Source of the DNA: an uncultured bacterium | Lineage (GTDB): Bacteria > Patescibacteriota > Minisyncoccia > Phycocordibacterales > GWA1-40-21 | Assembly (NCBI GenBank): GCA_963716205.1 | Contig: OY970290.1 | Span: forward strand, 584,823-648,822 | DNA length: 64,000 nt | Reading direction: 5' to 3' | In this document: positions 1-64,000 of the stretch, piece after piece | Numbering within the stretch: position 1 is the first letter of the stretch | Layout: each line of letters opens with the position of its first letter | Position numbers and translations under genes: made by a program | The notes under the pieces: model-generated | What the model saw: the letters and a program-made list of their open reading frames with translations, nothing else | Told to the model about the DNA's origin: nothing | The model's database searches: none

Positions 1-467
1 ATTTCATCGACAACGCCATAATATTCTTTCGAACCGAATGTATCCACGGTGAATTTCGCAATATCGCCCACTTTTATATCCGCGAGTCCTTTGTCTTCAT
101 CAAGATGCCCGACAACGCGAAGCTGCGTCGGATCAATCATTGTGGCAACGGTCGCCTGGCCCGCAAGCGCATTTTCGTATTGGCCGATATTCTGATTCAC
201 GGAAACTATCAATCCGCTTACTTTCGCTTTGACGATCTGGTCTCCCACGCGGGCAATCGGTTCATCGGCGCTGACTGAATCGCCGTCTTGTACAAATACT
301 TGCTGAAGCACGTCTGAATTCTGCGAGGAAAGGCTGATGAGCGGCGCTTCAATGACAGATTGATCAATATAAACATATTGGGATGAAACATACAAATATA
401 CGACAAGCACCAATGCTAACAGTATGATTATTCCGATTAGCCACTTTTTCGTTTTTTTCTGTTCCAT
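1..467 (-). CDS. HlyD-family periplasmic adaptor (membrane fusion protein), N-terminal part; C-terminus lies beyond window start
   Basis: Minus-strand frame from ATG at 467 (MEQKKTKKWLIGIIILLALVLVVYLY..., one TM anchor, then a biotin-lipoyl-like segment ...DGDSVSADEPIARVGDQIVKAKVSGLIVSV...) stays open to position 1. It is absent from the ORF track because the window edge truncates it. It lies directly downstream of a second HlyD-like gene. Confidence 0.55.
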   Translation of the reverse strand, partial: MEQKKTKKWLIGIIILLALVLVVYLYVSSQYVYIDQSVIEAPLISLSSQNSDVLQQVFVQDGDSVSADEPIARVGDQIVKAKVSGLIVSVNQNIGQYENALAGQATVATMIDPTQLRVVGHLDEDKGLADIKVGDIAKFTVDTFGSKEYYGVVDE

Positions 468-472
468 AATTT

Positions 473-2023
473 TTAAAAATCAATTATTTTTTCGCCGGCA
501 TGCAATCCTGAAATGACTTCGACCATACCATCGTCTCCAAAAAGACCGAGAGTGATTTGTTGTCTAATATTTTTCCCGTTATTTTGAAGAAGAGCAAAAT
601 TATTGCCGTTATCGTCAAGAACGAGCTGTGATGGAATCTCCACGACATTATCATGCTCGGCAGAAATGATATCCACATCGCCGGTCATTCCGGCGCGAAT
701 CCTGCTGTCAGTATTCGTGAAATAAAGCGTGACATGATACGCGGGCGAACCGTTGAATGTCGTTTCCGAAGTATCGATTGCCGTTACTTTTGCTAAAAAC
801 TTTACACCGGCGCCATAGGCATCGAGCGTGACGGTCGAAGTGGCATTGCTCTCTATTTTCGGAACATCAGTCTCCGATGCATATGCGTCGACTTTTAATA
901 TTCCGTTATTGATGATCGAGAGAACGGGAGTGTTCGGTGAGACAACCATTCCCAATTGTGCCGTTACATTTCTTGCGATTCCGGAAAATGGCGCCACAAT
1001 GGTTGCATTATTTATTGCCAGTTGCGCATCAGCTATCTCGGCTTGCACCTGTGCAATCGCCGCTTCCTGGGCATCAATTGTTTCCGGCGTTGAACTCGCC
1101 TCTTCAAGCAGTAAATTTTTCTGATCTTTATTCAATGTTGCCGCAGAATTCTGCTGTCCGGTAATTCCACCGGTAAGGGTGGTGACGGCGACATTCACAT
1201 TTGTCCGCGCTGTCGAAATATTTGTAATCCAATTACTAATGGAAGAAATACTTGAAGGAGCGTCATTTAATAACGTGTTCGCATCTGAAAGCAATTGCGT
1301 CAACAAGCCCAAGTTCGTCTGTGCTTCCGTTTCTGCAGCGGATAAATTGCTGCTGGAACTGCTCAAACTTGCAACATCGCTCTGCCATGCGGCCAATTTC
1401 CCGAGAAAAGAAACGTATTCAGAAATAAATGTTTCTTGCAGCTGTGAATTCGATGTACTGAAAGTCAGTGACGGTATTATGCTTTGCGGAATATTTATGA
1501 ACTGATTGACTTTGTTATAAATGGCATCATTGGAAATTGTATACGCGCTTTGAATTGCATTCTCAACGCTTTCATTTGCCTGGGTCAATGCAGTTTGATC
1601 GCTTGTTACCTGCGCTTGGGTCACCGCAAGCTGTTCCGGTCGTGTTCCTTCTTCAAGCGAAGCAAGATTTGCAGTTTGTATAGCAAGCGCCGCTTCTTCT
1701 TGGCTCAATTGCGCTTGTTGCGTGGAATCATCCAAACTCGCAAGCGCTTGACCTGCAGTTACCGATTCGCCCTCTTGCACATAAACAACCGAAATTTTTC
1801 CCGATTCCTGAAAAGAAAGATCGACGCTGTTGCTTGAAGAGACTGTTCCGGGAATATCAATTGAAGCAGTGATATTTCCCCGCGAAACAACATATACGCC
1901 AAGCGCCGGCTCCCTATTTGAAAAAATATACCATGCCAAGCCGCATGCAATAAGAATAATGATTGTCCAAACAACAGACCGTATGTGGGTAAAGAAAAAC
2001 TGTTTCATAAAATTATTATACAA
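473..2023 (-). CDS. HlyD/MacA-like efflux adaptor subunit with long low-complexity coiled-coil insert
   Basis: 516 aa with an N-terminal TM segment and a biotin-lipoyl-like segment. It has a long Q/S/T/N/L-rich alpha-helical hairpin and a C-terminal beta-barrel (...IVAPFSGIARNVTAQLGMVVSPNTPVLSII...). It is in an operon with the ABC permease and ATPase. Confidence 0.65.
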   Translation of the reverse strand: MYNNFMKQFFFTHIRSVVWTIIILIACGLAWYIFSNREPALGVYVVSRGNITASIDIPGTVSSSNSVDLSFQESGKISVVYVQEGESVTAGQALASLDDSTQQAQLSQEEAALAIQTANLASLEEGTRPEQLAVTQAQVTSDQTALTQANESVENAIQSAYTISNDAIYNKVNQFINIPQSIIPSLTFSTSNSQLQETFISEYVSFLGKLAAWQSDVASLSSSSSNLSAAETEAQTNLGLLTQLLSDANTLLNDAPSSISSISNWITNISTARTNVNVAVTTLTGGITGQQNSAATLNKDQKNLLLEEASSTPETIDAQEAAIAQVQAEIADAQLAINNATIVAPFSGIARNVTAQLGMVVSPNTPVLSIINNGILKVDAYASETDVPKIESNATSTVTLDAYGAGVKFLAKVTAIDTSETTFNGSPAYHVTLYFTNTDSRIRAGMTGDVDIISAEHDNVVEIPSQLVLDDNGNNFALLQNNGKNIRQQITLGLFGDDGMVEVISGLHAGEKIIDF

Positions 2024-2054
2024 CGTAATTATTATATCCTATCTGGCATGTACT

Positions 2055-2804
2055 TCAAACTTGAATTTTTTCAAAACAATAACCGCCAATCCATAAAAAT
2101 ACAAATGCAATCACTACGAGAACTATTGCATCGGTTCCCAATCCCAAATCATGGTAGCCGATATCGGAAAGAAGGACACGCAGCCCGTCAATGCCGTAAG
2201 TGAGCGGATCAATGCGGGAAATAATGGAAAGCCAATCCGGCAATCCCTGAAGCGGAAACAGCGCTCCGGAAAGAAAGAAAAGCGGCATGATAATAAAATT
2301 GATAATGAGCGAAAAAGCCTGCATATCATCAAGGAATGAGGCAATCACGGTGCCGAAAGACGCAAAAATAAGCGAAATAAAAAACATGATCACTACTGCG
2401 GGAAAAACCCACAGCCAATTTACCGGCTGGAAGCCGAAGAGAACCGCTATGACAAATACTATGCTGCCTTGGATGGTGGCGACGGTCGCACCACCAAGCG
2501 TTCGGCCGAGCATAACATCAAGACGCGACATCGGGGCGACGAGCGTTTCTTTCAAAAATCCGAATTGACGATCCCAGATAACTTCCATGCCGGTAAAAAT
2601 TGCCGTAAATATAATGCTCATTCCGATGATGCCGGGAGCCAAATACGCAAGATAATTGCCTCCACCACCGCCAAATGATCCGCCGAAACCATAACCGAAC
2701 ATGAGCAGAAATACAATCGGCTGGGCAAGCGTTCCGATCAAGCGCGGCTTGGAACGCCAATATTTTTTTATTTGTCGGAGCCAAAGATAATAAATTTTTT
2801 TCAT
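2055..2804 (-). CDS. ABC-2 type transporter permease
   Basis: 249 aa polytopic membrane protein with a Gly-rich loop (GYGFGGSFGGGGGNY). It starts immediately downstream of the ABC ATPase gene. Confidence 0.7.
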   Translation of the reverse strand: MKKIYYLWLRQIKKYWRSKPRLIGTLAQPIVFLLMFGYGFGGSFGGGGGNYLAYLAPGIIGMSIIFTAIFTGMEVIWDRQFGFLKETLVAPMSRLDVMLGRTLGGATVATIQGSIVFVIAVLFGFQPVNWLWVFPAVVIMFFISLIFASFGTVIASFLDDMQAFSLIINFIIMPLFFLSGALFPLQGLPDWLSIISRIDPLTYGIDGLRVLLSDIGYHDLGLGTDAIVLVVIAFVFLWIGGYCFEKIQV

Positions 2805-2816
2805 GGCTATTGAATT

Positions 2817-3602
2817 TTATCTTCCGTGCATTCTCTGCATTGTCCTCATTTGATCAGTAGAGCTGGCTTCCTCATCACGAATAGTCTTGCCGGTAAGTGC
2901 AAGATACGCATCCTCGAGAAAAGTGGTATTTGTTCTTTTTTTGAGTTCATCCGAAGTGCCGACGGCAACTATTTTGCCGTGATCAATGATGACAATACGC
3001 GTTGCAATTCTGTCGGCTTCTTCCATTTGATGCGTAGTGAGAAAAATTGTCATTTTTTCAGTTTTATTGAGTTGTTGCAATCGATCCCACATCAGACTTC
3101 TGGTCTGGGCGTCAAGACCGATGGTCGGCTCGTCCAAAAATAATATTTTTGGATCGTGCAAAAGCCCCCGTGCAATTTCAAGCCTGCGTTTCATTCCTCC
3201 TGAAAATGATTTGACGACGCTGTCTCTGCGCTCCCACAAATCGACAAATTTTAGCAATTCTTCGCTCCGTGCCTTTCGTTCTGCATCGGGAACATCATAG
3301 AGAACTCCGTGCAAATCCATATTTTCCCATGCGGTGAGATCGTCATCAACGCTTGGATCTTGAAAAACGATTCCAAACGTCCGGCGCGCCTGTTCAGGCT
3401 GGCTCACCGGATCAATATTGTTCAATCGAATGGTCCCAGAATTTGGATGAAGAAGCGTTGTGAGCATTTTTACTGTCGTGGTTTTTCCCGCGCCGTTCGG
3501 ACCGAGAAAAGCGAATACTTCGCCGTCATTTACCGTGAACGAAATATTATCCACTGCTATGAGATCGCCGTATTTTTTCGTCAAATTACTTACTTCAATC
3601 AT
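2817..3602 (-). CDS. ABC transporter ATP-binding protein (DrrA-like)
   Basis: Walker A GPNGAGKTT, an ABC signature variant FSGGMKRRLEIARGLL, Walker B ILFLDEPTIGLD and an H-loop. Confidence 0.85.
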   Translation of the reverse strand: MIEVSNLTKKYGDLIAVDNISFTVNDGEVFAFLGPNGAGKTTTVKMLTTLLHPNSGTIRLNNIDPVSQPEQARRTFGIVFQDPSVDDDLTAWENMDLHGVLYDVPDAERKARSEELLKFVDLWERRDSVVKSFSGGMKRRLEIARGLLHDPKILFLDEPTIGLDAQTRSLMWDRLQQLNKTEKMTIFLTTHQMEEADRIATRIVIIDHGKIVAVGTSDELKKRTNTTFLEDAYLALTGKTIRDEEASSTDQMRTMQRMHGR

Positions 3603-3678
3603 GCATTTTATTCTATCATTTTTTTATAAAACAAAATATTGCCCTCTCGAGCAATATTTTGTTATTGACGTTACTTGT

Positions 3679-3748
3679 TGCGGAGGTCGGAATCGAACCG
3701 ACAATCTTCAGGTTATGAGCCTGACGAGCTACCGTTGCTCTACCCCGC
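3679..3748 (-). tRNA. tRNA-Met (anticodon CAT); elongator-type or Ile2-lysidine type cannot be distinguished
   Basis: Reverse complement gcggggtagagcaacggtagctcgtcaggCTCATAAcctgaagattgtcggTTCGATTccgacctccgca. The anticodon stem tcagg/cctga flanks loop CUCAUAA, and there is a T-loop TTCGATT. It lacks the initiator signatures (no C1:A72, and only two G-C pairs at the anticodon stem base). The acceptor pairing is imperfect by hand folding. Confidence 0.65.
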
Positions 3749-3789
3749 TATTCAGGTATATTACAACAAAAAATGAGAAAATGCAATAT

Positions 3790-4386
3790 TTATATAATCT
3801 CAAATTCTTTAAATACTTTTTGATATAAATTAATCACACGTTTCGCTTCTCTTTGATTAATCAGAAAATCTGATCCTTCATGAGCAATTGCATTTCGTAT
3901 TTTATGTGCTTCCCATGCTTCCTCAATGGTTGAAAAATCATCAGTATTAACGGCTTTTAATTTATCGCCGATGCTATCTCCCGGCAAATTGAGCGTATCA
4001 AGAAGTTCTGAAAGAATGATATCCGCTTCAATAATTGCAAGCTTCCATTTATTCGCATCATCTGAATCAATATGATCCTGAACAAGTTTCCATTTTGGAT
4101 TTTCCAATTCTCCCGGACCGGATACACTCTCCATCGCGCCATCTGTCGGAAGAATTTTTGCTATCGACTGTTCGCGCAATTTATTGAATCGTATCGCATA
4201 CAAAACGATGACGATAATCATCGCGATTGAAAAAAGAAAAGCGAAAATAGCGTATTTTGCAAAAAAATTGATGGCATAAAACTGCGCACTGCTGACAAAC
4301 TGCGCACTCGAACTGCCGAAAACAAGATCATGTAGACCTTGAATCAAAGTGACAAGATCAAAAGATTGGGGCGTTGCGGCGTTCAT
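3790..4386 (-). CDS. membrane-anchored hypothetical protein with C-terminal HEPN-like helical domain (Rx4H motif)
   Basis: 198 aa with one N-terminal TM helix (AIFAFLFSIAMIIVIVLYAI). The C-terminal helical region carries WEAHKIRNAIAHEG, an R-x4-H spacing like HEPN and DUF4145-type domains. Confidence 0.35.
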   Translation of the reverse strand: MNAATPQSFDLVTLIQGLHDLVFGSSSAQFVSSAQFYAINFFAKYAIFAFLFSIAMIIVIVLYAIRFNKLREQSIAKILPTDGAMESVSGPGELENPKWKLVQDHIDSDDANKWKLAIIEADIILSELLDTLNLPGDSIGDKLKAVNTDDFSTIEEAWEAHKIRNAIAHEGSDFLINQREAKRVINLYQKVFKEFEII

Positions 4387-4424
4387 ATCAATGTATTATA
4401 TCATCCAACTTTTATTTTGGATAA

Positions 4425-5873
4425 TTACGATTTTTCTCCCAAAAAACTTTTGCCGATTGCAAAAAGTGTGTCTTCATTGCGGTGATCCGCAATAAACTGG
4501 ATTCCAATTGGCAATTCTTTTCCATCGATATTTTTTACACCGGACGGTACGGATATGGCCGGTACACCAGCAAGGTTAACTGGCACCGTAAAAATATCTT
4601 CAAGATACATCGCAAGCGGATCGGAAATTTTTTCACCAATTTTGAACGCGACATTCGGTGCGGTTGGTGTGGCGATGATATCGACGTTTTCAAAAGCAGC
4701 TTTATAATCATTTTTGATAATTTCACGAACAATATTTGCTTTGTTATAATATGCGTCATAATATCCGGACGAAAGCACATATGTGCCGATGATAATTCTT
4801 CGCTTCACTTCCCTGCCAAGTCCCGCTTCACGTGAAAGAAAATAATCCTCGATACCGTTTGCACCCGAAACTCTTTTGCCATATCGCATACCATCAAATC
4901 GCGCCATATTAGAAGAAACTTCCGCCGGAACGATAACATAATAGACTGCGAGAGAATATTTCAAGTTTGGAAGTTTGATATCAATAATATTGTGACCGAG
5001 TGATTTCAATTTTTTCAAAGATTCTTCGAAATTCGCGATGACATCTTTATCGATACCACCCATATTCAAGAAATCTCGTGGTACTCCAATTGTGAATTTT
5101 TTGTTAGCAGGAATTTTTTCCATTTTTTTATCAGGAAGCGAGGTACTATCCATTATGTCTTGCCCTTTGATTGCATTAAAAAGAATTTCTGCATCTTCCA
5201 CCGTCTTTCCAAATGAACCAATCTGATCAAGCGATGATCCCATGGCCATTACACCATATCGCGAGACCGCACCATATGTCGGCTTGAGTCCGACAATTCC
5301 GCAAAAAGAGGCTGGTTGACGAATCGATCCACCGGTATCGGAACCAAGCGCAACCAAAGCGGTATTCGAAGCAACAGCCGCAGCTGAACCACCAGATGAT
5401 CCACCAGAAACTCTTTTCAAATCATGTGGATTTTTTGTTACGCCAAACGCTGAATTTTCCGTCGAGCCGCCCATGGCAAATTCGTCCATGTTGGTGCGGC
5501 CAATGAGAATAGCGCCATGTTCTCGCTGCAATTTCTCAATGACCGTCGCATCATACGTCGCTTTATAATTCTCCAGAATTTTTGACGCTGAAGAAGCAAT
5601 CTGTCCTTTGACCAAAATATTGTCTTTCACCGCAACTGGAATGCCCGCAAGCAACGGGAAATCTTTTTTCGCTTTGCGCGCTTCCGCAATCGCAATATCC
5701 GCAAACTTTGCCTGCACGAGTGCATTACTATAGATTTCGAGATACGCGTGAATATCTTTGTCTTTCTTTTTTATTTCATCGAGATACGCTTGCACGAGTT
5801 CCACCGCAGAATATTCACCTTTTTTCAAAGCTTCATGTGCTTTTTGAATTGTCAGATTTTTCAAGTCAATCAT
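4425..5873 (-). CDS. gatA: Glu-tRNA(Gln)/Asp-tRNA(Asn) amidotransferase subunit A
   Basis: 482 aa with the amidase signature GGSSGGSAAAVA and catalytic Ser-cisSer-Lys context. There is a 4-nt overlap with upstream gatC. Confidence 0.9.
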   Translation of the reverse strand: MIDLKNLTIQKAHEALKKGEYSAVELVQAYLDEIKKKDKDIHAYLEIYSNALVQAKFADIAIAEARKAKKDFPLLAGIPVAVKDNILVKGQIASSASKILENYKATYDATVIEKLQREHGAILIGRTNMDEFAMGGSTENSAFGVTKNPHDLKRVSGGSSGGSAAAVASNTALVALGSDTGGSIRQPASFCGIVGLKPTYGAVSRYGVMAMGSSLDQIGSFGKTVEDAEILFNAIKGQDIMDSTSLPDKKMEKIPANKKFTIGVPRDFLNMGGIDKDVIANFEESLKKLKSLGHNIIDIKLPNLKYSLAVYYVIVPAEVSSNMARFDGMRYGKRVSGANGIEDYFLSREAGLGREVKRRIIIGTYVLSSGYYDAYYNKANIVREIIKNDYKAAFENVDIIATPTAPNVAFKIGEKISDPLAMYLEDIFTVPVNLAGVPAISVPSGVKNIDGKELPIGIQFIADHRNEDTLFAIGKSFLGEKS

Positions 5874-6157
5874 GAGAGTATTTTCTTCACTTTCAAATAA
5901 TTTTTGTCTTTTTCAGGAAATTCAGCGACGATCGCTTCGGTGTATGTTTCGCTTGCCGTCACTGGTCCATCCATTCGTGTAACGTTTTTGTGCTCGCCTG
6001 CGACTTTCTCTTCGCCGACAACTGATGTGACTTCTTTTAATTGTGCCACATAGCCCAAAATCGGCTCTATTTCTTTCAAGAGACTTTTCTTTTCCACATC
6101 GCTCAATTCAATGCGCGCAAGTTTCGCCAAATGTTCAATATCCTTGATTTCAAGCAT
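5870..6157 (-). CDS. gatC: Glu-tRNA(Gln) amidotransferase subunit C
   Basis: 95 aa, MLEIKDIEHLAKLARIELSDVEKKSL..., typical GatC. It is translationally coupled to gatA. Confidence 0.8.
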   Translation of the reverse strand: MLEIKDIEHLAKLARIELSDVEKKSLLKEIEPILGYVAQLKEVTSVVGEEKVAGEHKNVTRMDGPVTASETYTEAIVAEFPEKDKNYLKVKKILS

Positions 6158-6201
6158 GGAAAAAATATAGCATTTTTCGCCTATTTATTCCACTTTGATT
6201 A

Positions 6202-7245
6202 TTAATGAAAAAAGAATGCGACCGCAATGATCAGATACGCCATCATCAGCTGAACTCCTTCAAGCCAGTTGCTTTCTCCATCTTCGATCACGGCATTCAC
6301 AATGAATACCGAGAAAATAATCGCGGCAATCTCAAGCGTGGTAAAAACAAAACTCATCCGTGTTTGAAAAAATAAACTGATAAAAACAAGAAGTGGTGCG
6401 ACGAGCATTGCCACTTGCGTCGCCGAACCGATCGAAACTTGAAGCGCCAAATCCATTTTGTCTTTGATCGCCATGGTAATCGCCGAAGTATGCTCCGCCG
6501 CGTTTCCGATGATTGCAACAAACACAACGCCGATGAAAAGCTCGCTCCAGCCGAGATATGCGACGAGCGGCTGTATCGAGCCGACCAAAATTTCACTCAT
6601 GAAAGCGACGAGAACGGTCGAGAGAAGTAAAATCGTAACGCTTTTTGCGATGCTCCATTTTGCCTCGATTTTGCCAACTTCTTCAGCATACAAATGCTTG
6701 TGCGTGTGAAGCGAGAAAAATAAACTTGACAGATAGGTGATGATAAGCGCAGCGGAGACAAAAATACTCAAGGTGAAAACGGTTGGGGAAGATGCTGAAG
6801 TCGATGTCATAAAAATCGCCGGAATGACAAGTGCGATGACGGCAACGAGAAGCGTCGAGCCGCTCGCTTTTGCGGCGGTTGCATTAAACGTCTGTTTTTT
6901 TCTTTTCAGTCCGCCGAAAAATATCGCCGTTCCAAGGACCAAAAGAAGATTTCCCAAAATGGAACCGGTGATTGATGCTTTGACCACTTCAACAAGCCCA
7001 GCGCGCAGTGCAAAAATACCGATAATCAATTCTGTCGCATTACCGAATGTTGCGTTTAAAAGCCCACCAAGTGCAGGACCGGTATAGACGGATAATTCCT
7101 CCGTCGCCTCGCCGATGTATTTTGCAAGTGGTATAATTGCGAGAGCGGAAACGACAAACGATGTGGTCGGCGATGCGTGATAAAAATAGGCAAAGCACGC
7201 AATCGGCACAAAAAGAAGCAGTGCCTTGAAGAATTTGTCGAGCAT
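6202..7245 (-). CDS. Ca2+/cation:H+ antiporter (CaCA family)
   Basis: 347 aa with about 10 TM segments and two alpha-repeat signatures, GNATELIIG and GNAAEH. Confidence 0.8.
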   Translation of the reverse strand: MLDKFFKALLLFVPIACFAYFYHASPTTSFVVSALAIIPLAKYIGEATEELSVYTGPALGGLLNATFGNATELIIGIFALRAGLVEVVKASITGSILGNLLLVLGTAIFFGGLKRKKQTFNATAAKASGSTLLVAVIALVIPAIFMTSTSASSPTVFTLSIFVSAALIITYLSSLFFSLHTHKHLYAEEVGKIEAKWSIAKSVTILLLSTVLVAFMSEILVGSIQPLVAYLGWSELFIGVVFVAIIGNAAEHTSAITMAIKDKMDLALQVSIGSATQVAMLVAPLLVFISLFFQTRMSFVFTTLEIAAIIFSVFIVNAVIEDGESNWLEGVQLMMAYLIIAVAFFFH

Positions 7246-7288
7246 GAAAATAGATTTATTTATTAGTAATTAACATAAAAAGTATATC

Positions 7289-7579
7289 ATGGATAATATG
7301 AAAATGTATAGCGGCGCATACGGCAATGCCGGCGGCGTGCATACGATGAAGCCAATGTACGAAGTTCGCGGAGATTCGGTTTATCGGACAGTATATAATC
7401 CTGCCGGGCACAGTGCTTTGCCTGATTTCAAAATCCGCGACGGTCAAATGTATACGACTGCGTATCATCCGGCCGGAGCTTCCGCAACACCATGGTTCTC
7501 GATCAAAGGCAATGAAATTCACAACACTTCATATCACCCGGAAGGGATCAAAGCTTTACCAAGTTTTCATTTGAGATAG
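7289..7579 (+). CDS. small protein made of three about 23-aa tandem repeats (Y-x-T-x-Y-[NH]-P-[AE]-G-x-x-A-x-P-x-F)
   Basis: 96 aa. The repeats are VYRTVYNPAGHSALPDFKIRDGQ, MYTTAYHPAGASATPWFSIKGNE and IHNTSYHPEGIKALPSFHLR. No recognisable family. Confidence 0.4.
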   Translation: MDNMKMYSGAYGNAGGVHTMKPMYEVRGDSVYRTVYNPAGHSALPDFKIRDGQMYTTAYHPAGASATPWFSIKGNEIHNTSYHPEGIKALPSFHLR

Positions 7580-7614
7580 TAAAAATCCCTGAGTTTATCT
7601 CGGAGATTTTTATT

Positions 7615-8373
7615 TTATTTTCCTTTTGCCGCAAGTTCAGCAGCATCTTTTTCTTCCACAATTCTGAATGTGTCTTCGACGGAAGACATGCCTGCATCAT
7701 CACCAAAGAGTGTCAAACTATCAAGCTGTCTCAATAAAATGATTGAGATGAATACGGCGGTGCCAAAAAATATTTTCAATATGCTAACGAGCAAAAATGG
7801 TGCCGGAACAAAATCAAATGAAATGACTAGAAGTGTGCCAAGAATATACGTAATCGCCCATTGAAACGGCACGAGTTTCTCTCCATACAAATTCAGTATT
7901 TTTTTGCGTGAAAGCTGGAGATCTGAAATAACCTCGAATAAAAACTGCCAGGCGCTGCCGGCCGCCGGAGTACTGCCGGCTTCTTCTTCGGTAATGGAAC
8001 CGAGAGTTTCAGTCATTTTTGTAATGGTGTTTGATGGATGGGTCACATGATATGCCGGATCATGGTTTTCCTTTATCTTCGTATAATGATCACTGACAAT
8101 CTTTTTTACTTCTTTTTGTATGCGGGGAACCAAACCCGTTACGCGATATAAATAGGAATAATAACCGTCGGTCGTGGTCAATTGATCATTGATAGCCGAA
8201 TACCGGTCATTCTGCCGGGTAATAAAAAATCCGATGAAGAGCGTAAAGAAAAATGTCGTGCCGACAATAATGTCAGAATAATCAGTAACCGTAAAACTCG
8301 CTTTGAAAACAAAAATAGCATAGAGAATGATAAAAATGAACGTTGCAATATAATTCTTAGTGCTTGATTTCAT
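7615..8373 (-). CDS. hypothetical membrane protein (2 N-terminal and 2 C-terminal TM helices; DUF4239-like topology)
   Basis: 252 aa ORF with hydrophobic helices at both ends, followed by a terminator hairpin. Confidence 0.45.
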   Translation of the reverse strand: MKSSTKNYIATFIFIILYAIFVFKASFTVTDYSDIIVGTTFFFTLFIGFFITRQNDRYSAINDQLTTTDGYYSYLYRVTGLVPRIQKEVKKIVSDHYTKIKENHDPAYHVTHPSNTITKMTETLGSITEEEAGSTPAAGSAWQFLFEVISDLQLSRKKILNLYGEKLVPFQWAITYILGTLLVISFDFVPAPFLLVSILKIFFGTAVFISIILLRQLDSLTLFGDDAGMSSVEDTFRIVEEKDAAELAAKGK

Positions 8374-8477
8374 GAAAATCTATTTATTGATAATGAAACT
8401 ATTATACTATATTAAAATAAAAAAACCCTACGCCGAAGCATAGGGTTGGAGTTGACGCACATCTCCCAAGCGTTTAG

Positions 8478-8930
8478 TCATTGTGGAACGAAAAACCGCG
8501 GTTCACTCCCCAAAAAAGGAGTATCAAGCACTCGCGATGATAATTTAATAGGATACGCTTTCCAGTGACCGTCATCATGCAGATAGATGCCGATGATGAG
8601 AAACTTCCCATTTTCCTTGAACAAAAGGAAGTTTCCGTTCATGACGCCGATATGCAGAAAATCCTTATAATCGTTATAAAATTGGATAATCTGCTGCGCT
8701 GTATCCTCCCTGTCTTGAGAAACGAAACAGAGCTGATCTAGTTTTTCGTCAAAGGCGTTGATGATCTGCTTGCCGGTGACATTATTGTTCGCAAGATCGA
8801 ACACGACAATTCGCTGACTGTCCCATCTGGTTTGGATGACTACTTTTAGATACGGATTGGAAACGGCCAGCACTTGCTGAACTCCTACTACCAAAAACAA
8901 AAACAGGAAACAACCAATCAATCTTTTCAT
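8478..8930 (-). CDS. hypothetical secreted protein
   Basis: Start placed at MKRLIGCFLFLFLVVGVQQVLA, a signal peptide. A Rho-independent terminator hairpin lies at about 8430-8460 on the minus strand. Confidence 0.4.
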   Translation of the reverse strand: MKRLIGCFLFLFLVVGVQQVLAVSNPYLKVVIQTRWDSQRIVVFDLANNNVTGKQIINAFDEKLDQLCFVSQDREDTAQQIIQFYNDYKDFLHIGVMNGNFLLFKENGKFLIIGIYLHDDGHWKAYPIKLSSRVLDTPFLGSEPRFFVPQ

Positions 8931-9421
8931 GATTTCCTCCAATTTTTTAAGGTGCTTCGGTATTATATTATCATGATAAAATATATATGTCAATATATTA
9001 AAAGTGCCTTATTTCAAGGCCATTTTTGCCAATTTTTATTTTCGCTTGACGTATCTTTTGGGAAGAATATAATATAAGTGTAAATTATGAATCATTTCAT
9101 TTTTTACAAGTTCTTCACATAGCGTATCTTTTTTCAAGAAAGTCACGCGAATGGTTGGTCTGTCAGCCAACGTAGTTCTTTCGGGACATTGTATAAATTC
9201 ATTTATACAGCTTCCCAGTGTTGGTGCAATTTACAAACGCCTTCGGCTACCACACTTCAAAATATTGCTTTGTTCTTTCTCAGACATCATTATATCATCA
9301 TATTCCTTTCCCCTTTTCATTCTTCTTCCTTTCTTTCATTTCCTTTTCTACTTCTTCCTTCTTTTGATGATTCTCTTGTCGCCCTGATACCATCGGTATC
9401 AGGTTTTTTATTTTTAAAAAA

Positions 9422-11449
<2,028 letters not shown>

Positions 11450-12019
11450 TTAATTGCTGTTGTTGTATTGTTCCTCAATTCCTCTTTCAACCCGCCTGCC
11501 GATGATTCCGCTGTTGAGGCCTTGCGCGGAAATTGTGGTTTGAATGATACCGTTCATAAATTGTTTTACGATAGTGATGCCAGCATTCGGGCTTGTGACA
11601 TTCGGCGGAGTTGTCGTGGAATAATTGAATATCTGTGTCGGAATCACCGATGTGCTGTAGATATTATTACTGCCTGGACTAAAACTTAATTGCGTTGAAC
11701 TGCCATTGCAAGTGATTGTTGGATTCAATGTCGTAGTACTTACGGAATTGCAGTTATTATTTGAATCAACACTAAGACACGTCGGAAAAGCGCCGAGCAC
11801 AATATCGGAATACAGCGCACATTCTTCGGCGGAATCCGCCGCATAATACGCCACCTGCGAAGCCTCTTCGGAAGTTGATATCTGCAATTCTTTCAGGGAA
11901 ATATTAAAAATGGAAATACCGATTGCAATCAAAAGAGCCGAGGCAAGCACCGCAAAAAGCATGGCAAATCCTGACACTTCTTTTTTCCCTGTTATTTTTT
12001 TGTTTGTAAAAAATTTCAT
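11450..12019 (-). CDS. pilin-like minor pilus protein (atypical N-terminus GFAMLF)
   Basis: 189 aa. The N-terminal hydrophobic helix follows G (SGFAMLFAVLASALLIAIGI) but lacks Glu+5. It is the last gene of the minor-pilin array. Confidence 0.45.
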   Translation of the reverse strand: MKFFTNKKITGKKEVSGFAMLFAVLASALLIAIGISIFNISLKELQISTSEEASQVAYYAADSAEECALYSDIVLGAFPTCLSVDSNNNCNSVSTTTLNPTITCNGSSTQLSFSPGSNNIYSTSVIPTQIFNYSTTTPPNVTSPNAGITIVKQFMNGIIQTTISAQGLNSGIIGRRVERGIEEQYNNSN

Positions 12020-12609
12020 TGCAAATACGGTGAATAATTATAAATAAAATCACTGATAATGACGCTCTGTGAGCCGCCCGGACTTTGCCAGGAAACTTTC
12101 ACATTTACCTCGGCTTCGTTTGGATTTGAACTACTCGGATTTGGAATAATATTGATATATCGGGAAAAGATCGATGGTGATTCTCCAACGGGAGGATTGG
12201 AAATAAGCGGAACAAAATACAAAAAATTACCGCTCGTATCGCGCGCAATTTCCATCTGACTTGGGTTTGAATTTGGATCCTGCGGATTATAGGCTAGAAC
12301 ATTCAAATCTCTCGTATCAATGTTGCAATAAGAAGAAACGCAATTATCATCAAGTCCTGAAAGCCAATCCGTGACTGTGCTGTCTGTCTCGGCCTTTAGC
12401 GCAGTATTGTCCCTGATATTTTTTACCGCTTCAATCGCATCTTCGGCGAGAAATGATGCCGTTGCTTCGTCTTTTGAAATTTCCGCATCCGAAAGTCCTT
12501 TTTGTGCTATTGACATCGGGGTTGCAATCGCAATCAGCAAAATGGAAATAGCAACAAGCGCTTCGATAAGCGTAAAACCTTTTTCTTTTTTTGCATTGAT
12601 TAATATCAT
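12016..12609 (-). CDS. prepilin-type N-terminal cleavage/methylation domain protein (minor pilin)
   Basis: Class III signal KGFTLIEALVAISILLIAIA. Start chosen at MILINAKKEKGFTLIE to avoid overlapping the upstream gene. Confidence 0.6.
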   Translation of the reverse strand: MILINAKKEKGFTLIEALVAISILLIAIATPMSIAQKGLSDAEISKDEATASFLAEDAIEAVKNIRDNTALKAETDSTVTDWLSGLDDNCVSSYCNIDTRDLNVLAYNPQDPNSNPSQMEIARDTSGNFLYFVPLISNPPVGESPSIFSRYINIIPNPSSSNPNEAEVNVKVSWQSPGGSQSVIISDFIYNYSPYLQ

Positions 12610-12619
12610 ACTATTGAAT

Positions 12620-13204
12620 TTAACTCCTTTGTCTTTCCGACGCGGTCGTCTGTATATCAAATTCAGTACTCGTACCATTTTGAGACGGTATGAGACCGCT
12701 TGCGGTTATGAAAACTCTCGGCTGGATTGTAACGCCGTCTCCAAAAACATAAAAATCCATGCTGGAAATATCGACAGTCGATGTCGGAGCAGTAATGCTT
12801 TGCCAATTATTGGTACAATTTGAATTCAGGCAGATTTCCTCCTGCACATTGCCTTGTCCGGCGGACAAATTCGGATCTGTACTCTGGACAAATTTATAAT
12901 AGGTGGTATTACCGTCTGAATCATAACTTATTTCCTGAGTTGCACCTGATGAACAATCTCCGACAGTGTTGTTGTAATAACACTGATAATTCGTTCCCGA
13001 TCGCAAATTTCTCGTCATGGTATCGATAGCAAAATTCACATTATCAATGGTGGTTTTTATTGACTGTGCTCTGTCGTCCGCATTAACAATAGATACAAGC
13101 GCACCAATAGCAACAACCATGACTGTTGTAAAAATTGCAGTGGCGACAAGCATTTCCACAAGTGTAAAGGCTTTGTTGAATTTTATTTTTCTGATCTTCT
13201 TCAT
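12620..13204 (-). CDS. prepilin-type minor pilin
   Basis: N-terminus KAFTLVEMLVATAIFTTVMVVAIGAL. Confidence 0.6.
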   Translation of the reverse strand: MKKIRKIKFNKAFTLVEMLVATAIFTTVMVVAIGALVSIVNADDRAQSIKTTIDNVNFAIDTMTRNLRSGTNYQCYYNNTVGDCSSGATQEISYDSDGNTTYYKFVQSTDPNLSAGQGNVQEEICLNSNCTNNWQSITAPTSTVDISSMDFYVFGDGVTIQPRVFITASGLIPSQNGTSTEFDIQTTASERQRS

Positions 13205-13208
13205 AATT

Positions 13209-13892
13209 TTATTGAACATATACGAGCCCTATTGAATTTACAATAACATCTTTTGTCGCACCGTTTAGTGAAGCAACCTGAATATCAGCATAATTGTAAT
13301 GCGTATTGTCTCCATCTATAGTTATTACCGCATTTGGATTCGGTCTGGTAAAAAGAATAGTGAAACCGCTTGTTACTTGCGTACCGGTTTGAGCACTTAC
13401 ACTACATGTGCTGTTTGAACTGACGCAAATACCTTTTATATAATTTCCATTGCCAACAGTGTATCTTGAAATACATTCGTGATCGTTTGTGGTACATGAC
13501 TGTGAAACTTCATCAGCATCATATTTACCATTAGAAACATAATAATTTGAAGAATTTTTACTAATTGTATCTGTAAAAAAAACAAAATTTTTATTACTTC
13601 CTGGCGGATCGGCACCATTCAAATTAAGATTAAAATACACACCGAACGGGGCGAAAGGATTTAATGTTGTTTGTGATTCATTTACATTTACCCCATAACT
13701 TTGTGCTTGTTGCACAGTAAGTGCAACATCATACGCAAGATCTTTGAGTAAAATTGTATTATTAAAACCATTTGAACTGAAAAGTACAATCCCGGTTAAA
13801 ATGACAAAAATGGTGATAGTGACCAAAAGTTCGATAAGGGTGAATCCTTTTCTTGATTTTGATCTTAGATTATTAAATTTCTTCATTTTCAC
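13209..13892 (-). CDS. prepilin-type minor pilin
   Basis: N-terminus RKGFTLIELLVTITIFVILTGIVLF. The C-terminal region is rich in N/S/T/G. Confidence 0.6.
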   Translation of the reverse strand: MKMKKFNNLRSKSRKGFTLIELLVTITIFVILTGIVLFSSNGFNNTILLKDLAYDVALTVQQAQSYGVNVNESQTTLNPFAPFGVYFNLNLNGADPPGSNKNFVFFTDTISKNSSNYYVSNGKYDADEVSQSCTTNDHECISRYTVGNGNYIKGICVSSNSTCSVSAQTGTQVTSGFTILFTRPNPNAVITIDGDNTHYNYADIQVASLNGATKDVIVNSIGLVYVQ

Positions 13893-13964
13893 CCTAATAT
13901 TATATCATTTTGTATAAAAAAGGGTTCCATCTTTCAATGGAACCCTGCGGGATTTAACAAATCC

Positions 13965-14549
13965 CTAATTTGTAAGCTGCGCGGAAAACATGGCAGGATC
14001 TGAACTTTCGCCTGTCAGCGATGAGCCGCTGCCTAATGATGTCCCATTAAATGTTCCATCATTACTTCGATAAGCAGTCACTGTTAAACTCTGTGTTACC
14101 GCACTACTATAATAAGCCGTTATACTGACAGAATCACCGGCTGAAAAAGAAGTAAACGGTCCTCCAATTGTTAGCGGTATAGCACCAACCCCTGTACCAG
14201 ATAGAATTGGGGTGGAACCAGAATAACCAACAATACAACTGTAATCCACAAAAGGGCTACCAGCTGCACCGGATATTACATAATAAATATCATCATCTGG
14301 CGTTGCAGTCACTGTCGGCGTTATCGTCATTGTTGACGTCGCCGTAAAAACTGGTGTTGATGTCATCGTCACCGTAGGTGTCGATGACATGGTAACTGTC
14401 GGTGTTACCGATGTTACTATCTGCGTTGTGAACGTCGGTGTTGGAATGGTCTTTGCCTGCGTCGGTGTTCCTCCACAGCCAGAAATTGTAACGAGTGCGA
14501 CGGAGGACAAAAACAGTCCTGCCATCATCACCAACAATAAATTTTTCAT
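13965..14549 (-). CDS. lipoprotein with Thr/Pro-rich tandem-repeat linker
   Basis: MKNLLLVMMAGLFLSSVALVTISGC lipobox, followed by repeated TPTVTM(S/T)STP units. Confidence 0.5.
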   Translation of the reverse strand: MKNLLLVMMAGLFLSSVALVTISGCGGTPTQAKTIPTPTFTTQIVTSVTPTVTMSSTPTVTMTSTPVFTATSTMTITPTVTATPDDDIYYVISGAAGSPFVDYSCIVGYSGSTPILSGTGVGAIPLTIGGPFTSFSAGDSVSITAYYSSAVTQSLTVTAYRSNDGTFNGTSLGSGSSLTGESSDPAMFSAQLTN

Positions 14550-14678
14550 GATGTCCCCCTTGGACAAAATCAATTGGTTAAATTTTAGAGAACTCTGAAC
14601 TCCCTGTTGGGAGACCTTGACAAATGTCTCTATTTATATCATATATCAAAAATTAAAAAAGTCAAGTCTGCAAATATC

Positions 14679-15446
14679 CTATTGCCCTATGCGCAAAATC
14701 GCAAAAAGATTCCAGCTGGTGAAAAGTTCGAGAAGCAGGGCAAAAATAATGAACGGTGCAAACGGTATTTCGCTTTTCATGGTAAGCCCGAATTTCGATA
14801 TCTTCAGTTTTTGCAATTCCAGAAGAATCAGGCTGACGATAGCTCCGATCCAAAACGCAAGCATGATAGCAGAAATTCCGATACTCATGCCGAGAAGCCA
14901 GCCGACACCGAGTGCGAGCTTCGCATCACCAAGACCCATCCACTTCCCGCCCGAAATAAGCCAAAAAAAAGCAAAAAACGCGAAAAGTGTTGGACCCGCC
15001 CAAAAATTGACAAGTGTCGGTCCCGAAACAAGAAAAAAAACAAATGCAATAATATCAAAAAATAAAACCATACCATCGGGAATTATTTTGTGCTTCAAAT
15101 CGTAAACGAAAATGGCAACGAGTACCGAAATAGCAAGTAGATAAAGAAAAATAAGAGTGGAACCGAATTTCAAAAAGACAAGCGCAAATAAAATACCTGT
15201 CGAGAGTTCAACGAGCGGATACTGAAGTGAAATTTTGCTTTTGCATGTTGCACATCTTCCACCCAAGAATAAAAAGCTGAAAACCGGAATGAGTTCATAC
15301 CATTCGAGCGTCTTTCCGCATGAAAAGCATTTGGATCTGCCGGAGATGAAAGAAAGACCCGTGTTATAGCGCAAAACGACAACATTCACAAAACTGCCAA
15401 CAATCGTTCCGAGTATGAAAAAAATTATCGTGTCAAGAAAAATCAT
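14679..15446 (-). CDS. pilD: prepilin peptidase (A24 family)
   Basis: Two Zn-binding pairs (CFSCG, CATC), the catalytic Asp context including GLGDAKL, and 8 TM helices. Its ATG overlaps the TAA of the upstream pilin gene. Confidence 0.8.
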   Translation of the reverse strand: MIFLDTIIFFILGTIVGSFVNVVVLRYNTGLSFISGRSKCFSCGKTLEWYELIPVFSFLFLGGRCATCKSKISLQYPLVELSTGILFALVFLKFGSTLIFLYLLAISVLVAIFVYDLKHKIIPDGMVLFFDIIAFVFFLVSGPTLVNFWAGPTLFAFFAFFWLISGGKWMGLGDAKLALGVGWLLGMSIGISAIMLAFWIGAIVSLILLELQKLKISKFGLTMKSEIPFAPFIIFALLLELFTSWNLFAILRIGQ

Positions 15447-15937
15447 TATGGCATTGCATCGTAAACCAAGGAATTCGCCGGCGAAGCATTTACTTCTTCT
15501 AGCGGACTTCCGCCAGTGCATATCGTAAATGGCGTTGAGGAAAGATTCGTTGAATCAAATCCTTTTTTTGACGATAAATATTGATTCGAACTTTCAAGCG
15601 TCGTCCATAGCTGATATGTTGTGCAAATGGAAGCATTCGAACCAGTTTCTTGTGTCAGCGGAAGATAATTATACTGGTATGCCAAGCCACTCGGACCACC
15701 CGATGGCGGAGTCGGGATGGGACCAATCGCAGCGGTGCTTGTTGGATATTGTCCATAATGATTGAAATATGTCTCGAGAGAAAGTTGTATCGAGCTGATG
15801 TCAGCGACTCTTTTTTTATCACGGCTTTGCACCTGTGCCTGACCAAATGAAGCGTAAATAATAATCGTCAATATGACAATAATACTGATGACAATGAGAA
15901 GTTCGATAAGAGTAAACCCTTTTGATTTTTTTTTCAT
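15446..15937 (-). CDS. type IV pilin
   Basis: N-terminus KGFTLIELLIVISIIVILTIIIYASF. Confidence 0.7.
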   Translation of the reverse strand: MKKKSKGFTLIELLIVISIIVILTIIIYASFGQAQVQSRDKKRVADISSIQLSLETYFNHYGQYPTSTAAIGPIPTPPSGGPSGLAYQYNYLPLTQETGSNASICTTYQLWTTLESSNQYLSSKKGFDSTNLSSTPFTICTGGSPLEEVNASPANSLVYDAMP

Positions 15938-15968
15938 AAAACAATTATAACTTTTTTGGCATAAAAAG

Positions 15969-15993
15969 AAAAACGCCCCGTTGGGCGTTTTTC
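15969..15993 (-). terminator. Rho-independent terminator downstream of the major pilin gene
   Basis: Perfect hairpin acgccccgttgggcgt followed by a T-run on the minus strand. Confidence 0.6.
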
Positions 15994-16014
15994 AAAAACT
16001 AATTAAAAAATATT

Positions 16015-16473
16015 TTAATCAGTTGCTGTACAAAGACCATTACCTATAGCAGCTGCGGTTGTTGTACCAGTGTAACCACTTCCATCAACGCACCAATATG
16101 CACCTGTTGATAATTCAGCTGCAAATGTATATGTCGATGTTGCTGAAGTACACGCAACAACATGACCAGAAGCATTTGATGTTACGTTAGTAACAATTGA
16201 TGCACCTTGTGCATCTCCCGATGTATTAAACACAGAACCGGTATCGCCAGTTCCCGTGCAAGAAGTTATAGCGGTAGTACCATAATCTTGACCGATATTA
16301 TAGAATATGGCTGCTTGTGCTTGGAAATTACTCAATCCTGATTGTACGGCTGCATCTGAACCCTTTGCTCTCGCCGAATTCAAAGACGCCAAAACGACTG
16401 ATGAAAGAATACCGATGATGGCGATGACCACCAAAAGTTCGATCAATGTAAAACCTTTTTGCTTTCTAATCAT
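16015..16473 (-). CDS. pilA: type IV major pilin
   Basis: MIRKQKGFTLIELLVVIAIIGILSSVVLASL..., a canonical type IVa pilin N-terminus with Glu+5. It has its own terminator. Confidence 0.8.
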   Translation of the reverse strand: MIRKQKGFTLIELLVVIAIIGILSSVVLASLNSARAKGSDAAVQSGLSNFQAQAAIFYNIGQDYGTTAITSCTGTGDTGSVFNTSGDAQGASIVTNVTSNASGHVVACTSATSTYTFAAELSTGAYWCVDGSGYTGTTTAAAIGNGLCTATD

Positions 16474-16666
16474 AATCTTTAATTTTTATCGATAAAAATC
16501 AATTAACATTAATAAAGTTAGCTTGTTGTTTTGATTCTTTCCGCATCGCTTGCTCAAGGCAAAAAGAAAATCATCGAAACATTATTGCAATATTCAAGCT
16601 GACAAGATAATTATACACCAGCAGAAATTAAAGCGGCAAAGTTGAGTGTTGATAAGTCAAGAGCAA

Positions 16667-17875
16667 TTACATTCCCGCGGAAATACTATATATAGGAACA
16701 AGTACGGAAGCCATGAGGAATCCAACGCCGATACCGAGAAGAACAATCATTGCCGGCTCGATAAGCGAAACAAGCCCATCAATGGAATTCGTCACTTCCC
16801 TTCGATAAAAATCTGAAAGTGTTTTCAAAATATTGCCGAGCTGTCCGGTCTCTTCGCCGATTTTCACCATTTGGACAAATATGCCGGGGATTTCAGGATG
16901 CTTGGCAAGTGCATCGGAAACGGAGCTTCCTGCCTTGACATCTTCTACCGTTTTTTCGAGCAGCTGCTGAAAAATTCTGTTCTCAACAATAGTGGATGTG
17001 ATCTCAAGACCTTTGACCATCGGGATTCCGGAGATGATCATGGTGTTCATATTTTCCGCAATGCGCGAAAGATAGAGTGTCGAATACAATTTCTTGGCAA
17101 GCGGAGTTGTCAATTTCAGTTCATCAAGCGATCTCTTGCCAACATCGGTCATAAAATATCTGACGACAAAAAATCCTCCGATGATAAGCGCAATAAGAAT
17201 AAACACTCCGTAGCTGACGACAAAGCCGGAAAAGCCCAGGACGAATTGGGTATAAAGAGGAAGCGTCTGGCCGGAGCCCGTCAGAATGCCGCTGATTTTC
17301 GGGATGACAAATACAAGCATCAGAATCATAACCGCAATAAATGTAAATACAACGAACGCCGGATAGATAAGAGCTGTTTTCACTTTTGAATCCACTTCGT
17401 ATGTTCTGTCCAGATGATCCGCCAGATACATGAAAGTCTGATCCAGCTTTCCGGATTCTTCTCCCGCCTTAACCATATTGACGTAAAACGGAGTGAAAAT
17501 TTTCGGATGCTTCGCAAGCGCCGCGGAAATCGGGCTGCCGGACTGCAAATCGTCCACGATATCCTTGAGCCGCTCGCGCAAAACGCGACTGTCAGATTGC
17601 GCCGAAAGAAGCTGGAAAATTTTTAATGCGGAAACCTGCGCTGCGAACAGTGTCGCCATCTGCCGGGAAAGAATGACAATGTCTTTGTTTGAAACGCGGT
17701 CAAAAAAAGAAATATTTTTTGAAAAAAAAGAACCTTTTTCTTCTTCCGGCTTTATGGAAACAATAGAAAGCCCTCTTTTTTGCAGCGAGCTGATTGCAAT
17801 CTCAATATTGGAAGCATCGATCGTGCCTTCGCTTGGCGTTCCTTTTTGGTCGAGTGTTTTATATCGAAATGTCAT
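16667..17875 (-). CDS. pilC: type IV pilus platform protein PilC (GspF family)
   Basis: 402 aa with two T2SSF repeats, each followed by TM segments. Confidence 0.85.
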   Translation of the reverse strand: MTFRYKTLDQKGTPSEGTIDASNIEIAISSLQKRGLSIVSIKPEEEKGSFFSKNISFFDRVSNKDIVILSRQMATLFAAQVSALKIFQLLSAQSDSRVLRERLKDIVDDLQSGSPISAALAKHPKIFTPFYVNMVKAGEESGKLDQTFMYLADHLDRTYEVDSKVKTALIYPAFVVFTFIAVMILMLVFVIPKISGILTGSGQTLPLYTQFVLGFSGFVVSYGVFILIALIIGGFFVVRYFMTDVGKRSLDELKLTTPLAKKLYSTLYLSRIAENMNTMIISGIPMVKGLEITSTIVENRIFQQLLEKTVEDVKAGSSVSDALAKHPEIPGIFVQMVKIGEETGQLGNILKTLSDFYRREVTNSIDGLVSLIEPAMIVLLGIGVGFLMASVLVPIYSISAGM

Positions 17876-17898
17876 CGCAATAAAGATTTATAGAAGAA

Positions 17899-18963
17899 TT
17901 ATATCATCTTTTGCAGAATTTTCGCGTCGTTTGAATACATATAAGCATTTTCAACGGTGATTTCTCCGCGCGCCACAAGCTCGGCAAGACATCGGTTCAT
18001 ATCAACCATTCCTTCCTGCGAACTCGTCTCAATAACCGAGCTGATTTCATGGATTCTATTTTCACGGATCAGATTTGCCACCGCGTTGTTGTTAATCAGA
18101 AGCTCGTATGCCGGTATCAGGCCGCCGGAAATTCTCGGAATGAGTCTCTGCGAAAGAATTCCCGTCAGGCTTCCAGCAAGCTGAATGCGTATTTCCTCCT
18201 CCTGCTCCGCCGGGAATGAATCAATGATACGGGAGATCGTCTGCGCGGCGCTATTGGTATGGATCGTCGAGAAAACCAAATGTCCTGTTTCCGCCGCAGT
18301 CACGGCGATTGAAATAGTCTCCGCTCCGCGCATCTCACCGATAAGTGCAACATCAACATCTTCCCGGAACATACTCCTGAGGGCTGTGGCAAAATCAACT
18401 GTATCAATTCTAACTTCACGCTGATCAATAATTGATTTTTTCGGCTCATACACATATTCTATCGGATCTTCAATAGTGATAATATGCTCCGCCCTGCTTT
18501 CATTGATGGATTCAATCATTGCGGCAAGAGTTGTTGTCTTTCCGTGTCCGACTGGACCGACAACCAGGAAAAATCCCTGCGGTTTGTCCGCAAAATTTTT
18601 CAAGACTTCTGGCAAGTTTAATTCACCGAGACTTCGAATTTTTTTCGGAATAAGACGCAGAGCAATCGAAACCATCCCCTGCTGGAAATACGCGTTGCCA
18701 CGAAATCGTTCCCCATTTTCAATTGCATATGAAAAATCAAGTTCTTTTGTTTTCAAAAAAATTTCCTTGTTTTCTTTTGTCACGAGCTCCGAGAGGATAC
18801 CGATCATCATTTCACCCGAGACAACATCGCGCTTGACGAGCGGAAGCAAAAGTCCGGACACACGGATCGTCGGGCGCTTGCCTTCCGAGAGATGCAGGTC
18901 TGATGCGCCTTCCTGAAAAACAATTTTTACCAATTCCTCAAGTTCTGTTTTGTAGTCTGCCAT
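17899..18963 (-). CDS. pilT: twitching-motility retraction ATPase PilT
   Basis: Walker A GPVGHGKTTT, Asp box, Walker B, His box and AIRNLIRE-like motif. Start set at MADYKTELEEL. Confidence 0.8.
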   Translation of the reverse strand: MADYKTELEELVKIVFQEGASDLHLSEGKRPTIRVSGLLLPLVKRDVVSGEMMIGILSELVTKENKEIFLKTKELDFSYAIENGERFRGNAYFQQGMVSIALRLIPKKIRSLGELNLPEVLKNFADKPQGFFLVVGPVGHGKTTTLAAMIESINESRAEHIITIEDPIEYVYEPKKSIIDQREVRIDTVDFATALRSMFREDVDVALIGEMRGAETISIAVTAAETGHLVFSTIHTNSAAQTISRIIDSFPAEQEEEIRIQLAGSLTGILSQRLIPRISGGLIPAYELLINNNAVANLIRENRIHEISSVIETSSQEGMVDMNRCLAELVARGEITVENAYMYSNDAKILQKMI

Positions 18964-19018
18964 ATGTTTATAGTTATTAATATTGATTGTAACGCATTTT
19001 TCCTTTTTATGAAAACGA

Positions 19019-20740
19019 TCAGAGCTGATTGACTTCTTCAAACGGGATGATTTTCTGCATCGCTTTGATGATAGCGTCTTCTTTCATAGTGATCAAGCCA
19101 TTTTTTCTCGCAATTTTATAGACTTCGGATTCTGATGGATTTTTCAAAATGGCGTCTTCTATTTCATGGCTCATTTTGAACATTTCAAAAACAGCGATTC
19201 TTCCTTTTGTGCCAGTCGGGCATTGTGGTGTCGATTCTTTTTCAAAAAATTGAGTTGCTGTGGGAATTTCATTTCTGAATTGATCCGGCAGATCCGCAAA
19301 TTCCTTGTCAATCATTTTCGTGACGCTTTCCGTCGTCATATCGAGTGGTTTCCCTGTGTCGGGGCACAGCTGATTGACCAAGCGCTGCGCCACGGCGAGT
19401 ACAAGCGTCGGTCCGATAAGATACGGATCGACGCCCATATCGATCAGTCGCGGAACAACGCCGCATGCGTTATTGGTGTGAATGGTCGAGAGCACCAAGT
19501 GTCCGGTCAATGCCGCTTGCACGGCAAGCCCCGCGGTTTCTTTGTCTCTGATTTCACCAACCATGATGATGTTAGGATCTTGTCGCAGTGTTGTGCGAAG
19601 TCCGTTTGCAAAATCATATCCGATTTCCGGAAAAACCTGCGATTGGCTCACTCCGGCAATACTGTATTCAATCGGGTCTTCCAAACTCAAAATGTTTTTG
19701 TGATCTTTGTCCATTTCCTGAAGCATCGAATACAGCGTTGTTGACTTTCCGCTTCCGGTCGGACCGGAAATCAATATCAAACCATACGGTCTCGCCATCG
19801 CTTCGCGGACCATTTTCAAATAGCGGTCGGAAAAACCCATTTGATCAAGCGACTTGACGCCACGTTCCTGATCAAGAATTCTCATAACGACTTTTTCGCC
19901 GTTGTTGGTCGGAAATGTCGAGACGCGAAAATCTATTTTTCTACCGTCAATAACGGCGCCGATGCGTCCGTCTTGCGGCCTTCGCTTTTCATCAAGGCGC
20001 ATATTGGCAAGAATTTTGATACGTGCGACAACAGCTTGCTGGACTTCAAGCGGTAGGACGAGACTGGTGTTGAGAACGCCATCCACGCGAAATCTCACGC
20101 GGACTTTGTCCGTCATCGGTTCAATATGGATATCCGATGCGTTTCCTTCGATGGCGTATCGCATGATGGTGGCGACAATTTTCGTCACCGGAGCATCCTC
20201 GACGATTTTCGTCTGATCCTGACCTTCATCTTTTTGATTCTTGATGATGCTGACACCTTTGACATCGGCGGAAAGCTCGACATCGAGATCGGTCAGGGCC
20301 TTTTTCACTTCGCCGCCAAGCCCGCGATAGCTTTCAATGACTTTTTGGAAATCTTTCTGTAGAATAATGAACAGCTTATAGGGAAGATTCAGTTTTTCAA
20401 CAATAAAGCTGATGGCATCCCTCGCCTCGATATTTTCCGGATCAGTGATACCGATTTCAAGCACGCCGTCTTCCAAAAAAAGCGGGACGAATCCGTAATG
20501 CGTGGCGGCATCCTCCGAAACATATTTCAAAATGGAAAAAGGCACTTGCTTGCCTTCCAGATTTTGCACGGGAAAATTGTAATATTCCCCTTCTGCATTC
20601 AAAATGGAATCGGCGGAAACTCCCTGGCTTTCCAAAACATCTTCTATTGTTTTCCCCGACGAAGCCGCCTGCTTTTCGATTTTTGCGGCATCACCTTTTC
20701 CGATTATCTTTTTATCCGATAATATTTGAAGAATATTCAT
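19019..20740 (-). CDS. pilB: type IV pilus assembly ATPase PilB (GspE family)
   Basis: 573 aa with an N-terminal GspE_N domain, Walker A GPTGSGKSTT and a tetracysteine motif. Confidence 0.85.
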   Translation of the reverse strand: MNILQILSDKKIIGKGDAAKIEKQAASSGKTIEDVLESQGVSADSILNAEGEYYNFPVQNLEGKQVPFSILKYVSEDAATHYGFVPLFLEDGVLEIGITDPENIEARDAISFIVEKLNLPYKLFIILQKDFQKVIESYRGLGGEVKKALTDLDVELSADVKGVSIIKNQKDEGQDQTKIVEDAPVTKIVATIMRYAIEGNASDIHIEPMTDKVRVRFRVDGVLNTSLVLPLEVQQAVVARIKILANMRLDEKRRPQDGRIGAVIDGRKIDFRVSTFPTNNGEKVVMRILDQERGVKSLDQMGFSDRYLKMVREAMARPYGLILISGPTGSGKSTTLYSMLQEMDKDHKNILSLEDPIEYSIAGVSQSQVFPEIGYDFANGLRTTLRQDPNIIMVGEIRDKETAGLAVQAALTGHLVLSTIHTNNACGVVPRLIDMGVDPYLIGPTLVLAVAQRLVNQLCPDTGKPLDMTTESVTKMIDKEFADLPDQFRNEIPTATQFFEKESTPQCPTGTKGRIAVFEMFKMSHEIEDAILKNPSESEVYKIARKNGLITMKEDAIIKAMQKIIPFEEVNQL

Positions 20741-20755
20741 ACGCGCCTGTTTATT

Positions 20756-21097
20756 TTATTTGAGACTTACGTTGATGGTGGTCGTCGATGCCGGAGCATC
20801 CGTGCTTCCGACGGGAGCAAACGGATTGGCTCGTCCTGCCGGCTCCGCAGAGAATGAAACCGTATTGTCTTTCAGACTTTCAAACGAAGGATCGGAGAAA
20901 ATCGAATCATCGAGCTTGACTTGACCCATCTGCTGGAGAAGAGAATAAATATACTGGGCATCGGTTGATTCAGAAGTGCTCTGGCTTGCGGTAAGCGAAG
21001 AATCTCCGGTGGTATTTGCCGTGTTGCTTGTTCCCAAATACCAAAAAGCTAGAAGGATGACGAGGATGACAACAATGATTGTGATGATTTTTTTCAT
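20756..21097 (-). CDS. hypothetical membrane-anchored protein in PilP position
   Basis: 113 aa with one TM helix and a Ser/Thr-rich region. It sits between the pilO-like gene and pilB. Confidence 0.3.
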   Translation of the reverse strand: MKKIITIIVVILVILLAFWYLGTSNTANTTGDSSLTASQSTSESTDAQYIYSLLQQMGQVKLDDSIFSDPSFESLKDNTVSFSAEPAGRANPFAPVGSTDAPASTTTINVSLK

Positions 21098-21108
21098 GAT
21101 AATAATTT

Positions 21109-21687
21109 TTATTGCAGCCAATACGTATTGAGCGTCACGTTAAAATCATAAAAACCGGTGTCGTTGGCGTTGAAGGTAATGTTCGTGATGTCAACAAGAC
21201 GCAGATTGCTCTCCAAATCCTGCAGAAAATTTATGAAATTGCTGTAGGAAGCATTGACAGTGAAGCTCAATGAAACCGTTCCATATGCATTTGCCGTGCC
21301 GGCTGCGTTTGCATTCCCAGAGGCGGTGGAGTTGCCAATGGTAATATTTTTGGCAATCAGATTTCTTCCTTGGGCAATCTGGCTGATCTCGATGATCAGG
21401 CGGATATTGTCGATATTCGGGGGAAGCATTTTGGAAAGGCGATCCTGATCATCCGTGCTGATGGTATTTTCTTTTTGAACAAGATTATTCTCCTGCGAAA
21501 CTATCGAAACTGAACTTTTTGCCACATCCTGATAATTGGCAAGCTGGCTTTGAAGCGCATCAATACTGTAGGTCGAATAATCGGTCGGATTGGTCGGCGT
21601 GCTTGTGCCTTTGTAATTCGGATCAACATAGCCGAAGAAAATTCCGAGTGATGAAAGTATTAAAATGATTGGTAAAATTAAATTCAT
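21109..21687 (-). CDS. pilO: PilO-like pilus biogenesis protein
   Basis: N-terminal TM helix followed by a coiled coil, in the pilMNO gene order. Confidence 0.5.
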   Translation of the reverse strand: MNLILPIILILSSLGIFFGYVDPNYKGTSTPTNPTDYSTYSIDALQSQLANYQDVAKSSVSIVSQENNLVQKENTISTDDQDRLSKMLPPNIDNIRLIIEISQIAQGRNLIAKNITIGNSTASGNANAAGTANAYGTVSLSFTVNASYSNFINFLQDLESNLRLVDITNITFNANDTGFYDFNVTLNTYWLQ

Positions 21688-21692
21688 AGTTA

Positions 21693-22322
21693 TTATTGTG
21701 TTGATTGCGTTGAACTTGCATTCGCACTTGCATAGGATATGAACTTCGGATTAATCGTCGCTGAAAAAGTAAATGAAACGCTTCCGTCGGCGTTCAAGCT
21801 GAAGTTCGACAGCTTTGCATTGCTGATAATGTTCTGCCAGTCCGGCAAATCGAATTCATCTTCCTGCGAAGCGACGGATTCCCAATCCCGGGCGACGCCG
21901 GCAAGCTGGACCGAGACGGTGCTGTTGCCGTTTGCATCTTTGCCCGCCGAAGAAAATGTAAAGCTGTTGAACCTGACATCCTGGATGGTTGCTTGCTCGA
22001 GAAATGCAAAAATCGGCGAGATAGCGACATGATTTGCAAGAAGCTCTTTGGCGACATTGATCCTGTTATCGAGATCGATGATATTTTCCACGGTGTTTGA
22101 ATCGGAAATCAAGCCGGTTTTATTGGTGGTAATCGTATTTTGTGCAGTAGTAATTTGTCCAATGAGATAATTTTTCTCAAGATAGACCCATGCGACGAGA
22201 CCGAGCGAAACCAAAAAAATAATGATTGAAATGAGAAGGAAAAGACTCATGCCCGATTTGGCACTTTTTACCTGCGCGATCGGCGCTTTCGGTATAAAAG
22301 ATGTTTGAAATTTTTGATCCAT
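21693..22322 (-). CDS. pilN: PilN-like pilus biogenesis protein
   Basis: Short cytoplasmic N-terminus, one TM helix and a periplasmic domain. It lies directly downstream of pilM. Confidence 0.5.
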   Translation of the reverse strand: MDQKFQTSFIPKAPIAQVKSAKSGMSLFLLISIIIFLVSLGLVAWVYLEKNYLIGQITTAQNTITTNKTGLISDSNTVENIIDLDNRINVAKELLANHVAISPIFAFLEQATIQDVRFNSFTFSSAGKDANGNSTVSVQLAGVARDWESVASQEDEFDLPDWQNIISNAKLSNFSLNADGSVSFTFSATINPKFISYASANASSTQSTQ

Positions 22323-22377
22323 TTCTGATGGCTATTATAACTCAAAAAAACAAAAATAACACAATACAATCTGTGGA

Positions 22378-23499
22378 CTAAACCTCCTGAAGCTTGCGAA
22401 TAGCAAGGCCGATGGCAACGGTAAATTCCGGACCGGCAACGCGAAGCACTTCTTCAAGAAAAGCCGGGTATGCAATCTTTGAAAATGGGTTGGCGACTTC
22501 AACAGGCGTCTCAAAAGAATTCTGCGCTTTTTCTTTGACGCCTTTCAAAAGCGCTCCGCCGCCGGTCAATATAATCTTGCTGATTTTCTTGTCGGATTTT
22601 TTGTAATAATCGAGAATGAACCGTCCCGTTTCTGCAAAAATATAATCCATGGTCACCGAGGACACTTCAGAAACGCCCGGATTGCTTTTATTTTCCTCGA
22701 TGCCGTTTTCGCGTTTTATTTTTTCGGCGTCAACGAAAGGAATGTCCAGTGATTTGGAAATGGCGAGCGTAATATCCTGCGAACCGCGGTTGATGACGTG
22801 CGAGGCTTTGAGAATTCCGCGTTCGACAATGAAAACTTTCGTCGAGCCGGCGCCGAAATCCATGATCATTTGCGGAGCGAGTGACGGATCAAGCGCCGCC
22901 CGCATCGTGCTGAAAATTTCCACTTCGGAAAAGCTGACGTTGAGCGAGGCGAGCTTCTGGATGTCTTTGTTTTTGGCAAGAGCGTCGTTGCTGATAACCA
23001 CAAGCAGGACTTCCGTCGATTTGTCTTCTTCGACTTTCGCGCCGTTTTGGAATTCAGAAACCGTACTTTCGTCCTTCGGCATCGCCCACCAATCGAGCGT
23101 CACTTCGGAGATCGGTACTGGAATATATTTTCTCGCTTCAAGCGGGATCATGTCGGCAAGATTTTTTTCGTCCGCAGTCGGAATTTTTATGAAAACAACA
23201 AAGCTTGAACCGATAGAAATCGACATGCCGCAATCCGCAGTCGTCGTGTTGGATTCCTTCAATACGTCTTTCACTGCTTCCGCGATTTTGTCCGCTGGAA
23301 GCACGGAGGATCTTCCGAGATCGGTGTTTGCATATGGACCGAGCGCCACTTCGCCGTATGTTTCAAGGACTGCTTTGCCGTTTTTCTTCTTCAGTTGGAT
23401 GACTTTGACGGATGATGAACCGATATCGATGCCAAGGACGCTCGCACTTTTTTTGGCGGAAGAGAATTGATCCAGAAAATTTGTAAAAAAATTTGCCAT
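22378..23499 (-). CDS. pilM: type IV pilus assembly protein PilM (actin-like ATPase fold)
   Basis: VLGIDIGSSSVKVIQL..., the phosphate-1 motif of the actin/Hsp70 fold, and later DFGAGSTK. Start at MANFFTNF. Confidence 0.75.
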   Translation of the reverse strand: MANFFTNFLDQFSSAKKSASVLGIDIGSSSVKVIQLKKKNGKAVLETYGEVALGPYANTDLGRSSVLPADKIAEAVKDVLKESNTTTADCGMSISIGSSFVVFIKIPTADEKNLADMIPLEARKYIPVPISEVTLDWWAMPKDESTVSEFQNGAKVEEDKSTEVLLVVISNDALAKNKDIQKLASLNVSFSEVEIFSTMRAALDPSLAPQMIMDFGAGSTKVFIVERGILKASHVINRGSQDITLAISKSLDIPFVDAEKIKRENGIEENKSNPGVSEVSSVTMDYIFAETGRFILDYYKKSDKKISKIILTGGGALLKGVKEKAQNSFETPVEVANPFSKIAYPAFLEEVLRVAGPEFTVAIGLAIRKLQEV

Positions 23500-23843
23500 A
23501 CGTAAAGATATGATGAACGTTATGTTATTATAACACAACACAACCTCCGTTCAATGACGTAATCCTCAAATACCCAAAAAATAAAAGACTTTTTCGGCGC
23601 CCTGCTTTCGCTCATCCTGCCCAAAGGTGCCGATGTCATTGAAATTGAAAATATGCCGATGGAAACCCTTGCACAAAAATACCGCACGCCGACGGTATAG
23701 AAAATGGCGCTTCCAAAGTGCTTTTCTAATATAAAATCCCATCGCCATTACAACCAGTACGACGATGCGCGAAGCATCAAAAAACTCTCCGCGCAGCCGG
23801 CGCGAAAAAAGTTTTGTGTTTTGCACTGGCACATTAGAAAATG

Positions 23844-24836
23844 TTATTGCAAATATTCCTGCACATTTTCCAACTGTCCCGCATACGTGTCCGAGCAATG
23901 TATCATGCCATTTGCATCATGCAGATAATACAAACATGTCGTCGTTGCCGGATTGAGCACCGCGTTTATCGCATCGAGTCCGGGATTAGAAATCGGCGTC
24001 GGCGGAAGCCCGGCATACATATATGTGTTGTAGGGCGAATCAATCTTTTCATCCGCCGGCGTGATTGGCGCCCAATAGCCTTCTCCAGTATTGCCTCTTG
24101 CGTATTGCAGCGTCGAATCCGCTTGTAATCTCATATTTTGCAAAAGGCGGTTCCACAAAATTCCCGCGACAAGCGGCATGTCAGATTTCCCCGCCGCTTC
24201 CCTTTGGACAATTGATGCAAGTTTGAGAACAGTCGTCCATTTGATATTTTGTGCGAGTGCTTCCGCGGCGTACGGAGCGAATGATTCGGCAAATTGATCC
24301 TGCAATCTTTTGACCGTATCGAGCGGAGTGGCATTTGCCGGAATCAAGTACGTATCCGGAAAATACACACCCTCGACATAATCCGGATCGGTATCGGTAT
24401 CGACATTGATCCATTCATTTTTCTGCGCATCCGTCCAGCCGAGCGTGCTTGCGAGAATTTCCGCAATTTCTTCTTTGCGAAGACCTTCCGGAATAACAAC
24501 CCATTTCAAGGATGGGCCTTTTGATAATACACTTGCAATCTGCCATGCGCTCATTGAACTTGAAATTTTATAGCCGCCGGCGGAAATATTTTTTACCCCC
24601 TTGAGCCATGCCGCCATTTCAAATATGAAAGAATTTCTGATAAAGCCGTCATTTTTCAATAAAGAAACTGATGATTCCGTTGCATTGAGCGGAACGGTAA
24701 ATTGTCCGGTTGCCGAATTCGATTGCGCCAGCTGGAAAAATATCAGATAGACAAACAAAATAAAAAAAATGACTGCAAAACTTGCGATTGAAATCCATAT
24801 TCCATTTCTTTTTGCTCCGGAAATTTTTTCTTCCAT
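23844..24836 (-). CDS. mltG: endolytic murein transglycosylase MltG (YceG-like)
   Basis: 330 aa with an N-terminal TM helix and a YceG domain (...PYNTYMYAGLPPTPISNPG...). Confidence 0.75.
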   Translation of the reverse strand: MEEKISGAKRNGIWISIASFAVIFFILFVYLIFFQLAQSNSATGQFTVPLNATESSVSLLKNDGFIRNSFIFEMAAWLKGVKNISAGGYKISSSMSAWQIASVLSKGPSLKWVVIPEGLRKEEIAEILASTLGWTDAQKNEWINVDTDTDPDYVEGVYFPDTYLIPANATPLDTVKRLQDQFAESFAPYAAEALAQNIKWTTVLKLASIVQREAAGKSDMPLVAGILWNRLLQNMRLQADSTLQYARGNTGEGYWAPITPADEKIDSPYNTYMYAGLPPTPISNPGLDAINAVLNPATTTCLYYLHDANGMIHCSDTYAGQLENVQEYLQ

Positions 24837-24894
24837 ATATTCATAATATCACAATCGAAAAGCCGTGCCGATTAACATCGGCACGGCATAAAAA

Positions 24895-25446
24895 TCAAAG
24901 CGTATTGATTTCTTCATGAGATTCTATAAAGACGCTGAAAAACTCCATCTTATTTTGAATCTTCTCTTTCCATCCTCGTCTCCATCGCTTGCTATTCAAA
25001 TGAACTGACCACTTTTGTTTTGACAACCATCGGTCGTATCTTGAACGCTCCTGTCGGACCGCCCACTTGGCAACCTTGAATAAAAGTTTGCTCTTTTCCG
25101 ATACGGAAATTTTATGCGACGGATTCGCGGCAAAATCTTTTTCCGCAAAATGGATTTCCGCCTGTCCACCGGCAAGAGCGACAAAATCAATGCATCTGCG
25201 CCTGATATTCAAAGTATTACCGCGTGTCTTAATACTCTTATATATCATTACACGCAAAATAGTCTTCATCTCCTGCATGAAAGCGTGACCGAAAAAGGAA
25301 TCCGAGTCTACGCAGCAAGAATGAATAAACAAGATAATCAGGTCCATTAATTTTCTTATCTCGTCCTCGACAATCCTATCAATCTTTTCTTCGGACTCTG
25401 CTTTGGCAAGCCCGACTTTTTTATTTTCCGTCATCGAGCCCTCCAA
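24895..25446 (-). CDS. hypothetical protein
   Basis: 183 aa ORF with a basic C-terminus and no recognised motifs. Confidence 0.3.
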   Translation of the reverse strand: MEGSMTENKKVGLAKAESEEKIDRIVEDEIRKLMDLIILFIHSCCVDSDSFFGHAFMQEMKTILRVMIYKSIKTRGNTLNIRRRCIDFVALAGGQAEIHFAEKDFAANPSHKISVSEKSKLLFKVAKWAVRQERSRYDRWLSKQKWSVHLNSKRWRRGWKEKIQNKMEFFSVFIESHEEINTL

Positions 25447-25569
25447 TTTTTATTTTCGCAGAGTGCGAATGACAATCTGCCGCAAATATATCATGATTCA
25501 AAAAGAAAAGCGATAAAAAAAATTTAAAACTAGAATAAAAAATAATAATATGGTATCTTTGCCAAATAC

Positions 25570-25658
25570 GGAGACGTGGCTGAGTGGTCGAAAGCGCCTC
25601 ACTGCTAACGAGGTGGACCCGTTAAACGGTCTCGTGAGTTCGAATCTCACCGTCTCCG
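25570..25658 (+). tRNA. tRNA-Ser (anticodon GCT), class II with long variable arm
   Basis: ggagacg...anticodon loop CUGCUAA...long variable arm ggacccgttaaacggtctc...T-arm gtgagTTCGAATctcac...cgtctccg. Confidence 0.8.
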
Positions 25659-25695
25659 CAGACGAAAATTCGCTGGCAAGCCAGCGAATTTTTAT

Positions 25696-26187
25696 TTATT
25701 TTTCCGCGCCATCTTCACGGTCAAAACTGCCGATATTCCTGTGATGGGAAAATTTCAGAAGCTGATGCTCAATAAACCAAAAGATAATGAAGACGACGAG
25801 CGCAGCGATGGTGCCGACAAGCGCAAGCTCAAAAAATCCAAATCCCGCCGCCATACCGACGCCGGCCGAAACCCATAGCCCCGCTGCAGTCGTCAACTCG
25901 GCAACTTTATGGTGGTCCGGCTGAAAAAGAACAAGACCTGCACCGATAAAACCAATACCGGTAATGACAGCTCCTGGAATGACAACTGCACTCGTCGCAG
26001 AAGCATTCGCCCCGCTCGCCAGAATATATTCTGAAATAAGGGCAAAAAGTGATGAACCAATGGCGACCATTGCATATGTCCGCATACCGGCGGTCTTACC
26101 CGCAAATGTCCGTTCAAGTCCGAGCACCGAAGCAAGCCCGATCGCCACGAGAACCCGCACGATAATTTCAGTCGTCGTAATATCCAT
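25696..26187 (-). CDS. MgtC/SapB family membrane protein
   Basis: 163 aa, ...RVLVAIGLASVLGLERTFAGKTAGMRTYAMVAIGSSLFALIS..., typical MgtC N-domain. Confidence 0.75.
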   Translation of the reverse strand: MDITTTEIIVRVLVAIGLASVLGLERTFAGKTAGMRTYAMVAIGSSLFALISEYILASGANASATSAVVIPGAVITGIGFIGAGLVLFQPDHHKVAELTTAAGLWVSAGVGMAAGFGFFELALVGTIAALVVFIIFWFIEHQLLKFSHHRNIGSFDREDGAEK

Positions 26188-26261
26188 AAAATAAATTATT
26201 TTTTGCTAATGCGGCGATTATATCATATTCACGATTTTCTGTGGAATGCTACAATGGTTCA

Positions 26262-28421
26262 ATGAATTTCAATTCCCCACTCGAGCCAATCGTTCGCCCA
26301 AATGAATTTGAAAAAAAAGCGCTCAAAAAGCTTGGTCTCAAAACCGTCGGCGATTTGCTCTATTATTTTCCCGCGCGCTACGGCGACACGTCGGAAAAAA
26401 GAAATATCGGAAGTCTTCTTACCGGCGAAAAAGCGGTAATCTTCGGCAAAATTTCCGGACTCAAAACAAGCAAAGGATTTCGGAGCAAAATCCCGATGTC
26501 GCAAGCAACGATTGAAGACGAGTCAGGAAAAATAAAAGCAGTGTGGTTCCACCAGCCGTACATAGCAAAAATAATCCATGATGGAGCATTCGTCCGCGCA
26601 GACGGAAAAGTCTCCGAACGGAAAGGAGAATTGTATTTTTCAAATCCAAAGATCGAAACAGTTACAAAACTTCCGATCGGCGTCGGCGATTCACTTTTCG
26701 GAAACGACGGCGAAGCGCATTCGCTTTATCCGGTGTATCCGGAGACGAAAGGCGTCACATCAAACTGGCTGTATCATAAAATACAGAAAATTTTCAGTTC
26801 GGAAATTCTCGATGCTTTGGAAGATCCGATACCGGAATATATTTTGGACGCGTATAATCTTCCGTCTCTGAAAACCGCGCTCGTCTGGATTCACATTCCG
26901 CAAAAACAAAATGATGCGCTCGCCGCGCGAAAACGATTTGCATTCGAGGAAATTTTTTTCATCCAGCTGCAGAAAAAGAAAGATAGGATGGCTTGGAATA
27001 AAAATCCTTCGTATGTCATTTCAAAAACTCCGGCGGAAATTGAAGCATTTACCAAACGATTTCCATTTGAGATGACCGATGCTCAACACAGTGCGATTGA
27101 AAAGATCCTTGGCGATTTCAAAGCCGGTCATGCGATGGCACGATTGCTTGAGGGCGATGTCGGTTCCGGAAAAACTGCGGTCGCCGCGGCAACAGCGTTT
27201 GCAATCATTTCTTCGCGGCCAGCTGGACAGACTTTTGGCAATCTGCAGGCCGCATACATGGTGCCGACCGAAATTCTCGCCAAGCAGCATTTCGAATCGT
27301 TCATCGAATATTTTACACATCTGGGAATTCAAGTCGGATTGATCACCGGAAAAGAATGCAGAAAATTTCCGTCAAAAGTAAATCCAAAAGGCTGGACAAA
27401 AATTTCCCGCGCGCAATTATTAAAGTGGGTTGCAAACGGCGAAATACCGATACTCATCGGCACGCATGTGCTCATCCAAAAATCCGTCAAATTCAAGCAT
27501 CTTGCATACGTCATTATTGACGAACAGCATCGCTTCGGCACTTTGCAAAGACAAAAGCTCACGCGGAAAGAAGGTCTCAATCCGCATCTTTTGTCTATGA
27601 CCGCAACGCCGATTCCCCGCACTTTATCGCTCACTCTCTATGGCGATCTCGATATCACTCTGCTTGATCAAATGCCTGCGGGCAGAAAACCGATTATTAC
27701 GGAAATTGTTTTGCCAAACAACAGAAATGAAACGTATGAAAAAATAAAAATTGCGCTTAACACCGGACGGCAAGCATATGTCATCTGCCCGAGAATCGAT
27801 GTTCCCGATCCTGAAAAAGAAATGGCGGTTATTGCAAAATCAGTCAAAGAAGAAGCAGAAAGATTGAAACGGGATGTATTTCAAAAATATGAAATCGGAA
27901 TTCTTCATTCTAAAATGCTTCAGAGCGAAAAAGAAAAAGTGATGCATGATTTCACATCGGGTAAAATAAAAATTCTTATCGCTACCTCGGTCGTCGAAGT
28001 CGGCGTCAACGTGCCGAATGCGACGATTATCATTATCGAAGGTGCGGAAAGGTTCGGTCTTGCCCAATTGCATCAGCTTCGCGGGAGGGTCTTGCGGAGC
28101 AATCATCAGGCGTACTGCTATGTTTTTGCGCAAGCGAAAACGGAAAAAACTCTGGAGCGGTTGAAAGCATTCAAAAAAACTTCCAATGGCTTTGAACTTG
28201 CCGAGTTTGATCTGAAACTTCGCGGTGCGGGAGAGCTTGCCGGCGGCAAGCAATGGGGCATTAGCGACATCGGCATGGAAGCGATACGAAATATAAAAAT
28301 GGTCGAAGCTGCGCGAAACGAGGCAGAGAAAATTTTACAAGAAGATGAAACTCTTTCGCAATTCCCTCTCATTGTTAAAAAGCTTGCTGAAAGAAAAACG
28401 GAAGAGATTCATTTTGAATAA
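26262..28421 (+). CDS. recG: ATP-dependent DNA helicase RecG
   Basis: Wedge/OB domain at the N-terminus, and helicase motifs I (DVGSGKT), II (DEQHRFG) and VI (QLRGRVLR). Confidence 0.85.
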   Translation: MNFNSPLEPIVRPNEFEKKALKKLGLKTVGDLLYYFPARYGDTSEKRNIGSLLTGEKAVIFGKISGLKTSKGFRSKIPMSQATIEDESGKIKAVWFHQPYIAKIIHDGAFVRADGKVSERKGELYFSNPKIETVTKLPIGVGDSLFGNDGEAHSLYPVYPETKGVTSNWLYHKIQKIFSSEILDALEDPIPEYILDAYNLPSLKTALVWIHIPQKQNDALAARKRFAFEEIFFIQLQKKKDRMAWNKNPSYVISKTPAEIEAFTKRFPFEMTDAQHSAIEKILGDFKAGHAMARLLEGDVGSGKTAVAAATAFAIISSRPAGQTFGNLQAAYMVPTEILAKQHFESFIEYFTHLGIQVGLITGKECRKFPSKVNPKGWTKISRAQLLKWVANGEIPILIGTHVLIQKSVKFKHLAYVIIDEQHRFGTLQRQKLTRKEGLNPHLLSMTATPIPRTLSLTLYGDLDITLLDQMPAGRKPIITEIVLPNNRNETYEKIKIALNTGRQAYVICPRIDVPDPEKEMAVIAKSVKEEAERLKRDVFQKYEIGILHSKMLQSEKEKVMHDFTSGKIKILIATSVVEVGVNVPNATIIIIEGAERFGLAQLHQLRGRVLRSNHQAYCYVFAQAKTEKTLERLKAFKKTSNGFELAEFDLKLRGAGELAGGKQWGISDIGMEAIRNIKMVEAARNEAEKILQEDETLSQFPLIVKKLAERKTEEIHFE

Positions 28422-28459
28422 ATTGCGAAAAGGTAATTTTTGATATACTATCTGCCCAT

Positions 28460-28533
28460 GCGCGTGTAGCTCAGCTGGTCAGAGCGCGAAGCTTATACCT
28501 TCGTGGTCCCTGGTTCGAATCCAGGCACGCGCA
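28460..28533 (+). tRNA. tRNA-Ile (anticodon TAT/UAU)
   Basis: gcgcgtgtagctcagctggtcagagcgcgaagCTTATACcttcgtggtccctggTTCGAATccaggcacgcgca. It folds as a clean cloverleaf with U33, anticodon U34-A35-U36 and A37. Confidence 0.7.
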
Positions 28534-28556
28534 CAAAATAAAGGCTATTTTTCTAC

Positions 28557-28745
28557 TTGACAAGAGTATTATTTGGTAATATAATGCGAAAACAAAGTAT
28601 GGCGGAAAATTTTGAACCAAAAGAAGAAATTTCAACGGAAAAAAAACCTGATATACTGGATGATAAATTTCGTGTTGAGGAAGTTTTTAAAAAATTGTCG
28701 GAATTAAGAAAGGTTCAAGAGAACACTCAGTCAAAATCTTTATAA
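28557..28745 (+). CDS. hypothetical small protein (AT-rich islet)
   Basis: 62 aa ORF in an AT-rich segment downstream of tRNA-Ile. Confidence 0.3.
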   Translation: MTRVLFGNIMRKQSMAENFEPKEEISTEKKPDILDDKFRVEEVFKKLSELRKVQENTQSKSL

Positions 28746-28766
28746 AATAATTTAAATAAAAAAAAT

Positions 28767-29084
28767 ATGAAACCCGAAAATATAAATAATAATGAAAAAC
28801 ATGAGCTTATTGGAGAAATTTTTGAAACTCAGGCAATGGCCGCAGAATTAATAAAATATGGAATCGGGATTGAGAATAAAGAACTTATTGATGATTTGAT
28901 ACAAAAAAGAGAATTTACAATTAATGAATTAGCTGGAAGTTTATCAGAACAAGAAGTGAATGAGTTAACTAGACCATATCTTGAGGAAAATGATGATAAT
29001 ATTCCTCTTGATTTTGATTCTCGTAAAAAATATTACGCAGCAAGAATTTTGATAAAAATTACAGAGAGTACGAAAGCAGCTTAA
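28767..29084 (+). CDS. hypothetical acidic protein (AT-rich islet)
   Basis: 105 aa, followed by a perfect palindromic terminator. Confidence 0.4.
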   Translation: MKPENINNNEKHELIGEIFETQAMAAELIKYGIGIENKELIDDLIQKREFTINELAGSLSEQEVNELTRPYLEENDDNIPLDFDSRKKYYAARILIKITESTKAA

Positions 29085-29140
29085 ATTCAATATTAAAAAG
29101 AGCGGCACCCTAGGGTGCCGCTCTTTTTAATATTGAATTG
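29084..29140. terminator. bidirectional Rho-independent terminator; about 54-nt perfect palindrome with 27-bp arms
   Basis: aattcaatattaaaaagagcggcaccc-tagg-gtgccgctctttttaatattgaatt, between convergent genes. Confidence 0.65.
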
Positions 29141-29146
29141 TATTTT

Positions 29147-31108
29147 TTATACTTTCATTCCCGCCTGCTCGATCACCTCTTTCTTTTTCGGCACAATGCC
29201 GTTTGCAATCAAAAGCTTCTCGAATTCTTCGCGCTCAATCGTCTCGATTTCTATCAATCTTTGTGCGATAGCATCCAATGCTTTGCGGTGATCGGTGATT
29301 ATTTTCTGCGCGCGATTTTTATTGTCATTCATTATAGCTGAAACTTCCGCATCAATCTCGGCGCTGACTCTGTCAGAATATTCTTTGTCCTCGACTCCTT
29401 TGCCAAACATCGCCCGTCCGCCTTCACCTTCAAGCGCGACCGGACCGAATTTGTCGGACATTCCATATTTTGTCACCATATCCCTCGCAAGAGCCGTAGC
29501 AACCTGCAAGTCGTTTGAAGGACCCGTTGTCAGATCGCCAAAAATAGTTTTCTCCGCGACATATCCGCCGAGTGATACTGCAATGTCATCGAGAAATTCT
29601 TTTTTCGATTGCAATCTCTTGTCCTCAAACGGCAGATGAAGCGTGTATCCGCCGGCTCGTCCGCGGGCGATGATTGAAATTTTATGCACCGGATCCGCAT
29701 GAACGAGTACGGAAGACACCAGTGCATGCCCGGCTTCGTGATACGCGGTGATCTCTTTTTCTTTTTTGGAAAGAATATGACTCTTTCGCTCCGGACCCAT
29801 CATGACTTTTTCGATGGAACGAATCAGATCAAACTGGGAAACTTTCTGCCTGCCTTCCCGCGCCGCGAGAATGGCTCCTTCATTCATCAGCGAATACAAA
29901 TCCGCGCCGGAAAATCCCGGAGTCCTTTCCGCAATAACGCGCAAGTTCACGTCTTCGGCAAATGGTTTCTCTTTTGAATGGACTTTCAAAATTGCTTCGC
30001 GATCATTTCGATCCGGCAAATCAATAATGACTCTTCGGTCAAATCTTCCCGGCCTCAAGAGCGCGGTATCCAAAACATCCGGCCGGTTCGTCGCCGCCAT
30101 AACAATGACTTTTTCATTCTGCTCGAAGCCGTCCATCTCAACGAGAATCTGGTTTAGCGTCTGTTCACGTTCGTCATTGCCTCCGCCCATTCCGCCGCCG
30201 CGCACTCGTCCGACAGCATCAATCTCATCGATAAATATGATGGCTGGCGCTGCAGACTTCGCCATTTTGAACAAATCTCGCACGCGGGAGGCGCCGACTC
30301 CGACGAACATTTCCACAAATTCCGATCCGGAAATAGAAAAGAATGCGACTCCGGCTTCACCGGCAACAGCCCGCGCGAGCAAAGTCTTTCCCGTTCCCGG
30401 TGCACCCATCAAAAGAATTCCTTTCGGAATTTTTGCCCCGATATCAAGGAATTTTTTTGGATTTTTCAGGAAATCCACGACTTCCGTTAATTCTTCCTTT
30501 GCTTCTTTCGCTCCGGCAACATCAGCAAACGTCACGCGCTGTTTTTTGTCCGACGGTAAAATAATTCTCGCTTTTGATTGCCCGAAAGACATCGCCTGCA
30601 TGCCGGCACCTTTCATCTGCCGCGTGATAATCCAGATAAAAATTCCAATAATGACGAGCGGAATGACAAACGGCGCAAGATTGATAAACCAATATGAAAA
30701 ACCAGTATCGCTTTCAATCGTAATATCGACTTTATCAAGAGCAGCGGAATTCACTTTGTAATTCGCCAGAGTTTCCGTCAGTGCCACACCTTCTTCTTTT
30801 TTGGAAGTTTTCACGACCGGTGTTGAAGTCGCAGTCGTCGTCGCATACGTAATCGTCAGATCATCGCCCGAAACATTAATACTTGAAACAAGCCCGGAAT
30901 TGATATCACTCGCCACCTGCGAAATGGAAATCTGCTGGTTGGAACTTCCGCCGGAAAAAATCGCAGAATATAAAACAGATACGATAATAAGAATCAAAAT
31001 GGCATTTATTATTTTGGTGAACGAAGACATCGGTCCGCCAAATCTCGGCATTTTGCTTTTGTTTCCGTTTTGTTTTTTCGCCGGTTTTTTGTTTTTTTGA
31101 TTATCCAT
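29147..31108 (-). CDS. ftsH: ATP-dependent zinc metalloprotease FtsH
   Basis: Two TM helices, AAA+ Walker [15 protein letters not shown], and zinc motif HEAGHAL. Confidence 0.9.
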
Positions 31109-31165
31109 AGATTGCCCAATATAACACAGATTTCAGATTTTATAAATATCTGCTAGTATTAACGC

Positions 31166-31612
31166 ATGGCACCATTTGCTCAAAACAGAAAAGCACATTT
31201 CAACTATGAAATCCTTGAGAAAATCACGGCGGGCATTGAACTCGTCGGTTTTGAAGTCAAAGCGATCAAAGCCGGTCGCATCACGCTTGATGGCGCATAC
31301 GTCATTATCCGCGGCGGAGAAGCATTCCTTGTTGGCACGCAAGTTACGCCCATTCAGCCGAAAAATACTCCGAAAGATTTTGACGAGCGAAGAAATCGCA
31401 AACTTCTTTTGACCAAAAAAGAAATCCCGCGTCTCGCCGGCATGGAAAACAAACAAGGATTGACAATCATTCCACTTTCAGTGTATAATATTGGATACAA
31501 GCTCAAAGTCGAGCTTGGCATTGCCAGGGGCAAAAAGAAAAGCGACAAGCGCGAATCAATAAAATCTCGCGAGTCCGCCCGGGAAATGGACAGGACATTG
31601 AAAGGAAAATAA
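31166..31612 (+). CDS. smpB: SsrA-binding protein
   Basis: 148 aa, ...NRKAHFNYEILEKITAGIELVGFEVKAIKAG..., with a C-terminal basic tail. Confidence 0.85.
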   Translation: MAPFAQNRKAHFNYEILEKITAGIELVGFEVKAIKAGRITLDGAYVIIRGGEAFLVGTQVTPIQPKNTPKDFDERRNRKLLLTKKEIPRLAGMENKQGLTIIPLSVYNIGYKLKVELGIARGKKKSDKRESIKSRESAREMDRTLKGK

Positions 31613-31613
31613 T

Positions 31614-32017
31614 GGGGATGATCGGCCTAGACAATTGACCAATTATCCGTGCGGCAAAGTGGAGCAACCTTGTGAACTCCTAAATCTATCAAGGAAACTG
31701 TAAATGCTAAAAACATTTCTCAAAAAGTAGCGGGCGTTGCATCACCATTTATGGCGACCGTTCCTACTTTCGCTTACGCATTAGCCTAAGCGACATGTCA
31801 CCTGCTGACGTCTGATAGGTAGCGCGATGTGTAATATTTTCAGAATATATTTTATGAGTTCTCGGCGTAAAATGAAATTAGAGAATCGGATTATAAACAT
31901 TTTGTTTATTTCAAGTTTATAATCTTAAATTTGTCTTCGGACAAAAATAAATAAACTAGACTTTGTAGAAGCACTGCTAATAATCATTTGCACGGCGGTT
32001 CGATTCCGCCCATCTCC
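31614..32017 (+). ncRNA. ssrA: tmRNA (ssrA)
   Basis: Begins GGGGAUG and ends ...GGCGGUUCGAUUCCGCC-CAUCUCC-A. The 7-bp acceptor pairs 5' GGGGAUG with 3' CAUCUCC and includes the G3:U70 Ala identity pair. There is an internal ORF ...gct tac gca tta gcc TAA (...FAYALA*). It lies directly after smpB. Confidence 0.75.
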
Positions 32018-32912
32018 ACATACACGCTATTTGAGCCGCGCGATCGATAAAAGGCGACTCTATTCCTGCATATTCACTCGGTTCGAGTCGTGGACTTTCA
32101 GATCGTATACCATTCATTGTTTCGTCAATCAGCAAGAACGGTTTGAGCAATACAGCGCTTAGTTTTTTGTCCTTCAGTGTCCAGTTCGAGACAAAATACT
32201 CGACTATCTTTTTTTGGCTTATAAGGTCTCCTTTTTTAAACCACATCTTGGAATGATGGGCAAAAACAAAGATATTTTTTAGGGAGTCTTCCCAGTTTTC
32301 CTCTCGGCCTTTTGCCTTTTTCATCCACTTTAGGGCCTCGTCCCGTTCCGTTTCCAGTTTCTTTCTCCGGTCCAAATATTCCTTGTCGGTAATTAGTTCA
32401 CGAATTCTCATATCTGTAAGGACCTCTATAGATTTTTGGGCTTTGTCATGAACTCCTTCGAGGTTCCCCATCCTAACCTTAAGGGTTTCATTATCCGTTT
32501 GCCGAATACGTTCAATCCCTTGGCGCACCCAGAATACGAAGCGTTTCGGAATATGAATTCGTTCCAAGAAGTCAGCAATTTGAGCTTTTAGACTTGGAAG
32601 GGTGATCGAAGATTGAGAACACTTGTTCTTGCCCTTCTTATTTGTGCAGTGATAATAGGTGTAGGAACGAGTTTCACCAGTACCCTTGATGAGTTTTGTT
32701 TTTTCTTCCGCCGTAACCATGTAACCGCATTCCCCGCAACGAATGGTTCCCGTGAAAGCGAATTCGTGGGTCTTGGGGCGAGGCTTTCCTTCGCGCCCTA
32801 GAATTTCCTGCACCCAGTCAAATTCATCTTGCGAGACCAGGCGCTTATATTTATGGGGATATGCTTCCCCTTTTCTTTTCATAAGACCGCAATAGAATGG
32901 GTTTGTGAACAT
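31977..32912 (-). pseudogene. large serine recombinase remnant: C-terminal recombinase tail, zinc beta-ribbon and coiled coil only; no resolvase catalytic domain
   Basis: ...NPFYCGLMKRKGEAYPHKYKRLVSQDEFDWVQEIL... then IRCGECGYMVTAEEK...YTYYHCTNKKGKNKC (zinc ribbon) and a coiled coil. The ORF 3' end overlaps the tmRNA 3' end by about 40 nt (stop at 31977, tmRNA ends 32017). No in-frame catalytic domain exists upstream. Confidence 0.5.
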
Positions 32913-32926
32913 CTTATAACGATAAC

Positions 32927-33208
32927 GTGGGGAAAGAAAAGAAGAACGATTTGGTATATGAATATGATCTTCGATACATGCTATCAACCCGAGAAGGCAT
33001 GTTAGCCCGAGATTTGGCTGAAGGATTAAACGACAAAAAAAGTCTCCGTTTTTACTTCTCGATGGCCTTGGAACACTCAGAGAAATATTTGAGAGAAATC
33101 TACCGCAAGACCATGGAGACACCAGAACATAAGATTAAAAAATCTCGTGGAGCACTCTTTTCTTACCTCATAAAAAAGTATGAACACTTTGACACTATTG
33201 ACTATTGA
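32927..33208 (+). CDS. hypothetical protein
   Basis: 93 aa ORF. It occupies the position where the recombinase N-terminus would be, on the other strand. Confidence 0.25.
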   Translation: MGKEKKNDLVYEYDLRYMLSTREGMLARDLAEGLNDKKSLRFYFSMALEHSEKYLREIYRKTMETPEHKIKKSRGALFSYLIKKYEHFDTIDY

Positions 33209-33647
33209 TCCAGGTGCTAGATTCTGGGGAGTCTCTGTTTTTCACGGGAGAAACTTCAACATCTCCTTTATAAAGAAGCTTTCTACAAAAGCTTCTCCTA
33301 GAAACAGACTCTGCAAGACCAGGAGGTTATTTCTCACCCTTTGCAAGAAGTATGGTCCCGACATCCTCATCATTGAAAAACCCTATAAATTCTGGGAAAA
33401 GCAATCCCAATATCTAGGAAGGATCATTGGAGAGATAAAACGGCTTGCTAGGAAGGAGCGAATAAAAGTGATCGAGTATTCTCCTAGAACTGTCCGGAAA
33501 GTGGTCTGTAATGATAAAAATGCAACTAAAGAGGGTATAGATGATGCCGTCTGTAGGTTCTATCCAGAGTTAAAGACGTACCTAAATGAGAGCCGAAACT
33601 ACAATGACAAATATTGGGGTCGCATGAAAGTCTTGTGGAACAACTAA
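33180..33647 (+). CDS. RuvC-like Holliday-junction resolvase (phage/mobile-element type)
   Basis: 155 aa. LLTIDPGARFWGVSVF matches the RuvC motif (I)LGIDPG..G. ...ILIIEKPY... carries the catalytic Glu, and ...VIEYSPRTVRKVVCNDKNATKEGIDDAV resembles the RuvC helix region. Confidence 0.55.
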   Translation: MNTLTLLTIDPGARFWGVSVFHGRNFNISFIKKLSTKASPRNRLCKTRRLFLTLCKKYGPDILIIEKPYKFWEKQSQYLGRIIGEIKRLARKERIKVIEYSPRTVRKVVCNDKNATKEGIDDAVCRFYPELKTYLNESRNYNDKYWGRMKVLWNN

Positions 33648-33994
33648 TGATTGAACAACGACTTGGCGAAGGTCAAGGCTTGGACGGGTGTTTAAATGTT
33701 TACAACAAACTAATAGATTTAGATGATTTATCAACAGCTTTAATTTTCGATTACATCATGGCCGACGAAGTTAATCACGTGGAACGTGGAAATTATTGGA
33801 TTAGATATCTGCTTAAAGGAAATGAGGTAGCAATACAATCCTTGGAAGCGCGAACACGTATAAAATTATTGAAATTGGGTTTGGATCTTTCCGTTCCAAT
33901 TCCAGTGAACGTTCGCGGGCGTCGTCTCGCCGGGTTCACTGATGAAGAAATCAGTAAATGCCAAACAGCGGAATTTGACACCCAACAATATTGA
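33647..33994 (+). CDS. hypothetical protein, translationally coupled to the RuvC-like gene (TAATG overlap)
   Basis: 115 aa, ...IMADEVNHVERGNYWIRYLL... Confidence 0.3.
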   Translation: MIEQRLGEGQGLDGCLNVYNKLIDLDDLSTALIFDYIMADEVNHVERGNYWIRYLLKGNEVAIQSLEARTRIKLLKLGLDLSVPIPVNVRGRRLAGFTDEEISKCQTAEFDTQQY

Positions 33995-34064
33995 CAAAAG
34001 ATCGAATTTAACAATAATACTTTTATTACTAATTATTTTAAAATAAACAGAAGGGGTAAAAAAA

Positions 34065-34238
34065 TGAAAGCTAAATCTTCCGCGGTGAAAAAAAAAGTTA
34101 ATCCTTCCAACTTAAAGTTCTTAACTCATGTTTCTAAATTGACGAAAGCATTACAGTCAAACAATCGTGAAGCAGAAAAAATAATTAAGCAATTAAAAGC
34201 CCTTCGTCCCTTCCCCATGCCAAGCACCTGGTAGTCAA
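34065..34238 (+). CDS. small hypothetical protein with strong RBS
   Basis: 57 aa (MKAKSSAVKKKVNPSNLKFLTHVSKLTKALQSNNREAEKIIKQLKALRPFPMPSTW), preceded by AAGGGG 7 nt upstream. It is below the ORF-track length cutoff. Confidence 0.25.
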
Positions 34239-34297
34239 GGACTGTTTGCCCCAGGACTTCGACAATAGGCCTTCCCAAAATTTTAGGTGGTGAACAA

Positions 34298-35026
34298 TTA
34301 TTCTTTTTCAAGAATAGCAACGTAGGAAGAACCTGCAGAAGTTAAAATATTTTTTATTTTCCAACCGGTTCCTTTCACAATATTTTTCATTTCGTTTTTT
34401 GAAACTAATAGGTAATTAAACCAATCACCGATATAGTTTTCGAATCGGACTCGTATTCGAAGTTGGCCTGCCATTCGTCCCCTCCTTTTGTTCAATTTAA
34501 GATATGACAAATGTGCGGAATTACTTGTTTTATATGGGTCATTGCTTTCAGCAATAATAAAAGCTTCTGGTTTAGTGATTTTATAAATGGCTTTTAATAA
34601 GGATTTAGCTTTTTTAAAACTCCCAAACAAACCAAAGTTGTTGCCGTACATGACAATCGTATCAAATGAATTTCTTTGGAGAGTATGAATCTTTTCAATT
34701 GGAAGAACCTGCGTTTTTGTTATGCCCCTTGCTTTGCATACTTTAATTGCGAGAGGTGAGTTATCTATCGCTGTGACATCGAGACCTTTTCTTTGAAGAT
34801 ATAGCGCAACTCTTCCCGCGCCGGTGCCCACATCAAGAATTCTTCCCTTGGCAAATACTATTGCTTTCTTCTGTTGAGTTGGCCAGTTTTTAAAATCTTG
34901 AAAATACGCTGGAGAACCCGTTGATAATCCAACATAACCATCATCTCGTTCGATGAGTTCGTAAGACTTTTTTCTTTTGAAATAAGCCCATATTTCTTGC
35001 CCATATGCATCTTTATCAAAATTCAT
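34298..35026 (-). CDS. class I SAM-dependent methyltransferase
   Basis: Motif I ILDVGTGAGRVALYL, plus acidic post-I and motif II. Confidence 0.7.
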   Translation of the reverse strand: MNFDKDAYGQEIWAYFKRKKSYELIERDDGYVGLSTGSPAYFQDFKNWPTQQKKAIVFAKGRILDVGTGAGRVALYLQRKGLDVTAIDNSPLAIKVCKARGITKTQVLPIEKIHTLQRNSFDTIVMYGNNFGLFGSFKKAKSLLKAIYKITKPEAFIIAESNDPYKTSNSAHLSYLKLNKRRGRMAGQLRIRVRFENYIGDWFNYLLVSKNEMKNIVKGTGWKIKNILTSAGSSYVAILEKE

Positions 35027-35376
35027 TATAAAAAAATATTATGAGGTCTGGTGTACTTGTTATTAAGCACCGCTCTCGTTAGCCGAATTGTACCTTTGTA
35101 ATGCCAGAATTGCAAATTCCTAACTGGTCACATTTAGTGCAATAATTATTATAAAAAAAACATCGGCATTCATTAAAATTGGGCAAAACAAGGTCCGTTC
35201 CAAAGTTATATATTTTTAAGTATTGTTCTTTCCATAATTTTTTTGTTTGAAACGAAACTAAATATTATGATGAAGTTCATTATGTAAAATAAAAAAGGAG
35301 GGCAATCTTATGGCAACTCTCAAAAAAGAAGTCATCGTTGGCTGTTATTGAAAATCCATCTTGAAAGGTGTCCGCC

Positions 35377-35862
35377 GTGAGAATCAAATATCTTGTTTTG
35401 GTTATTATTCTGTCAGTTTCAAACGCATTTGCTCAAGACGGTAATTCACAGGACGTTATTTATTTAAAAAATGGTCGCGTGGTAAAAGGAACGATTGTTG
35501 AAAAATCGCCCGGAGGGAAACTTACAATTCGGACTTGGAGTGGATACAAGTTCACTTATAAAAAATCGGAGATTAGTAAGATTGAAAAAGAAGAAACAGG
35601 GAAGGATGAAGAGCAGGCAGATCAAAACGAGTCAAAGCCAACCACTAAAAATCGGGGCCATGTAATCGATAATTTATACGGCGATTCAAAGTATTTTATC
35701 CAGGTTTCCCGGCACATTCAGAAATTCAGTTACTTGACTCCACCACCACCTACTCCCGTACCGCCGGTGTCACCGATTTGTTTCGATTTGGAGATAACAA
35801 TTCCCTTGGAGTTAAACTTTATTGTCGCGGATTGGGTATCTACTCCTGACCCGATGCCATAA
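35377..35862 (+). CDS. hypothetical secreted protein with Pro-rich tail
   Basis: Signal peptide MRIKYLVLVIILSVSNAFA. The C-terminal 40 aa overlap the convergent lipoprotein gene. Confidence 0.35.
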   Translation: MRIKYLVLVIILSVSNAFAQDGNSQDVIYLKNGRVVKGTIVEKSPGGKLTIRTWSGYKFTYKKSEISKIEKEETGKDEEQADQNESKPTTKNRGHVIDNLYGDSKYFIQVSRHIQKFSYLTPPPPTPVPPVSPICFDLEITIPLELNFIVADWVSTPDPMP

Positions 35863-36098
35863 ATTCCACTAGAAACCTTCGTAAATGAATAAATGAAACT
35901 CGATGTTCCATCTTCATTTTCCAATTCTTGATTGGGTGAACCGAGTAGCTCCACTACATCTTCCTTAGTACTTACACCTTTTTTGATTTGTGAATACGCA
36001 CTTTGGTCGATCTGATGGCCCAAAGTAGTTACGCACCCCGTTATAAGACTGCTTGCAAAAGAAAAAATTAGCGAACACAGAATAAATCTCCGTAACAT
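35730..36098 (-). CDS. lipoprotein, SmpA/OmlA (BamE)-like domain with Gly-rich tail
   Basis: MLRRFILCSLIFSFASSLITGC lipobox, then ...SKEDVVELLGSPN... Confidence 0.4.
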   Translation of the reverse strand: MLRRFILCSLIFSFASSLITGCVTTLGHQIDQSAYSQIKKGVSTKEDVVELLGSPNQELENEDGTSSFIYSFTKVSSGIYGIGSGVDTQSATIKFNSKGIVISKSKQIGDTGGTGVGGGGVK

Positions 36099-36258
36099 TA
36101 TTCGTCTCCTTTTCGAAGTTATATAAACCAAAGTTCTCAATTAAGAACCTTCAAGGACAAAAAGGGGCCTAAATATGTTCTTTTTTGAGAACCTTAATAT
36201 AGCAATAAAGTTCTTAGTTGAGAACGTTTATTTTCGTATTGATTTTAATAATGGGGGC

Positions 36259-36465
36259 ATGTCAATACATGCGAAACGAGTCTCGAAAAACCTGAGGAAA
36301 ATGATTGTTGATAGTGGTATGAGCGCAGAAAAAATTGCTCAAGGGGCAGGCATTTCTAAATCACAGATTTCCTACTACTTGAATAGCACTCGAACACCTA
36401 CCATTCAAACCTTAGAGAAAATATCGGATTTCCTGAAGCGGGATTTTCAGGATTTTTTCAGATAA
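36259..36465 (+). CDS. XRE-family helix-turn-helix transcriptional regulator
   Basis: MSAEKIAQGAGISKSQISYYLNSTRTPTIQTLEKISDFL, an HTH_3 pattern. It is convergent with the restriction-modification operon. Confidence 0.5.
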   Translation: MSIHAKRVSKNLRKMIVDSGMSAEKIAQGAGISKSQISYYLNSTRTPTIQTLEKISDFLKRDFQDFFR

Positions 36466-36472
36466 TAGAAGT

Positions 36473-37429
36473 TCAGTGTTTCGAATATGGCCCTAAGAAT
36501 CGGGTTCCATTGAAGTGAATCATGTGGGAAGGATTTTCCGCAACCCATACTTCGGTTTCCCACGCAATCACGGAGAGGTATTTCGTCATTATTGATTTCG
36601 TCGGGAACGCAGTCACAAACACGAGTCCTGCCGTGCAGCCTGAAAACATTTTCTTGAGTTCTTCATGCCGCTTGGCATCCATCGGTCCATGACTTGTTAC
36701 CGACTCCACGAGGACCAGCCAGTTTTTATCAGGATAATAAATTACAACATCAGGCATTTTCCCGTGGGAATCAACAGTAACACCGAGCTTCGCCAATGAC
36801 TTTTCATCAAAAGATGCCCACTTCTTACCAGTATCACCCACATAGACAACTTGAGCGCCGGGGACGAAACGAGAACCAAACTCTTCCACGATAGCCTTGA
36901 TAAGCTGGCTATGTTCCCCAGGACTTAGTTTGATCTCATTACCAGGAGTAATCTTTAAGGCTACTTGTTTCAAATCACGTTCTGCCGCATATTTTTTCGC
37001 CAACTCTGTTTTTATCAAAAGGTATTCTTTAACCTTTTTACTCCACCGCGAAGTGCCGTAACTTTTTACTAACTCAAACGCTTCCGGGGAAATCTGATAT
37101 ACCGCTTTGGGGCTATTTACCGAACGTTCAGGTTCATCGGGGTTATACATAGCAAGTCCAGCTTGGACAAATTGATGGATAGTAAAACGACGAAATGTCT
37201 CTCTGCTGTTGGGAGCATATTTTTTTCCATATGCCTTCAAACTAAAGTCCATCATGGGCGTAATGCCCATGAGTGGCGTAGATGCGTCCTTCCACTCCGT
37301 AGTTTTCTTTAGATTGAGCAAAGCCAAAAGGCAAAGTGCCGACCGCTCATTTATCTGTTCTTTCGGCATTCCAACTTCAGTGAGGATCTTTAACGCATCT
37401 TCGATATGTTCGTGTTGTTTTTTGTTCAT
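36473..37429 (-). CDS. type II restriction endonuclease (PstI/BsuBI-family-like, inferred)
   Basis: 318 aa. Its start overlaps the stop of the upstream DNA methyltransferase by 4 nt (ATGA). The size and N-terminal wHTH-like region fit the BsuBI/PstI family. The assignment rests mainly on context. Confidence 0.45.
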   Translation of the reverse strand: MNKKQHEHIEDALKILTEVGMPKEQINERSALCLLALLNLKKTTEWKDASTPLMGITPMMDFSLKAYGKKYAPNSRETFRRFTIHQFVQAGLAMYNPDEPERSVNSPKAVYQISPEAFELVKSYGTSRWSKKVKEYLLIKTELAKKYAAERDLKQVALKITPGNEIKLSPGEHSQLIKAIVEEFGSRFVPGAQVVYVGDTGKKWASFDEKSLAKLGVTVDSHGKMPDVVIYYPDKNWLVLVESVTSHGPMDAKRHEELKKMFSGCTAGLVFVTAFPTKSIMTKYLSVIAWETEVWVAENPSHMIHFNGTRFLGPYSKH

Positions 37430-38904
37430 TGGATTGATTTTACCATTTTATCAACATCTCCCTGATTAGCAGTTCTATTCGATTTTGCCATTTTGCCGAG
37501 AACTCTGAGCGCTTCAATCGGTGGATATTTCAAAGAGCGAAGATCGGTCGCATTTACTTGCGTATGTCCGTTGAATTCCCTGAAATATTTGTCAACACCA
37601 GATGAGTTCAAATACATCGTTAGACCCCGCGCTACATTTTCTTCAAGGCCTGTTTTCTTAATGTGAAAAACATTTAGATGGTTTTCAAAACCAAGTCTTT
37701 TGGCTTTAATTTCTTTGGGCGAAAGAAGAGCTGCGCTTATACGCTTTTTCTCCTCTTTGGAAGAAAACCTTTTTACCAAAACATAAAACCCTTTTGGAAA
37801 AAGCATTTTTTTCGTTTCATCGTCTAGTGAGATGGCATTAGATTTTCGGATCTCTTTTTTGGGCCATTTCACTGAGTTACCATCAAAGTGCGCTGGATAC
37901 AATAGTGGAGCATCACCTTTTAAAGGCATTTTGTGAAGATTGTCTTTTATACGAAAATCAACCACCGGCCCCGTCGATACTTCTATACCAATTTCTTTGA
38001 GACTACATTTGTCAGTATTCGAGTTTTCCAATGAATTCTTTTTGATTTCAGTAGGAATATGGATGAACGATTCCTCATCCAACGGATTAAGGATTTGTCC
38101 AATATCACATTTGAATTGTTTCAAGTCTGAAAATGAAGAGTCGGAAGATATTGAAATTAAAACTTCTTTTGAAATCCGTCCTTTAACCAAATGGAAAATA
38201 ACGTTTTCTTGAAGAACTCCGTCATCCTTGAATGCCCGTTTCCTTGAATCAAATAAATGAATAGTTTTAATCGCCGTTTTCTTAAGTAAAGATTTTCGAA
38301 ACGATCTGTAGTAAGGGCCGTTGCAAAAACTTCGAGGAATGATAACTACTAATTCGCCACCTTTCGCCATTTTATTTACTGCCACTTCTACGAAGGCAGA
38401 ATAAAGATTCACTGTCTCTATTCCCATTGTTCGAAGCATTTCTCTATGTTCAGAATCACTGTGAATTTTCTTGTAAGGAGGGTTTAGGATCGCATGAGTA
38501 TAGTTTGGTGATTCTGATTTCCATGAATTTCTTACCGCATCAACAATGAAATCATCGTTGTAAATTCGATATTCAAAACGACCATTGGATTTGTTCTTTT
38601 GAAAACTGTTAAAATTATTTTTGAGATACGCCGCTAAGTCGTTGTCTATTTCAAATGCATCAACATATATTTTGGGCTTTAGTCTCTTAAGAGAACTCCA
38701 TCTTTCAAGAAAAGCGAATGTTAAGGAACCGATACCTGCACCCGCATCAAGTAATTTGATTTCCCTATTGGTAAACTTGGAAAAAAGTGACGCCATGAAT
38801 GCGCCCACAGGAGCAGGTGTCATAAACTGACCAAGTGCCGACTTTACCACCGGGTCAAGTGCCTTAGAAACCTCTTGCCTTTTTTGGTCAACTATTTGGA
38901 GCAT
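37426..38904 (-). CDS. N6-adenine DNA methyltransferase, gamma class (M.PstI/BsuBI/Eco57I-like)
   Basis: Motif I LDAGAGIGSLT precedes motif IV NPPY (AILNPPYKKI), and a large C-terminal target recognition domain follows. Confidence 0.75.
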   Translation of the reverse strand: MLQIVDQKRQEVSKALDPVVKSALGQFMTPAPVGAFMASLFSKFTNREIKLLDAGAGIGSLTFAFLERWSSLKRLKPKIYVDAFEIDNDLAAYLKNNFNSFQKNKSNGRFEYRIYNDDFIVDAVRNSWKSESPNYTHAILNPPYKKIHSDSEHREMLRTMGIETVNLYSAFVEVAVNKMAKGGELVVIIPRSFCNGPYYRSFRKSLLKKTAIKTIHLFDSRKRAFKDDGVLQENVIFHLVKGRISKEVLISISSDSSFSDLKQFKCDIGQILNPLDEESFIHIPTEIKKNSLENSNTDKCSLKEIGIEVSTGPVVDFRIKDNLHKMPLKGDAPLLYPAHFDGNSVKWPKKEIRKSNAISLDDETKKMLFPKGFYVLVKRFSSKEEKKRISAALLSPKEIKAKRLGFENHLNVFHIKKTGLEENVARGLTMYLNSSGVDKYFREFNGHTQVNATDLRSLKYPPIEALRVLGKMAKSNRTANQGDVDKMVKSIQ

Positions 38905-39114
38905 TTGTTCTCATTTTTCTTAATTCTAATAATCATTACTTTATGCAGTTACCACAAGCGCAGATTAAGTATACATCTGTTTACCAAAATTCAAAATCTC
39001 ATTTCCAGAAGACTGACTCGATAATCCGACTTCAAAAACTCTTTGAATTCTTTCATCTCTCCTAGCCCTTTATTTTAGGTAATATACAATATAAGTTATG
39101 GCAGACTATCGAAT

Positions 39115-40627
39115 ATGACGATTCCAAATTACATCACGCCAATCACGAAGATCCACTCTACTTTCAAAGAAGCCAAAGGTTTTTTTGATACGTATGGGGG
39201 TATATCGATCTTTGATGACGAGCCGAGACTCGATGTTGTAGCTCTCACGCAAGGAAAGCGCAATCTCGTGGTAGGCGAGCCCGGTGTCGGTAAAAGCCTG
39301 TTGCTTCAGGTCGTCAAAGAACATCTTGATCAAGAGAAATATGCCACTGCCATCATTAGCCTTCGTGATCCAGATGCAATTAAACAAATAGACGAATTTT
39401 TGAATTCTCCTTTCCAAACCCAAAAAACCTTACTACTTGATGCACTCGATGAAGTTAAGGCGAACTTATTTCCATCGCTACTCCAAAAAATCGAAGACAT
39501 TTCTGCTAAATATCCGGACATTTCGATTTTTCTCTCCTGTAGGTGGGTATTCATCAGTCGATATACAAATTCATTTCCCGCATTTCGCTTCATCACAATT
39601 TCTCCTTTTACCCGCAGACAAGTAAAAATGTATCTCATTGGGTCTCCAATTTTTTGGTGATCCAACAGTCATTGACGAATTGCCCGATCTCACTAATTCG
39701 GAAGAACTGATACTCACAAGCCAATATAAGCGGTGGGAAGAAGAACAATCCAAAACTGCATCAAATAACACGGAAGAAACTGCTGAAGAGCTTTTGAAAG
39801 AATTTCGTACTTTACTTGAACCCGAACCGGGAAAATTTAAAACTAATGTGTTTCAATTCTACAATAGACATTCGAATGAAATTACTTCACGACTTACAGA
39901 TAATGATCGCGAGCGAATTATAAATCTTCTTTCAAATACAGTTTTTAAATTCATGGACCCAGGCCAATACGGTATCACAATCACTTCAGAAAAAAACGGT
40001 TCACACACTTTCACCGTAGCTGACACGATACATATTTTTGGTGATGCAATCGTGACCGCGGAACACATCGGAATGAACATAACTCCCTTTCGACAACAAA
40101 TTCTCAATTTCATACCGTTTACATTTGGAGATAATCTGACCACCATCTTTAATTTGGTGAAAAACATTCGGCCCGAAGAAATGACACCCATTATTGAAGT
40201 TTATCGAAAACGTCATTCAGATTTGTGGCGGCATAACCCCCATAGTTTTGTTAAAGCTGTGGAGCAGTATCACATCTCAGAAGCCATACCTGTTTTGAAA
40301 ACCTTGATATTTGAATCAAAATGGGAAATGCAAGTTAGAAATGCCGCCTTACCAGTGATCGATTCCCTTGCACCAGATATAGATTTTCTTAGACAAGTCG
40401 TCGCAAGGTACAAAGATAGTACAGATAACGAAGAGAAAAAATTAGCAGACATCGCGAATGGTTTGCTCATTACTAACTATGCTGATGCTGACGCAGTGCA
40501 TTGGCGTTTAAAAAAAATCGTTGAGCGAGCAGCCGCCTTCATTAAGCCGAGAGGACCGCACGCGCATATGGTAGGCGGCTTGGAGGAAGAAATTTCATTT
40601 GGAAAGACATTTGCAAAACCGTTATAG
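39115..40627 (+). pseudogene. STAND/NACHT-like P-loop NTPase, split by a +1 frameshift in a T6 run (39650-39655) into a 181-aa NTPase part and a 329-aa C-terminal part
   Basis: Walker A VVGEPGVGKSLLL, Walker B LLLDALDEV, and a sensor-like SCR. ORF1 ends ...IGSPIFW*. ORF2 continues in the +1 frame from a TTG. Deleting one T fuses them into a protein of about 510 aa. Confidence 0.45.
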
Positions 40628-40815
40628 ATAATGCTGGAGCTAAAAACATGATCGGCATCAAAGAAGCTTTCCAAAACATAAAAGGTGTATGGGTTTTGTC
40701 GTTTAACTGCCACGATAGTGTGACAGCCCAAAAGAAGAAAAAGGTCCTAAAAACAAAAAAACGAGCTGACCATACCGGTCAGCGTAGAAAGAAGTAGCAT
40801 ATTCGAGTGTAGATA

Positions 40816-41325
40816 CTATCTTTCGTCCACTACTCGAAATTTTCTAGGTATATCAGATGGTCGTGCATATCGTTCGGAACGTGGACCATTTACGGTTTCA
40901 TCTAACGCCTTTGCGCCAGGTCTCGTTCCCCGTCTTTCAAGAGCGTTAATCTTTTTCGCTTGTTCCCTAATCCTGACGAACGAAAGATTTATCTCGATGT
41001 GCGTGCCTTTGTCATTCCTGCATGAATAGGAATCATAGATAAATTTCTTGTCAAAATACGGATATAAAATACGATAAATCACATGATGCAGAAGTCTGTC
41101 TCGCACGACCGCCTTGTGTATGCTTCTCGGTTTCGGATCGTTGATAGCAAATGCTTTATAGCCGGAATGAACGTATGTTTTGTTTTTCAAATCATCATGC
41201 AGACTTGCAATATTTTTTGAGAGTTGAAGCGCATATTCTGCCACATCATTTTTATATCGTTTGTCAGAAACAAATTCCCGCCATGCTTGGTGAATATTTG
41301 TCAGAGATATGATAGTATCGTACAT
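40816..41325 (-). pseudogene. DGR-type reverse transcriptase, N-terminal fragment (motifs 1-2 only; no YxDD)
   Basis: MYDTIISLTNIHQAWREFVSDKRYKNDVAEYALQLSKNIASLHDDLKNKTYVHSGYKAFAINDPKPRSIHKAVVRDRLLHHVIYRILYPYFDKKFIYDSYSCRNDKGTH follows the DGR/retron RT pattern (...FRDRVVHHAL...SYACRKGKGTH). After this point the ORF diverges and stops, and a terminator hairpin lies at 40758-40782. Confidence 0.6.
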
Positions 41326-41360
41326 GTTGGAAAAAATACTATACCACAAAAATACCATGA

Positions 41361-41732
41361 ATGTTGCCCCCCCCCCGCAAATCGCCAGTTGTCGTTGCAA
41401 AAGAAAAAGAAGCGTATCAATTTTGGCTTAGTCTCCACAGAAATTTTCCCAAGTCTGAACGCTTTGGTATCGGACAGAAAATAGAAAATACGTTTTTAGA
41501 CATTTTAGAATATAGCTTTGCATCAGTGTATCTGTCGCCGGAACCGAAAATTATCTTGCTCACAAAGACAATATCAAAACTAGATACCTTGAAATTCTTT
41601 GTTCAGCTTGCTTGGGAAAGTAAACTGATACCGGAAGAAAAATACATTGAATTTTCTGAAAAATTAGAGGAAATTGGAAAAATGCTCGGCGGATGGAAAC
41701 GCGGATTGCAACAAAAAACTCCCGCCAAATAG
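41361..41732 (+). CDS. avd: Avd-like four-helix-bundle protein (DGR accessory variability determinant)
   Basis: ...FPKSERFGIGQKIENTFLDILEYSFASVY... and ...KLDTLKFFVQLAWESKLIPEEKYIEFSEKLEEIGKMLGGW match the four-helix-bundle (23S rRNA IVS protein / bAvd) family. It sits between the TR and the RT gene on the opposite strand. A C10 run lies at 41367-41376, right after the start codon. Confidence 0.55.
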   Translation: MLPPPRKSPVVVAKEKEAYQFWLSLHRNFPKSERFGIGQKIENTFLDILEYSFASVYLSPEPKIILLTKTISKLDTLKFFVQLAWESKLIPEEKYIEFSEKLEEIGKMLGGWKRGLQQKTPAK

Positions 41733-41750
41733 ACGGGAGAAAATGAATGA

Positions 41751-41866
41751 GTTTCGGAACCACGATCCGATGCCTGTTCTCGGCATTCCAGACGTTGTCG
41801 TTCGACAAACGATTGACGTTCACGTTGAGCCCATCGGAGTTCACGTTCACGTTCGCCACGAAATTT
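41751..41866 (-). repeat. DGR template repeat (TR), 116 nt
   Basis: Near-identical to 42204-42319. On the minus (sense) strand it encodes NFVANVNVNSDGLNVNVNRLSNDNVWNAENRHRIVVPKL with 10 AAY Asn codons. Confidence 0.7.
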
Positions 41867-42199
41867 TGTGCAATGTTCCTCCTATTCCACCATCCGCCAA
41901 ACCATGACAGATTGTATCTTATGCGGGACCTCAAAGTCCTCTGAAATATTGCACCAACTTTATTTATTTTTATAAGATATCCGTATCATCCACTCTTTTA
42001 CAAGACGTATCCGGTAAAATTCTCAAACGATACAGACATGCAATTGCAGTCTCAAGCCGTAGCCGGAGACATCTAGAATTGCTTTTTCATTATATATGAA
42101 AAATAAAAAATTAAAATAAAAAACCCCTCGATCCTGCTTGCGCAAAATCGAAGGGTCAAAGTGTCCAAGTCCCAAAGGGACAAGAACGAAGTGTTGAAG

Positions 42200-42922
42200 T
42201 TACAGTTGCGGAACCACGACCCGAGGCCTGTACCCGGCATCCCAGACGTAGTCGTAAGACAAACGAAAGACGTGCACGTAGAGCCCATCGGAGTACACGT
42301 CCACGTCCGCCACGAAATAATCCTTCCCAACTTTGAAGAGGAAGAAAGTTCCGTAACCATCGGTACGAAGCCACTTGGCGTGCTTCTTGCAGAACTGCTT
42401 GATCTGGGCCTGAGTCAGACACAGACGATCGAGGTTTTCTCCAAAACTTCCGAAGATCGCCTTGAAGTCGCCGTCCTGCGTCATCTCAAACACGTGGGTT
42501 TTCACCCGCTTGGTCGCTTCAGCCGGAACATCAAGACCCCAGTTTTTGAAGTCGGAGTCGATATAATCGGGGAAAACGTCCTTGGCGTTCGCGATAGTTT
42601 CCGTGCCGTCTGTCGGATCAAGAACGGTGTCCTTGCCGAGAGAAATGCACGTGAGATGGCTGGTTTTGAGCTCGATGGATTCGGCAAAGAATTTTTCCAT
42701 CGCATCCTCGATCGCCGAATTGAGCTTGCCATCCGCTTGAATCCGCTGAACAGCCGATCTGTCGAGGGCTTTCGAAAACTTGCTAACCGCCCTCTTTACC
42801 CCTCTTCGTCCGGCTTTCTCGCCCCGACTCACGAGATCCTTCATCTGCTCGGATGTAATCAATGACTTAGCCATTGTTATCATCCTCCTTTTCTGAATTT
42901 TACTTCGCGTGGTTTTCACCAC
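42200..42922 (-). CDS. DGR target protein; VR at extreme C-terminus (CLec/FGE-like tail ...GYRPRVVVPQL)
   Basis: 240 aa. The last 38 aa (YFVADVDVYSDGLYVHVFRLSYDYVWDAGYRPRVVVPQL*) are encoded by the VR. Confidence 0.55.
   Translation of the reverse strand: MVKTTRSKIQKRRMITMAKSLITSEQMKDLVSRGEKAGRRGVKRAVSKFSKALDRSAVQRIQADGKLNSAIEDAMEKFFAESIELKTSHLTCISLGKDTVLDPTDGTETIANAKDVFPDYIDSDFKNWGLDVPAEATKRVKTHVFEMTQDGDFKAIFGSFGENLDRLCLTQAQIKQFCKKHAKWLRTDGYGTFFLFKVGKDYFVADVDVYSDGLYVHVFRLSYDYVWDAGYRPRVVVPQL
42204..42319 (-). repeat. DGR variable repeat (VR), 116 nt
   Basis: 17 mismatches against the TR. 16 of them lie at positions where the TR sense strand has A. Confidence 0.7.
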
Positions 42923-43271
42923 AGCTTTGAATTGACCTGTTGGATCAGCTCAAAGCTGTAGTGAAATACAACTGTTTTTAAGGTTCTTATCTACTTACAA
43001 TTGTACACCTTTTTAATATATCTGTCAAGAATAGCTATACTCCCTTAGAAATAAGCTAGATTTGGCTATGATACTACATATTTTTTCAGATCCGGAATAT
43101 AAATATACCTATTCTCTTCCTGAAAAATCGTACGGACTGCCATCACGGTGTCCCACATTAAAAAATAAACTCATATTCATAAATATGAGTTTATTTTTTT
43201 AAAATCTTGACACCAATATAATATATGTGTTAGTATTCTAACAAGTTGCTCTTACAAAAAAGGAGAACCGC

Positions 43272-43505
43272 ATGTCTATTCACACAGGTCAGCTCATCAA
43301 GACAACTGAAACACTTGGGGATTTGAAAAATGCCCATGTTGCAGAAAAACATATTCGAGCTCGCACACCGAATTGTTTTGGAACCGTATTTTCTGAACGG
43401 CCAAAGGAAAGGCTTGTCTATGTTAAACATGTAAACAAGCCTGATCTCGCCGTGTATGAACGCGGTGAATTATCTTCAGCCGAACAATTTTTGCAGGTTT
43501 CTTAA
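43272..43505 (+). CDS. hypothetical protein
   Basis: 77 aa. A TTGACA-17-TGnTAGTAT promoter-like element lies at about 43206-43240 and a terminator follows. Confidence 0.3.
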   Translation: MSIHTGQLIKTTETLGDLKNAHVAEKHIRARTPNCFGTVFSERPKERLVYVKHVNKPDLAVYERGELSSAEQFLQVS

Positions 43506-43519
43506 GAAATAAGCCCTGC

Positions 43520-43556
43520 AAAAAACCGCCCGACACAATGTCCGGCGGTTTTTTAT
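43520..43556 (+). terminator. Rho-independent terminator
   Basis: accgcccgaca-caat-gtccggcggt followed by a T-run. Confidence 0.55.
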
Positions 43557-43674
43557 TATATTTTTCATTACGTAAGGGAAAAATAAGAATATCCACAGCT
43601 ATTGACAATATTAATATAATGATATAAAATATAAATAAAGCTGTTCTTCGTAAATTTAAAAAACGAGGTGGAGT

Positions 43675-44388
43675 GTGAAAAACATTTTCATGCTGTTCCT
43701 GCTGACGTTTAGCGTTTTGTCCACCGGCTGCATTTATAGAGTGGTCTATGGACCAAGAGTCTATGACATTTATGGACAAGACACTCCTGCTGCCGCGAGA
43801 ATTCGTTTTTATCAGCAACATCCAGAATTTAAGGATGATGTGATAGATGATGGAATAACGGGCATTGTGCCGGGACCAAATGGCTGGATAATTAGTCATC
43901 ATAAAAAAGATGCTAGTCCTGCCGTTCCCCGTCCTCAAAGCTTAAAGCCTGCAGTTAAAGCTAGAGAATGGGTAAATGTTCCTGATGGATATTTTCAGCC
44001 GCCGCTCGATGGTCCAATTGAAATCAATTGGAAAAAAGGACTTCATGGCAAGGGAAACACCGGCTATGATTTGTTCGCCAAAAAAGGATCGCGTGTCAAA
44101 TCGTCGGCTGCCGGCAAAGTAATTGTTGCATCAACGGGATGGAATGATGGATCGGGATATTTGATCCGGATTTTACATCCGAATGGAACCATTACGGCTT
44201 ATTGCCACCTTTCCCAAATTGATGTTTGGAAAGGACAAGAAGTTTTCCAAGGACAAACCATAGGACTCTCTGGAAACAGCGGAAACGTAAGCAGTGATTG
44301 CGGTGGAGATGGATCTCACCTGCATTTTGCGGTTTACTATACGGAAAATCCAGCTCCAAAATGGGAGTCGCGTTACGCTTCTCGTTAA
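43675..44388 (+). CDS. M23-family peptidase lipoprotein
   Basis: Lipobox LSTGC, LytM motifs ...HxxxD... and SHLHFAV. Confidence 0.7.
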   Translation: MKNIFMLFLLTFSVLSTGCIYRVVYGPRVYDIYGQDTPAAARIRFYQQHPEFKDDVIDDGITGIVPGPNGWIISHHKKDASPAVPRPQSLKPAVKAREWVNVPDGYFQPPLDGPIEINWKKGLHGKGNTGYDLFAKKGSRVKSSAAGKVIVASTGWNDGSGYLIRILHPNGTITAYCHLSQIDVWKGQEVFQGQTIGLSGNSGNVSSDCGGDGSHLHFAVYYTENPAPKWESRYASR

Positions 44389-44400
44389 TTGTGTTTAGGA

Positions 44401-44440
44401 AAAAGGGATCGTGATTCGTCACGGTCCCTCTTTTTATTTT
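44401..44440. terminator. bidirectional terminator
   Basis: gggatcgtgattcgtcacggtccc flanked by A- and T-runs, between convergent genes. Confidence 0.55.
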
Positions 44441-45060
44441 TATATCTTTCCAACAAGATCAAGTCCGGGTGATAAAGTATCATCTCCTGGCTCCCAGCTT
44501 GCCGGACAAACTTTGCCGCCGTGTGTGGCAACAAACTGCGCAGCTTGGAGCTTTCTGAATAATTCTTTTGCAGATCTGCCGATGGAATTATCATTGATCT
44601 CCATCGATTTCAAAACTCCGTCCGGGTCGATGACAAATGTTCCTCGCAGAGAAACTCCCTCGGACGGAATATATGTGCCGAACATTTCCGACAGCTCATG
44701 CGTCGCATCGGAAAGCATCGGGAATTTTACTTTCTTGATAGCCGGAGATGTATCATGCCACGCTTTGTGCACTTCGACGGTATCGACGGAAACAGAAAGT
44801 ATTTCAGTATTTAATTTTTTAAATTTGTCATAATAATCCGCCATCTCTTCAAGCTCGGTCGGGCAGATGAATGTAAAATCTTTCGGATAGAAAAATACTA
44901 TTACCCATTTTCCGCTAAAATCGGAAAACTTGATATTTTTTTCTTTTCCTGCATGCAAAGCTTTCGCTTCAAAATCTGCAACTTTCTGGCCGACTTCCAC
45001 CAAAAAAGATTCTCCGCACATGTCGCATCCCCCACCGCACATTGTGTTATCTTTGCTCAT
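44440..45060 (-). CDS. peroxiredoxin (AhpC/Prx1 family) with Cys-rich N-terminal extension
   Basis: FTFICPTELEEM peroxidatic Cys motif and a resolving Cys near the C-terminus. The N-terminus is MSKDNTMCGGGCDMCGE. Confidence 0.8.
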   Translation of the reverse strand: MSKDNTMCGGGCDMCGESFLVEVGQKVADFEAKALHAGKEKNIKFSDFSGKWVIVFFYPKDFTFICPTELEEMADYYDKFKKLNTEILSVSVDTVEVHKAWHDTSPAIKKVKFPMLSDATHELSEMFGTYIPSEGVSLRGTFVIDPDGVLKSMEINDNSIGRSAKELFRKLQAAQFVATHGGKVCPASWEPGDDTLSPGLDLVGKI

Positions 45061-45106
45061 AAATTTTTATATTGTATTAATTAGTAATATAAAAAGTATA
45101 TCAAAT

Positions 45107-45772
45107 ATGCTAGAATTGTTGAAATCGCCAGATTTTATGAATTTAAAATACAAACTTATCCTTCTTACACTTCTCGTTATCGTTTTTTGTGCGATTCTTT
45201 TTGGCATAACGGCACATAATCAGCTTGTAATGAATTTTGACGCCGAAACCGCGCAATTATTTTCCACATTTCATTCTTCTTTTCTCGATAATTTCGCCCT
45301 TGCCATTACTCAAGTCGGCAATACGTATCCAACAGCGATTATTTTTTTGATTCTCGGGCTTTTCCTGATTATAAAAAAGAAAAAATATTCGTTTTATATT
45401 TTTTCGATAGCGACCGGACTCGGCATCACGCTCGTCGAAGCGATGAAAGTCAGTATTGAGCGCATCCGCCCGCCGATGCATCTTTTGATTGAAACCGGAT
45501 ACAGCTTTCCGAGCGGCCACTCGACCATTTCCACGATTTATTTGCTTTCGGCGATTATTCTCATCGCTCCGCTTCTTGCAAACCGCTTTTCAAAAATCGT
45601 TTGGATAACGCTTTGCTCGATTATTTTTCCGCTTGTCGCGCTTTCACGGATTTATCTTTCTGTTCATTTTGCTTCTGATGTCGCAGCCGGCATCATTCTC
45701 GGCGCAGCATGCTTCCTTTTTGCCAACACCGTCACATTCCACCATCATTCCTACAAAAAAGAAGCCGAGTGA
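45107..45772 (+). CDS. PAP2-family phosphatase (undecaprenyl-diphosphatase-like)
   Basis: KxxxxxxRP (...IERIRPP), PSGH and SRxxxxxHxxxD (SRIYLSVHFASD) motifs, with 6 TM helices. Confidence 0.7.
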   Translation: MLELLKSPDFMNLKYKLILLTLLVIVFCAILFGITAHNQLVMNFDAETAQLFSTFHSSFLDNFALAITQVGNTYPTAIIFLILGLFLIIKKKKYSFYIFSIATGLGITLVEAMKVSIERIRPPMHLLIETGYSFPSGHSTISTIYLLSAIILIAPLLANRFSKIVWITLCSIIFPLVALSRIYLSVHFASDVAAGIILGAACFLFANTVTFHHHSYKKEAE

Positions 45773-45875
45773 CATCGTTGCCAGAAAAAATAAAATATGC
45801 TATAAATAGCTTCTAACGCAGTCTATTGGGGGTTGTGAAAAATGCACGCTTTCAATACGTTATTTTTAAAAAACT

Positions 45876-46397
45876 TTGAGCATAAAAGTAAGAATCAATC
45901 ATCAGATACGGGTCCCGGAAGTCCGCGTCATTACCGACGACGGAGACAATCTTGGAGTCATGTCTGTGGGAGACGCTTTGAAAAAGGCCGAGGAAATGGG
46001 TTTGGACCTGATAGAAATATCGCCGAATGCCGTTCCTCCGGTTGCAAAAATAACTGACTACGGTAGATTTCAGTACGCTGAAAATAAAAAACTCAAGGAT
46101 TCAAAGGCAAAATCGCAGAGTATTGAAATAAAAAGTATTCAGGTCAAGATCGCAACTGACGAGCACGACCTCGCCATGAAGGCGGCAAAAGCGTCAGAGT
46201 GGCTTCGGGAAGGACATCGCGTGCGACTCAATTTATTTCTCTCGGGACGGGCGAAATATCTTGAAAAGAATTTCTTGCAGGAAAGAATGGAAAGGATTTT
46301 GAAGATGATTACGGAAGAATTCAAAATCTCCGAAGCTCCGCAGAAAAGTCCGAAAGGATTGACCATGCTGATAGAGAAAGCGACAAAAAAAGTTTAA
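45876..46397 (+). CDS. infC: translation initiation factor IF-3
   Basis: ...IRVPEVRVITDDGDNLGVMSVGDALKKAEEMGLDLIEISPNAVPPVAKITDYGRFQY... The true start may be a non-ATG codon upstream. Confidence 0.8.
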   Translation: MSIKVRINHQIRVPEVRVITDDGDNLGVMSVGDALKKAEEMGLDLIEISPNAVPPVAKITDYGRFQYAENKKLKDSKAKSQSIEIKSIQVKIATDEHDLAMKAAKASEWLREGHRVRLNLFLSGRAKYLEKNFLQERMERILKMITEEFKISEAPQKSPKGLTMLIEKATKKV

Positions 46398-46406
46398 ATA
46401 AAAAAT

Positions 46407-46598
46407 ATGAAAACAAATAAATCATTTACCAAAAGATTAAAAGTGACGAAGAATGGCAAGATTCTCGGAAGACGCGCCGGGCAGAATCATTTCAATGCAA
46501 AAGAAAGCCGCAACACGCAGCTGAAGAAAAAGAAATTCATGGCAATGCACTTCACATCGAGAAACAAAGCGAGATTTTTGCCGGGAAGATTCAAATAA
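46407..46598 (+). CDS. rpmI: 50S ribosomal protein L35
   Basis: 63 aa basic protein in the infC-rpmI-rplT position. Confidence 0.65.
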   Translation: MKTNKSFTKRLKVTKNGKILGRRAGQNHFNAKESRNTQLKKKKFMAMHFTSRNKARFLPGRFK

Positions 46599-46622
46599 AT
46601 TTAAAAATAATAATACACAATC

Positions 46623-46967
46623 ATGACGAGAGTAAAGCGAGGAACGATGAAGAATAAGACGAGAAAGGGCATCTTGGCGATGACCAAGGGTTATCGTCTG
46701 AACCGAAGAAACAAAGAAGCATCCGCGATCGATGCGATCATGCATGCCGGAGCAAGCGCATTTGATCATCGAAGAGACAAGAAAGGAGATTTCCGAAGAT
46801 TGTGGAACGTTCGCATTAATGCGGCATTGCGGGAAAATGGAACGACATACAGCAAATTCATCGGCACTTTGAAAAAGAAAAATATAGAAGTCGACAGAAA
46901 AATCCTTTCCACATTGGCAAATGAAAATCCGGAGACATTCAAAAGAATTGTAGCTCAAGTAAAATAA
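46623..46967 (+). CDS. rplT: 50S ribosomal protein L20
   Basis: MTRVKRG...RLWNVRINAA...YSKFIGTLKKKNIEVDRKIL. Confidence 0.85.
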   Translation: MTRVKRGTMKNKTRKGILAMTKGYRLNRRNKEASAIDAIMHAGASAFDHRRDKKGDFRRLWNVRINAALRENGTTYSKFIGTLKKKNIEVDRKILSTLANENPETFKRIVAQVK

Positions 46968-46987
46968 ATCAGATAAAAAATCAAAAG

Positions 46988-47021
46988 AAAAAAGGCGAAC
47001 CGCAAGCGGTTCGCCTTTTTG
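46988..47021. terminator. bidirectional terminator (perfect hairpin ggcgaaccgc-aa-gcggttcgcc)
   Basis: A-run, stem, T-run. Confidence 0.6.
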
Positions 47022-47040
47022 AAAAAACTTTGAAACAAAA

Positions 47041-47664
47041 TTAAACTGTGGCAACCTGCGGAGTGGGGAAAAATCGTTTATACAGCTTGTCGATCAAGCT
47101 CTTAGTGTCGTAATACACACCGTTGACATGGAGGTTTTCCGGCGACAAATCCGGTAAAATAAGCTTTTCTAACATCTTGCCTGACTTGTAAACGTAATGT
47201 ACTCCGCCATCTGTGGTGCCCACTTGAGAAGCGGAAAAACTTTCCACATCTCTTCCGTTTATGTGCACATGCTGGACAGAACAACCGTGCGTTTCTGCCT
47301 GAAAACCATTGTGAGCTAATTGTTCATTCAAACACTGCGGGCATGCACGGTAAAGAACAGAAAATGAAATATTTACGGAAGAATACCCGCTTTCAATTTG
47401 TTCTCTGCCTTCTGTCAAAACGAGGGTCATTTCCTGTTCGGGAAAAACTTTCATACAGAGCGTGCACCAGTTGAGGTGCTCTTCTTGCAACTTCGTCTTC
47501 ACAAGAAGCGCGCGAAAATCAAAATATTTCTTTTTGCTTTCGCGCGAGCCTATCTCCATGGAATCACGTTTTGATGTAAGTTCTTCCAGGGTTTCTGCAT
47601 CCTGATCCATCCGATTTTCCAACGATTTAAGCTCAATCACCATCAAATCAATTTCAGAGGACAT
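47041..47664 (-). CDS. hypothetical protein with N-terminal coiled coil and two CxxC pairs
   Basis: WCTLCMKVF ... ACPQCLNEQ. Confidence 0.4.
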   Translation of the reverse strand: MSSEIDLMVIELKSLENRMDQDAETLEELTSKRDSMEIGSRESKKKYFDFRALLVKTKLQEEHLNWCTLCMKVFPEQEMTLVLTEGREQIESGYSSVNISFSVLYRACPQCLNEQLAHNGFQAETHGCSVQHVHINGRDVESFSASQVGTTDGGVHYVYKSGKMLEKLILPDLSPENLHVNGVYYDTKSLIDKLYKRFFPTPQVATV

Positions 47665-47742
47665 TAGAAAACTCCTTTTGTTTTTTGTTTCAATTTAAAA
47701 GAACCGCCTTTGATTTGATAATAAAGGAAAAATTTGACTTTG

Positions 47743-49116
47743 TCAATCAAGCTCCACACTCTCTCCATATTCCGGATATTCGGCTTTCACATCAAGCTCA
47801 TCACGCAGGCGCTGGACCAAAAATAATGAGGATTTCGGCTCGCCCATGACCGTAAAAACTTTCTTCAAATCCCCGCCTTTTGCCGCATCTTCGACAAATG
47901 AGACGAGGTGGTCAGAATCTTTGTGCGAAGAATATCCTTCAATCTTTGCAATTTTTGCCTTCACAATAATTTCTTCATTATCTATTTTGACCATTTTGGC
48001 TCCGTCTTCAAGCTGTCTGCCCAAAGTTCCCGTCGCTTGGTATCCGACAAGCAGTATCGTGGCGCTCGCATCTCCCGCATGATCTTTTTCATGCTGGACA
48101 ATTCTTCCGCCGTTTGACATTCCGCTTCCCGCCATAATGATTTTCGGATTCGGCGTCTCATCTATTTTTTTCGATTCCCACACCATCGGCGTATCTTTTA
48201 ATTTGGGAAATTTGAATACGTCATCTCCCGTTTTTATTTCGTCGCGTACTTTTTGATTCAAATAGCTTTTGTATTTTTCATAGATGCCCGTCACCTTGAT
48301 AGCAAGCGGCGAATCGAGAAATACCGGAATTTGTTTGACTTCTTCATTCATGAAAAATTCATTCATTTCGTAGAGCATCATCTGGGTGCGCTCGACGGAA
48401 AACGATGGGATGATCAGAAGTTTTTTGTTTGCAATCGTATCGGAAATTACATCTTTCAATTCTTTTCGTCTTTGATCTTTTGGCTCGTGATTGCGGTCGC
48501 CATACACGCTTTCCATAATAATATAATTTGCATCCGTAATTTGTTCCGTGTCATTCAAAAGAAGCGATGGAGAATTACCGAGATCTCCGGTAAAGACCGC
48601 TTTTATTTTCCCATCGCTGACTTCCACCATTGATGCGCCGAGAATATGTCCGGCATCGCGCAAATAAATGGAAACTCCGGCATCAAGAGCAAAATGTTCG
48701 TGATACGGCAATGTATTCCACAGCGTCATAGCCATTTCCAAATCTTTTTTCTCAAAAAGTGAAAGTGTGCCGTCTTTTCTCGCCTCGCTTTCCAAAATTC
48801 CGAGCGTATCTTCCAAAAGAAGCTCTGCGATTTCTTTTGTCGGCGGAGTGCTGAAAATTTTTCCGCGGAAACCCTCCTTCACAATCTTCGGTATCCTGCC
48901 GATATGATCAATATGTGCATGCGTGATGATGAGAAAATCTATTTCGCTCGGCTGATAAGGAAACGGCGCCTGATTAAATCTGTGGGCGACATCCGTTCCC
49001 TGCATCATGCCGCAATCAATGAGAAGTTTGATATTTTTCCCGCTTGCATCCGTATGCTCCACCAGAAAATTCGCCCCCGTCACCGAACCCGTTCCGCCGT
49101 AAAAAGTTACTTTCAT
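47743..49116 (-). CDS. MBL-fold beta-CASP hydrolase, RNase J-like (lacks long C-terminal domain)
   Basis: HAHIDH motif, plus beta-CASP Asp/His motifs. 457 aa. Confidence 0.6.
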   Translation of the reverse strand: MKVTFYGGTGSVTGANFLVEHTDASGKNIKLLIDCGMMQGTDVAHRFNQAPFPYQPSEIDFLIITHAHIDHIGRIPKIVKEGFRGKIFSTPPTKEIAELLLEDTLGILESEARKDGTLSLFEKKDLEMAMTLWNTLPYHEHFALDAGVSIYLRDAGHILGASMVEVSDGKIKAVFTGDLGNSPSLLLNDTEQITDANYIIMESVYGDRNHEPKDQRRKELKDVISDTIANKKLLIIPSFSVERTQMMLYEMNEFFMNEEVKQIPVFLDSPLAIKVTGIYEKYKSYLNQKVRDEIKTGDDVFKFPKLKDTPMVWESKKIDETPNPKIIMAGSGMSNGGRIVQHEKDHAGDASATILLVGYQATGTLGRQLEDGAKMVKIDNEEIIVKAKIAKIEGYSSHKDSDHLVSFVEDAAKGGDLKKVFTVMGEPKSSLFLVQRLRDELDVKAEYPEYGESVELD

Positions 49117-49476
49117 GTGTTTTGTTGTTTTTAAATTGCTTTTTCATTATAGCACTTACCAATCGTTCTCGAAACAAAAAGAAAAACCATCTGTCGCGCA
49201 GATGGATTTTTCTATAAGGATTACCAGATAAGCATTACCCTAGATAATACTAGGTGGGTGCCCTCGATGATGCGCCAAGACGTATCAAAAGTTAAGCTCC
49301 CTGAAAATTAATTTACGAGGATAATGCTTTACTCGTAATCCTAACTTCAATTATACTCCGACTGTGCCGATGTCAACAAAAAACATAAAAAGAAAATCAT
49401 TTTGACGACTCTGTAAATACGAAAGCCGATTTGCCTAGGCAAATCGGCTTTCTTTTCGGACAGAAAAAATAAAATA

Positions 49477-50148
49477 TTATTTTATGTCCCCTTTTATCTT
49501 CTCAATATACTCTGCGGCCGCATTTTGTCCTCCCAGACCGAATGCAAGACCCAAAGCGAGTGATATCGCGATGATAATGCCGGTGAAAAGCGTATTGATG
49601 AAAGAAACTGCGATACCGAGCTGCATGATAGCCGCAAGGATTGCAAATATCCAGATAGCCCACTTTGAAAGCTTACCCGCAAAGTTTGCTGATGTGATAT
49701 TTGCCGCTTTTGCCGTGCCAGCAACTAATTTCTGAACTGCTTCAGCAACAATTGCCGCAACGAGAATGATAAGCACCGCTACGATAACTTGAGGCAAATA
49801 ACCAAGGACAACATCCTTGAGGAATGCTGTGACCTGGGTCAAGCCGAGAACTCCGAGCGCCGCTACCAAAAATACGATGATAATGAACCATTCCACCAAT
49901 TTACCGAGAAAATATCCGGTATTGAGCTTGAATCCGGCTTTTTCAACATATTTCTCCATTCCAGCGGCCTTCAAAGCGCTGTCTATTCTCGCAAGTTTGA
50001 CCAATTCAAAGATAAATTTGAAAAAGATCGCACCGACGATCCATCCAACAATAGCGATAATAACAGCAACCAAGAATGTTGGGATAAAAGCGATAACGCC
50101 TGACCACATATTCTGCAGGGAAGCTGACAAAGCATCTGTAAAAATCAT
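49477..50148 (-). CDS. membrane protein with duplicated TM-helix repeats
   Basis: 223 aa. It has two similar halves, each with paired hydrophobic helices. Confidence 0.45.
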   Translation of the reverse strand: MIFTDALSASLQNMWSGVIAFIPTFLVAVIIAIVGWIVGAIFFKFIFELVKLARIDSALKAAGMEKYVEKAGFKLNTGYFLGKLVEWFIIIVFLVAALGVLGLTQVTAFLKDVVLGYLPQVIVAVLIILVAAIVAEAVQKLVAGTAKAANITSANFAGKLSKWAIWIFAILAAIMQLGIAVSFINTLFTGIIIAISLALGLAFGLGGQNAAAEYIEKIKGDIK

Positions 50149-50238
50149 AAATTCTTATTAAATAATTATTAAACCTTAATAAATGTCATATCGTTTTAGA
50201 TATGAACGACCTGTTTCTATGAGGGATATTATACCATT

Positions 50239-50853
50239 TTAAAATAGCTTATCCAAAAGCACTTGGTGTGGATAATCCAAAACATCTTTGACAAGCTTGT
50301 CGAACATCCGGATGCGGTAATTGAAATCCGCGGTTTCAAAATACGCATAGAGAAGCTCGGTGCCAAGCTCGGCTTCGATGGATTTTATGATGTTGGTCAA
50401 AACCTGCTTTTTGATATTGTCGCCGACGACAAGCAAGTCGAGTCGACTATCCTTATTTTGTGTGAAAACGCCGGCAATAATGATTAATTTGAGTTTTCCG
50501 GATTTTGAAAGCCGTTTTACTATTTCGCCGGCATCAAGAGTTTTAGTATTGATGAGCAACTGCTTGAGTGCCGTGATATAGGGGAAATTTTCGTTTAAAC
50601 AATACCCGTGGGATTTTATTTTTACCTCGACTATTTTCCTGCCCTTTTTCTTTTTGGCAACTTTATAGAAAATTCCTTTTTTCAAAAAATGAATTTTTTC
50701 CAAAATGGCGAATTCTTTCTTCACATTTTTCTTTTCGATTTTTGATTTGCCGGAAACCAAATCAATATCGAAAAATTCTTCCGGATTGAAGATAAAAAGA
50801 CGGAGGATTTTCACCCGCGCTTCGCTGCCGAATAATTTGCTGAGAATTTCCAT
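50239..50853 (-). CDS. hypothetical protein
   Basis: 204 aa, Lys-rich. Confidence 0.35.
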   Translation of the reverse strand: MEILSKLFGSEARVKILRLFIFNPEEFFDIDLVSGKSKIEKKNVKKEFAILEKIHFLKKGIFYKVAKKKKGRKIVEVKIKSHGYCLNENFPYITALKQLLINTKTLDAGEIVKRLSKSGKLKLIIIAGVFTQNKDSRLDLLVVGDNIKKQVLTNIIKSIEAELGTELLYAYFETADFNYRIRMFDKLVKDVLDYPHQVLLDKLF

Positions 50854-50885
50854 AGGTTGGTATTATAGCGCAAATTAATCATAAG

Positions 50886-50921
50886 AAAAGGGCGTTTTCG
50901 CTTCGCGAAAACGCCCTTTTC
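50886..50921 (-). terminator. terminator after rplL
   Basis: gggcgttttcgc-ttcg-cgaaaacgccc followed by a T-run. Confidence 0.6.
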
Positions 50922-50935
50922 TAGCACGTAAGGTA

Positions 50936-51322
50936 TTATTTCAATGAAATTTTTCCTCCTGCTGCCTCAACATCTTTCTTGAGTTTCTCGGCATCTTCCT
51001 TTTTCATATCTTCTTTTAAGACCGAAGGAGCTGCATCAACGAGATCCTTGGCTTCTTTTAAACCAAGTCCGAGGACTTCCTTGATCGCTTTGATGACGGC
51101 GATCTTCTGCGCGCCGGCATCTGTCAATTCAACTTTGAATGACGTTTTCTCTTCTGTTGGAGCTGCGGCAGCTGCAGGACCGGCGACGGCGACTGCTGCG
51201 GCTGAAACACCGAACTTCTCTTCGAGCACTTTGACGAGCTCGTGGAGATCAATAACTGACATTTTTTCTATTTCTGCAACGATTTTTTCAAATTTTGCAG
51301 GAACTGCTTTTTTCTCTTCCAT
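50936..51322 (-). CDS. rplL: 50S ribosomal protein L7/L12
   Basis: Ala-rich hinge and C-terminal ...[20 protein letters not shown]... Confidence 0.9.
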
Positions 51323-51352
51323 AATTTTGATTAAATATTAATGAATAATAAT

Positions 51353-51844
51353 TTACACTGTTTTCGTTTTTGCAATCGCATCAAGTGCGACAACAAACTG
51401 CTGGATCGGCGAATTGATGAGATTGACGAACTGCGCGTACAGAGTTTTCTGTGATGGGATGGCTGCGATTGCAGTCATTTCCTCCACCGTCATATACTTT
51501 CCTTCAAAGATACCGCCGACAATTTTGACATTGCCATTGTACTTTTTCTGGAATGCATAGAACTCTCTCGCTGGTGTGGTCAGATCATCACCGTAAACGA
51601 TGGCAAGCTCTCCGACGAATTCCGGCATGGTGCCAGTAATTTTTGCATCATTGAGTGCGATCTTTGCCAATGTCTTTCTCGTGACCAAATATCCAACACC
51701 TTCCTTTCGGAGTGCGCGTCGCATTGCCTGATCATCGGCTACATTGAGCTGGTGAAAGTTTGCAAAGACGACTGACTTGGCGCCTTTGAGTGCTTTCGCA
51801 ATCTCAGCGACCAATTCCTGTTTCTTTTCTTTTGTAATGGGCAT
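51353..51844 (-). CDS. rplJ: 50S ribosomal protein L10
   Basis: 163 aa, typical L10. Confidence 0.85.
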   Translation of the reverse strand: MPITKEKKQELVAEIAKALKGAKSVVFANFHQLNVADDQAMRRALRKEGVGYLVTRKTLAKIALNDAKITGTMPEFVGELAIVYGDDLTTPAREFYAFQKKYNGNVKIVGGIFEGKYMTVEEMTAIAAIPSQKTLYAQFVNLINSPIQQFVVALDAIAKTKTV

Positions 51845-52011
51845 GAACTACTTTTTTGTTTATAAAATAAAATCGACCTTATAAATATATAAGGCCTCTA
51901 AGCATTAGAGTTTGACCTCGACCGGTCCTTTCGGATTATGGCTTTCGCCACCGGTTGTCTTTGGCCTTAATGCAAGTATAGTAGCAAAAAATGAGGAAAA
52001 GTAAAGGAAAT

Positions 52012-52038
52012 AAAAAACACCCTCTCGGGTGTTTTTTA
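52012..52038 (-). terminator. terminator immediately after rplB
   Basis: acaccc-tctc-gggtgt with a symmetric A-run and T-run. Confidence 0.55.
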
Positions 52039-52040
52039 TC

Positions 52041-52892
52041 TTATTTCTCTCCCTTTGCTTTTCCGACTTTGCGTCTTGAAACAATGAGATAGTTTGAATA
52101 CTTTTTCGGGGTTCGGGACTTTTGTCCTTTGCCGACATGCTTTCCCCACTTGGTCTTGGCAAATCTCGTGCCTCGCGGATGTTTTCCTTCGCCGCCTCCG
52201 TACGGGTGATCCATCGGATTCATGACAGAGCCTCGGACAGTCGGTCTGATACCAAGCCATCGTGAGCGTCCGGCTTTACCGATATTGACGAGCCAGTTTT
52301 CGTCATTTGAGACGTTGCCAATACTTGCCCATGCGAGCTCCGGAACTTTTCTGATCTCGCTTGAGGGCATTTTGATATGCACATATCCGGCATCGTTTGC
52401 CACGATCTGCGCAAAACTTCCCGCTGAACGAACCATCTTTGCTCCGCCGCCGACTTTGAGCTCAATATTATAAACAAAGGTGCCGACAGGAATATTTTTC
52501 AAAGGCATTCTGTTGCCGACTTTGATTTCCGCTTTTTCAGAGGTGAGAAATGTCTCGCCGACTTTCATTCCCTTTGGCAAAAGCATGTATCTCTTTTCTC
52601 CGTCGGCATAATTTACGAGTCCGATAAAACCGGTTCGGTATGGATCATATTCAACGGTCATGATTTTTGCCGGAATATCTTTTTTGTCGTAAATAAAATC
52701 AATGTATCGGAACGCTTTTTTGTTGCCTGAACCCTGGTGCCGCATGGTGATCCTGCCGCGATTATTTCTGCCAGCCGCATTCTTTCTGCCTTTGGTCAAA
52801 GCTTTCAAAGGTTTTGACGCAGTCAAAACTCCGCGATACGTAACCGTGGACATGTTTCTTCGTGATGGTGATGTTGGTCTGTAAAATTTCAT
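52041..52892 (-). CDS. rplB: 50S ribosomal protein L2
   Basis: 283 aa. Confidence 0.9.
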   Translation of the reverse strand: MKFYRPTSPSRRNMSTVTYRGVLTASKPLKALTKGRKNAAGRNNRGRITMRHQGSGNKKAFRYIDFIYDKKDIPAKIMTVEYDPYRTGFIGLVNYADGEKRYMLLPKGMKVGETFLTSEKAEIKVGNRMPLKNIPVGTFVYNIELKVGGGAKMVRSAGSFAQIVANDAGYVHIKMPSSEIRKVPELAWASIGNVSNDENWLVNIGKAGRSRWLGIRPTVRGSVMNPMDHPYGGGEGKHPRGTRFAKTKWGKHVGKGQKSRTPKKYSNYLIVSRRKVGKAKGEK

Positions 52893-52901
52893 GTTCGTAT
52901 T

Positions 52902-53192
52902 TTATATGAAAGCTATCTTATCTCCCTTTTTCAAAAAGACAAGCGCTTTTTTGACTGATGATTTGGTTCCGACCTTTCCGCGTCTCGTAATATTTTTTGC
53001 CGGAAGATTGACGACGTTGATTCTGATAGGGGTGACTTTGTAAAGCTGCTTGATCGCTTCCGCAATTGTTTTCTTTGTCGCGGCTTTCGTCACTTCAAAT
53101 GTATACACGTTTCGTGATTCCGCTGCGATGCCTGACTTTTCGGTTATCTTCGGCTTTTTGATGACTACCGTGCTAAAGTGTGAGTTTGTCAT
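52902..53192 (-). CDS. rplW: 50S ribosomal protein L23
   Basis: 96 aa. Confidence 0.8.
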   Translation of the reverse strand: MTNSHFSTVVIKKPKITEKSGIAAESRNVYTFEVTKAATKKTIAEAIKQLYKVTPIRINVVNLPAKNITRRGKVGTKSSVKKALVFLKKGDKIAFI

Positions 53193-53196
53193 AATT

Positions 53197-53958
53197 TTAT
53201 TTGGCTTTTGCCATCTTATGCTCGATAAATTTGACCGACTCGGCCGGATTTTCGATGACCAAGTATTTCATATTGACCAAATCCACCGGATTGATGTTTC
53301 GCAATTCGTCCACAGTAATATTGCCGATATTTGCAAAACTTTTTTCCACGGCAAAATTCTTGGTTGATGTTTCGATAATCGCGCTGTTATTTTTCTTTGA
53401 AAGAATATCCGGGCAGGCTTTGATCGAACTCATTGATTTCAAAATCGCGACAGCATCCGATGTCTTTGGTTTGGCAATATCGAATTTGTCGATGAAAATC
53501 ACTTCGCCATCTTTGAACTTCTTTGAAAGAAGGACATAAAGCGCCTTGATCTTCATTTTTTTGTTAATCTTTTTGGAATAATTTTTCAAGCCGTTCGGGC
53601 CATGCGCAACGCCGCCGCCAACCCAGATTGGTGAGCGTGATGAGCCGTGCCGTGCGCGACCAGTGCCTTTTTGTTTCCACGGCTTCTTTCCTCCACCCCG
53701 AACATCGCCCCTGCCTTTTGTGTGAGCGTAGATGACTCTGCGGTCTGCGAGCATTGAGTAGACAACCTGGTGCACAAGATCGGCATTCCATGAAAGTCCG
53801 AAAACATTTCCCGGCAATTTGACCTCTCCGACTTCTTTGCCCTTTTGATTATAAACTGCTGCTGAAAGTTCTGCGGAAACTTTTGTCTCTTTTTTGAAAG
53901 TAGTTCTTTTCACTTTTTTCGGTGCGGATACTTTTTTTGTTTTTGTTGTTTTTTCCAT
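53197..53958 (-). CDS. rplD: 50S ribosomal protein L4 (Lys-rich N-terminal extension)
   Basis: ...RGGGKKPWKQKGTGRARHGSSRSPIWVGGGVAHGP... Confidence 0.8.
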   Translation of the reverse strand: MEKTTKTKKVSAPKKVKRTTFKKETKVSAELSAAVYNQKGKEVGEVKLPGNVFGLSWNADLVHQVVYSMLADRRVIYAHTKGRGDVRGGGKKPWKQKGTGRARHGSSRSPIWVGGGVAHGPNGLKNYSKKINKKMKIKALYVLLSKKFKDGEVIFIDKFDIAKPKTSDAVAILKSMSSIKACPDILSKKNNSAIIETSTKNFAVEKSFANIGNITVDELRNINPVDLVNMKYLVIENPAESVKFIEHKMAKAK

Positions 53959-53976
53959 AGTAGTATTTTTAAAATA

Positions 53977-54582
53977 TTATCCGCGCACTTCGACAAGTGT
54001 TCCCCGTCTTCCCGGGACTGCGCCGCCGATCAAAAGCTGATTGTTTTCTTGATCGACTCCAAGAACTTTCAAGTTTTTTACCGTGACTTTGTCTGCACCC
54101 ATTCTGCCTGCCATGCGCATGCCTTTCGGAACCATGTTTCTCAAACCTCCGGAAATAGATCCTGGAGCATTTTCGGAATGCTTCTGTCCGTGGCTTCGCG
54201 GCTGGCCTTCGAATCCGTGTCTTTTGATGACGCTCTGATATCCTTTTCCTTTTGAAATCGCGGAAACTTCGATCATATCGCCGACTTTGAATTCGGAAAG
54301 ATTGATGACATCGCCGATTTTAAATTTTGAAATATCGTCAATTCTGAATTCTTTGATGAATCTGGCATTGACACCTTTCAAGTGGCCTTTCAAAGGCATC
54401 GTGATATTTTTTTCTTTCTTTTGTCCGAATCCGACTTGTACCGCACTATAGCCATCCGTGTCTTTGGTTTTCAATTGAGTGACGGTCAAAGGACCCGCTG
54501 ACAAAATCGTCACCGGATGCACCTTACCCAACTCATCAAAAATTTGGGTCATATTCTGTTTTGTACCGAGTATAAATTTCAT
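53977..54582 (-). CDS. rplC: 50S ribosomal protein L3
   Basis: 201 aa. Confidence 0.85.
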   Translation of the reverse strand: MKFILGTKQNMTQIFDELGKVHPVTILSAGPLTVTQLKTKDTDGYSAVQVGFGQKKEKNITMPLKGHLKGVNARFIKEFRIDDISKFKIGDVINLSEFKVGDMIEVSAISKGKGYQSVIKRHGFEGQPRSHGQKHSENAPGSISGGLRNMVPKGMRMAGRMGADKVTVKNLKVLGVDQENNQLLIGGAVPGRRGTLVEVRG

Positions 54583-54666
54583 GCTGTTGTAATTATTGGC
54601 AGAGGATCAGGCCGCAAGCAATATGAAAATCGCTCTTTGGCGGGATCATGCCCTCTTGTTGATAGT

Positions 54667-55065
54667 TTAATTCATCTTTACATCAATGTTCACACCGCTT
54701 GGCAGACTCATGTTGGTCAAAGCTTCGATCACTTTCGCAGAAGGATTGATGATATCAATCAATCTTCGGTGTATCCTCATCTCAAATTGTTCTCGCGCAT
54801 TTTTGTAGACGAATGACGCACGGTTGACTGTGTATTTTTTGATCTCCGTTGGAAGCGGTACCGGACCGATGACTTGCGCATCATGTCGGAGTGCCGTTTC
54901 GATAATCTGCTTTACTGAAGCGTCAAGGATTTTGCTGTCATACGCCCTGACTCGTATTCGTAGTATCGAGGAACTTTCGTTTTTGGTTGCTGTTTTCGGA
55001 ATCTTCAACTTTGTTGCTGTTGCAGATTTTGTCGTATTCTTTTTTATTGCTGTTTTTTCTGGCAT
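54667..55065 (-). CDS. rpsJ: 30S ribosomal protein S10 (about 30-aa N-terminal extension)
   Basis: ...LRIRVRAYDSKILDASVKQIIETA... Confidence 0.85.
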   Translation of the reverse strand: MPEKTAIKKNTTKSATATKLKIPKTATKNESSSILRIRVRAYDSKILDASVKQIIETALRHDAQVIGPVPLPTEIKKYTVNRASFVYKNAREQFEMRIHRRLIDIINPSAKVIEALTNMSLPSGVNIDVKMN

Positions 55066-55113
55066 ACATTTGGCTTTTCGTCAGCAGAAACTTTTCTGCT
55101 TGAAAAGCTATTA

Positions 55114-56325
55114 TTAAGCAATAACTTTTGTGATAACTCCCGAACCGACGGTCTTGCCTCCTTCTCGGAAAGCAAATCTCATCTTATCTTCGAGAGCAAC
55201 CGGAGCAACAAGCTTCACTTTGAAAGTAACGGTATCTCCCGGCATAACCATTTCAACTCCCGGGTTCAAAGTAACATCGCCGGTAACATCGGTCGTTCTC
55301 ATATAGAACTGCGGTTTGTAGCCGGTAAAGAACGGCGTGTGTCGTCCGCCCTCTTCCTTTTTCAACACGTAGACTTCCGCTTCAAATTCGGTGTGGGGAA
55401 GAACGCTTCCCGGCTTCGCCAATACCTGTCCTCGGTGAACATCTTCTTTCTTGGTACCTCTCAAAAGAACACCGGCATTGTCACCAGCTTCTCCTCTCTG
55501 GAGCTGTTTGTTAAACATTTCTATACCAGTAACGGTTGTTTTGGTTGTTGGCTTGATGCCGACGATTTCACATTCTTCGCCGACCTTGACCGTTCCTCTT
55601 TCAATTCTTCCGGTAACGACAGTTCCTCTTCCTTCGATTGAGAAAATATCTTCGATCGGCATAAGAAATGGCTTATCAATGTCTCGGACTGGAAGCGGAA
55701 TGTATGTATCGAGAGCGTTCATAAGATCTGTAATGCATTTTGCATCTGGATCATCCGCGCTCTTGCAAGCCAAAGCTTTCGTGGCTGAACCCCGGATAAT
55801 AGGCGCGTTCGCACCGTCGTACTTGTATTTCGTCAAAAGCTCTCTGATTTCCGATTCAACAAGATCCAAAAGATCGTTGTCGGTAACGAGATCGCACTTA
55901 TTCAAGAAGACGACAATCTTTGGAACACCGACTTGATATGCCAAAAGAATGTGCTCTTTTGTCTGAGGCATCGGACCGTCAACTGCTGAAACCACGAGAA
56001 TAGCACCGTCCATTTGCGCGGCACCGGTGATCATGTTTTTGACGTAGTCGGCGTGTCCCGGGCAGTCTACGTGCGCATAGTGTCTTTTGTCGGATGAATA
56101 TTCGACGTGAGAAATCGCAATCGTGATAATCTTTGATGCATCTCTTCGTCCTGCTGACTCTGATGCTTTCGCAACGGAATCGTACGCGATATCATTTGCC
56201 AATCCCTTGAGGGACTGAACGTGAGTAATGGCCGCGGTAAGAGTTGTCTTTCCGTGGTCAATGTGACCAATAGTACCGACGTTTACGTGCGGCTTTGATC
56301 TATCAAACTGGGCTACTTCTGCCAT
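55114..56325 (-). CDS. tuf: elongation factor Tu
   Basis: [15 protein letters not shown] and NKCD motifs. Confidence 0.95.
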
Positions 56326-56578
56326 ATTTTGTTTGTGCTGATTTTCTCAATAGATTGCGCGAGAACGCTCTCTCTATTCAGGAAACCAACTGATTGATTA
56401 ATCCCATCATTCACTGAAACTGCTCAAGGCAAATTTCGGCGGACTGGGAGACTTATAAATTACGACTTGCAACTCTGATGTGCTTTTTTTTGATTTAATA
56501 GAAAATAAAAAAGCGCACAGCGTGTTTGGCAATAGTAGCAAAAGAAAAAGAAAGAGTCAACAGATGAACTGTTGTTTT

Positions 56579-58741
56579 TTACACTCTTTGCGTCGCTGTT
56601 CCTCTCGCTTCGATAATCGTCTTTGCCACATTTGGCGGTACGATGGCATAATGGTCAAATTCCATTGTTGCAGAAGCTCTGCCTTCGGTAAGAGACCTAA
56701 GTGTTGTAACGTATCCAAACATTTCCGCCAAAGGAACCATTGCTCGAATGACTTTATTCATGCCGCGATCAAACATTTCTGTTATCTGTCCTCTGCGTGA
56801 ATTGATCGAGCCGGAAACATCTCCCATGAATTTCTCCGGTGTAACGACTTCAACTTTCATCATCGGTTCAAGAATAACCGGCTTTGCACGTCTTGCCGCA
56901 TCTTGAAATGCCATTGAAGCGGCGATTTTGTATGCGAGCTCGGATGAGTCAACATCGTGATACGATCCGTATGTAAGCTCACAGGAAACATTTACTACGC
57001 GATAGCCGGCAAGAATTCCTCGCTCCATTGCTTCTTTCACGCCTTTTTCTACTGCGGGAATAAATTCCTGCGGAATAACACCTCCTTTGATGGAATCGAT
57101 AAATTCAAAATCTTCGGATCGATGAACATTTTTTGGAATTTTTTCTCCTTCCTCAATCGGCTCCATCGGCTTGATTTTGATGAGCACGTGTCCATACTGA
57201 CCTTTTCCTCCGGACTGTTTGATATATTTTTCCTCTTTTTCCGCTTCGCCGGTGATAGTTTCTTTGTAAGCAACCTGCGGCTTGCCGACATTCGCTTCAA
57301 CGCCGAATTCCCTTTTCATTCTGTCCACAAGAATTTCCAAGTGAAGTTCTCCCATGCCCGCCATAACGGTCTCACCTGTTTCTGAATCAGACTTGATTTT
57401 AAAAGTTGGATCTTCATCGGAAAGTTTTTTGAGGGCAAATCCCATTTTTTCCTGGTCGGCTTTTGTCTTCGGTTCGATTCGAAGAGTAATGACCGGCTCC
57501 GGAAATACGATTTGGTCCAAAATAATCGGATTCGCCTCGTCGCAGAATGTGTGCGACGTCTTTGCGGATTTCAAACCGACGGCTGCCGCAATTTCTCCGG
57601 CAAAAACCGTTTCCACATCTTCGCGGTCGTTGGCATGCATTCGCACGACTCTTCCCAATCTTTCTTTTTCTCCGGTCGTTGAATTATAAATATACGTTCC
57701 AGCGGAAATCGTTCCGGAATAAACTCGAAAATACGTGAGCTGTCCGACGAACGGATCGTTTTGCAATTTGAATGCAAGCGCACAGAATGGTTCCTCGTCT
57801 GATGCATGTCGCGTGACTTCTTCTCCAGTTTTCGGATTGATGCCTTTGACTGCCGGAATATCAAGCGGGCTTGGAAGATAATCCACAACAGCATCAAGCA
57901 TCAGCTGCGTGCCTTTATTTTTTAAAGCGGAACCGGTCATGACTGGCACAATGGTATTTTTGATTGTCGCTTTTCGCAAAACTCTCTTCAAATCCTCGAT
58001 TGCGATTTCTTTTCCTTCAAGATATTCATTCATCAACTTGTCATCTTCGCCAGCAATTTTTTCCACAAGCTCAAGGCGGTATTTTTTCGCTTCATCAAGC
58101 AAATCATTTGGAATTTCTTCTTCGCGAATCTTGTCGCCCATTTCGCCGTCAAAGTAATATGCTTTCATTTTCAAAAGATCAACAAGACCTTTGAATTCAC
58201 TTTCAGCACCGATCGGCAACTGCAATCTAACGGCATTTTTTGTAAGTCTTTCAAGAATAGACTGGTAGGATCGTTCAAAACTTCCTCCGGTTCTATCGAG
58301 TTTATTGATGAAACAAATTCTCGGCACTTGTCCTTCATCGGCATATCTCCAGTTCGTCTCTGACTGCGGTTCAACTCCGGCAACGCCGTCAAAAACAACG
58401 ACAGCTCCGTCGAGCACGCGAAGAGATCTTTTTACTTCGGCGGTAAAATCAATGTGTCCCGGCGTATCAATAATGTTGAATCTAACTTTTTTGCTCAAAT
58501 CCTCTTTCGGCATATAACTCGGATTCCAAAAACACGTAATAGCGGCAGATGTGATGGTGATGCCTCGTTCCCGCTCCTGTTCCATCCAGTCTGTCGTCGT
58601 ATCGCCTTCATGAACCTCGCCAATATTGTGCTGCGAGCCGGTATAATAGAGAATTCTTTCAGAAACCGTCGTCTTTCCAGCATCAATGTGCGCGATGATT
58701 CCGAAGTTCCTGACTTTTTCCAATGGATAATCTCGTTTCAT
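56579..58741 (-). CDS. fusA: elongation factor G
   Basis: [14 protein letters not shown] and NKLD motifs. 720 aa. Confidence 0.95.
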
Positions 58742-58768
58742 TTTTTCAATTAAAAAAATAGTAATAAA

Positions 58769-59239
58769 TTACCAGGCAAAATGCGCAAATGCTTTGTTTG
58801 CTTCCGCCATTTTGTGCGTATTTTCCTTCTTTCGGACCGCATCGCCTTCATTTTTGGAAGCGGCAATAATCTCTGTCGCCAATTTTTCCGCAATTGGCGC
58901 GCCTTTCTTCGTTCTCGCAGCCTCAACAATCCATTTCATGGAAAGTGCGCTTCTTCGTGCGGGTCTGACCTCTACCGGCACCTGGTAATTTGCACCTCCG
59001 ACTCTTTTTGAGCGGATTTCCATATTCGGAGCGGTATTTGAAAGCGCAAGCTCGAAAATTTCAACCGGATTTTTGACTTTTGCTTTTTCTTTGATGATTT
59101 CAAGCATGTCATAGATATTTTTCTCGGCAACGCTTTTTTTGCCATCGTACATGATGTAATTCACGAGTTTAGTGATTTTTTCCGATTGATATTTGTAGTC
59201 TGGCTTTAACGCTTTTTTTGTTTTAAGTTTTCTTCTCAT
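58769..59239 (-). CDS. rpsG: 30S ribosomal protein S7
   Basis: 156 aa. Confidence 0.9.
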   Translation of the reverse strand: MRRKLKTKKALKPDYKYQSEKITKLVNYIMYDGKKSVAEKNIYDMLEIIKEKAKVKNPVEIFELALSNTAPNMEIRSKRVGGANYQVPVEVRPARRSALSMKWIVEAARTKKGAPIAEKLATEIIAASKNEGDAVRKKENTHKMAEANKAFAHFAW

Positions 59240-59257
59240 GGGATTTTGGTTAAAAAA

Positions 59258-59674
59258 TTATTTCGCTGCTTTCGGTTTCTTTGCACCGTATTGGCTGCGA
59301 CCTTTTCTTCGTCCTTCCGGAGCTGTAGCATCAAGCACACCTCGGACAATCGTATATCGAAGTCCCAAGTCTTTAACGCGTCCACCTCGCAAAAGTACAA
59401 CGGAGTGTTCCTGAAGTGTATGTCCCATTCCCGGAATGTATGCGGTGACTTCCATACCATTGGAAAGTCTGACCCTCGCGATCTTTCGGATGGCAGAGTT
59501 TGGTTTCTTCGGAGTTTTTGTCGTCACTTTGATACAGACGCCTCGCTTGAACGGCGAGTTCAGATATGTCGGGCGATTTTCAAGCGTATTAAAACCCTTG
59601 GTCAGGGCAACCGCCTTTACCTTTCGCTTGGCATTTTTTCTGTTTCTTTTTATTAATTGATTGATGGTTGGCAT
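59258..59674 (-). CDS. rpsL: 30S ribosomal protein S12
   Basis: [10 protein letters not shown]..., with a long C-terminal Lys-rich tail. Confidence 0.9.
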
Positions 59675-59848
59675 GATTCGATTTATTTTTTAATTAGGCA
59701 AATATACAAACGCAAAAAGCTACAGAGATATTTTCACTTTAAAAAAGCAAAAATCCCCGCAACTCGTTTCAAAACATTCGCATACAGCCAGTAGCTAATG
59801 TCGCGGTTATACTAATATACTCTTTGAAAAATAGCAAGAATATTCTTT

Positions 59849-60463
59849 TTACATATGAATCCCCGTTAAAAGAAAAAACAAGGCTGAAATAATAGGTGTA
59901 ATAATTCCCGGCAGGAATATTATGAATAAAATAATAAGTATCAATCCGTATCGCTCGGCAACTTGCGAGAAAACAAATCGGTTGCCGATCGGAATGATGG
60001 AAAAAAGGACTTTGGAACCGTCAAGTGGAGGAATGGGAATAAGATTGAAGATCGCCAGTGCAATATTGATAAGAACAATAAAGGCAAAAATTGAAATAAG
60101 TAATACATTTGTTTGCGGAATAATGCGGATGAGGATTCCAAAAATAACGGCAACCAAAATATTTGAGAGCGGTCCGGCAAATGCCACGAGCGGCTCGGCG
60201 ATTTTGCGATTTCTTAAATTATAGACATTATACGGCACTGGTTTCGCCCAGCCGATCATAAAACCCGTGCCGCTGATATACAAAAGAAATGGCAAAATGA
60301 TCGAACCGAACCAATCAATATGTTTGAGAGGATTAAGCGTCAATCTGCCGGCGTATTCTGCGGTCCTATCGCCAAAAGAAAGTGCCATCAGTCCGTGAGA
60401 TATTTCATGGATCATGACAGAAAAAATCAGAATAAAAAGCTCAAGTATGATATTGATTTGCAT
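59849..60463 (-). CDS. site-2 protease family (M50) intramembrane metalloprotease
   Basis: HEISHG in a TM helix and an LDG motif (NLIPIPPLDGSKVL). Confidence 0.6.
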   Translation of the reverse strand: MQINIILELFILIFSVMIHEISHGLMALSFGDRTAEYAGRLTLNPLKHIDWFGSIILPFLLYISGTGFMIGWAKPVPYNVYNLRNRKIAEPLVAFAGPLSNILVAVIFGILIRIIPQTNVLLISIFAFIVLINIALAIFNLIPIPPLDGSKVLFSIIPIGNRFVFSQVAERYGLILIILFIIFLPGIITPIISALFFLLTGIHM

Positions 60464-60525
60464 AGATATTTGCCTGAAAAACATTTCTATGATAGCATAC
60501 GTGCTCACATTTCAACAATAATTTT

Positions 60526-60771
60526 ATGGCAAAAGTCTGTGCAATCACAAAAAAAAGTTCAATATTAGGTGCCGGATATTCCAACAGAACCCGTGCCACG
60601 CAGTTTAACCCTACCGGAAAAATCAGAAAATACATCAATCTTCAGAAAAAGAGGATTTATGTCCCTGAATTGAAGAAAACATTCGTCCTTACCCTTTCGA
60701 CGAGAGCTCTCAAAACAATCCAGAAAAACGGCGCTTTCGCCACGCTTTATAAAGCCGGAATTATAAAATAA
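60526..60771 (+). CDS. rpmB: 50S ribosomal protein L28
   Basis: MAKVCAITKK...NRTRATQFNPTGKIRKYINLQKKRIYV... followed by a terminator. Confidence 0.65.
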   Translation: MAKVCAITKKSSILGAGYSNRTRATQFNPTGKIRKYINLQKKRIYVPELKKTFVLTLSTRALKTIQKNGAFATLYKAGIIK

Positions 60772-60777
60772 ACTAAA

Positions 60778-60817
60778 ACAAAAAGGCGGCTCGCGAGGAG
60801 AGCCGCCTTTTTGTTTT
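60778..60817 (+). terminator. Rho-independent terminator after rpmB
   Basis: ggcggctc-gcgagga-gagccgcc followed by a T-run. Confidence 0.6.
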
Positions 60818-60828
60818 TAATTCAGCTA

Positions 60829-61260
60829 TTATTTCTTTGTTGTCGAAGTTGCGGTTGCCGCTGTCGACGTTGCCGGATTTTGCATAATAACCGGTCCGAC
60901 ATTCACAATCATATTTCTCGACGGAGAATATACGATTGCTTTGGCTGCTTTTTGATATACGAGCACCACATCGCCGTCTATCGCACCCGTATAAAATGCC
61001 TGCTGTTTGATAAGAGATGAGGCGTCGTTGATTGTAGCGATGACAGGCTGTTCACCGGTAGGAAGAATGACAAGCTTGCCAACTTTTGCAATGAGAGCAG
61101 CCATCTGAGCCTGATCTGTCTGAGCTGTTACTGCACTTTGACTTGTTGTTGAAGATCCATAAAAATGGTTCCATACCCACAAACCTCCAACTCCAATAAT
61201 GATACCAATAATAAGTCCAACAAAAACTGAACTGCCACCCTTTTTTACTTCGTCATCCAT
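60829..61260 (-). CDS. hypothetical membrane-anchored protein
   Basis: One N-terminal TM helix and an Ala/Thr-rich C-terminus. Confidence 0.4.
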   Translation of the reverse strand: MDDEVKKGGSSVFVGLIIGIIIGVGGLWVWNHFYGSSTTSQSAVTAQTDQAQMAALIAKVGKLVILPTGEQPVIATINDASSLIKQQAFYTGAIDGDVVLVYQKAAKAIVYSPSRNMIVNVGPVIMQNPATSTAATATSTTKK

Positions 61261-61571
61261 TTTTTTATTTTATTTAGTTGTTAATAATAACGAGCTTTAA
61301 AAAGCTTTGTACATGCATTATACAAATAATCCTAAAAATAAACAACTTGCCCTGTTTATTATTTGTTTCCTATTTTTTCCATCTGATGTAAAAACAATAT
61401 CGCCATTAATTATATGTTTCGATTGGCACAGTTTTGACATTCTCGAGCGAAGCAAGCGTTTCTGCATCCGGATATCCGTATGTATTATTTTTCACCGGAG
61501 AATTGTAGTATAAAAAAATCCCCACACCGTACTTATGGTGGGGGGATTGAACATCTTTGCACCTTTAATGC

Positions 61572-62093
61572 TTACTCTGATGCCTGGATGGGCAATTTCA
61601 ATAGCAGTTGCGATGAACCCGAACAATAAAGGCTGTTGCGACTGTCGAGGAATCTTCCGCGGTCATCATGTCTGAACACGATAACCCCGCCACGCCCCGG
61701 CATCACAATAAAAAAACTTTCTCCTTCCGGTTGATTATACTGACACGCAAGCTCAAGAACCTCACGGCGGGAATAAAATGAAAGACCAAGATCTTTCACT
61801 CGCTTGCACATTTCTTCTTCCGCATTCCCAAGCTGTTCAAAGGAAAAAATTACCGGCGTTGACCTCCCGAATGTTTTTCCAAAATCACCCAATACCGTGG
61901 AACTGGTTATCAGCTCTTCTTTGGCTATCGGACTCAGAGAAATTCCTTTCTGGTCTACCCGCTTAAGCAGATCTTCATGGCTCATCCGAAAAACTCTCAA
62001 AACTGGCAGTTTTTTTAGACACATCTTGAGCGGATCAGCCATCACCTTTCCAGAATTTTCTCTTTCAAGAACAGTATTGTCACTCGGTGTCAT
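61572..62093 (-). CDS. hypothetical protein
   Basis: 173 aa. A terminator hairpin lies at about 61520-61556. Confidence 0.35.
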   Translation of the reverse strand: MTPSDNTVLERENSGKVMADPLKMCLKKLPVLRVFRMSHEDLLKRVDQKGISLSPIAKEELITSSTVLGDFGKTFGRSTPVIFSFEQLGNAEEEMCKRVKDLGLSFYSRREVLELACQYNQPEGESFFIVMPGRGGVIVFRHDDRGRFLDSRNSLYCSGSSQLLLKLPIQASE

Positions 62094-62187
62094 AAAATCT
62101 CACTTTCTCAATTGTATTTAACGGTTGTTCAGACAACCGCTTGCAACCCAACTAAAAAGAACTGGCGGAAATGATACAACTCTTATT

Positions 62188-62682
62188 TTATTTGTCAAAT
62201 ATTTTCACTTTGTAGCTGTTGATATCTCCGAAAAAAAGTTTCGGCTTCTCGCCATCGGCAAACATTGTCGCAATTTCGTCGCATCTCTCATTTCCCGGCA
62301 CTCCGGCATGTCCGGCGACATGATTCCATGTTATTTTTTTATCTTTTGCGGCTTCAATCAGCTCTTCCCACAGCTCGCGATTCAAGACCGGCTTCTTTGC
62401 GGAATTTTTCCAATTGTTTTTCTGCCAATTGTGAATCCATTCTGTCATCCCGAGAGTGATGTATGTCGAATCCGTATTGAGAATTATTTCTGTGTCGGAA
62501 TTTTTCACGGACTGCAATGCGAAAATCGCGCCGGAAAGTTCCATTTTATTATTTGTTGTATGTTTCTCACCTCTGCCCAGCTCGGTGACTTTTCCATGCC
62601 CATATACAATCGCACCCCAGCCGCCCGGCCCCGGATTGCCTCGCGATGAACCGTCACAGAAAATAATTATTTTATTTTGCAT
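62188..62682 (-). CDS. rnhA: ribonuclease HI
   Basis: ...IFCDGSSRGNPGPGGWGAIV... with DEDD catalytic residues. Confidence 0.85.
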   Translation of the reverse strand: MQNKIIIFCDGSSRGNPGPGGWGAIVYGHGKVTELGRGEKHTTNNKMELSGAIFALQSVKNSDTEIILNTDSTYITLGMTEWIHNWQKNNWKNSAKKPVLNRELWEELIEAAKDKKITWNHVAGHAGVPGNERCDEIATMFADGEKPKLFFGDINSYKVKIFDK

Positions 62683-62734
62683 TTTTTGTATAAATTATTT
62701 TTATATTATATCAGATTTGTGCTAAGATTTATTC

Positions 62735-63475
62735 ATGCTTACGAAAAACCAGGCAAAGCTCATCAAATCTCTAGCTGACAAAAAAAATCGTGTGGAAACG
62801 GGATTATTTTTGGTGGAAGGAGCAAAGAGTGTAATAGAGTTGCTCAATTCTGATTTTGAAATTGATCTGATACTCACCACTGATGAATTTTTTGCAAAAC
62901 ACGGTGAGCAAATCCGCGACTGGTCAAAAGAATTTGAAATTGTAAAACAAGATGAAATAGAAAAGGTTGGCACACTTGAGACGAATGACTCCGCGCTCGC
63001 CGTTGTGAAACAGAAATCAAACACTGCGCCTGAAACAAAAAGTACTGGAATAATTCTCGCTCTTGATGAAATAAAAGATCCTGGCAATCTCGGCACCATT
63101 ATCAGAATTGCCGACTGGTACGGAGTGAAAAATATTGTTGCATCAAAAAATACCGTCGACTTTTACAATCCGAAAGTCATCGCCGCTTCCAAAGGTTCAT
63201 TCACGCGAGTGAATATGTTTTACACAGATTTGAAAGAATTTTTGCCGCAAACAAAACTTTCGATTCTCGGCGCCTATATGGAAGGTGTTAATATTCATGA
63301 AACGAAATTCCCATCAAACGGAATTCTCTTGATGGGCAATGAATCAAACGGTGTAAATTCCGAATTGGAAAAATTCATCACAGAAAAAATCACTATTCCC
63401 TCTTTTGGTCACGCCGAATCGCTCAATGTTGCAATTGCAACGGCGGTGATTTTAGATAATTGGAAAAGGAAATAA
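62735..63475 (+). CDS. SpoU/TrmH-family RNA 2'-O-methyltransferase
   Basis: ...ILALDEIKDPGNLGTIIRIADWYGV..., LLMGNESNGV and SLNVAIATAVIL. Confidence 0.8.
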   Translation: MLTKNQAKLIKSLADKKNRVETGLFLVEGAKSVIELLNSDFEIDLILTTDEFFAKHGEQIRDWSKEFEIVKQDEIEKVGTLETNDSALAVVKQKSNTAPETKSTGIILALDEIKDPGNLGTIIRIADWYGVKNIVASKNTVDFYNPKVIAASKGSFTRVNMFYTDLKEFLPQTKLSILGAYMEGVNIHETKFPSNGILLMGNESNGVNSELEKFITEKITIPSFGHAESLNVAIATAVILDNWKRK

Positions 63476-63484
63476 AAAAACTCC

Positions 63485-63751
63485 TCAGATTTCACCCCGA
63501 GGAGTTTTCGTATTTCTGGCAAAACCTGCATTGATCAATTCTTGAGCGTCTTCTTGCTCAAAATCAAAGGGGGCGCCACAGAACCACATGGTCAAACCGC
63601 TTTGGTTCAAAATCTTCAGTTCCATAAATTCGAGAGGAAATCGACCAGTGAAGACAATCTTCACTGGATTGAGAACTTCAGTATTCTCTTTCATCCAATC
63701 CGGATCAACTCTGAATCCCAAAACAATTTTTCGTTTATCAACTTCCGGCAT
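63485..63751 (-). CDS. hypothetical protein
   Basis: 88 aa. Confidence 0.3.
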   Translation of the reverse strand: MPEVDKRKIVLGFRVDPDWMKENTEVLNPVKIVFTGRFPLEFMELKILNQSGLTMWFCGAPFDFEQEDAQELINAGFARNTKTPRGEI

Positions 63752-63826
63752 CAGTGACCTCCTTGTAACATTTTATTTGCAAACTTCTGTTCTTACAATA
63801 ACAAAATATAAGTTAGAATGCAAAGA

Positions 63827-64000
63827 TTATTTCTCCGAAAACAATTCCTCTTTCGGAAATCTCACTTTTGGCCGTTTCAGATATTCATCATCTGCCGATC
63901 GATATCCGACAGCAAACGTTACAACAGGATAGAGATTGTCCGGCAATTTCAAAATTTTCTTGAACGCATCCGGATCAAACCCCTCCATCGGGCATGAATC
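63827..64000 (-). CDS. nitroreductase-family protein, C-terminal fragment (N-terminus beyond window end)
   Basis: The reverse complement translates to ...PMEGFDPDAFKKILKLPDNLYPVVTFAVGYRSADDEYLKRPKVRFPKEELFSEK*. Confidence 0.5.
   Translation of the reverse strand, partial: DSCPMEGFDPDAFKKILKLPDNLYPVVTFAVGYRSADDEYLKRPKVRFPKEELFSEK

Follow-up and report, generated by a model that had tools for sequence, protein, structure and literature searches.

A chromosomal diversity-generating retroelement of the CPR type with a truncated reverse transcriptase gene in a Patescibacteria genome

The region between positions 40816 and 43028 of the window (the whole 64-kb stretch of DNA analysed here) harbours a genuine diversity-generating retroelement (DGR) of the type common in CPR bacteria, complete save for its reverse transcriptase (RT) gene, which has lost its catalytic two-thirds together with all the catalytic motifs. 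We are largely confident that this is a chromosomal element of the CPR lineage arranged in the standard order, whose RT gene was cut, probably in recent times, and whose variable repeat is frozen unless an RT is supplied in trans. DGRs of this kind are known and abundant in CPR bacteria, this copy being an ordinary one that is either recently disabled or helper-dependent.

Repeat pair and target gene

The template repeat (TR, 41750-41867) and the variable repeat (VR, 42204-42321) are both placed on the minus strand, measure 118 nt each and are offset by 454 nt. Repeat detection yielded a single direct repeat of 115 nt (41750-41864 and 42204-42318, 86% identity, spacing 454), and an ungapped comparison over a 141-nt test stretch favoured register 454 over 453 by 103 matches against 36. 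The first copy, mapped to 41751-41866 in the initial annotation, is thus to be shifted by one nucleotide to 41750-41865. In this register the recount reproduced exactly the mismatch pattern described earlier: 17 differences between 41750-41865 and 42204-42319, 16 of them at a plus-strand T of the first copy, i.e. a coding-strand A. The sole exception within these 116 nt, correctly reported as a plus-strand C in the first copy, was located at 41803 (C to A; G to T in the sense strand), beside a mutated adenine. Upon extension of the comparison to 41867 (118 nt), 17 out of 18 mismatches fall on TR adenines, with a hypergeometric p of 1.3e-10 for the 33 plus-strand T residues of the TR. The same TR/VR geometry recurs in 46 related loci, where the repeats are 111-127 nt long and 425-535 nt apart, mismatches affect adenines almost exclusively and 0-3 non-A mismatches are counted in almost all cases. 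The reading of the adenine-restricted divergence as a DGR signature is therefore well founded, and the VR bears the imprint of past mutagenic homing events.

Translated in the VR frame the TR reads NFVANVNVNSDGLNVNVNRLSNDNVWNAENRHRIVVPKL and contains 11 AAY codons; the ORF in which it is embedded (41560-41934) had no match in a family-library search. The two repeats part at their ends, the TR finishing in CCGAAACT and the VR in CCGCAACTG, here as in the majority of the 46 loci, and the Gln codon at the VR end is invariant across the target protein family. This fixed, family-wide difference is consistent with an IMH-like marker of putative function, comparable to the IMH and IMH* pair at the corresponding 3' ends in the DGR of Bordetella phage BPP-1.

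As anticipated in the initial annotation, the VR forms the final 38 codons of the ORF 42200-42922, but the length of 240 aa assigned to its product is probably too large, since an ATG at 42874, placed 9 nt after a GGAGG motif, is the likely true start. The target gene would thus span 42200-42874 on the minus strand and encode 224 aa plus stop, the identical gene being called in the Logan contig L084. The encoded protein is helical in its N-terminal part, and the VR falls in a C-terminal domain about 155 aa long. On the basis of sequence comparison, it is a member of a large unannotated Patescibacteria family, with 477 homologues retrieved, none of them carrying a Pfam domain, and its members fall into 2,540 clusters at 50% identity; the columns in which the family is hypervariable correspond to the A-containing codons of the TR. 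Searches of the target against Pfam and NCBIfam gave no match, and neither a transmembrane segment nor a known domain was found in it, a trait shared with the targets of the CPR DGR clade, which have been reported to lack both. AlphaFold modelled the protein with high confidence (pLDDT 92.9 for the whole target and 95.5 for the C-terminal domain). The modelled C-terminal domain is only weakly similar to C-type lectin folds, the fold of the DGR variable proteins Mtd, TvpA (2y3c), AvpA and TaqVP. Neither Foldseek against the PDB nor a profile-based comparison with PDB sequences gave a positive result. The proposed CLec/FGE-like character of the tail is retained as a weak likeness of the predicted model.

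Several putative signals flank the target gene on the same strand. A consensus scan identified a promoter-like pattern upstream, TTGACA-17-TACAAT, at 43000-43028 (11/12 matching positions), and a predicted intrinsic terminator at 42122-42157, made of a 16-bp stem and a T run, occupies a position conserved in related loci. Between the latter and the VR, the short hairpin GTCCC-TTT-GGGAC (42170-42182) begins 22 nt past the end of the TR/VR homology, a candidate counterpart of the hairpin that follows the VR in BPP-1. Comparable hairpins were found in 16 of 47 family loci versus 15% of shuffled sequences, which does not support a universal post-VR hairpin in the family.

Template RNA and gene order in the family

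The stretch between the target gene and the TR would belong to a dedicated transcription unit. Directly after the target terminator there is a -10-like box, TATAAT (42089-42094, minus strand), and either TATAAT or TATACT is aligned with it in 41 of the 46 loci, 23 of which have a TG in front. Next, and 5' of the TR, comes a leader of some 215 nt (41868-42082, minus strand), predicted to fold into helices P1 (42082-42040), P2 (42037-41979) and P3 (41954-41868, with inner hairpins at 41939-41926 and 41912-41892). Covariation over the 46 loci supports this structure throughout the family: RNAalifold predicted 72 base pairs, 55 of which show compensatory changes; 93.4% of the cells are paired, as compared to 41-51% when the partners are slid; double-change cells number 585 versus 90-136 in the slid controls; and none of 500 shuffles reached the observed covariation values. 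The single-sequence fold of the leader has a z of -5.1, and an Rfam search with the TR RNA assigned it to no family, with nothing meaningful up to E = 1. On the other side, 10 nt after the TR, a terminator scan identified the hairpin CTCCCG...CGGGAG and the T run behind it (41719-41739, minus strand) as the putative 3' end of this RNA; it overlaps the avd stop codon on the opposite strand, and its flanks (TTTCTC...GAGTTTT) and covarying stem are kept in nearly all loci. From sequence conservation and pattern scans we infer where transcription begins, where the 3' end of the RNA lies and at which site priming occurs.

The order target-VR, TR, inverted avd and RT is the norm among 79 related genome loci, and both this order and the orientation of avd are common to about 45 Patescibacteria loci from different species. 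The cassette is therefore RT-truncated only and not rearranged, as it had been thought to be, the inverted avd between TR and RT being the standard layout of the lineage; the claim of partial decay was borne out by the RT gene, cut after about 127 residues. That DGRs occur in CPR-type genomes had also been pointed out, and the first survey of them is reportedly that of Paul et al. 2017. CPR DGRs form a clade of their own, clade 2 (Roux et al. 2021, PMC8144416), and Wu et al. 2018 (PMC5758913) give architecture B3 for 90% of them. The window cassette displays this CPR-typical B3 order in a Patescibacteria host. It resembles the CPR DGRs of both studies in its chromosomal location, its gene order and its nearest relatives, which for the RT N-terminus, Avd and the target are all found in Patescibacteria MAGs, but differs from them in lacking the catalytic two-thirds of the RT. 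The closest intact relative is represented by two loci from different metagenomes (L001 and L002), which are the same element with 99.96% identity over 4,966 nt and differ in one base at a VR position facing a TR adenine and in the length of a homopolymer, in nothing else; the VR difference may reflect natural activity of that element.

With the BPP-1 DGR (mtd, avd, TR, brt) the cassette shares the adenine-specific transfer from TR to VR, the position of the VR at the 3' end of the target gene and the Avd cofactor. In contrast, avd in BPP-1 lies upstream within one operon, whereas here it is inverted between TR and RT; the element is chromosomal instead of phage-borne, and its target is predicted to be small and soluble, that of the phage being a tail fibre. 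The template RNA also differs, since its conserved structured part precedes the TR and only a short hairpin follows it, whereas in the Bordetella prototype the structured part of the RNA trails the TR (PMC8867640).

The reverse transcriptase fragment and the state of the cassette

The RT ORF (40816-41325, minus strand) encodes 169 aa, of which only the first 127 or so (41325 to about 40945) are RT-like, the last 42 aa having no recognisable relatives. This confirms the N-terminal RT fragment recognised in the initial annotation: it shares 60-74% identity with the N-terminal parts of DGR RTs from Patescibacteria, and 83% with the RT encoded in the intact locus L001. All 343 homologues retrieved match only query residues 1 to about 110-127, and the similarity stops after SYSCRNDKGTH, ahead of the motifs CWVLKCDIRKFF, LPLGN and YADD of full-length relatives. 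Of the profile checks proposed earlier, that on Avd was positive (see below) and that of Pfam RVT_1 on the RT ORF gave no match; the NCBIfam group II RT profile was matched exclusively at positions 23-122 out of 353. Searching the 64-kb window by tblastn with two full-length relative RTs recovered the N-terminal piece alone, and the splitting of the gene by an insertion shorter than about 20-40 kb was rejected on these grounds. The sequence past the breakpoint (about 40945 to 40628), which includes a terminator-like hairpin (40765-40783, minus strand) predicted after the truncated ORF, had no relative in blastn and tblastx comparisons with all the related loci fetched.

Since a complete RT of the DGR clade with RT3-RT7 and YxDD is absent, the locus is an RT-defective derivative rather than an autonomous DGR, and with its catalytic motifs missing the cassette has no means of diversifying by itself. 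The other components look undamaged: the reading frame of the RT N-terminus remains open, avd, likewise intact, is in frame, the leader, the TR and the hairpins are preserved, and a single non-adenine difference separates TR from VR, all of which suggests that the truncation is probably recent. The only other copy of the window locus (L084), possibly from the same sample, is identical, and when metagenomes were scanned with the conserved sequence that follows the VR, the L002 contig was the sole return, with no further copy of the window locus.

Following the Bordetella model and the anatomy of the family, the complete system would operate as follows. A dedicated non-coding RNA would start from the -10 box just after the target terminator and comprise the structured leader, the 118-nt TR and the 3' hairpin with its U run. 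An RT-Avd complex would copy the TR into cDNA with misincorporation opposite adenines, and the cDNA would then replace the VR, thereby recoding roughly twelve A-containing codons, the AAY codons for Asn among them. The recoded residues would be displayed on the beta-rich, C-type-lectin-like domain predicted for the small soluble target.

Alternative explanations of the locus were weighed against this interpretation. Ordinary duplication of a gene segment followed by random drift, without any DGR, accounts for the existence of the repeat and for nothing else, and we give it virtually no credit: the concentration of 17 of the 18 differences on the 33 template adenines, the identical asymmetry in 46 loci, the Avd gene and RT fragment flanking the repeat, and a TR copy devoid of start codon context or family match as a gene all speak against it, the adenine bias and its recurrence being sufficient for its rejection. 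It could also be argued that the RT truncation is an artefact of assembly or sequencing and that the real genome carries a complete DGR, because MAG-derived contigs can be chimeric and the sequence beyond the breakpoint is without relatives in any related locus. However, a Logan contig obtained with a different assembler (run ERR11563597) shows 100% identity along 3,732 nt that include the breakpoint, with the proviso that both assemblies may share reads; the window derives from a contig 682 kb long; and natural decay is evident in relatives, e.g. a frameshifted RT in L003, the loss of the RT N-terminus in L029 and the remnants L065 and L025. An artefact is thus very improbable.

A more serious contender is that the cassette remains active in a non-autonomous manner, with an intact DGR RT encoded elsewhere in the 682-kb genome serving the local TR RNA, or its own near-identical TR, together with the local Avd. 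The intactness of the in-frame avd, TR, leader and hairpins, and the presence of one non-A mismatch only between TR and VR, would fit such a scenario. Remote targets do exist in the family: within one MAG, 12 of the 13 mismatches between the TR of L020 and a matching VR on a different contig (L027) are at adenines, and in the pair L048/L024 this holds for 14 of 15. Furthermore, L065 retains only an RT remnant beside intact avd and TR, with a second RT piece 5 kb away, and yet all of its 17 mismatches are at adenines. Nonetheless, in the trans cases seen it is the VR that is remote, and in none of them does a distant RT act on a foreign TR RNA; no second RT was found in the 64-kb window, and among the best 120 of the 343 RT homologues none is on the same contig besides the fragment itself. 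We therefore regard helper-dependent activity as unlikely, though clearly less so than the preceding alternatives. As it stands, the loss of the RT looks recent, or else an RT acts in trans.

The avd homopolymer and the significance of the locus

The avd gene (accessory variability determinant; 41361-41732, 123 aa) is on the plus strand, opposite to target, TR and RT. Its earlier identification as a four-helix-bundle Avd-like gene was corroborated by matches to Pfam bAvd PF22296 (E 2.4e-15; 57.4 bits, above the cut-off of 40) and NCBIfam DivGenRetAVD (E 1.7e-18; 66.8 bits, below the cut-off of 80), and the product is 89% identical to Avd of the intact locus L001. Codons 3-6 (MLPPPR...) contain a C10 tract (41367-41376, plus strand), the sole G/C run of at least 7 nt in the window, and in 41 of 48 loci a C6-C12 run occupies this place at the beginning of avd, between the start codon and the Avd body. 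At its 3' end the run is locked in frame with avd, and in the window the C10 tract leaves the gene in the ON frame. The upstream ATG is in frame with avd in 12 of 41 loci, the window included, as many as chance would give, and run lengths of 11 and 12 were observed in the otherwise identical copies from two metagenomes.

Phase-variable homopolymers are exemplified by the poly-C of Bordetella fim promoters and by poly-G/C tracts within coding regions of Neisseria; C runs read by tRNA-Pro are slippage-prone as well. Like such tracts, the avd run is a long G/C homopolymer located where a gene begins; its position is conserved, its length varies from species to species and also differs in two copies that are otherwise the same, and the start codon ahead of it is often out of frame. 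It differs from them in that its switching is a candidate property, which may be exerted at the DNA, RNA or ribosome level. The homopolymer may act as a switch, and no report linking homopolymer switching to DGRs was found in the literature searched. It is tempting to speculate, as a tentative and rather doubtful proposal, that a hypermutable C6-C12 gate controls mutagenesis in this Patescibacteria DGR lineage, with the TR forming part of a dedicated structured RNA that has its conserved portion 5' of the template and is absent from Rfam. If true, Avd synthesis, and hence diversification, would depend on slipped-strand changes in DNA, slippage of RNA polymerase or frameshifting by tRNA-Pro.

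DGRs being abundant in CPR bacteria and this copy being defective, a single locus adds little by itself. It is a clean example of the order of decay, the RT having been lost first while RNA, Avd and target are retained. The avd homopolymer bears on how DGR activity is controlled, and the covariation-supported 5' leader on the form that template RNAs take outside the Bordetella model. The confident, weakly lectin-like model bears on the fold of CPR variable proteins, a question concerning more than 2,500 clusters without annotation. Finally, detection pipelines that start from the RT would miss cassettes of this sort, so that frozen or trans-served VRs may be undercounted.

Cassette layout and the TR/VR repeat pair

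The cassette is a true CPR-type diversity-generating retroelement (DGR) whose reverse transcriptase (RT) is truncated, and the initial annotation was right in recognizing a DGR from its adenine-restricted template and variable repeats (TR and VR), its accessory variability determinant (Avd) and its RT N-terminus, to which the layout shared with its family can now be added. A repeat search of the window retrieved one long direct repeat near the place described (41750-41864 and 42204-42318, 86% identical, start-to-start spacing of 454), and a register test favoured offset 454 (103 matches, compared with 36 for 453 and 25 for 455). The repeat pair therefore stands, its first copy having been placed one base off. 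In the corrected register (41750-41865 versus 42204-42319) the 17 reported mismatches were recovered, 16 of them at a plus-strand T of the first copy (A on the minus, coding strand) and the single exception being a plus-strand C at 41803, which adjoins a mutated adenine; ORF translation likewise gave the reported frame for TR and the reported peptide for VR. When the comparison is extended by two bases (TR, 41750-41867; VR, 42204-42321; both on the minus strand), 17 of 18 mismatches fall on the 33 adenines that the 118 nt contain (hypergeometric p = 1.3e-10). The last difference, CCGAAACT in TR versus CCGCAACTG in VR (41750-41757 versus 42204-42211), is the same in most related loci and the Gln encoded there is invariant across the protein family; thus, the count of 16 adenine mismatches holds, one of them being probably no diversification event. 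This end difference looks like a fixed boundary marker comparable to IMH/IMH*, the Bordetella-type markers at the 3' ends of VR and TR, and not like the outcome of random mutagenesis.

Exact look-ups and a scan of genome collections yielded 83 related loci, almost all of them carrying labels such as Patescibacteria, Paceibacteria or Nomurabacteria. The TR/VR pairs of 46 loci measure 111-127 nt and carry 9-28 mismatches, with 0-3 of them outside adenines in almost all, the window with its one non-adenine mismatch being typical. tblastn searches with the target, Avd and RT revealed that about 45 loci share one order: the target (+) is followed, 430-530 nt past VR, by a TR-like piece, then by avd (-) and an RT of 320-340 aa (+). 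An inverted avd is therefore the rule and the cassette is not "rearranged", as had been proposed; this corresponds to architecture B3, which according to Wu et al. (PMC5758913) makes up 90% of CPR DGRs and hardly occurs outside CPR. Decay is also seen among relatives, the RT being frameshifted in locus L003 and lacking its N-terminus in L029, with remnants alone in L065 and L025. In about 30 loci a target-family member stands alone, neither avd nor RT lying within 5 kb. When lone targets of two MAGs were compared with a TR elsewhere in the respective MAG, on a different contig, mismatches fell almost entirely at adenines (12 of 13 for L020/L027, 14 of 15 for L048/L024), which argues that DGRs of this family act on remote paralogous targets. 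The closest intact relative, L001 (89% identical to the window in Avd, 83% in the RT N-terminus), and L002 represent a single element assembled from two metagenomes unrelated to each other, with 99.96% identity across 4,966 nt. They differ in only two respects, the length of a G/C homopolymer and one VR base at a TR-adenine position (5675 in L001, 2990 in L002), the latter supporting natural DGR activity in this closest intact relative.

The truncated RT and the variable target

The RT fragment (40816-41325, minus strand) has 343 homologues, Patescibacteria where named, none of which aligns beyond the first 64-75% of the query. It tracks its full-length relatives through ...KPRSIHKAVVRDRLLHH...SYSCRNDKGTH, and weakly for about 15 residues more, but lacks their motifs CWVLKCDIRKFFASIDH, GLPLGNLTSQ and YADD and all downstream. 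The fragment gave no match to Pfam RVT_1, and on a group II RT profile of 353 positions it matches 23-122 only, versus 24-300 for the 340-aa RT of L001. Searching all 64 kb by tblastn with two full-length RTs gave 41376-40945 as the sole match, and the 42 residues and the DNA past the breakpoint have no relatives in any related locus fetched. A Logan contig (run ERR11563597), possibly built from the same reads, is 100% identical to the window over 40621-44352, breakpoint included. A complete RT, a DGR-defining feature, was tested for and is absent; therefore, we class the cassette as an RT-defective derivative instead of an autonomous DGR. The description "partly decayed" is thus apt for the RT, all other parts being intact, and this integrity, together with the almost complete lack of non-adenine divergence, points to either a recent RT loss or an RT elsewhere in the genome serving the cassette.

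Converging on the truncated RT is a NACHT/STAND-like P-loop gene (39115-40627, plus strand) with a weak match to the antiphage protein EruA; its coding sequence is broken into two frames that overlap (39115-39660 and 39638-40627), and it is probably a pseudogene. Loss of the RT may be connected with turnover in the defence-island-like stretch around this gene. Other features of the window are a tRNA-Ile with anticodon UAU (28460-28534, plus strand), a tmRNA (31614-32021, plus strand; tag AKNISQKVAGVASPFMATVPTFAYALA) and, beside the cassette (36473-38904, minus strand), a restriction-modification pair made up of a PstI/BsuBI-type restriction endonuclease (E 1.9e-65) and an Eco57I/N6-type methyltransferase.

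The 240-aa ORF originally assigned to the target is valid as a maximal ORF, the likely gene being shorter (42874-42200, minus strand; VR at its end): it starts at ATG 42874, 9 nt past GGAGG, and encodes 224 aa, a start likewise called in an independent assembly. A pattern scan placed a promoter-like site upstream (43028-43000, minus strand). Among proteins clustered at 90%, the target has 477 homologues, not one of which bears a Pfam domain or a telling name. Profile searching against 1.84 billion representatives retrieved 2,540 clusters at E <=1e-3 and 1,038 at 1e-30. Some family proteins carry two or three domain copies; P0243 and P0244, from the representative library, are members of 476-560 aa with three VR-type domains. 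The family consensus over the last 40 residues reads FFVAxVxVxSDGLxVxVxRFSxDxVWxAxxRxRVVVPQL, where the x columns are exactly the adenine-containing TR codons. AlphaFold, run on a 56-sequence alignment, predicted a mixed alpha/beta domain preceded by three helices at the N-terminus, with pLDDT 92.9 over the full-length target (residues 70-224 alone: pLDDT 95.5, pTM 0.92). Since neither Foldseek against the PDB nor a profile search of PDB sequences matched this fold, the best description of the modelled domain is either a lectin-like fold that is compact and very divergent or a new fold, in line with the expectation of Roux et al. (PMC8144416) that VR domains in CPR are unrecognised C-type lectin variants. 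The apparent absence of a signal peptide or membrane segment from the target also agrees with their report for this clade. Outside VR, target genes exceed the surrounding DNA in G+C by 8 percentage points on average (75 of 84 loci; 52% versus 42% in the window), unlike avd and RT, which are not G+C-richer.

A structured leader RNA upstream of TR

Reading along the minus strand, VR is followed by a 5-bp hairpin (42182-42170), a strong terminator identified by a terminator scan (42157-42122), a TATAAT box at a conserved position (42094-42089), a conserved leader of about 215 nt (41868-42082), TR itself (41750-41867) and a hairpin with a T run (41739-41719). The hairpin after VR occurs in only 16 of 47 loci versus 15% of shuffles, and the present reading does not rest on it. 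The 3' untranslated region of the target (42122-42200, minus strand, and its equivalents) contains in many loci two to four CCTTTG/CTTTGA-like repeats before the terminator.

The stretch from the target terminator to TR is conserved across 46 species. RNAalifold predicted 72 pairs in the 46 loci, 55 of them with compensatory changes; paired cells amounted to 93.4%, versus 41-51% when partners were slid by 1-3 columns, and double-change cells to 585 versus 90-136, observed values that none of 500 shuffles reached. Covariation extends to seven leader helices and the 3' hairpin but not to the one helix predicted within TR. A TATAAT or TATACT box lies at the same column in 41 of the 46 loci, and the leader of the window retains all helices (fold z = -5.1). 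TR is thus preceded by a structured leader RNA, with a putative -10 box and transcription start of its own; Rfam 15 holds no family matching this leader. In the Bordetella model the structured part is reported to trail TR (PMC8867640), whereas here it lies 5' of TR, with just a short hairpin 3'. It could be speculated that the U run after this 3' hairpin pairs in principle with the AAA of CCGAAACT, which would make it a candidate priming site.

The avd homopolymer

The Avd-like gene proposed in the initial annotation (41361-41732, plus strand) matches Pfam bAvd (E 2.4e-15; 57.4 bits, cut-off 40); against NCBIfam DivGenRetAVD the same ORF scores E 1.7e-18 and 66.8 bits, below the cut-off of 80. 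Its 5' end reads ATG TTG CCC CCC CCC CGC..., with a C10 run (41367-41376, plus strand) that is the sole G/C run of at least 7 in the window. Across 725 kb of related loci, 40 of the 45 G/C runs of at least 8 sit at this very spot, and a run of C6-C12 separates the avd start codon from the Avd body in 41 of 48 loci. The 3' end of the run always keeps the reading frame of the Avd body (PPPR...), and the conserved upstream start is in frame in 12 of 41 loci (10 ATG and 2 GTG or TTG), close to the one third expected if the frame were random. The window's C10 run is in the ON frame, and the homopolymer measures 12 in L001 and 11 in L002.

Avd may be switched on and off by this homopolymer. The frame pattern could stem from phase variation, from slippage during transcription, from tRNA-Pro frameshifting or from consensus errors at homopolymers; translations read by eye showed that most loci lack an alternative start between the C run and the first helix. 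Our literature search found no paper tying DGRs or Avd to homopolymers or frameshifting. CPR-type DGRs are well documented; the features that merit attention here are the RNA leader shared by the family, the fixed difference at the ends of TR and VR and, above all, the avd homopolymer.

Follow-up and report, generated by a model that had tools for sequence, protein, structure and literature searches.

How does a DGR cassette whose VR has clearly been diversified come to carry a reverse transcriptase (RT) gene that stops after its first motifs? We addressed this question at a locus within a window of 64,000 nucleotides, the whole stretch of DNA that was analysed. Read along the minus strand, the cassette comprises the target gene with its VR, a hairpin, the TR, a second hairpin, avd (encoded on the plus strand) and the RT remnant, beyond which lies unrelated DNA and then an NTPase gene. 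The features referred to below are as follows.

42200 to 42922, minus strand: DGR target gene, a maximal ORF of 240 amino acids with the VR at its C-terminus
42204 to 42318, minus strand: VR, making up the final 38 codons of the target; it repeats the TR directly over 115 nt with 86% identity
42122 to 42157, minus strand: GC-rich hairpin and T-run 3' of the VR and the target stop
41750 to 41864, minus strand: TR, rich in AAC/AAT codons, with A at 30 of its 115 bases
41719 to 41739, minus strand: terminator-like hairpin after the TR, 8 bp (6 GC) and a T-run, sharing bases with the avd stop of the opposite strand
41361 to 41732, plus strand: avd, encoding an intact bAvd-like accessory protein of 123 amino acids (Pfam bAvd, E=2.4e-15)
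41367 to 41376, plus strand: poly-C(10) tract within avd, where it makes up codons 3-6 (MLPPPR...); the RT strand reads poly-G
41325 (ATG) to 40816, minus strand: RT ORF of 169 amino acids
40987 to 41325, minus strand: RT remnant, 113 codons with motifs 1, 2 and 2a (PKPRSIH, VRDRLLHH and DSYSCRNDKGTH)
40816 to 40986, minus strand: non-RT tail of the RT ORF, 56 codons and a stop, for which the homologue search was empty
40765 to 40783, minus strand: terminator-like hairpin 3' of the RT ORF, 8 bp (5 GC) followed by the T-run TCGTTTTTTT
40625 to 40815, no strand: rest of the filler, between the RT ORF stop and the NTPase breakpoint
39115 to 40627, plus strand: what remains of an NTPase gene (NACHT/STAND type), split into ORFs of 181 and 329 amino acids

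The original prediction held that the RT was truncated after motifs 1-2 with no YxDD, and that its ORF diverged, stopped at 40816 and was followed by a terminator hairpin. All of this was borne out. A clade profile HMM, built from 19 near-full-length relatives (273 positions) and run with all HMMER filters off, aligned the RT ORF over positions 4-119 of 273. The alignment ended with ...DSYSCRNDKGTHIEIN (KGTHIEIN) at about 40987, after motif 2a, and the 56 codons that follow are unrelated. In tblastn with five near-full-length relatives, matches covered 41334..40945/40987 and nothing else credible was found in the window. The hairpin is present at 40783..40765. Public data contain the same minus-strand gene call (40816..41325) as P0001, from a contig of 681,747 bp, and a 180-aa variant of it (P0121) from a Logan assembly.

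Up to this point of divergence the sequence is that of a DGR RT. Over the first ~113 residues, identity with the RTs of Patescibacteria (CPR) DGRs was 60-75%; the best non-self match to the conserved N-terminus was 74% identical (among the best 120 database matches), and the best match in the species-representative genome collection 75% identical. The remnant also aligned with the bRT of Bordetella phage, over residues 10-119 of its 328 (PDB 8ub7, E=8e-13). Of 52 columns with 90% or more conservation among 83 relatives, it has kept 50; intact relatives miss a median of one. The retained portion, the first third of the enzyme, ends ahead of the first catalytic aspartate. In intact relatives the RT is a single ORF of ~325-340 aa with KCDIRKFFASIDH (motif 3), GLPLGNLTSQ (motif 4, with the DGR 'SQ'), YIRYADDF (motif 5), HPDKVFI and GVDFLG, and all of these are missing from the RT ORF. 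A product that lacks motifs 3-7 is incapable of cDNA polymerisation, so that the cassette cannot by itself diversify the target. The proposal that the cassette is non-autonomous or decaying is supported by the lack of motifs 3-7 in the window.

We looked for motifs 3-7 in alternate frames, using the profile, tblastn and shuffled sequences, and found nothing; by profile, tblastn and regular expression they gave no signal in any frame of the 64-kb window. When the clade profile was run on all stop-to-stop segments of the 64 kb in six frames, E exceeded 2 everywhere except at the RT remnant, and the motif-4 signature of the DGR clade ([I/L]GxxxSQ) was not found in the window by the profile search. 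Neither the motif 3 Asp nor the motif 5 YxDD of a catalytic RT was found in any frame of the 64 kb. The expression [YF]xDD matched only five times over the window, every time in a non-RT context.

Several candidate continuations were rejected. One candidate for the RT 3' part, a tblastn match at 19565-19741 (E=1e-4), falls on the strand opposite a PilB/GspE ATPase gene and was attributed to chance. Resumption of the RT at 40710-40640 ('AVKRQNPYTFYVLESFFDADH', motif-3-like) reached E=1.8 by tblastn in a 600-bp search space and -2 bits with the profile. A +1-frame continuation ('IFRSSGLGNKRKRLTLLKDGERDL') gave no profile alignment and a shuffle z of 1.55, with 77 of 1000 shuffles equally good. 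The stretch 'SDIPRKFRVVD' in the ORF tail, read as a degenerate motif 3, was unsupported by the profile. Database names raise the alternative of a group II intron or retron RT; an Rfam scan of 36000-44000 gave no intron or retron family, and the presence of the TR/VR pair and Avd argues for a DGR RT instead.

The original prediction had also offered an assembly artefact as an explanation, in which case the RT would be intact in the organism. The window does come from a metagenome-assembled contig, and there are homopolymers nearby. Against this, Logan contig L008 (run ERR11563597, 3,732 bp) corresponds to window positions 40621..44352 at 100% identity, so that two assemblies agree base for base over 3.7 kb, and its span covers the end of RT homology, the stop codon, avd, the TR and the VR. 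Because L008 is identical across the breakpoint, the truncation is not an assembler-specific chimera: it is real at the level of two assemblies, produced by different software and possibly resting on the same reads. About 200 RT codons are gone, which is beyond what homopolymer or indel error could remove, and no nearby frame holds RT sequence. We therefore consider an assembly or sequencing artefact very unlikely. Near-identical relatives were also sought in JGI metagenomes with 23-24-mers from the RT and the TR, with zero matches.

The VR has been diversified, as predicted. It differs from the TR at 16 positions, which affect 15 of the 30 TR adenines and one of the 85 other bases (Fisher p=9e-10); the sole non-A change is synonymous (TCG to TCT). 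Relatives with intact RTs have 9-27 A differences and usually 0-2 non-A differences in their TR/VR pairs, and since the counts found here lie within that range, the window pair is unremarkable. The 3' parts of the TR and VR share an identical GC-rich stretch, TCGTGGTTCCG, and diverge thereafter. From the TR end to the RT start there are 425 nt (380-460 nt in relatives), and no further VR was found in the 64-kb window. Public calls of the target gene begin at 42880 or 42871 (227 or 224 aa). The target protein had no Pfam or PDB sequence matches; homologous targets with 43-50% identity occupy the same position in the closest relatives (L011-L018).

Two of the hairpins lie next to these repeats. 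The one at 42122..42157 has 16 bp, lies ~45 nt past the VR and is terminator-like in looks; it could be a terminator, a post-IMH inverted repeat or both. The hairpin at 41719-41739 suggests a TR RNA transcribed separately as a short molecule; alternatively it could be the priming structure of B3-type DGRs.

The accessory gene is intact. avd is antisense to the TR and RT and lies between them, a placement conserved across the clade. Its product is 60-75% identical to that of Patescibacteria relatives and keeps every one of the 18 columns with 85% or more conservation among 80 relatives. The B3 architecture, TR-(avd)-RT with avd on the reverse strand, accounts for 90% of CPR DGRs (PMC5758913). 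The window cassette resembles the CPR B3 DGRs of Wu et al. 2018 (PMC5758913) in the order and strands of target/VR, TR, antisense avd and RT, in its TR of ~115 nt and TR-RT distance of ~425 nt, in the C-terminal VR and in the AAC-rich TR codons, and differs from them in that its RT is cut to the first 113 residues. With the DGR of Bordetella phage BPP-1 (mtd-avd-TR-brt; 8ub7) it shares the adenine-specific transfer from TR to VR, Avd and the RT N-terminus. Unlike BPP-1, it has avd on the opposite strand, between TR and RT, its RT is without every catalytic motif, and it resides in the chromosome of an ultra-small bacterium rather than in a phage.

We think it probable that the locus is a canonical CPR-type (B3) DGR that lost its RT recently, leaving the cassette now inert and the VR frozen. 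A recent deletion or rearrangement would have cut the RT gene down to its first third and joined it to unrelated DNA supplying a stop codon and terminator. The A-specific differences between TR and VR would date from mutagenic retrohoming at a time when the RT was intact, and the target would have been left with a frozen VR as a record of that earlier mutagenesis. The abrupt end of homology, next to an RT part and an avd that are undecayed, points to a recent structural event and not to slow erosion. Likewise, the conservation of the RT (50/52 columns) and Avd (18/18), together with 15 A against one non-A difference between TR and VR, indicates little or no drift after inactivation, and hence a recent event. 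What the sequence shows directly is the truncation, the lack of the missing part in the 64 kb, an undamaged target, TR and avd, and A-specific changes in the VR; a deletion as the cause, its recent date and the end of diversification are inferred.

The DNA beyond the RT breakpoint bears on how this happened. A plus-strand NTPase gene had been described as occupying the downstream DNA. It is indeed present, but as a deletion-riddled remnant, and ~360 bp of filler (40625..40986) separate its breakpoint from the RT remnant. Homologues of the NTPase are single proteins of 950-1140 aa, and the breakpoints in the window fall at 39644/5, ~39707/8 and 40624/5. Logan contig L010 (run ERR11523671) is identical to the window over 37964..39644; it then has ~1.7 kb that is missing from the window save a 79-bp piece, then matches 39695..40624, after which its ORF runs on in sequence that the window lacks. 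The three junctions show microhomologies of 2, 2 and 4 nt (TC, TA and GTTA). By this comparison with the sister haplotype L010, the window lineage has undergone at least three deletions within the NTPase gene. Homologues of the L010 protein did not lead to an intact ancestral NTPase/RT locus, the best match being just 52% identical.

The filler itself had no match in Pfam or Rfam, elsewhere in the window or among 90 related loci, and Pfam also returned nothing for the tail peptide and the filler ORF. It has stops in two of three frames as well as the terminator. A group I or II intron or other known RNA in the tail was rejected on the empty Rfam result and a fold no better than that of shuffles. 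In one simple scenario, a deletion would have joined the 5' third of the RT gene, with the frame preserved, to the end of a downstream gene that can no longer be recognised and that would have provided the terminator; a different event, such as an insertion with a later deletion, may also have taken place.

The filler could also be the end of an insertion, such as a mobile element or intron, that interrupted the RT gene without deleting it. The RT 3' part would then lie beyond the insertion or in a co-existing haplotype, and the NTPase join at 40624/5 would be a later deletion or mis-join. The ends of the contigs from ERR11563597 are of interest here. L008 stops at 40621, exactly at the third junction (filler/NTPase), so that the junction at 40624/5 is seen in one assembly only, and there is probably another haplotype to the left of the filler. 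A second contig of that run, L091, ends at 39672, exactly 30 nt beyond the last lineage-specific base, the stopping point expected of a k=31 unitig if an undeleted haplotype is also present. Both ends would thus fit co-existing deleted and undeleted haplotypes (k=31 unitig breaks). On the other side, Rfam gave no intron or other RNA family as a source of the filler in 36000-44000, and 40735-40990 is no more structured than shuffles (fold z-score -0.64). Terminal inverted repeats of at least 14 nt were not found, nor was a second copy in the window or in the 90 loci, and the stops and terminator of the filler would disrupt the RT regardless. An interrupted RT therefore seems quite improbable to us, and loss of the RT 3' part by deletion is the reading that we retain.

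Further features upstream of the NTPase remnant (in window coordinates) give a picture of the neighbourhood.

31166 to 33122: smpB, then the tmRNA gene (31614-32019) and a serine recombinase
36175 to 38904: BsuBI/PstI-type restriction-modification system
about 36175 to 36465: small HTH controller-like ORF, called in L091
36473 to 37429: endonuclease of the BsuBI/PstI-type system
37426 to 38904: Eco57I-like N6 methylase, part of the same system

The large serine recombinase ORF directly abuts the tmRNA gene and consists of the recombinase/Zn-ribbon part only, without the resolvase catalytic domain; this resembles the margin of a decayed element that had inserted at ssrA. No second copy of the ssrA 3' end in direct orientation, and no attachment-site repeat, was found that would mark the limits of an island. 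The restriction-modification system and the truncated recombinase look like a decaying integrated island. The NTPase deletions and the truncated serine recombinase indicate that this neighbourhood is losing DNA. Elsewhere in the window, ARAGORN called a tRNA-Ile with anticodon TAT at 28460-28534. Such a tRNA is uncommon in bacteria, where AUA is usually decoded by a lysidine-modified CAU tRNA.

Damage to the RT is not confined to this cassette. Among 80 species-representative loci of the clade, 74 have one intact RT ORF of ~330 aa, and in the other 6 (~7%) the RT is damaged by a stop, frameshift, deletion or insertion.

L019: in-frame stop
L005: deletion and frameshift
L027: truncation
L054: motif 3 lost in frame
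L085: frameshift
L028: insertion

TR and VR could be recovered for two of these six (L005 and L028), and in both the differences are cleanly A-only. The RT of the window is the most severely damaged of the seven, although what happened to it is no different in kind. Schillinger et al. 2012 (DiGReF) described DGR RTs shortened by mutation with adenine exchanges still visible in the VR, and took a truncated RT with an A-diversified VR as a sign of very recent inactivation (PMC3521204). The window RT differs from theirs in that its 3' two-thirds are physically gone, with unrelated DNA in their place. A truncated DGR RT beside a diversified VR is thus an ordinary form of decay, documented already in 2012.

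Some further observations were made on the relatives. The split RT P0100 (159 + 123 aa; L005/L006/L007) recurs unchanged in dozens of samples and has A-only TR/VR differences. VRs of the same cassette are identical across samples or assemblies (L001/L002, L003/L004 and L005-L007), at loci with intact and with damaged RTs alike, which hints that such DGRs are seldom active or strongly selected. At one locus, L044, an additional piece of RT N-terminus, 34 residues long, lies 1.6 kb upstream of the intact RT.

Among the three causes named in the original prediction (an RT acting in trans, RT loss after diversification and an assembly artefact), RT loss is the best supported, because RT homology ends abruptly, avd, the TR and the target are undecayed, the neighbouring gene has suffered deletions and relatives have damaged RTs. 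An intact avd (in its 'ON' frame), TR and target are also just what would be expected if the RT were supplied in trans. The cassette would then be non-autonomous but active, its VR being diversified by a second, intact RT of the same clade encoded elsewhere in the genome. Along with the undecayed cassette and the avd start in frame with its poly-C tract, the presence of just one non-A mismatch between TR and VR is in line with this, and TR and RT need no co-transcription (PMC5758913). Two genomes of the clade do have two RT loci each, SKS1.bin110 (L047 and L071) and SJ72 (L033 and L088), but each of those cassettes owns an intact RT. Moreover, the contig of P0001 yielded no other protein among the best 120 matches to the RT N-terminus, and the 64 kb hold no RT with motifs 3-7 and no extra VR. 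The VR is also identical in both available assemblies, and L008 runs unbroken through it. We regard diversification in trans as unlikely. A more specific form of the idea, rather improbable in our view, is that the RT-less cassette is a working 'satellite' DGR, its Avd, TR RNA and target being served by an RT from another place in a strongly reducing genome of ~0.7 Mb, where one RT would drive several dispersed template/target modules. Recent loss of the RT, with the VR frozen since, remains our preferred reading of the locus.

The 5' end of avd holds a feature that is shared with the relatives. The C10 run at 41367-41376 is the only G/C run of at least 7 nt in the 64-kb window, and the avd start is in frame ('ON') with it. 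Nearly all cassettes of the clade have a poly-C/G (8-13 nt) or (CT/GA) repeat tract at this position. We counted tracts of poly-C/G of 8-13 nt, or of at least 7 (CT/GA) units, in 83 related loci and found 76 in windows of ~190 nt round the avd and RT starts, against 7 in the ~795 kb outside them. In every case the reading frame of Avd runs across the tract, as Pro-Pro-Pro. An open ATG lies upstream of the tract in 59 of 60 poly-C-bearing loci, and the frame of the upstream ATG relative to Avd is 0, +1 and +2 in 23, 21 and 16 loci, respectively. The occurrence of two repeat types at one position, together with the randomised frames, suggests that the tract may act as a contingency switch on Avd, through transcriptional slippage or slipped-strand phase variation. 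The few independent assemblies on hand agreed in tract length, and homopolymer miscalls are possible. Full-text literature searches, which did not extend to Paul et al. 2017, the key paper on CPR DGRs, found no DGR paper describing the avd tract.

These results have several implications for DGRs in CPR bacteria. An A-diversified VR is no proof of a currently active DGR. The locus gives a snapshot of gene loss in CPR, with an RT, an NTPase and a recombinase whittled down by what would be short-homology deletions. If complementation in trans were true, DGR modules could persist without an RT of their own. Finally, the hypermutable tract in avd suggests that phase variation or transcriptional slippage may control whether DGRs are active in CPR bacteria, and this could matter more than the RT truncation itself.
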